From contig NZ_QLIR01000010.1 of the NCBI RefSeq assembly GCF_003428155.1, forward strand, positions 1-32,000: a DNA stretch of 32,000 nucleotides. Direction: 5' to 3'. The notes under the pieces were generated by a model. That model did no database searches. It was not told the DNA's origin and saw nothing but the letters and a program-made list of their open reading frames with translations. The translations under genes were made by a program, and so were the position numbers. Origin of the DNA: Fastidiosibacter lacustris (GTDB lineage Bacteria; Pseudomonadota; Gammaproteobacteria; Francisellales; Francisellaceae). Within the stretch, counting starts at the first letter, position 1. Each line of letters starts with the position of its first letter. Of this stretch, positions 1-32,000 are shown in pieces.

Positions 1-150
1 CTCAATGAAATTAAAATCTACATCCTAACTCCATCTCCATTACACTAACTACAATCCACAAAATCTATCGCTCAAAGTATTCAAGTATCTACACTTCATA
101 TCTCTTTCAAACATCCTTTAAAACCCTACTAGACATTCCTTAGCGGGTAT
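1..150 (-). ncRNA. Candidate GGA-rich, C-poor non-coding transcript (Rsm/Csr-like sRNA or a long 5' leader); runs off the window edge
   Basis: Lies just downstream (minus strand) of a consensus promoter at 157-184. No ORF with a usable SD. The plus strand has only 5 G in the first 140 nt by my count, so the RNA is nearly C-free. Six plus-strand TCC triplets (starting at 23, 30, 36, 55, 114, 137) give six GGA in the RNA, five of them in A(N)GGA context. The first could sit in a loop: ACCCG-CUA-[AGGAAUGUC]-UAG-UAGGGU. No terminator before position 1. Confidence 0.3.
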
Positions 151-156
151 CTGGTA

Positions 157-184
157 ATTATATGGACTCAAAAATAACTGTCAA
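157..184 (-). promoter_or_regulatory. Sigma70-type promoter with perfect consensus hexamers (TTGACA-N16-TATAAT)
   Basis: Reverse complement of 151-190 reads aagcgaTTGACAgttatttttgagtccaTATAATtaccag. The -35 is at 184-179 and the -10 at 162-157, with a 16-nt spacer. Predicted TSS is near 150-152. Confidence 0.55.
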
Positions 185-563
185 TCGCTTTTTTAACTTT
201 TTTCTCTGTACACGATGATTTCTTTGATTTAAATAGGGCCAGAATTGGTTTTTGTAGAATTTTAAAACATAAATTTAAGTTAAAGTCATCTAAATGATGA
301 TGACTGTTTTTTGGTAGGCATTTGCAATTATATCTAAACCTTAAGCTAAAATAGCTAAATTTCAACCTGCCATGCTTTCATACTTAATGGCTTTAATTTT
401 AACGCAATCATCCTTAAAAACTCTTTGTTTGTGCCAATCAAATATAATATTTTTTTACTAAACTATTTGCTCACATTGTGGAAATCAAGAAAAATAATGT
501 TCAGTCAATATTTTGCAAATTTTCCTTCGTGTGTAAAGCACAGTAGCTTAACTCAGATGATGT

Positions 564-1112
564 TCAACAGTTTTGTGCAGTTGGTAAAATATTTAAATTG
601 ACCCTACCTACAAAATTAATAATTAATTCACGTGTATAACGATTTGCACCTTGATCATCAACAATACTACAATAATATAATCTCAAAGCCGTTGATGTTA
701 GGCCATTTGGTTGAATTTCAATGCGATTTGACTTATTGCTTGAAAGATAATCGCCTGCTCCTGGTGCTTCAAGTATGGATACAATACGCGTAACAGTTGT
801 AATTTCTCCACTTGAGCTTGTGAATAATAGTAATCTATTTGCACCCCAATTATTTGCTGGCACAGTTGTATTACAGTTTGTCCCATTTGAAGTTGGACAT
901 AAAAAAATGGACATGGATTCCGACATTGCTGTAATGCGACCCAATTCTAACGCCGCTCTAACACGATCTAAATACATTTCTGAGTGAGCCCTACCAAACG
1001 ATCCAATACTCATTGGAATTGCAATAGTCACTATAATTCCAATTAAAATAATTACCACTAACCCCTCAATTAAACTAAACCCAAAATTTTTATTCTTTTT
1101 TTTATGCTTCAT
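564..1112 (-). CDS. Type IV pilus minor pilin, GspH-domain FimT/FimU family (prepilin-type N-terminal methylation motif)
   Basis: The N-terminus KNFG|FSLIEGLVVIILIGIIV is a class III signal peptide with Glu at +5 and a hydrophobic helix. It is followed by a GspH-like segment, YLDRVRAALELGRITAMSESMSIFLCP. 182 aa. Confidence 0.7.
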   Translation of the reverse strand: MKHKKKNKNFGFSLIEGLVVIILIGIIVTIAIPMSIGSFGRAHSEMYLDRVRAALELGRITAMSESMSIFLCPTSNGTNCNTTVPANNWGANRLLLFTSSSGEITTVTRIVSILEAPGAGDYLSSNKSNRIEIQPNGLTSTALRLYYCSIVDDQGANRYTRELIINFVGRVNLNILPTAQNC

Positions 1113-1113
1113 G

Positions 1114-1141
1114 TTGCAATTGGCTCCATATTCCCTATAAT
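1114..1141 (+). promoter_or_regulatory. Likely promoter of tRNA-Lys (TTGCAA-N16-TATAAT)
   Basis: TTGCAA at 1114-1119 and TATAAT at 1136-1141, about 12 nt upstream of the mature tRNA 5' end. Confidence 0.5.
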
Positions 1142-1153
1142 GTGCTTTGCTTT

Positions 1154-1229
1154 GGGTCGTTAGCTCAGTCGGTAGAGCAGCTGGCTTTTAACCAGTTGGT
1201 CGCAGGTTCGAATCCTGCACGACCCACCA
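1154..1229 (+). tRNA. tRNA-Lys (anticodon UUU), CCA encoded
   Basis: Hand-folded cloverleaf. Acceptor GGGTCGT/ACGACCC, D arm GCTC-AGTCGGTA-GAGC, anticodon stem GCTGG/CCAGT with loop CTTTTAA, T arm GCAGG-TTCGAAT-CCTGC, discriminator A, then CCA. 76 nt. Confidence 0.95.
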
Positions 1230-1359
1230 CCTTTTTCCTGCTCTTAGTGTAGCGAGTTTATTAAAATTATTCCAAAGCTAAATCAAAAATAATTTGTGAT
1301 CATAAGCTTTTGTTTGATATCATCAGATTATCTTCCACAAATCAAGGAATGCTATAATT

Positions 1360-1641
1360 ATGCACTTATTGCTTAATTTACTTTTCATCGCTGGAATTGT
1401 TATCGCAGTGTTATTCTTTTTCCCGTTATCAACAGTAGTGTTATTAGGTGTTTTAGCATTGCTTTTATATTTTTTACCTAGCTACATTGCGTTTAAAAAA
1501 CAACATCCAAACAGTATAATAATTTTTGTTGTGAATTTACTATTTGGATTTACTTTCATTATTTGGATAGTGTGCTTAATTTTAGCAATTGCTTATCAAC
1601 CAAACGTTACAATTATTGAAAAACATTATTACCACGCTTAA
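1360..1641 (+). CDS. Small membrane protein, superinfection-immunity (T4 Imm-like, Imm_superinfect) family
   Basis: 93 aa with two to three TM segments. The motif YFLPSYIAFKKQHPNSIIIFVVNLLFGFTFIIWIV matches my recollection of the family core (LP..IA....H.N...I...NL..G.T.IGW). The stop is 3 nt before the uvrD ATG. Confidence 0.55.
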   Translation: MHLLLNLLFIAGIVIAVLFFFPLSTVVLLGVLALLLYFLPSYIAFKKQHPNSIIIFVVNLLFGFTFIIWIVCLILAIAYQPNVTIIEKHYYHA

Positions 1642-1644
1642 GTT

Positions 1645-3828
1645 ATGTCAGAGTTTATCAGAAATCTTCAATCCCTAAATGCAAAACAGCGTGAAGCCGT
1701 TTTAATTGATCAAGAAAACGCCTTAATACTTGCAGGAGCAGGAAGTGGAAAAACACGTGTCCTGACACATAGAATTGCTTATTTATGTCAGGAAAAAAAT
1801 ATTTCACCATTAAATATTTTGGCAGTTACTTTTACCAATAAAGCCGCAAGGGAAATGAAAGAACGTATTGAAAATTTACTTGGTTTTTCTACCGTTGGTA
1901 TGTGGATTGGCACATTTCACGGAATTGCTCATAGACTCTTACGTCAACATGCTTCAGAGCTTGGTTTTGACAGACGATTTAAAGTATTAGATCAAGATGA
2001 CCAATTGCAAATTATAAAAAAAGTTATCCATAGTTTAAATTTAGATGAAAAGTTTTATCCGCCTAAATATCTACAAAGCTTTATTAACGGCAAAAAAGAT
2101 GAAGGTATTCGTGCAATTGATTTACCTACAGAGGAGTTTAATAACGAAATTATTAAAATTTATCAAGTCTATGAAGTGCGCTTAAGAGCAAATAATGCAT
2201 TAGATTTTGCAGACTTACTACTTTATGCTTATGAATTGTTTAAAGAAAATATGGTATTAAGCCAATATTATCAACGGCGTTTTCAACACATTTTAGTGGA
2301 TGAGTTTCAAGACACTAATAGTGTTCAATACAAATGGCTAATGGCTTTGAAATCCGATACAAATAGCATTATGGCAGTTGGAGATGATGACCAGTCTATC
2401 TATGGTTGGCGAGGAGCTAGGGTTGAAAATATCAAACACTTTATTGATGATTTGGCAAGTGTGCGCATCGTACGTCTAGAGCAGAATTATCGCTCTACTC
2501 AAATCATATTAGATGCAGCAAACGCAGTGATTGCAAATAATCCTAAACGGATGGGCAAAATGCTGTGGTCTGAGAAAGAAAAGGGAGAAAAAATTTCCGT
2601 TTATGAGGCATTTAATGAGCGTGACGAAGCTGATTACATTAGTGCTAAAATTTATGATTTATATCATACACATCACGTTTCGTTATCGGATATTTCAGTT
2701 TTGTATCGCTCAAACGCACAATCGCGTGTCCTTGAAGAAGCGCTGTTAAAAACCGGAATTGCCTATCGTATTTATGGAGGAATGCGCTTTTTTGATCGTG
2801 CGGAAATTAAAGATGCTTTGGCCTATATGCGACTAATTGCTTTGCGTGTAGATAATCTTGCATTTGAACGGGTGATTAATTTACCAGCTAGAGGCATTGG
2901 TCAAAAAACAATAGAAAGTATTCGTAAATACTCAACCGTACATGATTTGTCATTATGGCATGCAAGTTGTGAAATGATTGAGCGTAAGTTGCTTCCCACA
3001 CGATCTGCTGCGTCAATTCAAAAATTTATAGATTTAATTGAAGACATGGCTGCTGTTAAAAACCTTATGAAACTTGGAGCATTAATGCGTCATGTGATAG
3101 ATTTCAGTGGATTGATGCTTATGCATGAACAAAGCAAAGCCGAAAAATCACAGCAAAAATGTGAAAACCTCAAAGAGCTGGTTAATGCTGCGGCTGAGTT
3201 TATACCTCCTATAGAAGATGTGGCAGAAGAAGATCTATTGGTGGAGTTTTTAAACTTTGCTGTTTTGGAATCAGGTGAAATGCAAGCTGCAGAACATGAC
3301 GATAGTGTACAAATGATGACACTACACATGGCAAAAGGATTAGAGTTTCCTTATGTATTCATTTCAGGATTAGAAGACGGCTTATTTCCATCATCACGTT
3401 CAGTTGAAGTCGTTGATAAACTAGCAGAAGAACGTAGGCTTTGTTATGTGGGAATCACGCGAGCCATGCGTCATCTAACATTAAGCTATTGTAAGATACG
3501 TCATCAATATGGTGACATGAGTTATCAGATCAAGTCGCGTTTTTTACAGGAAATTCCCAAAGAATATTTACAATATGTTCGAAATCGCAAACCAGAAAAA
3601 TTGGAAAAAACAATGGGCTTTGGCATTTCACCGTTTGATTTTGTCAAAGAGCAAAATACAGAAGCAGAATTTAAAATAGGTGAATTTATCAATCACACAA
3701 AATTTGGAATTGGGGTGATACTTAAGCTTGAAGGTGAAGGTGATAACCTTTGCTACCATGTGGACTTTAAAGCTGGAGAGGGAAAAAAGGTATTGTTGGC
3801 TAAAATGGCAAAGCTTATGAAATTATAG
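1645..3828 (+). CDS. uvrD: DNA helicase II (UvrD, SF1 3'-5' helicase)
   Basis: 727 aa. The N-terminus LNAKQREAV...LILAGAGSGKTRVLTHRIAYL...AVTFTNKAAREM is colinear with E. coli UvrD. Also carries DEFQDT, GDDDQSIYGWRGA and QNYRST motifs. Confidence 0.93.
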   Translation: MSEFIRNLQSLNAKQREAVLIDQENALILAGAGSGKTRVLTHRIAYLCQEKNISPLNILAVTFTNKAAREMKERIENLLGFSTVGMWIGTFHGIAHRLLRQHASELGFDRRFKVLDQDDQLQIIKKVIHSLNLDEKFYPPKYLQSFINGKKDEGIRAIDLPTEEFNNEIIKIYQVYEVRLRANNALDFADLLLYAYELFKENMVLSQYYQRRFQHILVDEFQDTNSVQYKWLMALKSDTNSIMAVGDDDQSIYGWRGARVENIKHFIDDLASVRIVRLEQNYRSTQIILDAANAVIANNPKRMGKMLWSEKEKGEKISVYEAFNERDEADYISAKIYDLYHTHHVSLSDISVLYRSNAQSRVLEEALLKTGIAYRIYGGMRFFDRAEIKDALAYMRLIALRVDNLAFERVINLPARGIGQKTIESIRKYSTVHDLSLWHASCEMIERKLLPTRSAASIQKFIDLIEDMAAVKNLMKLGALMRHVIDFSGLMLMHEQSKAEKSQQKCENLKELVNAAAEFIPPIEDVAEEDLLVEFLNFAVLESGEMQAAEHDDSVQMMTLHMAKGLEFPYVFISGLEDGLFPSSRSVEVVDKLAEERRLCYVGITRAMRHLTLSYCKIRHQYGDMSYQIKSRFLQEIPKEYLQYVRNRKPEKLEKTMGFGISPFDFVKEQNTEAEFKIGEFINHTKFGIGVILKLEGEGDNLCYHVDFKAGEGKKVLLAKMAKLMKL

Positions 3829-3875
3829 CCAATACCAGTTGCAAAATCAGTTGTTTTGTAAAACCATGCAACGTT

Positions 3876-5249
3876 TCAAAATGAATTTGAGTGAGTAACA
3901 ACTACTACTGCTTTTTGCAATAAGCGTTGATGCAAATTTTCAAATCCCCCATTACTCATAATCACAAAATGCTTAAATAAAGGACTTTTATAACTTTTTT
4001 CAAAGACCTTAACGATATCTTCGATTTGGTCAAATACTAAAAAAGTCTCACTTTGATGGGATCTTGCCTGCCACTGCATGTTAGTATTTTGATAGAACCA
4101 TACTTCATCAGCAAATTTTAATGCTTGAATTAGGTCTTTTTCTTGAGCACCCATTTTCATTGTATTGGATCTAGCTTCTAAAATAGCCACTACCTTTTGC
4201 GCATCTGAAGCTTTGGCTTTTAGCGCTTGTAAAGTATGTTTCACTGCTGTTGGATGATGGGCAAAATCATCATAAATAGCACAATAATGGTCTTGATAAA
4301 TACATTCTAAACGTCTTTTAACACCTTTAAAGTTCGCAAAACTAGCTTGTATTTTATCAAATGAAATGTCAATACACTTTGCAACTGTATAAGCCATAAG
4401 CGCATTTTTTGCATTATGTTCACCCAACATTGACCACTTGATTAAATGACATTTATCATTATCACTCAATACAAACTCACTATAATCAGCATTAATGGGT
4501 TTAATATCTAAAATTTGATTTTTTATTGGTAATTTATTTGACCATACGCCCATCGTTAATAAATGAGCAATATTCTGATCATCCTGTGGATAGATAATGC
4601 TTGCCTTACCTGGCATCATTCTAAATAGATAATGAAATTGCCGATATATGTCATCCATGCTATTGAAAATATCCGCATGGTCAAACTCAAGGTTATTAAT
4701 CGTTAGAATATCAGGATGATAATGTATGAATTTAGAGCGCTTATCAAAAAAAGTTGTGTCGTATTCATCAGCCTCTATTACAAAAATTTCAGAATCAGTT
4801 AAACGGGATGACACACCAAAATCCTGACTGATCCCACCAATTAGAAAACCAGGGTTAAGATCCGCATCATCTAATAATTTAACAATTAATGACGTGGTTG
4901 TGGTTTTGCCATGAGTACCTGACACAGCGATGACCTTTTTCGTTTTAAGAACTTCATTATAAAGCCAACTAGGTGCTGAATAATATTGCAGCTCACTGTT
5001 TAATAGCGTCTCAACAATTGGCATACCACGACGCATGGTATTACCAACGATTACCTCGTCTAACTTAAGCGAAGTGATATCATAATCATAACCTTGCATA
5101 ATTTGAATGCCTTGCAATTCAAGATAAGTGCTCATAGGAGGGTAAACGTTGTGATCACTACCTGTTACATGATAACCTTTTTGGCGTGCCAAGACCGCTA
5201 AGGCACCCATAAACGTCCCGCAAATTCCTAAAATATGAACATGCTTCAT
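3876..5249 (-). CDS. mpl: UDP-N-acetylmuramate:L-alanyl-gamma-D-glutamyl-meso-DAP ligase (murein peptide ligase)
   Basis: 457 aa. The N-terminus HILGICGTFMGALAVLARQKGYHVTGSDHNVYPPMSTYLE is nearly identical in pattern to E. coli Mpl. Has the Mur ligase P-loop GTHGKTTTTS. Confidence 0.93.
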   Translation of the reverse strand: MKHVHILGICGTFMGALAVLARQKGYHVTGSDHNVYPPMSTYLELQGIQIMQGYDYDITSLKLDEVIVGNTMRRGMPIVETLLNSELQYYSAPSWLYNEVLKTKKVIAVSGTHGKTTTTSLIVKLLDDADLNPGFLIGGISQDFGVSSRLTDSEIFVIEADEYDTTFFDKRSKFIHYHPDILTINNLEFDHADIFNSMDDIYRQFHYLFRMMPGKASIIYPQDDQNIAHLLTMGVWSNKLPIKNQILDIKPINADYSEFVLSDNDKCHLIKWSMLGEHNAKNALMAYTVAKCIDISFDKIQASFANFKGVKRRLECIYQDHYCAIYDDFAHHPTAVKHTLQALKAKASDAQKVVAILEARSNTMKMGAQEKDLIQALKFADEVWFYQNTNMQWQARSHQSETFLVFDQIEDIVKVFEKSYKSPLFKHFVIMSNGGFENLHQRLLQKAVVVVTHSNSF

Positions 5250-5263
5250 ACTGTTATATTACC

Positions 5264-6682
5264 TTAAACTTTTGATGATTGAATTTTATGAATAATTGAT
5301 GAACTAGAGTGATTTGGCTTAAGTGTGATGGTCTTTACTTCTCCACCTACAGCCAATACTTCTTTGGCGCCTGCTATTTCATGTATTTCATAGTCTGCGC
5401 CTTTGACTAAAATATCTGGCAGTAGCTCACTAATAATACGCTCAGGGGTATCTTCATTAAACGCCACTACCCAATCTACACAAGATAGCGCCGCCAATAC
5501 TTCCATACGAAATTGTAAATTAACGACAGGGCGATTCTCACCTTTTAAACGTTTAACTGACTCATCACTATTGACAGCAACGATTAATCGATCTCCTAAA
5601 GCACGCGCTTTTTGTAAATACTCAACATGCCCTGCATGTAAGATATCAAAACAACCATTGGTCATGACTACTTTCTCACCTTGTAAGCGTACTTCACGCA
5701 TAGCTTGTTTGAGCGCATCTTGAGTGATAATACCTTTATTAACAGTTGTTTGAGCATGAAGTGAATCATGAAGCTCTTGTGCGCTTAGTGTTGCTGTACC
5801 AACTTTACCAACAACCACACCTGCTGCGGCATTTGCCAAACGCATTGATGACTCAAAATCATAACCACACGATAAGCCCATCGCCATTACTGCAATAACG
5901 GTATCTCCCGCACCTGTTACATCAAAAACTTCTCGTGCCACGGTTGGAATGCTTTTGGCTGCACCACTATTAAGCACAAGCGTCATACCTTCTTCACTAC
6001 GAGTAATTAAAAGCCCATCAAGCTTACATCGCTTAATAAGTGCATACGCTTTTGAAATCAATTCATCCTCAGTTATACACTTTCCTACCACAGCTTCAAA
6101 TTCTTTGCGATTAGGGGTGATCAATGTTGCTCCTTCATAAATGCTAAAGTCATGACCTTTAGGGTCAACTAAAACCGCCATATTTTTTCTTTTAGCAAGT
6201 TCAATTAAGGCTTTTGTATTGTATAACGTCCCTTTACCATAATCTGATAAAATCATTACATTGTATTGATCAGCAGCTTTTTCTACAGCATCTAATAACA
6301 ATGTTTCATCGATTTTTGAAAATCCTTCTTCAAAGTCCAGCCTTAATAACTGTTGTTTTTGTGAAAGTATGCGTAACTTAGTAATCGTTGGCAAATGGGT
6401 TTCAATAAGATGTGTCTTAATAGATTTCTTTGTTAAAAAATCACACAAAATGCGTGCTGGTTCGTCTTTACCCACGATCGCACAAATTCCAGCCATCCCT
6501 GATAATGCTGAGATGTTGAGTGCCACATTTCCTGCTCCACCTGCTCGATCTTGAATGGTTTTTACATGGACAACTGGTACAGGCGCTTCAGGAGAAATGC
6601 GCTCAGTTGTTCCATAATAATAGCGATCAAGCATCGCATCCCCCACAACAAGCACACGTGCTTTTTGTAAATTACTTTGCAT
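5264..6682 (-). CDS. hldE: Bifunctional D-beta-D-heptose 7-phosphate kinase / D-beta-D-heptose 1-phosphate adenylyltransferase
   Basis: 472 aa. The N-terminus VLVVGDAMLDRYYYGTTERISPEAPVPVV matches HldE/RfaE. Has a PfkB kinase motif (DVTGAGDT) and a C-terminal cytidylyltransferase motif (TNGCFDILHAGH). Confidence 0.93.
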   Translation of the reverse strand: MQSNLQKARVLVVGDAMLDRYYYGTTERISPEAPVPVVHVKTIQDRAGGAGNVALNISALSGMAGICAIVGKDEPARILCDFLTKKSIKTHLIETHLPTITKLRILSQKQQLLRLDFEEGFSKIDETLLLDAVEKAADQYNVMILSDYGKGTLYNTKALIELAKRKNMAVLVDPKGHDFSIYEGATLITPNRKEFEAVVGKCITEDELISKAYALIKRCKLDGLLITRSEEGMTLVLNSGAAKSIPTVAREVFDVTGAGDTVIAVMAMGLSCGYDFESSMRLANAAAGVVVGKVGTATLSAQELHDSLHAQTTVNKGIITQDALKQAMREVRLQGEKVVMTNGCFDILHAGHVEYLQKARALGDRLIVAVNSDESVKRLKGENRPVVNLQFRMEVLAALSCVDWVVAFNEDTPERIISELLPDILVKGADYEIHEIAGAKEVLAVGGEVKTITLKPNHSSSSIIHKIQSSKV

Positions 6683-6769
6683 TCATCTTGTTTTTATCGT
6701 CTTCTTAATATGTTAGATGTTATACTAAATCCCATCAAAAGCACAGCCTTGTTACCGTAAAGTGCAAAG

Positions 6770-7492
6770 ATGAATAAAGAAAATAAAAAAAATTACTATA
6801 TTATTGCTGACTTGCACTTAAGTGAGGTTAGAGTGCAAGCTACTGCTCTATTTGAACGCTTTTTAGCAGATATCACAAATAAGGACAATTCCCTATATAT
6901 CCTCGGAGATTTTTTTGATTATTGGATTGGAGATGATGCTATCTCACCTTTTAATCTGCATATTGCTGATCTATTGGCTCATGCACATGACAGTGGACTT
7001 CAAATTTATTTCATGTCTGGTAATCGCGATTTTTTAATTGGTCAACGTTTTGCAAAACGTGCCAAAATAACACTTGTAAGTGATCCACATGTCCTTGTAC
7101 TCTCCAAAATAACTATTTTATTGATGCATGGTGATTTGCTATGTACTGATGATAAAAGCTATCAAATTTTTCGCAAAATTGTACGCAACAAACTCATCCA
7201 GTGGCTTTATCTACGATTACCACTTCGATTAAGGGAAAAACTTGCAAAAGGCATACGCATAACAAGCCACAAAAAAAACGCAAAGTATAAAGTTATTGAT
7301 GTCACTGAAAAAGGCATTCAAAAATACCTTGGTAAACATAAAACTCTCATTCATGGACACACGCACTTATTCAACATTCATCATCAACAAAACTATATAC
7401 GTTATGTGCTTGGTGATTGGTTTAAAAATGCAAGTTATGTTCATATTGACAGGCACTGTAACATTCACCTATTGCGTTATTTTAAAAAGTAG
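6770..7492 (+). CDS. lpxH: UDP-2,3-diacylglucosamine diphosphatase (lipid A biosynthesis)
   Basis: 240 aa. Calcineurin-like metallophosphoesterase motifs in LpxH order: IADLHL, GDFFDYWIGDD, GNRDFL, MHGDLLCTDD, HGHTH. Confidence 0.9.
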   Translation: MNKENKKNYYIIADLHLSEVRVQATALFERFLADITNKDNSLYILGDFFDYWIGDDAISPFNLHIADLLAHAHDSGLQIYFMSGNRDFLIGQRFAKRAKITLVSDPHVLVLSKITILLMHGDLLCTDDKSYQIFRKIVRNKLIQWLYLRLPLRLREKLAKGIRITSHKKNAKYKVIDVTEKGIQKYLGKHKTLIHGHTHLFNIHHQQNYIRYVLGDWFKNASYVHIDRHCNIHLLRYFKK

Positions 7493-7658
7493 TTTCACTT
7501 TAAAAGTGGTGGAAATCAAGGGTAATATTTTTACAATAAGTGTTAGTATTATTTTCAGGTGAATAACAAGCACAAGATGATCACGTTTTTTCCCACTATT
7601 AGACGTACGTTGGCAGATCAAAAAAATAATTAATCTATTTATTAATAAATAAAGTGAC

Positions 7659-8618
7659 TCATAATTTTTTGCCAATAAGAAAGCCTAAATCTTTACCATT
7701 TAATATACTTGCAATTGACAACATTTTCTTTCCCGGAAATTGGAGTGAGCCAATGTTGATTACACCATTACAAGCCTGCACTTTTAAGCCAGACTTATCT
7801 ACACTTAAAATAGTACCTATGGCACTACTTGCTTTTTCTTTAAACACTTGAATATCCGAAATTTTCACTTGTTCATTATCAAGCTTAATATATGCACTTG
7901 GCCAAGGGCTAAATGCACGAACTTTACAATCAATTTGTTGAACGGTGTTATTAAAGTCAATTAATCCTTCCTCTTTTGTGAGTTTACGTGCATACGTTGC
8001 ATCCTCAGGCTGTTTTTGTGAGTGGAGTGTTCCACTGGCAATTTGAGAAAACACTTCATAAATCGCTGGAACTGAAAGTTTTGCTAATCGATCATGCAAG
8101 GTTTGACTATCATCTTCTTTTAAGATGGGGGTTTCAACCACATGCAAAATATCACCCGTATCTAAGCCCTCATCCATTTGCATAATCGTAATACCTGTCT
8201 TTGTATCACCTGCTTCAATTGCTCGCTGAATAGGAGCAGCTCCCCGCCATTTAGGCAGCAATGAAACGTGAATATTTATACAGCCATACTTTGGAACATC
8301 TAAAACCACCCTAGGCAGCAGTAATCCATAAGCAATAACTACCATCACATCGGCTTGTAAATTTTGCAAATCATCAATCGCTTGAGGTTCTTTATTAAAT
8401 GAGATAGGTTGGAAAACAGGAATATTATGTGTTAAAGCCAGTTCTTTTACAGCTGAAGCTTGCAACTTTTTACCACGACCTTTAACACGATCTGGCTGGG
8501 TAAACACTCCAACAATATTATAGTTTTGACCAATTAAGTTATTTAGAACGGTTGCTGAGATTTCAGGCGTACCAGCAAATACAATCCGTAAATTTTTACC
8601 TTTATTTTGTGGATTCAT
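7659..8618 (-). CDS. fmt: Methionyl-tRNA formyltransferase
   Basis: 319 aa. Motifs IVFAGTPE, QPDR..GRG, INIHVSLLPKWRGAAPIQRAI and a C-terminal Fmt domain. Confidence 0.93.
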   Translation of the reverse strand: MNPQNKGKNLRIVFAGTPEISATVLNNLIGQNYNIVGVFTQPDRVKGRGKKLQASAVKELALTHNIPVFQPISFNKEPQAIDDLQNLQADVMVVIAYGLLLPRVVLDVPKYGCINIHVSLLPKWRGAAPIQRAIEAGDTKTGITIMQMDEGLDTGDILHVVETPILKEDDSQTLHDRLAKLSVPAIYEVFSQIASGTLHSQKQPEDATYARKLTKEEGLIDFNNTVQQIDCKVRAFSPWPSAYIKLDNEQVKISDIQVFKEKASSAIGTILSVDKSGLKVQACNGVINIGSLQFPGKKMLSIASILNGKDLGFLIGKKL

Positions 8619-8620
8619 AG

Positions 8621-9079
8621 TTAATGATAGGCATAAGCATAAAGGTTAGCACCATCCAAAGGTCCTGTATTGCCAGAAACCACACAATTTCCAATCACTT
8701 TGGTTACACCATGCTGTGCGGCAAGCATTTTAGCTTTTTGTACGTTTTGCTCACAAGACGATTGGATTTCTTTTTTACTTGTATAATGTGTGTCCACCCG
8801 GATAATACCAATTGGCGATTCGTTAAAGCCTGTTACAACTGGAACGGCTTTCCGTAAATTCATGCTCTCTGATGCGTAAAATTGCACGATCTTTGCATCA
8901 ACTGTACTATAAATTTCCGTTGTTTGTGGCAAATATACCCCCTGCGACTCATATTGCTTTTTAGGTACAACTGCCCAAAAAAATCCAATAACGGCAATCA
9001 CAATCCCTGCATAAATAATATTTTGCTGCAACCGACTCATAAAAAAATTTAAATCACGTTCATCTCTTAATTTGCGCAT
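8621..9079 (-). CDS. Hypothetical membrane-anchored protein (one N-terminal TM helix, about 105-aa extracytoplasmic domain)
   Basis: 152-aa ORF whose stop is 2 nt before the fmt start, so it looks operonic. TM segment IIYAGIVIAVIGFFWAVV. I recognise no family. Confidence 0.5.
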   Translation of the reverse strand: MRKLRDERDLNFFMSRLQQNIIYAGIVIAVIGFFWAVVPKKQYESQGVYLPQTTEIYSTVDAKIVQFYASESMNLRKAVPVVTGFNESPIGIIRVDTHYTSKKEIQSSCEQNVQKAKMLAAQHGVTKVIGNCVVSGNTGPLDGANLYAYAYH

Positions 9080-9116
9080 ATCATAACATAAGATTATTAA
9101 TACAATCTATTATGTT

Positions 9117-10163
9117 TTATACACCATTTGTCTTTAGCTCACGAATAACTAAAAAAACTAAAAATGGTGCTCCAAGTAACGCAGTGATAATACCAACTGG
9201 AATAATCATGGGATAAGCAATGCTTTGTGACAACCATTGACTGATCAACATCAAACTAGCACCACATAAAAAACTCGCTATAAGTAAGACTTTCATTTTA
9301 TTGGTTGATAGCAAAAACCTTGCAATATGGGGTGCCGCTAAACCTAAAAAAGCAATTGGACCTGCAATTGATACAATACAGGCAACTAAAAAAGCTAATG
9401 TAATTACTAACCAAACGAGTAAACGCTTAACGTCTACTCCCATTAACATCGCTTCAGTCTCTCCTAAACTTAACATATCAAAAGCCTGATGATTTTTGAT
9501 TGCAAAAGCAAAGAACACACAGCTAACTAAAATAAGTAACGTTAGCTGTAACCACGATACATTTAGAAAACCACCAAACTGCCATAAGGTTATTTGTTGC
9601 AAGGTTTCGGCACGGCTAAAACTCATAATAAGTGCTGTTAAAGCACTAAAAACAGCAGAAATTCCAACTCCTAGAAAAATGATAACAGTTATATTTGTTA
9701 AGCTCTTTTGAGTGAAAATTACCAACATAAATAATAATAGAACTAACATGGCACCAATAACACAAGCAGTTAGAAACAAAGCATAAGAGTAATAACTCAA
9801 ACGGCTGATGTAACTTGGTAGTATAAAAAGCAGCAAGAGCCCTACAAACTGGCTACCTGATAAGATACCTAAAATACTTACATCTGCAAGTGGATTTCTT
9901 AATACCACTTGTAAAACAGCTCCACTCATCCCAAGCGCACCACCAACTATAACAGCGGCACACCAAATAATAAGCTGATATTGCCAAAATATCTCTTTTG
10001 CTAACGCTATATCAATGACCTTTGTATTAAATAACCACCAACTAAGACTTAAAGTACTAAATAGTAACGATAATAAAATCGCTAATCCCCAATTAACCCA
10101 ATGTGACTTATTTTGATCAAAAGCTTGACACACCTTATTTACCCTCTCGCTAACTTTGTACAA
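9117..10163 (-). CDS. FecCD-family ABC transporter permease (iron-chelate/B12 type)
   Basis: 348 aa with about 9-10 TM segments. FecCD-like motifs LRNPLADVSILGILSGS and IAGPIAFLGLAAPHIARFL. Apparent TTG start. Confidence 0.8.
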   Translation of the reverse strand: MYKVSERVNKVCQAFDQNKSHWVNWGLAILLSLLFSTLSLSWWLFNTKVIDIALAKEIFWQYQLIIWCAAVIVGGALGMSGAVLQVVLRNPLADVSILGILSGSQFVGLLLLFILPSYISRLSYYSYALFLTACVIGAMLVLLLFMLVIFTQKSLTNITVIIFLGVGISAVFSALTALIMSFSRAETLQQITLWQFGGFLNVSWLQLTLLILVSCVFFAFAIKNHQAFDMLSLGETEAMLMGVDVKRLLVWLVITLAFLVACIVSIAGPIAFLGLAAPHIARFLLSTNKMKVLLIASFLCGASLMLISQWLSQSIAYPMIIPVGIITALLGAPFLVFLVIRELKTNGV

Positions 10164-10178
10164 ATATCATCAATTATC

Positions 10179-10207
10179 TTGATAATTGGTATAAGATTCG
10201 TTATAAA
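10179..10207 (+). promoter_or_regulatory. Possible min operon promoter (TTGATA-N17-TATAAA)
   Basis: Hexamers at 10179-10184 and 10202-10207, about 55 nt upstream of the minC ATG. Such matches are common in AT-rich DNA. Confidence 0.3.
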
Positions 10208-10261
10208 ATCGATACGTTTTATCATAGTGACTATTATTTTAATTTAACAAGGATAAAAACC

Positions 10262-10945
10262 ATGCCTGCAACTTTTCAAATCAAGGGAAGTCTTTTTACG
10301 CTTAGTGTTTTGCAAATACTCAGTACCGATCTTGATGAAATTGAAAAACAGATTACGACAAAAATAAAACAGGCACCACAATTTTTTAACAATACGCCCA
10401 TGGTCATTGAGCTAACTGCTTTACCACAAACTGTAAAACTTGAGTTTATTCAATCCTTAACCGATATGCTCAAAAAACACACACTTCTGCCAGTTGGATT
10501 TAGGTTGCCAGATAATACACTTAATGAAGCCCTGCAAGCATATGGCTTTCCTGTTTTTAAAGAAGGAAAAAATGTCCCTGCTCCGATTGTTTCAGCCAAT
10601 AAATCCCATGTACTACAGCATAAAATCGTTGAGACAAGAATTCGATCAGGTCAGCAAGTGATCTCTCAAAACGGTGATTTAATCGTCTTATCCTCGGTGA
10701 GCCCTGGTGCTGAGTTGCTAGCTAGTGGTAATATTCACGTTTATGGTACATTACGGGGACGTGCAATTGCAGGCTTAGAAGGAAATACCAATGCGCGTAT
10801 CTTTTGTCACAAATTAGAAGCAGATCTTGTTTCTATAGCAGGGCAATATAAAATATTTGAGGAACCGGTTGCGCCCCTTAATAACAATAATAATGGCTAT
10901 CAAATCCAGTTAAAAGACGGTACAATCATGGTCAGCCAGATTTAG
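10262..10945 (+). CDS. minC: Septum site-determining protein MinC
   Basis: 227 aa. The C-terminal domain RSGQQV...SPGAELLASGNIHVYGTLRGRAIAG...IFCHKLEADLVSIAGQY is colinear with E. coli MinC. Confidence 0.88.
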   Translation: MPATFQIKGSLFTLSVLQILSTDLDEIEKQITTKIKQAPQFFNNTPMVIELTALPQTVKLEFIQSLTDMLKKHTLLPVGFRLPDNTLNEALQAYGFPVFKEGKNVPAPIVSANKSHVLQHKIVETRIRSGQQVISQNGDLIVLSSVSPGAELLASGNIHVYGTLRGRAIAGLEGNTNARIFCHKLEADLVSIAGQYKIFEEPVAPLNNNNNGYQIQLKDGTIMVSQI

Positions 10946-10995
10946 AAGATGGGTCTTCCCAAATCAAAGTGTAATTGAATCAAGGATTAAATATT

Positions 10996-11859
10996 GTGAG
11001 CAAAGAATCCAAACAAACGGGCATAAAAGAAACAAAAGATAAAAAGCGCGCCACTACTGTTGTTATCACCTCTGGTAAAGGTGGTGTCGGCAAAACTACA
11101 ACAAGTGCAGCAATTTCATTAGGACTCGCAATGAAAGGCTTTAAAACAGTCGTAATCGACTTTGACGTTGGACTACGCAATTTAGATCTTGTTATGGGGT
11201 GTGAGCGCCGAGTAGTTTACGATTTAATTAGCCTTATCAATAAAGAATCTAATATTAATCAAACCTTGATTAAGGATAAGCGCTCAGAGAATTTATTTAT
11301 ATTACCTGCTTCACAAACGCGAGACAAAGATGCCTTGACTGAGTCAGGGCTGGAAGAAATCATGAATGAGTTACATGAAACATTTGATTACGTTATTTGT
11401 GATTCACCCGCAGGTATTGAAAAAGGTGCATTAATGGCTATGTACTATGCTGATAAGGCGATCGTTGTCACAAATCCAGAGGTTTCTTCAGTGCGTGACT
11501 CAGATCGAATTATTGGTGTACTTGCCAGTAAAACCAAAAAAGCCAAAGAAAAAGGGGAATCTGTTGAAGCAAAGCTTTTGATCACACGCTATGATCCTCA
11601 ACGTGTAAGTCAAGGCGAAATGTTATCACTTGATGACGTTAAAGATGTGTTATCAATTCCATTACTTGGCGTAATCCCTGAGTCTAAAACTGTGCTTCAA
11701 GCTTCTAATTCTGGAGTACCTGTCACTGCTTATCAAGACAGTGAAGCAGGTCAAGCTTACTTAGATGCCATTGATCGTTTTTTGGGTCACGACAAACCAC
11801 TTCGCTTTATTACTCCTGAAAAGCAAAACTTTTTAAAGCGTTTATTTGGAGGAAAATAA
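10996..11859 (+). CDS. minD: Septum site-determining ATPase MinD (with a Lys-rich N-terminal extension)
   Basis: Deviant Walker A ITSGKGGVGKTT, plus DSPAGIE and a C-terminal amphipathic tail KQNFLKRLFGGK. I prefer the GTG at 10996 (AAGGA about 9 nt upstream) over the track's TTG at 10975. Either start gives an extension of about 20 aa or more. Confidence 0.9.
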   Translation: MSKESKQTGIKETKDKKRATTVVITSGKGGVGKTTTSAAISLGLAMKGFKTVVIDFDVGLRNLDLVMGCERRVVYDLISLINKESNINQTLIKDKRSENLFILPASQTRDKDALTESGLEEIMNELHETFDYVICDSPAGIEKGALMAMYYADKAIVVTNPEVSSVRDSDRIIGVLASKTKKAKEKGESVEAKLLITRYDPQRVSQGEMLSLDDVKDVLSIPLLGVIPESKTVLQASNSGVPVTAYQDSEAGQAYLDAIDRFLGHDKPLRFITPEKQNFLKRLFGGK

Positions 11860-11860
11860 C

Positions 11861-12160
11861 ATGGGGTTTTTAAATTATTTCAAAAATAAGCGCGTTGAAA
11901 AAAATAGCGCACATATTGCCAAAGAGCGCCTACAAATTATTGTTGCCCACCAACGCAATGAGCTAAGTGGTAAAAGCAATAAACCCGCATTCATTACCAA
12001 ACTTCAAGAGGAAATTCTGGAAGTGCTCAAAAAGTATGTTCATGTTGACCCCAAAGACATCAAAATTGAGGTCGATGATCAAGGGGATTGCTCAGTACTG
12101 GAATTAAACGTTACTATTCCTGAAGAAAGCAAACAGTTGAAACAGCAAATAAACACATAA
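11861..12160 (+). CDS. minE: Cell division topological specificity factor MinE
   Basis: The ATG at 11861 gives MGFLNYFKNKR...AKERLQIIVAHQR, which matches E. coli MinE. The track start at 11846 overlaps minD and adds non-conserved residues. Confidence 0.9.
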   Translation: MGFLNYFKNKRVEKNSAHIAKERLQIIVAHQRNELSGKSNKPAFITKLQEEILEVLKKYVHVDPKDIKIEVDDQGDCSVLELNVTIPEESKQLKQQINT

Positions 12161-12960
12161 TGTCAACTCATCAAAACTACGCCGTTTCTTTTGAGCACGT
12201 TTCTTTTTATCGCGGTGATAAATGTATTTATAAGGACTTATCGTGCACGATTCCAAAAGGTAAAATTACGGCTATACTTGGTCCATCTGGTACAGGAAAA
12301 ACAACACTTTTACATCTTATTGGACGATTAATAAAAGCCAATAGCGGTAACATCCAAGTTTTAAATCAAACTGTAAAAACCCTTAATAAAAAAGAACTGC
12401 TAGCGCTTCGTAAAAAAATGGGCGTTTTATTCCAATCAGGTGCTTTATTCACTCAGTTATCAGTTTTCGATAATGTGGCCTTCCCATTAAGACAAAACAG
12501 CAATTTAAGTGAGGATTTAATTCATAATCTAGTGCTTATGAAACTACAATCTGTTGGGTTAAGAGGAACAATTGATATGATGCCAAGCGAATTATCAGGC
12601 GGCATGGCAAGACGAGTGGCACTGGCACGCGCTATTGCACTTGATCCTGAGCTTATGTTATATGATGAACCATTTACTGGTCAGGATCCCATTTCCCTTA
12701 AGGTCATCCTCAGACTTATTAAAAGGTTAAATGATGCGCTTCGTATGACATCGGTCATTGTCTCACACGATATTGATGAAGTCATGAGTATTGCTGATCA
12801 TGTTATTATTGTTGCTAATCAGAAAGTTGCAATCGAAGGTTCGTCATTATCTATTCGTAATAGTAATGATCGTTTTGTATCACAATTCTTAACGGGTAAC
12901 ATCAATGGCCCTGTTGCCTTTGATTATCCTGCACCTGACTTCCTTGCAACGTTAAAATGA
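12160..12960 (+). CDS. mlaF: Phospholipid (Mla) ABC transporter ATP-binding protein
   Basis: 266 aa. Walker A GPSGTGKTT, signature LSGGMARRVALARA, Walker B LMLYDEP. Sits at the head of an mlaFEDCB gene order. The start overlaps the minE stop (TAATG). Confidence 0.88.
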   Translation: MSTHQNYAVSFEHVSFYRGDKCIYKDLSCTIPKGKITAILGPSGTGKTTLLHLIGRLIKANSGNIQVLNQTVKTLNKKELLALRKKMGVLFQSGALFTQLSVFDNVAFPLRQNSNLSEDLIHNLVLMKLQSVGLRGTIDMMPSELSGGMARRVALARAIALDPELMLYDEPFTGQDPISLKVILRLIKRLNDALRMTSVIVSHDIDEVMSIADHVIIVANQKVAIEGSSLSIRNSNDRFVSQFLTGNINGPVAFDYPAPDFLATLK

Positions 12961-12972
12961 TGGGAAAAAACT

Positions 12973-13743
12973 ATGCTTAAACTCATCCAAGCACTTGGTC
13001 GAACGTCTTTAAATATAACAGCAAAAATTGGGCAATCAATTTTACTTACAATTGAAATAATTTGTGGACGCAGCAATATTCGTAACATCATCACGCAAAC
13101 TTATTACGTTGGTGTAAGCTCTGTTTTAATTATCCTGGTTTCTGCCTTGTTTATCGGTTTTGTTTTAGGACTACAAGGTTTTTATACATTAGCAAAATTC
13201 AGTGCTGAATCTGCATTAGGTCCTATGGTTGCACTAAGTATTATTCGTGAGCTTGGTCCTGTCGTTACCGCCCTTTTATTTGCAGGACGCGCAGGTAGTG
13301 CATTGACATCTGAGGTTGGACTTATGAAAGCAACTGAACAATTAGCCAGTTTAAATATGATGGGTGTTGATCCTGTGCGTTTTGTGTTAACACCTAGATT
13401 TTGGGCATGTGTGATTAGTGTGCCCATTTTAAATCTATTTTTTTGTACAATCTCAATTTGGGGTGGCTACTTAATTGGTGTAAAACTACTTGGGCTTTTC
13501 AGCGGCACTTTTTGGAGCAATATGCAAGCATCTGTTTTATTTTACGATGATGTCTTAAATGGTATTGCAAAAAGTATTGTTTTTGGAGTCGCCATTGCAA
13601 TTGTCTCACTTTATCAAGGCTATGCTTGTCATGCCAATTCAGCTGGTATCGCTAAAGCTACGACAAAAACTGTTGTCTATTCCTCCTTAACAGTCTTAGG
13701 ATTAGACTTTTTAATGACTGTTCTTATGTTCAAAGGAGTTTAA
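12973..13743 (+). CDS. mlaE: Phospholipid ABC transporter permease MlaE
   Basis: 256 aa polytopic protein. MlaE-like motif IIRELGPVVTALLFAGRAGSALTSEVGLMK. Confidence 0.88.
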   Translation: MLKLIQALGRTSLNITAKIGQSILLTIEIICGRSNIRNIITQTYYVGVSSVLIILVSALFIGFVLGLQGFYTLAKFSAESALGPMVALSIIRELGPVVTALLFAGRAGSALTSEVGLMKATEQLASLNMMGVDPVRFVLTPRFWACVISVPILNLFFCTISIWGGYLIGVKLLGLFSGTFWSNMQASVLFYDDVLNGIAKSIVFGVAIAIVSLYQGYACHANSAGIAKATTKTVVYSSLTVLGLDFLMTVLMFKGV

Positions 13744-13747
13744 CAAG

Positions 13748-14245
13748 ATGTATAAAAAATCATACGAACTACTGGTTGGTATTTTTGTGCTGTGCGGCAT
13801 CATCACGCTTGTATTTATGGCGCTCAAAGTCAGTGGTTTATCTTTGACAGAACTTAATAAGAATGTTTATAGAATTAATGCTCAGTTTCAAAATATAGGC
13901 AGTTTAAGGTCAGGTGCTGCTGTACGGATTGCTGGAGTCGAAATTGGCAAAGTCGAATCAATTAGCCTTAAACCTAGCTATAGCGGATTTATCGCCAATG
14001 TAATACTAAGCATTAATAAACAACACAATCAAATTCCAAGTAGTTATTCTGCTTCAATTGATACCAGTGGGATATTAGGTGAGAGTTTTATTTCACTCCA
14101 ACCTTCTCAGCTTGATTTACCAGATTTTTATGAAAGTAAATATCTACAAAACGGTAGCACAATAGAATTGTCTAATACTTCATCAGCCATTAATCTAAAC
14201 TCATTGATTAACACCTTTATTTCAGCTTCAGGAGATAAAAAATAA
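13748..14245 (+). CDS. mlaD: Phospholipid ABC transporter substrate-binding MCE protein MlaD
   Basis: 165 aa. N-terminal TM plus an MCE domain: Y.I.A.F.NIGSLRSGAAVRIAGVEIGKVESISL, then IDTSGILGESFISL. Colinear with E. coli MlaD. Confidence 0.88.
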   Translation: MYKKSYELLVGIFVLCGIITLVFMALKVSGLSLTELNKNVYRINAQFQNIGSLRSGAAVRIAGVEIGKVESISLKPSYSGFIANVILSINKQHNQIPSSYSASIDTSGILGESFISLQPSQLDLPDFYESKYLQNGSTIELSNTSSAINLNSLINTFISASGDKK

Positions 14246-14931
14246 TGTTTAAAAAAAATATTTTTTTACTGTGCAGTACAATACTATTAATACACATTCA
14301 TCCTAGCTTTGCCAATCATATACCCTCAACAAATTCACAAGTAAATCAAATTCAAAATCCCGTTGACCTCCTTCAAAACTCGATTGTCAGCACTCAAAAA
14401 ATTTTGATTGACTCAAAGAACACACTAAGCCAAGATCCCGAAGCGCTAATCAAACTAATTGACAATAAGATCATACCATTGTTAGCCATAGATGTGATTG
14501 CGCAGCTTTTAATTGGACGCGAACGCTGGCAATCTGCAAGCAAAGAAGAGCAGCAACAATTTATCACTAAAATTACTCAAATGCTCGCTTATTCTTATGC
14601 TGAAAATATCGCTCAAGCTGAAAATTATGACATTCAAATTCTTCCATTTAGCAATGACTCTTGGCAAGGGCAACGCCTAATCATTGTAACAGGTAAAATT
14701 ATTAATTTGCAAAATCATGCCTCATCTGATTTATTAATTAAGTTGTTAAAGGTTAGCAATAAATCAAATAAAGAAGAAGATATACCTCAATGGAAGATCT
14801 ACGACCTATCCGTAGCAGGTGTCAGTATATTGGATAACTTTAGAGCACAATTTAAAGACCACAAAAATTTAAAAGATATTAACTTAGCAATAGAGAAAAA
14901 GAATAATGAGCTTATTGATAAAAAGTCCTGA
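14245..14931 (+). CDS. mlaC: Periplasmic phospholipid-binding protein MlaC (Ttg2D/toluene tolerance family)
   Basis: 228 aa with a signal peptide (LLCSTILLIHIHPSFA). Identified by position after mlaD (TAATG overlap) and by family-like length and composition. Confidence 0.75.
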   Translation: MFKKNIFLLCSTILLIHIHPSFANHIPSTNSQVNQIQNPVDLLQNSIVSTQKILIDSKNTLSQDPEALIKLIDNKIIPLLAIDVIAQLLIGRERWQSASKEEQQQFITKITQMLAYSYAENIAQAENYDIQILPFSNDSWQGQRLIIVTGKIINLQNHASSDLLIKLLKVSNKSNKEEDIPQWKIYDLSVAGVSILDNFRAQFKDHKNLKDINLAIEKKNNELIDKKS

Positions 14932-15220
14932 TAGTTGGCAACTATCAGGAATTCTAACTGTGACTAATGTTAGTGAAATTGAAAAAAAAATTACGTGCAC
15001 TTTTAAGAACTTTGTTTCCAATGTATTGATTATTGATCTAGCTAATATCACCCAGATTGACAGTGCAGGTATTGCATTACTTTTAAAAATTATCCATCTT
15101 TGTCGCAAAAAAAACATTAAACTTCTATTTAAGAATTTTATGCTTGAAAATGCACAATCACTCATTAAAGTCCATAATTTGGATAAATTATTCCAACCTT
15201 TTTTAGCACAACCTATATAA
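14906..15220 (+). CDS. mlaB: STAS-domain protein MlaB
   Basis: 104 aa. STAS-like segment IDLANITQIDSAGIALLLKIIHLCRKKNIKL. Fifth gene of the mla operon; 26-nt overlap with mlaC. Confidence 0.75.
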   Translation: MSLLIKSPDSWQLSGILTVTNVSEIEKKITCTFKNFVSNVLIIDLANITQIDSAGIALLLKIIHLCRKKNIKLLFKNFMLENAQSLIKVHNLDKLFQPFLAQPI

Positions 15221-15236
15221 ATTCAAGAGAGGCTTT

Positions 15237-15491
15237 ATGACTACCAATGAACTCAAAACATGTATCGAACAAAAACTTGGTCACAATACAATCGCAATCG
15301 TTGAAAGCGATGATAATGTCCATTTCAGTGCTACTATTATTAGCGAATTATTTAATACTGTATTAAGCAAAGTCAAACAGCAACAGATTGTTTATACTGC
15401 AATAGATCAATATATCAAATCAGGTGAATTGCATGCTATTGCTATGAAAACCTACACTCCAGAAAAATGGGCGCAAGCACAAAACACTTAA
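15237..15491 (+). CDS. ibaG: BolA-family protein IbaG (YrbA)
   Basis: 84 aa. HFSATIISELF...SKVKQQQIVYTAI...GELHAIAMKTYTPEKW is colinear with E. coli IbaG. Conserved position after mlaB. Confidence 0.85.
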   Translation: MTTNELKTCIEQKLGHNTIAIVESDDNVHFSATIISELFNTVLSKVKQQQIVYTAIDQYIKSGELHAIAMKTYTPEKWAQAQNT

Positions 15492-15515
15492 TTTAAACTA
15501 ATTTGGAGCCAATCT

Positions 15516-15950
15516 ATGTCAAAAGTTACGTGGTCTATTCCAGTTATTGTCATGATGATCTTCACGATCATCAGCGTGCTCATTACCATATTTAGCAGAG
15601 TACAAGCATTACGCAAAAATCAAATTCCCATGAATGATTTTCGGACAATGGACTTTTGCAAAAAAGAAAATCCGTGGCTTGAAATTACATCCAGACACTT
15701 AGATAATCTATTTCAAATGCCTATTCTGTTTTACATTTGCTTTATTATTATCATGACTAACGCTGAGCTTATGCAAATTACTTACTTTCTTGTGTTAGGG
15801 TGGTTATTTGTTTCCTTTCGGATTATCAACTCAATCATCCATCTGACTATTAACGACTTAAGTCTCAGATTGTTTTCGTTTTTGTTATCACTAGCATTCT
15901 TATTCACCATGATTGTAATGCTGTTTATTGAGTTATTAAAAACAAATTAA
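15516..15950 (+). CDS. MAPEG-family-like small membrane protein
   Basis: 144 aa with 4 TM segments. RHLDNLFQMPILFY resembles the MAPEG H/R..N..E..P.F motif, with Q in place of E. Confidence 0.5.
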   Translation: MSKVTWSIPVIVMMIFTIISVLITIFSRVQALRKNQIPMNDFRTMDFCKKENPWLEITSRHLDNLFQMPILFYICFIIIMTNAELMQITYFLVLGWLFVSFRIINSIIHLTINDLSLRLFSFLLSLAFLFTMIVMLFIELLKTN

Positions 15951-16273
15951 TTTCTAGTATCAATTTTAAAATATTGATGGTCAATTGACCACGAACGATA
16001 CAATACATTATAAGTATTAACTGATACTGCATTTAAACTCGATTGGTATAAAGTCTCATAGGCTTTGGCTGAACTTATTTCAGTAGGTCCTAATAATTCA
16101 ATGTTGTATTTTCGGCACCACTTTCTGACTGTTGTACTTTTAAAGCCAAAACGACCTGCTACATCTTCATAGCTTAAACCCTCTGCTGAATAATCTCTTA
16201 ACACATCTTCTGCTGAGCGACCATATTTTCTAGATAAAATAATCTCAAAACTTTGTGAATATTGATTTGCCAT
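15947..16273 (-). CDS. Small helix-turn-helix protein of unknown function
   Basis: I prefer the ATG at 16273 (AGGAG about 9 nt upstream; 108 aa) over the track's TTG at 16327. Putative HTH: LSYEDVAGRFGFKSTTVRKWCRKYNI. The 3' end overlaps the convergent MAPEG-like gene by 4 nt. Confidence 0.45.
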   Translation of the reverse strand: MANQYSQSFEIILSRKYGRSAEDVLRDYSAEGLSYEDVAGRFGFKSTTVRKWCRKYNIELLGPTEISSAKAYETLYQSSLNAVSVNTYNVLYRSWSIDHQYFKIDTRN

Positions 16274-16451
16274 AGCGTTAATTCTCCTACTTCCTTCATA
16301 AACATCATATCCATCAATTTGATTCAAAACTAACTTAATAATTTCTTGGATGTTTAAAATTCACTATCGTAATCTAACTTTGCGTTAATTTAACTTTAAT
16401 CTTTTATAAATATCTAAAGCCCTGCCATTCGTCAAGCACTTCCGTTTTTTC

Positions 16452-17369
16452 TTAGCAATTTAATTGATTTTTGTTCAATAAACACACAATTCCAATAATG
16501 CCTGACTTATTACCAAATCTCGCTGGTAAGATTTTAGTTTGTCGATATATATCTAAAACATATGACTGAAAACTCACTTCAACTCTCTTAATCAAAGCTT
16601 TATCCTCAGAAATTGCACCACCAATAATAATGGCTTGTGGAGCTAACACATGTGTTAATGATGCAAGCCCAGGAACAAGCTGATTAAGATAGGCATTCAA
16701 GGTTTTTTCAGCCAGATCGTCTGCTTTTGCAAGTTGTTGTTTAAACATAAGGTAAGTTGCTTTATCATTATGTACCGCATCGCAATATAATTTTAGTAAT
16801 GCTTTTGCAGAAGCATATGACTCCCAGGCACCTTTAATCAAACTATTTTTATTTTCTTCATTAAGTTTTGTAATAATATAACCTACCTCACCTGCTGCAT
16901 TATTTTGTCCACGATATAACTGCCCATTTAGTATAAGCGCTCCACCAATGCTCGTTCCCAATGTAATAAATATGTAATCTTTAAAGCCATTCTTTCCAAA
17001 AGCAAGCTCACTTAATGCAGCAGCTTTAACATCATTTTCCATCACAACAGGTAAATGTGTAAGCGCCGTTAAAGCTGATACTAAAGGATAATTAACAAGA
17101 GACTTGACATAATTCGAACCATAACTAATACAACCACGTTTCATATCAACAACACCATGTGTGGAAATCCCTATTCCCTTTATTGAATAATTTGCTTTTT
17201 GCATATTGTATATTTCAACAAATCGGGAAATAAGTGACTCTGGTGAGTGTATTTCTCCAGTTTGATATTGGTCAAAGTATAAAACTCTACCGTTATTGGT
17301 TATGATACCATATTTGGTATAACTTCCCCCTAAGTCGAAACATAAATAGCACAGTTTTTTTGATTCCAT
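16452..17369 (-). CDS. ROK-family sugar kinase (no N-terminal HTH; zinc-ligand motif absent)
   Basis: 305 aa. Motifs CFDLGGSYTKYGII, ENDVKAAALSE and LGTSIGGALILNGQLYRGQNNAAGEVGY. The usual GH...CxCGxxGCxE zinc site is replaced (GY, no Cys cluster). Confidence 0.8.
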   Translation of the reverse strand: MESKKLCYLCFDLGGSYTKYGIITNNGRVLYFDQYQTGEIHSPESLISRFVEIYNMQKANYSIKGIGISTHGVVDMKRGCISYGSNYVKSLVNYPLVSALTALTHLPVVMENDVKAAALSELAFGKNGFKDYIFITLGTSIGGALILNGQLYRGQNNAAGEVGYIITKLNEENKNSLIKGAWESYASAKALLKLYCDAVHNDKATYLMFKQQLAKADDLAEKTLNAYLNQLVPGLASLTHVLAPQAIIIGGAISEDKALIKRVEVSFQSYVLDIYRQTKILPARFGNKSGIIGIVCLLNKNQLNC

Positions 17370-17540
17370 AATTTCCTTTAATTTTCTTTCAAAGAATATG
17401 TAATATCATGCGTGTCATATTGACTAAAGTACATTGCACCCGCAATAGATTCTTCCCTTATTTAACATAAAAATGCTACTCCTTGTTAAGGATAATCATT
17501 TTAAAACATCATCTTTTTACATAAAACAAAAACAACAACA

Positions 17541-17569
17541 TTGAAAATTTAGTCCTAATCCATTAGAAT
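17541..17569 (+). promoter_or_regulatory. Likely rpsA promoter (TTGAAA-N17-TAGAAT) followed by a structured leader of about 95 nt
   Basis: Hexamers at 17541-17546 and 17564-17569. The leader contains the hairpin CCAGTG(17604-17609)...CACTGG(17637-17642) with an inner GAAT/ATTC stem. Only a weak SD (GGAA) precedes the ATG, as in the E. coli rpsA leader. Confidence 0.45.
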
Positions 17570-17667
17570 CTGTCCACCTTTTTGGCTGGGTTTATGCAAA
17601 TTACCAGTGAATGCGTAAATTCAATGTATAACTAACCACTGGCTTAAGACATATTTGGAAATAAACC

Positions 17668-19329
17668 ATGACTGAAAATTTTAAAGACCTCTTTGAAGCC
17701 TCACTAAAAGAAACTGAAATGCGTGTTGGTAAGATTATTAAAGCAACCGTTGTTGCGATTGATCGCGAGTTTGCATGGATTGACGCCGGCTTAAAATCTG
17801 AATCAATCGTGTCTCTTGATCAATTCAAAAGCGATCAAGGTGAAATTGAAGTTCAAATAGGGGATAAAATAGACGTAGTGCTTGATGCACTTGATAATAG
17901 CTTCGGTGAAACTCGTCTATCACGCGAAAAAGCAAAACGAATCGAAGTGTGGAATGACCTTGAGAAAGCCTGTGATGAACAAGAAACTATCCTTGGTCGC
18001 ATTACCAATCATGTCCGTGGTGGCTATACTGTTGAAGTTAAAGGTTTGCGCGCATTCTTACCAGGTTCTTTGGTAGATGTTCGTCCACTTCGTGATACTT
18101 CTCACTTAGAAGATAGAGAAATTGAACTTAAAATTGTCAAACTTGATACTAAACGTAACAACATTGTTGTTTCACGTCGCGCTGTTATCGAAGCTGAAAC
18201 CCAAGAAGACCGCAATGCACTATTTGAAAAATTAAGTGAAGGCGCTGTTGTTAAAGGTGTAGTTAAAAACATCACAGACTTTGGTGCATTTATTGATCTT
18301 GGCGGTGTAGATGGTTTATTACACATTACTGATATGTCTTGGAGTCGCATTAAACACCCAAGTGATATGCTTAAATTAGGTGATGAAATTGATGTCAAGA
18401 TCATTAAATTTGACAATGATAAAGGTCGTATTTCCCTAGGCATTAAACAATTAGGTGAAGATCCTTGGGCCAGTGTTGCTGAAGAGCTTGCTGTTGGGAC
18501 CAAACTTATGGGTAAAATTACTAACATCACTGATTATGGTTGCTTTGTTAAGCTTAAAGAAGGTATTGAGGGCTTGGTGCATACTTCAGAAATGGATTGG
18601 ACAAACAAAAATGCTAACCCTCACAAGATTATCTCTTTAGGTCAAGAAGTTGAAGTTATGGTCCTTGAAGTAGATGCTTCTCGTCATCGTATTTCACTTG
18701 GTATGAAGCAATGTATCATCAACCCATGGCAAGCCTTTGCCAATGCTCACAAACCAGGTGACAAAGTCAAAGGTAAGATCCGTTCCATCACTGATTTTGG
18801 TATTTTTATTGGTTTAGATGGTAATATCGATGGGCTTGTTCATATTTCTGACGTTGCATGGAATAAACCAGAAGATACCGTAAAACAGTTTAAAAAGGGA
18901 GAAGAAATCGAAGCTGTTATGCTGTCTGTAGATATTGAGCGTGAGCGCATTGCTTTAGGTATTAAGCAGCTTTCTGAGGATCCATTTACTCAATACACAA
19001 CTGCTAATGACAAAGGCGTAAAAGTAACTGGTAAGGTAACATCTGTTCAACAAAATGGTGCTACTGTTGAATTAGCACCTGAAATTGAAGGTTTTATCCG
19101 TGTCGCTGATATTTCTCGTAATCATGTGGAAGATGCACGTCATGAACTTAAAGTAGGTCAAGAAGTTGAGGCGCGTATTAGCAATATTGATACTAAACGT
19201 CGTAGCATTAACCTTTCAATCAAAGGCTTAGATGAAGACATCGAAAAAGCAGCAAAGTTAAACTATAAAGCTGAACAAATGACTCCAACTACAATTGGAG
19301 ATCTAATTAAAGAAAAGTTAAATAAATAA
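17668..19329 (+). CDS. rpsA: 30S ribosomal protein S1
   Basis: 553 aa with six S1 repeats (for example [34 protein letters not shown]). Length and N-terminus are typical of gammaproteobacterial S1. Confidence 0.96.
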
Positions 19330-19340
19330 ACTTTAACTCA

Positions 19341-19369
19341 AAGCAGCCTTAAGGCTGCTTTTTTGTTTT
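19341..19369 (+). terminator. Rho-independent terminator of rpsA
   Basis: AAGCAGCC-TTAA-GGCTGCTT perfect 8-bp stem followed by TTTTGTTTT. Confidence 0.8.
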
Positions 19370-19433
19370 CACAAGCAAACAACACGAATAACCTTATGAA
19401 AATTAAGCACCCATTTCAATATATACTTTAACC

Positions 19434-19754
19434 ATGTCAAATTTTCATATGCTTTTAGATGATAATGGCTTTTTAAAAAATTATACACAATGGTCTATTG
19501 AGCTTGCGGAATACTTTGCAAAACAAGAAGACATTTTATTAACACCATCACATTGGAAAGTTATTTATTTTCTACGTGACTACTATCAATGTCATCAAAA
19601 CTCACCTGCCATCCGTTTACTGGTAAAATCACTTAAAGAAAAACATGGGTCTGAAATTGGCAATAGCCTTTATCTGCAATCACTCTTTCCAATTTCACCT
19701 GCAGTCCAATCTGCTAGAATTGCAGGATTACCTAAGCCTAAAAGGTGTATTTAA
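19434..19754 (+). CDS. tusE: TusE/DsrC-family sulfur relay protein
   Basis: 106 aa. The C-terminal AGLPKPKRCI matches the DsrC/TusE GLPKP..C tail with the conserved Cys. Confidence 0.8.
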   Translation: MSNFHMLLDDNGFLKNYTQWSIELAEYFAKQEDILLTPSHWKVIYFLRDYYQCHQNSPAIRLLVKSLKEKHGSEIGNSLYLQSLFPISPAVQSARIAGLPKPKRCI

Positions 19755-21025
19755 TGAGTATAAGGATACGTACTAAAAACCTTTTACATAATGAAATCCT
19801 AATTAAATCAATCGGCACAATGTTTATTCAAGGATTAGGACAGCTTACTGCTTTTGGTTCAGCCATTTTACTTGCTCACTACTTTGCTGTTGCTGAATAT
19901 GGTCAATATATGTTTGGAGTGACCATTGCAACCATCTTAGCTGTTATTGCAACACTTGGTGCTGATGGTATTTTAGCACGCAGTTGGGGTTGGTCTGAGA
20001 AAACAGGTAAAACACGTAATATAGAAGTCTTTCATTTACATAACTGGTTTTGGCGCCGTGGTATTGTTATTTTAATAATTACATTTGTGGGCTGCTTTAG
20101 CTATATTTATCTATTTAATCTCAATGCGAACTTTATTGAAGTATTTGCTTTTTTATTTGCCTTACCCTTTTTTATTGCTAACCTATTACAATCTTTTTAT
20201 ATTGCCAATAAAAAAGTAATTTATGCTAATTTGATTCAGCTCTTTATGCGTCTGATTATGCTAGCCATTATTGGAGTCTTTATCATAATGCGCATTCAAC
20301 AAACTACCTTTCTTGTTAGTATCATGTTTAGTGCAACTGCATTATATATGCTGCTGTTATGGTCTAAAATTAGCCTAAATTATGGTTTTCAATCACTCAA
20401 ACCACGGGGCAGTAACCTCTCTTTCATGCTATTGAAATGGGGTAACCTGCTATTAAGCCAAATTGGTATTGTATTACTTAAGTTTTTTTCATCCAATGAG
20501 AATATCGCTTATTATGCAGTTGCGCTACAGCTAGGTGCACTTGTAGTTTTTGTATTAAATGCCGTTAGCTCCAACATCACTGCACAAGTTGCAAATGACT
20601 ATAAAACACTTGATCATAAAACGTTCCAAAGCAAAATTACAGATTACACACATATTATTTTTAGTTTGTCAGCAATTGGAATGGTGTTACTGATTACTTG
20701 CGGTTATTGGATTACTATGCTCTATGGCACAAATTATAGCAAAGCCTATTATATTTTCTGTGTTCTCATGGTTGGGCAAGTGGTTAATGTTTTATGTGGC
20801 AGCGTTTTTACCATTCTCAATATGGCAGGACATGAAAAGACAACCTGTACTGTTTTTTACATCGCACTTAGTATTAATATCCTATTAGGTATTATTCTAA
20901 CTCCAAGCCTTGATGCTTATGGAGTTGCAATTGCTTCTGCTGTTGCTATGATTTTTTGGAACATTGTACTCGTATATGTAGTTATGACAAAACTTAAAAT
21001 CAATCCAACGATTTTTAGGCGATAA
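19754..21025 (+). CDS. MOP-superfamily oligo/polysaccharide flippase (Wzx-like)
   Basis: About 423 aa with about 12 TM segments and a typical polysaccharide-biosynthesis-protein N-terminus (LLHNEILIKSIGTMFIQGLGQLTAF). The ATG at 19754 overlaps the tusE stop (TAATG). The track's GTG at 19745 is the alternative. Confidence 0.65.
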   Translation: MSIRIRTKNLLHNEILIKSIGTMFIQGLGQLTAFGSAILLAHYFAVAEYGQYMFGVTIATILAVIATLGADGILARSWGWSEKTGKTRNIEVFHLHNWFWRRGIVILIITFVGCFSYIYLFNLNANFIEVFAFLFALPFFIANLLQSFYIANKKVIYANLIQLFMRLIMLAIIGVFIIMRIQQTTFLVSIMFSATALYMLLLWSKISLNYGFQSLKPRGSNLSFMLLKWGNLLLSQIGIVLLKFFSSNENIAYYAVALQLGALVVFVLNAVSSNITAQVANDYKTLDHKTFQSKITDYTHIIFSLSAIGMVLLITCGYWITMLYGTNYSKAYYIFCVLMVGQVVNVLCGSVFTILNMAGHEKTTCTVFYIALSINILLGIILTPSLDAYGVAIASAVAMIFWNIVLVYVVMTKLKINPTIFRR

Positions 21026-21093
21026 TCCTAAATCACTATTTTATTCTATACGAGCACAATCTTAATTATCAGCCTAAATAGATCGTACTAAAT

Positions 21094-21124
21094 CAAAAAT
21101 AAACTACCTATTTGAGCGGGTAGT
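21094..21124 (-). terminator. Possible rho-independent terminator of the aminotransferase gene
   Basis: Minus strand reads ACTACC-(10-nt loop)-GGTAGT followed by TTATTTTTG. The stem is short (6 bp). Confidence 0.4.
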
Positions 21125-21145
21125 GGTTGATTAGTTTTCACTGAA

Positions 21146-22381
21146 CTAAATGATTTTCGTACTTTCAGTACTTTTAGCACTTGTGTTAGTAAAAGCAGCT
21201 AAGCGCCAAATAGCCTCACCTAATACACTTATTTCATCTGCACAACTTAACCTTATATAACCTTCGGCACCAAAGGCAGATCCAGGCATTACAGCCAAAT
21301 GCTTGCTTTCTAACAAATGCAAGCAAAAATCCATATCACTTTCAAAACCCATTCGCTCTATAATAGGCTGAACATAAGGAAAAAGATAAAATGTACTTTG
21401 TGGTAACAGACAGCTGACTCCCTTTATTTTTATTAACTCTTGATAACAAAAATCAACACGTTTTTGATAGATGTCTAACTGCGTTAATAATCCATTTCTA
21501 GGTAAAGCCAGTGCTTGAATTGCCGCATATTGTGAAATCGAACATGCACACGACATCGATTGCGATTGATAACGCTTAAGCATAGTAATCATATCCTGTG
21601 GCGCAATGATATAGCCAATGCGCCAACCTGCCATCGCATAACTTTTGGACACACCATTAACAATTGCATAACGTGATTTTAACTCGGGAGCAACTTCAAT
21701 TAACATTTGAGGGCGCACACTCCAATATAGCATATCATAAATATCATCACTCAAGACCCATACATCAGGATAATCCTTTAATACAGAAGCAATCATTTCT
21801 AACGTTTCTTTGCTATAAGTAGCACCTGTTGGATTATGTGGAGTATTTAAGATAAAGATGCGTGTGCGCGGACTAAGCTTAGCTTCCAACTGTTCTTTTT
21901 GCGGTTGGAAATAATTATGATGTGTGGTTTCAACACAAACAGGTACACCATGAGCAAGTTTAATCATATCAGGATAAGATGTCCAAAATGGTGAAAAGAA
22001 AATAACCTCATCACCTGGATTTAAAATGCAATTAAATAGATTGTATAAACTGTGTTTAGCTCCAGTTGTAACACAGACTTCTTGATTTAAAAATGTCAAA
22101 TCATAGTCACGTTGATAACGTTGAATAATGGCGTATTTAAGCTCCACTATGCCGTCAACAGGTGTATATTGTGTTAAATTATGATCAATTGCCATCTTAG
22201 CTGCTTCTTTCACTTTTTGTGGTGAGTTAAAGCCAGGCTCTCCCACGGCTAACGAAATAACATCTGTATGACCTGCTTTTACTAAGTCTCCAGCTCGAGC
22301 TGCCATTTCTGCTGCTTTTGACCCTTCTACATTTAGCACGCGCTTGCTAAATCGATTCTTTTGATTTGTTGTTACACTCAT
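21146..22381 (-). CDS. Class I/II PLP-dependent aminotransferase (aspartate aminotransferase-like)
   Basis: 411 aa. Motifs NTPHNPTG, SDDIYD and the PLP-lysine motif GVSKSYAMAGWRIGY. Confidence 0.85.
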   Translation of the reverse strand: MSVTTNQKNRFSKRVLNVEGSKAAEMAARAGDLVKAGHTDVISLAVGEPGFNSPQKVKEAAKMAIDHNLTQYTPVDGIVELKYAIIQRYQRDYDLTFLNQEVCVTTGAKHSLYNLFNCILNPGDEVIFFSPFWTSYPDMIKLAHGVPVCVETTHHNYFQPQKEQLEAKLSPRTRIFILNTPHNPTGATYSKETLEMIASVLKDYPDVWVLSDDIYDMLYWSVRPQMLIEVAPELKSRYAIVNGVSKSYAMAGWRIGYIIAPQDMITMLKRYQSQSMSCACSISQYAAIQALALPRNGLLTQLDIYQKRVDFCYQELIKIKGVSCLLPQSTFYLFPYVQPIIERMGFESDMDFCLHLLESKHLAVMPGSAFGAEGYIRLSCADEISVLGEAIWRLAAFTNTSAKSTESTKII

Positions 22382-22398
22382 TTTTCCTCCTATACGTT

Positions 22399-25209
22399 CT
22401 ATAAAACGTATGCAACGACTGTCTTATCATATATTTCAAGAAATTGTTTATAGCTTTTTATCACAGTTTCATCAATAATGAAATCACTTGTATGCAATGA
22501 CCTCTCTAGCACATAAAGCCTTTCTTTCAACATAGGCACACCACAGTAACTTGCTCCACCATGAAGTTTATGCACTGCATCACGTAAAGCTTTTCCATTT
22601 TGCTCAATATATGCTTTATTAATTTCAGTTATCGCGTCAGGTAGAGACTTAATAAACGCATTTAGCATCTCTTTAGCAAAATTTTCATTACCACCAGCAA
22701 GCTTTGTGCCTAATGTCAAGTCAATTAATTTTTGTTCTATGTTTTGACCATTGTGATTTAAACTATCGCTATCATTTAATTGTTTTGCCCAAGGACTCAC
22801 TGCTTTTACATTGTTTATATCTTTAAAATAAGTCTCTAATAGTAAACTCAGAGATAAATCATCAATTGGTTTAATTTGCACGGCATCAAAGCCTTCTTTA
22901 AGTAACACATCGTTACGTCCATCTACAATATCTGCAGTAACTGCAATAATTGGTACGTGCTTGTACTTTGAAATTTTGCGTAACCGATGACATAATTCAA
23001 CCCCATCAACCTCAGGCATGTGCACATCGGTTAAAACCATTATAAAATCATGCTTATCAGCAAGTAAAAGAGCTTCTTTTGCACTTGTTGCTTCAATAGG
23101 ATAAAAACCTTTTTCTTGTAGTAATATCGTTAATAACTTAAGGTTAATCGGATTATCATCAACCGTTAAAATTAAAGGCTTATCCTTATTACTATCCTTT
23201 AGATCATAATTCACTATTTCTTCATTAGCAGTTATGTTTTCCTTATTCTGATCTAAACGACCTGAAAATAGCTCTGCCAATTTTTGAATTTTATAAGGGT
23301 AATTTATGCAATTTTGAATGGCTAAGTCGCTACTATAATCGCATAAATCTAATAGTGATCCATTTGCAACTAAATAAATGCGCCCTTTGCTAAACGATTG
23401 TAAATCCATAATTAGGGATTGTCTTAATTTTTGCATTGGGGGTAATACGTTAAAAACCAAAATAAGATCAAATTGATCATGTTCGACAACAGTATCAAGT
23501 AAGTCTGTTTCCGAATATTGAGTCATACATTTGACGCCAGCAGCCTCTAAATCATTGACTAACATTTTGCCAACATAGATTGTCCTATCATAAACAATCA
23601 CGTTTTTAAGCGGTATATATGGATAGGAAAGATCTATCTTGTTTTCACAATCAAAAATAACAGTAAAGCTAAAACAAGAACCTTTGTTTATTTCGCTTTT
23701 AACTTGAATCTTGCCACCCATTTTTTCAACAAGGTTCTTACTAATAGTTAGTCCTAATCCTGTTCCGCCATACTTGCGACTGGTTGATAGATCAGCCTGA
23801 GAAAATGCACTAAATAATTTTTTTATCTGAGTCCTTGATAAACCTATGCCAGTATCACAAACAGAAACAAATACTTCAACTTGCTGATTCAATATACGCT
23901 TGAGGTTAATACAAATCTCAACACCTCCTTCTTCAGTAAATTTAATTGCATTACCAATTAAATTAGTTAAAATTTGGCAGAACCTCAGTGCATCACCAGA
24001 AACCATTTTAGGTAATCTAGAATCAATGCGCACACCAAAATCAATCTGCTGCTGAATAATCTTGGGCTTAAATAACATCACACAATTTTGAATTTCCTCA
24101 TGTAAATCAAATGGGTGATTCTCCAACACTAAATTACCTGACTCAATTTTTGAAAAGTCCAAAATATCGTTGATAATACTTAACAGGCTTTTTGATGATT
24201 GAGTAATCGTTTCGACATATTCTTTCTGCAATGAATTTAATTTGCTTTTTTCAAGTAACCCCACAAAGCCTAAAATGCCATTCATGGGTGTGCGAATCTC
24301 ATGACTCATATTTGCAAGAAACTTACTCTTGACCTCACTGGCTTCAATTGCTTGCTTGCGCGCTATATCAAGCTGTACGTTCTGATGTTCGATCATTTTT
24401 AAAGTATGCCTTAGTTCTCTTGTTGCCTTTTTAATATTTCTTTGCATTTCTTCATGTGAGTTAGCTAATGACAACGCCATACTGTTAATCCCTTCTTCAA
24501 GTGTTTTAAGCTCACCAGGAGGATTACCATCTAATCTTGTATCAAGTGCACCGTCTTTAATACGCTTTACCGCATTGATAATATCAAAAAGTGGATTAAT
24601 CAAGTCCCCACCTAAACGTAGTCCAAATAAAATACTGACTGTTAGACCAATAATCACAATGAGTAATGTTGCAATAATCGCTTGATATTGATTAACAATC
24701 GTATTTTCCCGGCTTAAAGTCACTACTACCCAACCAATACGTTGATCTTTCTCTGTATAAAGTTTATCAATGTTATTTTCTTTAGGATTAACGGCTCTTG
24801 AAATAACAGGTGCTAAAAACTGGATATTTTTACTGCCCTCCTGCATGAAGATTTTTTTAGTTATAAGGTCAGCATTCTCCTTAAAAAAACTTGGATTTAC
24901 TTGTGGAATGCGACCAGTAAAAGTAAGTAAATCACCATTTTTATCATAAATAGCAGCCATGCGTACATCCGGATAATTTAGAATATTATCTGTAACATTT
25001 TGTAGGATGATTTTGCTATCGAAATAAAGTCCATATTCAGAAGCAGCAATGAGTTCCGTTGTGACTGCTTCCCCTCTGATATATAAGTTGCGGTCTAAAT
25101 CAGAAAATCTCATGCTGATAAAATAAAAACCAAGTAAGATAGACACTGTTAAAGTTGGTAACAGCGTCAATAAAATCATTCGTCCACGAATGCCAATGTT
25201 CTTGAGCAT
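22399..25209 (-). CDS. barA: Tripartite hybrid sensor histidine kinase, BarA/GacS/LetS family
   Basis: 936 aa, colinear with E. coli BarA from the N-terminus. Domain order: TM1, sensor region, TM2, HAMP, coiled coil (EGINSMALSLANSHEEMQRNI), H-box FLANMSHEIRTPMNG, N/G boxes NLIGNAIKFT, DTGIGL, GGTGLGL, a pseudo-receiver spacer of about 130 aa, REC (VDDNPINLKLL...TDVHMPEVDG), and Hpt (HKLHGGASYCG). Confidence 0.85.
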   Translation of the reverse strand: MLKNIGIRGRMILLTLLPTLTVSILLGFYFISMRFSDLDRNLYIRGEAVTTELIAASEYGLYFDSKIILQNVTDNILNYPDVRMAAIYDKNGDLLTFTGRIPQVNPSFFKENADLITKKIFMQEGSKNIQFLAPVISRAVNPKENNIDKLYTEKDQRIGWVVVTLSRENTIVNQYQAIIATLLIVIIGLTVSILFGLRLGGDLINPLFDIINAVKRIKDGALDTRLDGNPPGELKTLEEGINSMALSLANSHEEMQRNIKKATRELRHTLKMIEHQNVQLDIARKQAIEASEVKSKFLANMSHEIRTPMNGILGFVGLLEKSKLNSLQKEYVETITQSSKSLLSIINDILDFSKIESGNLVLENHPFDLHEEIQNCVMLFKPKIIQQQIDFGVRIDSRLPKMVSGDALRFCQILTNLIGNAIKFTEEGGVEICINLKRILNQQVEVFVSVCDTGIGLSRTQIKKLFSAFSQADLSTSRKYGGTGLGLTISKNLVEKMGGKIQVKSEINKGSCFSFTVIFDCENKIDLSYPYIPLKNVIVYDRTIYVGKMLVNDLEAAGVKCMTQYSETDLLDTVVEHDQFDLILVFNVLPPMQKLRQSLIMDLQSFSKGRIYLVANGSLLDLCDYSSDLAIQNCINYPYKIQKLAELFSGRLDQNKENITANEEIVNYDLKDSNKDKPLILTVDDNPINLKLLTILLQEKGFYPIEATSAKEALLLADKHDFIMVLTDVHMPEVDGVELCHRLRKISKYKHVPIIAVTADIVDGRNDVLLKEGFDAVQIKPIDDLSLSLLLETYFKDINNVKAVSPWAKQLNDSDSLNHNGQNIEQKLIDLTLGTKLAGGNENFAKEMLNAFIKSLPDAITEINKAYIEQNGKALRDAVHKLHGGASYCGVPMLKERLYVLERSLHTSDFIIDETVIKSYKQFLEIYDKTVVAYVL

Positions 25210-25476
25210 ATATTTGCTACTTGCTGTAGTCGGAAGGTTTAAAGATTATAAGCTAAAAAACGTTAAACTCAATTTTGAATGACAAATGTCCTTTTCCCAG
25301 ATAGCACTGTTTTCCCAGATGAGAGCCTTAAAGCTTATTCCATATGGCTTTGCGACATTTCACTTCTTGTCAAAGTTGGTGAGCATATTGCTTGCAATCC
25401 ATTTAATATCAAGGCTTTGAGAGTTTTCACAACAAAACAAATTTTTAAATCAGACTAAAATAATTGCTAAGATCTG

Positions 25477-26029
25477 TTATTTTAGTTCAGTAAACGCTTG
25501 CGATAAATCATTTTTTAAATCCTCAATATCTTCAAAACCGAGACTTACTCTCATTAACCATCCTGATCTATCCCAACTATTTGGTAATCTATAACTTTGG
25601 GGGCTTTCCACGGGGACTAATAAGCTTTCATGCCCACCCCAACTGTGTCCTAAACCAAAAATTTTTAGTCTATTTAACATTTTATCTAAAGACTTTTTTT
25701 CTATTTTATCTGATAAAGTAAATGCAAAAAACGCCAGAAGAGCCTTGAAAATCTCTTTTCCATAAATGATGCTGAGGATGTGTTTTTAATGCTGGAAATA
25801 TCACTTCGGAAACTATAGGTGTTTTAGACAGCCATTGAGCTAGTTTCATTGCTTGTATCTGGTGGTGTTTTAAACGAACAGATAGACTCCTAATCCCTTG
25901 AATTGCTGCATAAACATCCTCATTGCCGGCACATTGACCTGATTGTATAGTATATGTTCTTAACATATCATATGTTTTTTCATCAGATATTATTATGCCT
26001 AGAATACTCAATGAATGAGCTAAACGTTA
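25477..26029 (-). pseudogene. metC: Cystathionine beta-lyase (metC) remnant: 5'-truncated, frameshifted, with in-frame stops
   Basis: Two track ORFs (25706-26011 and 25477-25680) align in order to roughly the C-terminal 180-190 aa of E. coli MetC. Examples: GIRSLSVRLKHHQ..., FPALKTHPQHHLWKRDFQGSSGVF, then HSWGGHESLL...RVSLGFEDIEDLKNDL. The frame changes around an A7 run at about 25694-25700. Upstream, AHSLSILG (compare GHSDAMIG) is preceded by TAA TAA. The N-terminal roughly 200 codons, including the PLP-Lys region, are absent. Confidence 0.8.
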
Positions 26030-26105
26030 TTATCTTGAGACTTGAGGGTAGTGACTGAAAAAAATTCCACCTTTTGATTATATAGTTTGAAATATTCATG
26101 AGCTT

Positions 26106-26996
26106 TTATTTCTCTATTGGATTATTTGACGAAGTTAATCCCCACTCACTCCAGGAGCCATCATAAACGGATAAATTTGTGTAATTTAACATATATCCAG
26201 CGAAAGCTAAGATACACGCCGTAACACCTGAACCACAGGTAAAAATAATGCTCTTACTTCCATCTATATTAAGGTCAATAAATTGTTGCTTTATTGCCTC
26301 TAATTCAATAAATTTTCCATTGCTTAAAAGTTGCTGAAAAGGTAAGTTTATTGAGTTGGGAATGTGTCCTGAGCGTAACGTCTTTCTTGGTTCAGCCTGT
26401 TTTCCTTGAAATCTTTCTAGAGATCTTGCATCAACTATTTGGTATTCATTTGGGTTATCAATGGCTTCTTTCACTTTATTGATATTGCAAAAAAAATCTT
26501 TGTTGTAATTAGCAGAGTATCCTTGGTTTCTAATACTTTTAATATCAGGGGCTAAGTTTTTCACATTTTCAACAGGAAGACCTAGTTTTACCCATTGTGA
26601 TATTGTTGCATTTAATATATATACGTTTTTATGCCCCATAGATTTAAACATCCACCAAACTCTCGGACTCGCGTAAATGCCTGATTGTTCATATAGGATA
26701 ATCAAGGTGTTATTCGTAATACCATAATTTGATATGCGCTCCTCAAATTGCTTGCTATCAGGCATCATATGAGGCAGTTCACTATTAGGGTTACTAAACT
26801 CTTCTATGCTCATTTTTTTAGCATTCGGAATAATCAATTGATCATCAATACCGCTTGAGCATTGGTTCACAGACTTTATGGTTATTTCGAAAATACAAAT
26901 ATTAGTATTAGTATCGGATAAGCTATGATAAAGCTGCTGGCAATTGATTAATGGTGAAGCTGTTTCTATATTTTTGATCTTAAGTTTATTGTTCAT
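26106..26996 (-). CDS. sseA: 3-mercaptopyruvate sulfurtransferase (tandem rhodanese domains)
   Basis: 296 aa. The active-site loop FTCGSGVTA is the MST-type CGSGVTA, not the CRKGVTA of thiosulfate sulfurtransferases. It is followed by VYDGSWSEWG. Confidence 0.85.
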   Translation of the reverse strand: MNNKLKIKNIETASPLINCQQLYHSLSDTNTNICIFEITIKSVNQCSSGIDDQLIIPNAKKMSIEEFSNPNSELPHMMPDSKQFEERISNYGITNNTLIILYEQSGIYASPRVWWMFKSMGHKNVYILNATISQWVKLGLPVENVKNLAPDIKSIRNQGYSANYNKDFFCNINKVKEAIDNPNEYQIVDARSLERFQGKQAEPRKTLRSGHIPNSINLPFQQLLSNGKFIELEAIKQQFIDLNIDGSKSIIFTCGSGVTACILAFAGYMLNYTNLSVYDGSWSEWGLTSSNNPIEK

Positions 26997-27130
26997 TTAT
27001 TGTTTCCCAAACAGTGTTTTGATAATACCATTCATCATTCCAACTTGAAGTAATTTTAAATTTACTTGAAATATCTCTGAACATCTATAGTGATCAATAG
27101 AATTAAAATTTATTTATGCAGATGATATGC

Positions 27131-27159
27131 TTGATTAATTATATCTTTTATGGTGTTAT
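27131..27159 (+). promoter_or_regulatory. Possible promoter for the small-peptide operon (TTGATT-N17-TGTTAT)
   Basis: Hexamers at 27131-27136 and 27154-27159, about 58 nt upstream of the peptide ATG. The -10 is weak and the call is low-confidence in AT-rich DNA. Confidence 0.25.
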
Positions 27160-27216
27160 CATTACTGAGCAGCCGTTAATACTGTTCTTATGAAGTTAAT
27201 AAAATTAGGAGAAAGG

Positions 27217-27336
27217 ATGATGGAAGATAAAAATGTAACTGAGAAACCTGTTCAGAAAAAGAAAAAGCTTGATCACAATAAAATATTTGCGATCACAAGA
27301 AAGGGCTCTCCTGTACTTAGGAGTGTAATCAACTAA
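27217..27336 (+). CDS. Unannotated 39-aa Lys-rich peptide ORF: candidate RiPP precursor (or regulatory leader peptide)
   Basis: Translates to MMEDKNVTEKPVQKKKKLDHNKIFAITRKGSPVLRSVIN. AGGAG at 27207-27211 lies 5 nt before the ATG. The TAA stop at 27334-27336 is followed 13 nt later by a strong terminator hairpin. It is the first gene of a co-directional cluster with modification-type and export genes. Below the track's size cutoff. Confidence 0.5.
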   Translation: MMEDKNVTEKPVQKKKKLDHNKIFAITRKGSPVLRSVIN

Positions 27337-27349
27337 AATATAATCATTA

Positions 27350-27388
27350 CATTAACCCTGTATTGGACATAGGGTTAATGTGTTTTTT
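27350..27388 (+). terminator. Rho-independent terminator/attenuator between the peptide ORF and downstream genes
   Basis: CATTAACCCT (27350-27359), an 11-nt loop, AGGGTTAATG (27371-27380), then TGTTTTTT (27381-27388). The stem is a perfect 10 bp. The next gene's GTG is at 27406, leaving no room for a separate promoter. Confidence 0.75.
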
Positions 27389-27405
27389 AAGAGCTCTTAG
27401 CTCTT

Positions 27406-28206
27406 GTGAAATTTGAAGAAATTATTCCATTCAGTAAAAAAATAAATGTTTTAAATTTGGGATCTAAGATGATAGAGGGTGATCCATCTGGTTATGAGAG
27501 TTTACCTAACATAAACGTGGTTAAAATTGATGGAAATAATGTTAATGATGAAACCCTAACGGTGATTATCGGAGATAGTTCTGAAAAAACTTTTTATAAC
27601 TGTAATTTGGAGACTTGCTCATCTCTTTTTTCACCAAATTTTGAGCTTATGGATTTATATAACAATATTTCAGAGTGGCTCACAGTTATTTCATATCACA
27701 AAGTTAGTACCAAAAACTTCAAAGATTTACATTTATCTTATTTGCCAGATTACACTAAATCAGATTTACAAGGTTCTAACCTAATGACAATTCAATATGG
27801 TGGAAAATATACAGATCATGCTCTAGTTATTGAGGTAGAGGTTGAATTTATTCAGCAGTATGTTATTTCAGAAATTGAACAAGTGTTAAGAGAAAAGAGG
27901 GTTAAGTTTCATACTTTTACTGGTTATGGGTCAAGACTGCTCAAACCAATGTTGTTTGTAGATAATCCGTTTCAAGCATTTAATCAATGGATGTGGGGGC
28001 ATGCTGTCTTTATTAAAGATATTACAGGCTATAAAAAACTATCAGAAGAAAAGCTTTACAAGCTTTCTCAAATAGCACATAACGTCTATTCTTCCTATGA
28101 CTTGAGTGCACATTGTCTATCCATAATTGATAACAGAATTGGATCTAACCTTGTTAAAAGGTATTTGAGCTCAATAAAGGAAGTAAAGTATGAAGTCGAT
28201 GAATAA
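27406..28206 (+). CDS. FkbM-family (Methyltransf_21)-like methyltransferase-fold protein, divergent
   Basis: 266 aa with a GTG start. The layout resembles FkbM proteins as I recall them. LNLGS stands for DVGA; TCSSLFSPN for SSL..PN; DYTKSDLQGSNLMTIQYG for DFLKIDTQGAEL.VL.G; LVIEVEVEF for v.iE.ef; and WGHAVFIKD for gDAlF. The glycine-rich SAM motif is poorly conserved. The coding call is firm; the function call is tentative. Confidence 0.45.
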   Translation: MKFEEIIPFSKKINVLNLGSKMIEGDPSGYESLPNINVVKIDGNNVNDETLTVIIGDSSEKTFYNCNLETCSSLFSPNFELMDLYNNISEWLTVISYHKVSTKNFKDLHLSYLPDYTKSDLQGSNLMTIQYGGKYTDHALVIEVEVEFIQQYVISEIEQVLREKRVKFHTFTGYGSRLLKPMLFVDNPFQAFNQWMWGHAVFIKDITGYKKLSEEKLYKLSQIAHNVYSSYDLSAHCLSIIDNRIGSNLVKRYLSSIKEVKYEVDE

Positions 28207-29458
28207 TTTTATTATTTTTATATGCGCACAAAATTTCTCGGTCATTGCATTTAGATTTTTTCAGCTTCTTTTAGCTTGGGTGACATTAGCGCAGACACAT
28301 TCTGGTTATCTTTTGGGCGTGGTTGTGACTGTATCCTGGATTGCGAATATTATATTTTTGCCATTTTCTGGTTACTGCTTAGATCGATATAAAAAGGGAT
28401 TAGTAATTTTTCTTGCTAACTTTGTTTCATTGATATTGATTTTAATGTTTTTTATCAATTTGATATGTTTTTCTTATAATTTGATGATTGTTATTCTGAT
28501 AACCATAATACTAAGTGTCGCAGATTCAATTCTTTTGTCGGCGCCTAACACAATTATTCCCTTTATTGTTGAAAAAGAGAAGATAAGTAAGTTTACTGGT
28601 TTTTGGGGCAGTATTGCTTCTTTACAAACAATTATCGGTGCACTGGCTGGTGGAAGTACAATGGCTCTGTTTGGTGACAAATTATCAATCTTGATAATTG
28701 CTTGTTTATATTTTGTTGCTCTGATTTTTAGTTTTATTTTAATGAAAAATAAATTACTACTACATGCATCTATTGCTAAAGGGCAGGAATTTTATCAGCA
28801 GCTATTAAAAGGTTTTAGTGTTTTAGTCAAATTAACTCCTGAGCGTACGTTATGTCTTATTGGTATAACGGGTAATTTTGTAGTGACGCCACTTTTAATG
28901 ATCCTACTACCTGTATATATACAGATATTCTTAAACCTATCAATTATATATCTCGCAATCATGGAGATTTGCTTTGGCTTAGGTTTATTGATAACGAGCA
29001 TGCTTGTAGGGAAGCTGCTTTCAAAAGATGTGAAGAGGCTAACTTTAATTTTAACTGGAAATACCCTTACAGCAATTAGCATCATGTTATTCCCTGTGGT
29101 CAGTTTTTTATACTTGAAACTGCTCTTGCTTTTTCTTATTGGAAGCGGTCTCGCACTGAATAACATTTCAACGAGTTCTCTACGTGCATTAGCTGTGCCG
29201 GATGATATTAGAGGAAGACTTGAGTCGGCTATCTATTTTTTTTGTATTTTATCCATCCCCGCTGGTAGTTATACCTTTGGGATATTCACTCAAACAAAGC
29301 AGAGTCAACAGATCACTGTCATTATGATTATTATGGGCAGCATGATTTTATTCTCATTACTATTTATTCTGCTATCGCCACTGACATATAAAACCTTATT
29401 ATGTAAAGACAGAGACCTTAAAAATTATTACAAAAGAAGGTTTCCAAATATCCTTTAA
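28190..29458 (+). CDS. MFS transporter, DHA3/EntS-like efflux type
   Basis: 422 aa with about 12 TM segments. The N-terminal pattern FRFFQLLLAWVTLAQTHSGYLLGVVVTVSWIANIIFLPFSGYCLDRYKK is typical of the MFS_3/DHA3 family. AAGGAAG SD. 17-nt overlap with the upstream gene. Confidence 0.85.
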   Translation: MKSMNNFIIFICAQNFSVIAFRFFQLLLAWVTLAQTHSGYLLGVVVTVSWIANIIFLPFSGYCLDRYKKGLVIFLANFVSLILILMFFINLICFSYNLMIVILITIILSVADSILLSAPNTIIPFIVEKEKISKFTGFWGSIASLQTIIGALAGGSTMALFGDKLSILIIACLYFVALIFSFILMKNKLLLHASIAKGQEFYQQLLKGFSVLVKLTPERTLCLIGITGNFVVTPLLMILLPVYIQIFLNLSIIYLAIMEICFGLGLLITSMLVGKLLSKDVKRLTLILTGNTLTAISIMLFPVVSFLYLKLLLLFLIGSGLALNNISTSSLRALAVPDDIRGRLESAIYFFCILSIPAGSYTFGIFTQTKQSQQITVIMIIMGSMILFSLLFILLSPLTYKTLLCKDRDLKNYYKRRFPNIL

Positions 29459-29486
29459 TAATTTAAGAGTAAGAGGGAGTGAAGAA

Positions 29487-30533
29487 ATGATCAATGTAGC
29501 CGAAATAAATTGGGCAAAACCTTCGAATTATAATGCCAGTCAACTAATTCATCTTAATAATCAAGAAGCTATAGAAAGTCTAATTTACCTGTCAGAGTTT
29601 ATTGAAGTAGATGTTAAACTACTCAATACTCTGAGCATAGATCGCTTTAAAAATAAGTTATATAAACACATGCCTCAATTATATATTACTCATGAAGCTG
29701 TTAAAACCGCAGTTGAAGATGGTGAGCTTAATTTAGCCAAAAACTACATTACATCGTTTATCAACCTGATCAATAAACCTACTAAAGATAAGTCACAATC
29801 TTCATGTAGAATATTAAGATATAGTTCAGGATATAATAAAGTGTTAATGGGTGCAGTTATTAATATTACTGGACGTGATCGTAAAACTACTTACAAAAAT
29901 AATTACAGAGGAGAACAAACTGTCATAAATGTTCCTACTGAAAGTCAATTTATAGTGACCAGCAATATAGTAAAGCAAGTATTTTCAATCCTAGAAAGAA
30001 TTGAACCTATTCATTACGATGAGATTAATACTGTAGTAAATGAAATTATTGTGATTGAGTCTAATGGCATAAATGCAGCTACTTATCTTAACCATTTGGG
30101 AGCAATTTATATTAGAGCTTACAAAGAAAAAACTGAGCATTGGTCAAGAATTGTAGAACATATTACTCATGAAGCCGCTCATAACTTACTCTATCATATT
30201 TGGTTTAGGGAAAGAATTCTGATTGATGACAATGGATTATTCTATACTCCTTTTCGCCTGGACTACAGACCAATTAGTGGCGTTTTTCACGCGATGTTTG
30301 TATTAGCCAGAACTATATACACATTTAATTATTTACTCCAAGCAGAAATAAGTAACTTATCTTACGAAGATATTAGTAGCCATTATAATGAAGCCAATAA
30401 TACACTGAAATTTAAGGAAAAATTTCGACAGACAGTAAATGTATTAAATAGCTCAAAGAAATTGACTGTATTTGGAGAAAAAATAATTAATGATTGTATT
30501 GAATTAGTACATAAATGTCACATTGGAATATAG
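29487..30533 (+). CDS. Stand-alone HExxH-motif protein, putative peptide-modifying enzyme (TIGR04267-like; alpha-KG-dependent peptide beta-hydroxylase family)
   Basis: 348 aa with a GAGGGAG SD. HEAAH at aa 228-232 (nt 30168-30182) sits in the context SRIVEHITHEAAHNLLYHIWF. Downstream, YTPFRLDYRPISGVFHAMFVLARTIYTF matches my recollection of the family's second conserved block (P.R...RP..G..H). No signal peptide. Confidence 0.55.
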   Translation: MINVAEINWAKPSNYNASQLIHLNNQEAIESLIYLSEFIEVDVKLLNTLSIDRFKNKLYKHMPQLYITHEAVKTAVEDGELNLAKNYITSFINLINKPTKDKSQSSCRILRYSSGYNKVLMGAVINITGRDRKTTYKNNYRGEQTVINVPTESQFIVTSNIVKQVFSILERIEPIHYDEINTVVNEIIVIESNGINAATYLNHLGAIYIRAYKEKTEHWSRIVEHITHEAAHNLLYHIWFRERILIDDNGLFYTPFRLDYRPISGVFHAMFVLARTIYTFNYLLQAEISNLSYEDISSHYNEANNTLKFKEKFRQTVNVLNSSKKLTVFGEKIINDCIELVHKCHIGI

Positions 30534-30588
30534 CTATAGCTATGCCTGGAATTTTTAGGCTAGAGCTAGCTTAGATAATCCCAAACCA

Positions 30589-30611
30589 CAAGAAAAACGA
30601 CCGTTTTCTTG
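30589..30611. terminator. Possible bidirectional hairpin between convergent genes
   Basis: CAAGAAAA-ACGACCG-TTTTCTTG: an 8-bp AT-rich stem with a 7-nt loop. No clean T tract on the plus strand. Confidence 0.25.
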
Positions 30612-30740
30612 GCGGTCCAAAAATTTGTATATCTAAGTGTAAAATCAGCAAGTAAACTCATTGTGAAATTCAACATTAATTTGTATTATCAGATTTATAT
30701 TTATTAGAGTTCTTTATCATGCCTAGAAATATTTTTAAAT

Positions 30741-32000
30741 TCAAATCCCGGATATAGTCATAGGCATCTGATTATTCATTTTGCTTTGACGTATAACACC
30801 CTTTGTTTTATCTGACAAATCAATATGAGTAAGTGCTAGATCATATAACGATGCGGTTAGAAGTCGTCCTTCATACATTGAAAACGCCTTACAAATCGCA
30901 TTTTGCATGATTTCTTTTATGTCCTTAAAAACATATTCAACTGATATTCTATCCTTTGGTGTTGACATCATAGTATAAAATGTGCGTGCCATCCCCATAT
31001 TTGCTAGAAAATCAGGAATAACAGCAAGTTTAGCATCTAAAGATTGTGAACATAAACCATAGCAATATTCTCTTTCCACAAATGGATGATTTGCTCCACA
31101 TGAAATGAGCTCCAAACCATTTGTTATCATTTTATCAACTAAATTTTTCGCGATTATGTTTGATCCTGCCGCAGGAATAAGGACATCTATTTTTGTTATC
31201 GCTAGGATTTTATTAAATTCAGCATGAGACATATTATCTGGCAAAACCTTTAACACACGCCTTGCGCACACAAGATCATTAATTTGTTTGGCACTTAAAC
31301 CGTCATTCATAATCACACCAGCATCACGATCTGTCAGCGCAATGATTTTCGCTCCCGCTTGATGCAAATAGTAGGCAGCAGCAGCGCCAACATTACCTGC
31401 TCCTTGTACGTAGATACGCTTATTGTTCACATGCTCATTTTTTGCTTGATAATAAGCAATAACCGTCTGTGCAACGCCATAACCCGTAACCATTTCTGCT
31501 AACTTTACTTCACTTTCTGCAACCTTAACCACTGAATTTAATAGCAACATGTTTTGGTAAGCAGTTTGAGTTTTTATTTCATCACCCTTACAAAACGCAT
31601 GAATAATACCTTGTTGAGAGTTATCAAGACCTAAGCCACGTAAGATCTGATTAATTTTATGAATATCAGTGTTTAAGTCACTACCTGTTCCATAGTACTC
31701 AGCTAAAAGTGGACGAATAGCTTTATACCAACGCTCAAGCACACCATATTTATCTGGGCAATCAGGATCAAGTCGAATACCTGTTTTAGCGCCACCAATG
31801 GCAGGACCAGATAATGCAAATTTTATTTCCATAATTTTAGCAAGGGTTGTTACTTCTTCTAACGTGATACGCTCATGCACACGTGTACCACCACCTGCTG
31901 CATTGCCACGTAAAGAGTTAATTACTAAAAAACCATGCGCAGAAGACTTCTTATCTCTCCATTGAAATGTAATTTCTGGTTCTTGTTGTGAAAATTGTTC
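30741..32000 (-). CDS. Glu/Leu/Phe/Val-family amino acid dehydrogenase (5' end beyond the window)
   Basis: The frame stays open upstream of the track's GTG at 31880 to the window edge: ...HGFLVINSLRGNAAGGGTRVHERITLEEV. Also has the catalytic region AIGGAKTGI and the Rossmann motif VQGAGNVGAAAAYYL. At least 419 aa are visible. Confidence 0.85.
   Translation of the reverse strand, partial: EQFSQQEPEITFQWRDKKSSAHGFLVINSLRGNAAGGGTRVHERITLEEVTTLAKIMEIKFALSGPAIGGAKTGIRLDPDCPDKYGVLERWYKAIRPLLAEYYGTGSDLNTDIHKINQILRGLGLDNSQQGIIHAFCKGDEIKTQTAYQNMLLLNSVVKVAESEVKLAEMVTGYGVAQTVIAYYQAKNEHVNNKRIYVQGAGNVGAAAAYYLHQAGAKIIALTDRDAGVIMNDGLSAKQINDLVCARRVLKVLPDNMSHAEFNKILAITKIDVLIPAAGSNIIAKNLVDKMITNGLELISCGANHPFVEREYCYGLCSQSLDAKLAVIPDFLANMGMARTFYTMMSTPKDRISVEYVFKDIKEIMQNAICKAFSMYEGRLLTASLYDLALTHIDLSDKTKGVIRQSKMNNQMPMTISGI

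What the first reader, a model, noticed from the sequence alone, without database searches (positions are those of the whole stretch)
27207..27388. Unannotated 39-aa ORF with strong SD and an immediately following perfect 10-bp terminator
The peptide is MMEDKNVTEKPVQKKKKLDHNKIFAITRKGSPVLRSVIN. It is very basic (a KKKK run), has no Cys, and is not hydrophobic, so it is not a membrane toxin or a signal peptide. It contains a D-H-N triplet, and Asp, Asn and His are classic beta-hydroxylation substrates; that link is speculation. The stop codon lies 13 nt before the 5' arm of the terminator. A ribosome paused at or near the stop would therefore occlude the hairpin. That supports a second reading: a translation-coupled attenuator (leader peptide) controlling the efflux and modification genes. 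Either way this is a functional element invisible to a 60-aa ORF cutoff.
Basis: seen in the sequence. Interest (0 to 1): 0.7.

Follow-up and report, generated by a model that had tools for sequence, protein, structure and literature searches.

The report
Conserved precursor peptide gene for a peptide hydroxylase
The 39-codon ORF is a real, conserved gene that most likely encodes the substrate peptide of the neighbouring peptide hydroxylase, methyltransferase and exporter, and the hairpin after it probably sets how much transcription continues into those genes.

Summary
Window 27217-27336 encodes MMEDKNVTEKPVQKKKKLDHNKIFAITRKGSPVLRSVIN. An AGGAGA Shine-Dalgarno lies upstream. A 14-bp hairpin (27348-27382) and a T6 run follow the stop.

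The ORF is a conserved gene. Homologous small ORFs sit on the same strand just upstream of the orthologous aKG-HExxH hydroxylase operon in Vibrio, Photobacterium, Paraburkholderia, Endozoicomonadaceae, Xenorhabdus, Citrobacter, Pseudomonas, Alphaproteobacteria and metagenomes. I found 30 distinct versions.

All share a fixed-length 21-residue C-terminal module, D-x-x-K/R-[ILV]-F-x14-N-stop. It has no indels, and Phe(-15) and the C-terminal Asn are invariant. The N-terminal part is variable and often Lys-rich. Substitutions fall mostly at third codon positions (pN/pS 0.08-0.2).

The best reading is a ribosomal precursor (RiPP-type substrate) for the hydroxylase, with an FkbM-like methyltransferase and an MFS exporter. 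A stem-loop right after the stop recurs across the family with unrelated sequences. This fits a partial terminator or expression divider like mccA-mccB in microcin C.

A classical leader-peptide attenuator is poorly supported. I found no alternative antiterminator fold and no Rfam family, and the peptide is under strong amino-acid selection. Ribosome-tuned leakiness remains plausible because the stop-to-stem gap is 11-13 nt.

The peptide family has no Pfam or NCBIfam model, and I found none of six motif strings tested from it in the paper library.

The parts
27207..27212 (+). Shine-Dalgarno AGGAGA, 4 nt before ATG 27217 and 7 nt before ATG 27220
   Evidence: Sequence. A comparable Shine-Dalgarno (AGGAG, AAGGA or GAGG) lies just upstream of the start in all 16 distinct related loci.
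27217..27336 (+). Precursor-peptide gene, 39 aa (38 aa if the start is 27220): MMEDKNVTEKPVQKKKKLDHNKIFAITRKGSPVLRSVIN
   Evidence: Homologous ORFs lie upstream of the orthologous operon in more than 30 loci, and the ORF is under purifying selection.
27271..27333 (+). Conserved 21-codon C-terminal module (Asp19 to Asn39), D-x-x-K/R-[ILV]-F-x14-N. Its length is fixed relative to the stop codon.
   Evidence: Across 30 distinct 21-mers: F(-15) 30/30, N(0) 30/30, D(-20) 29/30, K/R(-17) 29/30, no indels.
27348..27382 (+). Hairpin of 14 pairs, including the perfect 10-bp core 27350-27359 / 27371-27380, with a 7-nt loop
   Evidence: -17.2 kcal/mol, z = -3.7. It stays intact in the fold of the whole region. 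Analogous hairpins follow the stop in most related loci.
27383..27388 (+). T6 run that completes an intrinsic-terminator signature
27383..27413 (+). Second predicted stem-loop (UAAGAGCU/AGCUCUUG) that spans the U-run and the GTG start of the methyltransferase gene
   Evidence: This is a prediction only and its conservation was not tested.
27406..28206 (+). FkbM-family methyltransferase-like gene, 266 aa from GTG 27406. The NCBI record starts at ATG 27469 and gives 245 aa.
   Evidence: The homologues carry PF05050 and are named FkbM family methyltransferase. The N-terminal 21 aa align with the homologues. The window protein itself has no Pfam or NCBIfam hit. The AF2 model has low confidence.
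28190..29458 (+). MFS transporter, 422 aa. Its nearest NCBIfam models are the H+ antiporter subfamily TIGR00900 and EntS, both below cutoff.
29487..30533 (+). aKG-HExxH-type peptide beta-hydroxylase, 348 aa, with HESAH at residues 228-232
   Evidence: TIGR04267 scores 40.2 bits against a cutoff of 40. The profile hits ChlH, PDB 8s5f, at E = 1.9e-9. The AF2 model (pLDDT 90) matches 8s5f with TM 0.65 and E = 9e-11. NCBI names it a HEXXH motif-containing putative peptide modification protein of Fastidiosibacter lacustris.

Best explanation
Window 27217-27336 is the structural gene for a short, ribosomally made substrate (precursor) peptide of a four-gene operon: peptide, FkbM-like methyltransferase, MFS exporter and aKG-HExxH hydroxylase.

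Shown:
- The ORF is translated-gene-like.
- It is conserved with a fixed-length 21-residue C-terminal module.
- It is under purifying selection.
- It is found next to this hydroxylase family in distant bacteria.

Inferred:
- The hydroxylase recognises the module and hydroxylates one or more of its constrained residues. The candidates are Asp19, Phe24, the C-terminal Asn39 and the frequent Pro.
- The methyltransferase then methylates the peptide.
- The MFS pump exports the product.
- Whether the product is the whole peptide or a processed fragment is open.

The hairpin plus T6 run after the stop codon is a partial intrinsic terminator, or expression divider. It would give a short, abundant, 3'-protected peptide mRNA and a minority of read-through transcripts for the enzymes, as shown for mccA-mccB in microcin C. 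The stem starts only 11-13 nt after the stop codon, so a ribosome finishing the ORF close behind RNA polymerase probably lowers termination. That would link read-through to translation of the peptide. I see this as constitutive tuning and not as a signal-sensing attenuator.
For: 1. Conservation.
- tblastn and a motif scan find one homologous small ORF per locus (two in L036). It is always on the hydroxylase strand and just upstream of the operon.
- There are no other matches in 445 kb read in six frames.

2. Reciprocal search.
- Starting from the peptide profile returns only small proteins of 29-46 aa with the same module, apart from a 70-aa N-terminally extended call of one of them (P0044) and a weak partial hit in one 1383-aa protein.
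- Their contigs carry the same operon: FkbM, ClpP-like, FmdA/AmdA, a 336-aa ORF at the hydroxylase position (no Pfam hit; not compared with the hydroxylase here) and EamA.

3. Coding selection on the 21-codon module.
- L003 vs L025: differences at codon positions 1/2/3 are 2/1/16, pN/pS 0.08.
- L001 vs L004: 6/1/14, pN/pS 0.10.
- L010 vs L016: 1/1/7, pN/pS 0.08.

4. A Shine-Dalgarno precedes the ATG in all 16 distinct loci.

5. The partner enzyme belongs to a family whose characterised members all modify RiPP precursors.
- Family membership.
- Literature: PMC12636437. PMC13060819 states that known substrates are His, Asp, Phe, Gln and Pro.

6. Relatives with 57-89-aa precursors and a tandem pair carry the same C-terminal module. 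This is typical of RiPP precursors.

7. Stable hairpins with unrelated sequences start within about 0-14 nt (up to ~20 nt for the core stem in two loci) of the stop in most short-peptide loci, z = -3 to -7.

8. Precedents for the hairpin's role.
- mccA terminator: PMC4231749.
- Ribosome repression of terminators close to a stop codon: PMC4824070.
Against: - There is no experimental evidence for translation, modification or export.
- Many members have almost no leader (MKK- before the module), and I did not identify an RRE-like recognition domain. Both are unusual for RiPPs.
- MFS or EamA exporters are more typical of small molecules than of 25-40-aa peptides.
- The window cluster lacks the ClpP-like peptidase found in about half of the related loci.
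- The window's methyltransferase has VLNLG instead of VLDLG in motif I, lacks a Shine-Dalgarno, and gave no confident structure model. It may be weakly expressed or inactive.
- Some loci have hairpins without a U-run. Three have an SD-sequestering stem instead of a terminator. 'Terminator' is therefore not the universal form of the element.
- The residue that is modified is unknown.
Confidence: 0.75

Rival explanations
1. The ORF is a pure cis-regulatory leader or arrest peptide, as in trp/his leaders, ErmCL/mef leaders or TnaC. It exists only so that a ribosome paused at or near its stop codon blocks the terminator and switches on the efflux and modification genes. The peptide itself is not a substrate.
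For: - The short ORF is followed closely by a hairpin and T6 run.
- The stop-to-stem gap is small across the family (0-14 nt). Terminators that close to a stop are repressed by ribosomes in E. coli (PMC4824070).
- The fixed spacing of conserved residues relative to the stop codon would also suit a nascent-chain arrest motif that acts in the exit tunnel.
- The MFS pump has weak similarity to Mef-type pumps.
Against: - No alternative antiterminator structure is predicted, and the terminator persists in the fold of the full region.
- No Rfam leader family matches even at E <= 1.
- The ORF tracks the hydroxylase and FkbM pair whichever transporter is present (MFS, EamA), and whichever gene comes next.
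- L036 has tandem duplicated copies, and other relatives have 57-89-aa versions.
- Three loci lack a terminator.
- If the ORF is not the substrate, the peptide hydroxylase has no candidate substrate gene that I noticed in these clusters (other small ORFs were not compared systematically).
Confidence: 0.08
2. The peptide is a scaffold for a small molecule, not the precursor of a peptide-sized product. The invariant C-terminal Asn, or a few C-terminal residues, are hydroxylated and methylated while on the peptide. They are then cut off by a ClpP-like peptidase or an amidase and exported by a small-molecule-type pump. Pantocin A made from the 30-aa PaaP is the model.
For: - The C-terminal Asn is invariant in 30 of 30 versions.
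- The exporters are MFS (nearest models H+ antiporter/EntS, below cutoff) or EamA, not ABC-peptidase types.
- ClpP-family and FmdA/AmdA amidase genes occur in many related clusters.
- Pantocin A uses a 30-aa precursor, a 2OG oxygenase and an EamA exporter (PMC12250964).
Against: - The window cluster has neither a ClpP-like nor an amidase gene.
- The most conserved stretch is the N-terminal half of the module (D-x-x-K-[ILV]-F), which could simply be the recognition sequence.
- The last six residues apart from the Asn vary widely.
- There is no chemical evidence.
Confidence: 0.2
3. The ORF encodes an independent small protein, such as a basic nucleic-acid-binding peptide, a toxin or an immunity factor, that is only co-transcribed with the enzymes.
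For: - The peptide is very basic and Lys-rich at its N-terminus.
- It has no known family.
Against: - The Lys-rich part is the non-conserved part.
- The conserved module co-occurs strictly with a peptide-modifying enzyme family across phyla.
Confidence: 0.04
4. The ORF and the hairpin are a chance coincidence in AT-rich intergenic DNA.
For: - Small ORFs are abundant: 64 of at least 25 aa in 8 kb.
- Terminator-like hits are no more frequent than in shuffled sequence.
Against: - Frame, length, invariant residues and third-position-biased substitution are conserved across distant genera.
- The profile scores up to 70 bits against 1.8 billion proteins.
Confidence: 0.01

Closest known systems
RiPP pathways that use aKG-HExxH hydroxylases: ChlBH (triceptide-type), BpmH (biphenomycins), PflC/PosC, and PesO (nitrilobacillins)
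   Same: - A stand-alone enzyme with the HExxH motif and the ChlH fold sits beside a small precursor gene and a transporter.
- Known family members beta-hydroxylate Asp, His, Phe, Gln and Pro in ribosomal peptides (PMC13060819; PMC12636437).
- Nitrilobacillin precursors also end in a conserved Asn (R(V/T)DN), with a Pro before it that PesO hydroxylates.
   Different: - This cluster has no radical SAM, MNIO, nitroreductase or Asn-synthetase-like partner.
- The partners here are an FkbM-like methyltransferase and, in relatives, ClpP-like, FmdA/AmdA, GNAT and EamA proteins.
- The precursor is only 25-40 aa, often with just 3 residues before the conserved module, and it is not an NHLP-type leader.
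- Identity to ChlH is only 16%.
Microcin C operon: mccA, an intergenic intrinsic terminator, then mccB, with the MFS exporter MccC
   Same: - A tiny precursor ORF comes first in the operon.
- An intrinsic terminator lies between the precursor and the first enzyme gene. It yields an abundant short precursor transcript and a minor read-through transcript.
- Ribosome occupancy of the small ORF affects termination (PMC4231749).
   Different: - In mcc, ribosome binding induces termination. Here the geometry suggests that, if anything, the ribosome represses it.
- The chemistry is unrelated (adenylation versus hydroxylation and methylation).
- No transcript data exist for this locus.
Pantocin A cluster: paaP, paaA, paaB, paaC
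   Same: - The precursor is 30 aa.
- It has a short, fully conserved region and variable flanks.
- The cluster has an Fe(II)/2OG oxygenase and a small-molecule-type exporter (EamA), and the product is far smaller than the precursor (PMC12250964).
   Different: - This cluster has no ThiF-like enzyme.
- The oxygenase belongs to a different fold family.
- The conserved region here is C-terminal and ends the peptide.
Leader-peptide transcription attenuators (trp/his type; ErmCL and mef(E) leaders; TnaC)
   Same: - A short upstream ORF with a strong Shine-Dalgarno is followed closely by a hairpin and U-run before the regulated genes.
   Different: - There is no alternative antiterminator fold.
- There are no regulatory codon runs.
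- No Rfam family matches.
- The peptide is conserved as a protein and co-varies with a peptide-modifying enzyme.
EreM, the FkbM-family methyltransferase of the pythonamide proteusin pathway
   Same: - It is an FkbM-family enzyme in a RiPP cluster, and most of its methylations depend on a co-expressed oxygenase (PMC11285071). In 2022 it was reported as the only FkbM-family member characterised in a RiPP pathway (PMC9259500).
   Different: - EreM acts on a 46-aa proteusin core with a long leader.
- I did not test any sequence relationship between EreM and the window protein.

Membership tests
RiPP precursor peptide (generic definition) | A small ribosomally translated ORF with translation signals and protein-level selection | tested here: met
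   A Shine-Dalgarno and ATG are present in the window and in all 16 distinct loci. pN/pS is 0.08-0.2 with third-position bias. The module has no indels across 30 versions.
RiPP precursor peptide (generic definition) | Encoded next to a peptide-modifying enzyme, and the association is conserved | tested here: met
   One ORF per locus lies upstream of the aKG-HExxH operon in more than 30 loci. The reciprocal search from the peptide gives the same operon.
RiPP precursor peptide (generic definition) | Bipartite leader (or follower) plus core organisation, with a recognition sequence | tested here: inconclusive
   The N-terminal part is variable and ranges from 3 to about 65 residues before the conserved 21-aa module. 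Which part is recognised and which part is the core is unknown. There is no NHLP or Nif11 match.
RiPP precursor peptide (generic definition) | The peptide is post-translationally modified by the cluster enzymes | not testable with these tools
   This needs co-expression and mass spectrometry.
aKG-HExxH peptide beta-hydroxylase (TIGR04267 / IPR026337), for 29487-30533 | HExxH motif and a family HMM score above the cutoff | tested here: met
   HESAH is at residues 228-232 and is invariant in 17 homologues. TIGR04267 scores 40.2 bits against a cutoff of 40, so the pass is marginal. The profile hits ChlH (8s5f) at E = 1.9e-9, and the R..RP.SG..HA.FV motif aligns.
aKG-HExxH peptide beta-hydroxylase (TIGR04267 / IPR026337), for 29487-30533 | The distinct ChlBH HExxH-domain fold | tested here: met
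   The AF2 model has pLDDT 90.3. Foldseek's top hit is 8s5f with E = 8.7e-11 and TM 0.65 over the full length. The next unrelated hit has E > 0.1.
aKG-HExxH peptide beta-hydroxylase (TIGR04267 / IPR026337), for 29487-30533 | Fe(II)/aKG-dependent hydroxylation of a peptide residue | not testable with these tools
   This needs a biochemical assay.
Leader-peptide transcription attenuator | A short ORF immediately upstream of an intrinsic terminator that precedes the regulated genes | tested here: met
Leader-peptide transcription attenuator | A mutually exclusive antiterminator structure whose formation depends on ribosome position | tested here: not met
   The minimum-energy and centroid folds of 27195-27420 keep the terminator and show no competing helix that uses its 5' arm. 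I did not make an exhaustive suboptimal-structure search.
Leader-peptide transcription attenuator | Regulatory codons or a known arrest motif, with the peptide otherwise free to vary | tested here: not met
   Only a Lys run is present, and it lies in the non-conserved part. The conserved part is a 21-aa module under purifying selection. No Rfam leader family matches.
mccA-type 'precursor gene plus intergenic terminator' expression divider | The precursor ORF comes first in the operon, with a hairpin (with or without a U-run) between it and the first enzyme gene | tested here: met
   The window has a 14-bp stem and T6. Significant hairpins follow the stop in the Vibrio, Xenorhabdus, Citrobacter, Pseudomonas, Paraburkholderia and alphaproteobacterial loci.
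mccA-type 'precursor gene plus intergenic terminator' expression divider | A short abundant precursor transcript and a minor read-through transcript | not testable with these tools
   This needs Term-seq, a Northern blot or RNA-seq.
FkbM-family methyltransferase (PF05050), for 27406-28206 | A match to the family HMM, and a class I SAM-binding motif I | tested here: inconclusive
   The window protein has no Pfam or NCBIfam hit at E <= 0.01. Its 39-48% identical homologues carry PF05050 and the FkbM name. Motif I reads VLNLG where the homologues have VLDLG. The AF2 model has pLDDT 51 and is unusable.

The most novel reading that the evidence does not exclude
This is an undescribed, nearly leaderless class of ribosomal natural-product precursor. 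A 21-residue module that always ends in Asn is hydroxylated by an aKG-HExxH enzyme and methylated by an FkbM-type enzyme, a family reported in 2022 as characterised only once in RiPPs. It is then processed to a small C-terminal, Asn-derived metabolite that is exported by MFS or EamA pumps. The stop-proximal hairpin would make enzyme expression depend on translation of the substrate's own mRNA.
Probability: 0.2. Interest if true: 0.8.

Novelty: new member of a known kind. Interest (0 to 1): 0.55.

Why it matters
aKG-HExxH enzymes were recognised as peptide oxygenases only in 2024, and their reactions "at present cannot be predicted" (PMC13060819).

This work supplies the missing substrate gene for one stand-alone clade. 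That clade occurs in Fastidiosibacter, Vibrio, Photobacterium, Xenorhabdus, Pseudomonas, Citrobacter, Paraburkholderia, Endozoicomonas relatives and soil and marine metagenomes.

It also gives a simple signature for finding more members: D-x-x-K/R-[ILV]-F-x14-N-stop, upstream of the hydroxylase.

The minimal 25-aa members, with only 3 residues before the module, would be convenient substrates for enzymology. They raise the question of how recognition works without a leader.

The recurring hairpin after the stop codon is another example of how bacteria set the ratio of substrate to enzyme within one operon.

The result also shows that annotation misses this gene. The F. lacustris record lacks it, and the same record probably starts the neighbouring methyltransferase gene 21 codons too late.

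Tried and rejected
- Exact-sequence look-ups of the 39-aa peptide and of the hydroxylase found nothing. The collection holds the 38-aa form from the second ATG.
I repeated it with the 48-aa ORF as the first row.
- The peptide has no Pfam or NCBIfam family, even at E <= 10.
- From memory I suspected that the long metagenomic precursors (L036) carry an NHLP/Nif11-type leader. Neither Pfam nor NCBIfam supports this, so I dropped it.
- The D-H-N triplet is not the conserved target. Only the Asp is conserved.
- The 48-aa ORF from ATG 27190 is rejected. It has no Shine-Dalgarno, and the extension is not conserved.
- The structure prediction of the methyltransferase-like protein gave pLDDT 51, so I made no fold search with it.
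- The second Fastidiosibacter genome (L048) is 99% identical over the region, which is too close to inform on selection.
- The promoter scan gave fewer hits than shuffled sequence and no convincing promoter for the ORF.
- GC content gives no clear sign of a horizontally acquired island: 30-34% in the cluster against 33-38% in the flanks.
- The inverted repeat inside the ORF (27270-27295) did not show up among the relatives and I treat it as chance.
- Literature searches for six motif strings from the peptide family and for HExxH together with FkbM returned nothing.
Full report
**What is in the window.**
- The sequence shows AGGAGA at 27207-27212 and ATG codons at 27217 and 27220.
- The reading frame ends at TAA 27334-27336 and encodes MMEDKNVTEKPVQKKKKLDHNKIFAITRKGSPVLRSVIN.
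- Thirteen nt after the stop come the perfect arms CATTAACCCT and AGGGTTAATG. With flanking A-U and G-U pairs they form a 14-pair stem over 27348-27382 with a 7-nt loop, followed by TTTTTT at 27383-27388.
- The hairpin folds at -17.2 kcal/mol (z = -3.7; 1 of 200 shuffles folds as well).
- Neither the ORF nor a terminator-like hit is unusual in this AT-rich DNA. There are 64 ORFs of at least 25 aa in 8 kb, and 5 terminator-like sites against 3.5 +/- 2 expected. The case therefore rests on comparative evidence.

**Context.** The window comes from Fastidiosibacter lacustris: P0001 is 100% identical to the product of 29487-30533. Downstream of the ORF, on the same strand, are three genes.
- 27406-28206 encodes a 266-aa protein. 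Its 39-48% identical homologues are FkbM-family methyltransferases carrying PF05050.
- 28190-29458 encodes an MFS transporter whose nearest NCBIfam models are an H+ antiporter subfamily and EntS, both below cutoff.
- 29487-30533 encodes an aKG-HExxH-type peptide beta-hydroxylase.
  - TIGR04267 scores 40.2 bits against a cutoff of 40.
  - A profile of 17 homologues hits ChlH (PDB 8s5f) at E = 1.9e-9 across the HExxH and R..RP.SG..HA.FV motifs.
  - An AF2 model with pLDDT 90 matches 8s5f over its full length, with TM 0.65 and E = 9e-11.

Upstream, on the other strand, are a rhodanese/3-mercaptopyruvate sulfurtransferase gene and remnants of a cystathionine beta-lyase gene.

**The ORF is a conserved gene.**
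- I fetched loci that encode relatives of the hydroxylase from genomes and metagenomes.
- tblastn with the 39-aa peptide hit a small ORF upstream of the operon in Vibrio profundum, Vibrio sp., V. europaeus and an Endozoicomonadaceae MAG.
- Inspecting the upstream regions of more distant loci showed the same kind of ORF in Citrobacter youngae, Pseudomonas helleri, five Xenorhabdus species and alphaproteobacterial MAGs.
- All share a 21-residue C-terminal module. The pattern [DN]..[KRM][ILVM]F.{14}N-stop matches once per locus (twice in L036). Every match is on the hydroxylase strand, and there are no other matches in 445 kb read in six frames.
- Across 30 distinct modules, Phe(-15) and the C-terminal Asn are invariant. 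Asp(-20) is present in 29 of 30 (one Asn), and Lys/Arg(-17) in 29 of 30 (one Met).
- The distance from Asp to the stop codon never changes.
- The N-terminal part varies from 3 residues (MKK-) to about 65.
- A Shine-Dalgarno precedes the ATG in all 16 distinct loci examined.

**Selection.** On the 21-codon module, substitutions between related pairs fall mostly at third positions.

| Pair | Differences at codon positions 1/2/3 | pN/pS |
|---|---|---|
| L003 vs L025 | 2/1/16 | 0.08 |
| L001 vs L004 | 6/1/14 | 0.10 |
| L004 vs L022 | 3/1/10 | 0.12 |
| L007 vs L008 | 6/1/12 | 0.19 |
| L010 vs L016 | 1/1/7 | 0.08 |

**Reciprocal evidence.**
- A profile of the peptides searched against 5.8 billion proteins, and separately against 1.84 billion cluster representatives, returns small proteins of 29-46 aa with the same module, plus a 70-aa N-terminally extended call of one of them (P0044). 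The one unrelated entry is a weak partial hit in a 1383-aa protein.
- The family is therefore rare, or under-called by gene finders.
- The contigs of two of these proteins carry peptide, FkbM, ClpP-family, FmdA/AmdA amidase, a 336-aa ORF at the hydroxylase position (no Pfam hit on record; not compared with the hydroxylase here) and an EamA transporter.
- The gene-content table shows that the hydroxylase-FkbM pair accompanies the peptide almost everywhere. The exceptions are three Vibrio/Photobacterium loci that have peptide, MFS and hydroxylase only.
- A ClpP-like gene is present in about half of the loci but not in this window.
- Metagenomic relatives with 57-89-aa precursors, and a tandem pair in L036, carry the same module.

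**What the peptide most likely is.**
- Characterised aKG-HExxH enzymes (ChlBH, BpmH, PflC/PosC, PesO) all act on ribosomal precursor peptides. They hydroxylate Asp, His, Phe, Gln or Pro (PMC12636437; PMC13060819).
- The small ORF is the only conserved small ORF I noticed in these clusters, though I did not screen for others systematically, and it keeps Asp, Phe and a C-terminal Asn at fixed positions.
- I therefore take it to be the substrate or precursor of the hydroxylase. The FkbM-like enzyme adds methyl groups and the MFS pump exports the product.
- Which residue is modified, and whether the final product is the whole peptide or a fragment, is inference only.
- The invariant C-terminal Asn, the small-molecule-type exporters and the peptidase and amidase genes in relatives keep open a pantocin-A-like scaffold model (PMC12250964).
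- FkbM-family enzymes are rare in RiPP pathways. EreM was the only one characterised in 2022 (PMC9259500).

**The hairpin.**
- Across the short-peptide loci, a stable stem-loop with an unrelated sequence begins within about 0-14 nt (up to ~20 nt for the core stem in L008 and L020) of the stop codon, mostly with z = -3 to -7.
- The window, V. profundum, several Xenorhabdus loci (L010/L011, L013, L016) and the Endozoicomonadaceae locus have a U-run after the stem. Citrobacter, Pseudomonas, Paraburkholderia and the alphaproteobacterial loci do not have a clear one.
- In the three loci without an FkbM gene, the stem instead pairs the Shine-Dalgarno of the MFS gene with codons inside that gene. There is one compensatory A-U to G-C change between L003 and L025.
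- The common denominator is a structured divider between the peptide gene and the enzyme genes.
- This matches the mccA-mccB intrinsic terminator of microcin C. That terminator gives an abundant, stable precursor transcript and a minor read-through transcript, and it responds to ribosome occupancy (PMC4231749).

**The attenuator idea.**
- Folding 27195-27420 keeps the terminator and gives no competing helix.
- No Rfam family matches, even at E <= 1.
- The only codon run is Lys, in the non-conserved part.
- The peptide is conserved as a protein.
- A classical leader-peptide attenuator is therefore not supported.
- The geometric point has some merit. The stop-to-stem gap is 11 nt for the extended stem and 13 nt for the perfect arms.
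- In E. coli, 10-15 nt of free RNA after the A site is considered necessary for full hairpin folding. Moving a stop codon from 28 to 5 nt before a terminator cut termination from about 90% to under 10% (PMC4824070).
- A ribosome finishing the ORF right behind RNA polymerase could thus make the terminator leaky. I regard this as built-in tuning and not as signal sensing.
- A TnaC-like arrest peptide, with fixed spacing of conserved residues to the stop, is not excluded. I give it low weight because the ORF tracks the enzymes and not the transporter, has tandem and long-leader relatives, and is otherwise the only substrate candidate.

**Second hairpin and annotation.**
- A further predicted stem (27383-27413) covers the U-run and the GTG start of the methyltransferase gene.
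- The NCBI record starts that gene at ATG 27469, giving 245 aa. The preceding 21 residues align with the homologues, including the motif-I region, where the window has VLNLG instead of VLDLG.
- The AF2 model of this protein was too poor to use.

**Novelty.**
- The peptide has no Pfam or NCBIfam family.
- The F. lacustris record has no accession for it, and the X. szentirmaii orthologue is a 'hypothetical protein'.
- Full-text searches for six motif strings from the family, and for HExxH together with FkbM, found nothing.
- The kind of system is known: a RiPP-type precursor with an aKG-HExxH tailoring enzyme, an exporter and an intergenic terminator. This precursor family and its enzyme set are not described in what I could search.

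**Verdict.** It is a new member of a known kind, of moderate to fairly high interest.

Noticed in passing
window 25477-26011 (- strand): Two ORF fragments (101 aa and 67 aa) match positions 207-301 and 315-380 of the Cys/Met-metabolism PLP enzyme profile (cystathionine beta-lyase). This looks like a broken gene between the BarA-like kinase and the rhodanese gene. In the close relative L048 a 162-aa ORF of the same family is called at this place.
   Followed up: partly
window 27406-27469: The NCBI protein WP_157966617.1 for the FkbM-like gene starts at ATG 27469 (245 aa). Homologues align from GTG 27406, including the motif-I region (INVLNLGS vs INVLDLGA). The annotated start is probably 21 codons too short. 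The GTG has no Shine-Dalgarno and lies inside a predicted stem (27383-27413).
   Followed up: partly
L003 4742-4810, L005 4742-4810, L025 3742-3810: These Vibrio/Photobacterium loci lack the methyltransferase gene. A 10-12-bp stem pairs the Shine-Dalgarno of the MFS gene with codons inside the MFS ORF (HLASIV). There is one compensatory A-U to G-C change between L003 and L025. This suggests translational coupling or masking in place of a terminator.
   Followed up: partly
L004 2855-4063 (- strand): A 402-aa ORF that looks like an IS-type transposase (my reading of the translation; no family search run) lies between the peptide gene and an N-terminally truncated FkbM gene in the Endozoicomonadaceae MAG. 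The cluster there is probably disrupted, although the peptide ORF is intact.
   Followed up: no
L036 3638-3904 and 4013-4282; L031 4142-4378; L034 280-501; L037 362-562: These metagenomic relatives have long precursors of 57-89 aa, one as a tandem pair, ending in the same 21-aa module (...HFxLDxxK/R[ILV]FDLNGxG...N). The N-terminal parts gave no NHLP or Nif11 hit.
   Followed up: partly
L001 7036-7623, L002 2553-3134, L008 4166-4768, L009 10006-10599 (-), L020 7447-8058 (-), L043 7124-7723: A ClpP-family protease gene accompanies the cluster in about half of the loci. An FmdA/AmdA amidase and an EamA transporter occur in the Citrobacter/Pseudomonas clade, and a GNAT gene in Xenorhabdus. None of these is present in the window.
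   Followed up: partly
window 27270-27295: An imperfect inverted repeat, TGATCACAATAAAATATTTGCGATCA, lies inside the peptide ORF. The scan flagged it as a minus-strand terminator-like site. I did not see it in the related loci, so it is probably chance.
   Followed up: no
L048 3778-4262 (second Fastidiosibacter genome, GCA_024208055.1): The locus is 99% identical over 26997-27480. The only change in the ORF is K13Q (AAA to CAA), in the non-conserved N-terminal part. The hairpin is identical.
   Followed up: yes
window 1154-1226: A tRNA gene is the only Rfam match in the window at gathering threshold.
   Followed up: no
window 30741-31880 (- strand): A Glu/Leu/Phe/Val dehydrogenase-family gene (379 aa) converges on the end of the cluster. 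It has no counterpart next to the related clusters and is probably unrelated.
   Followed up: no
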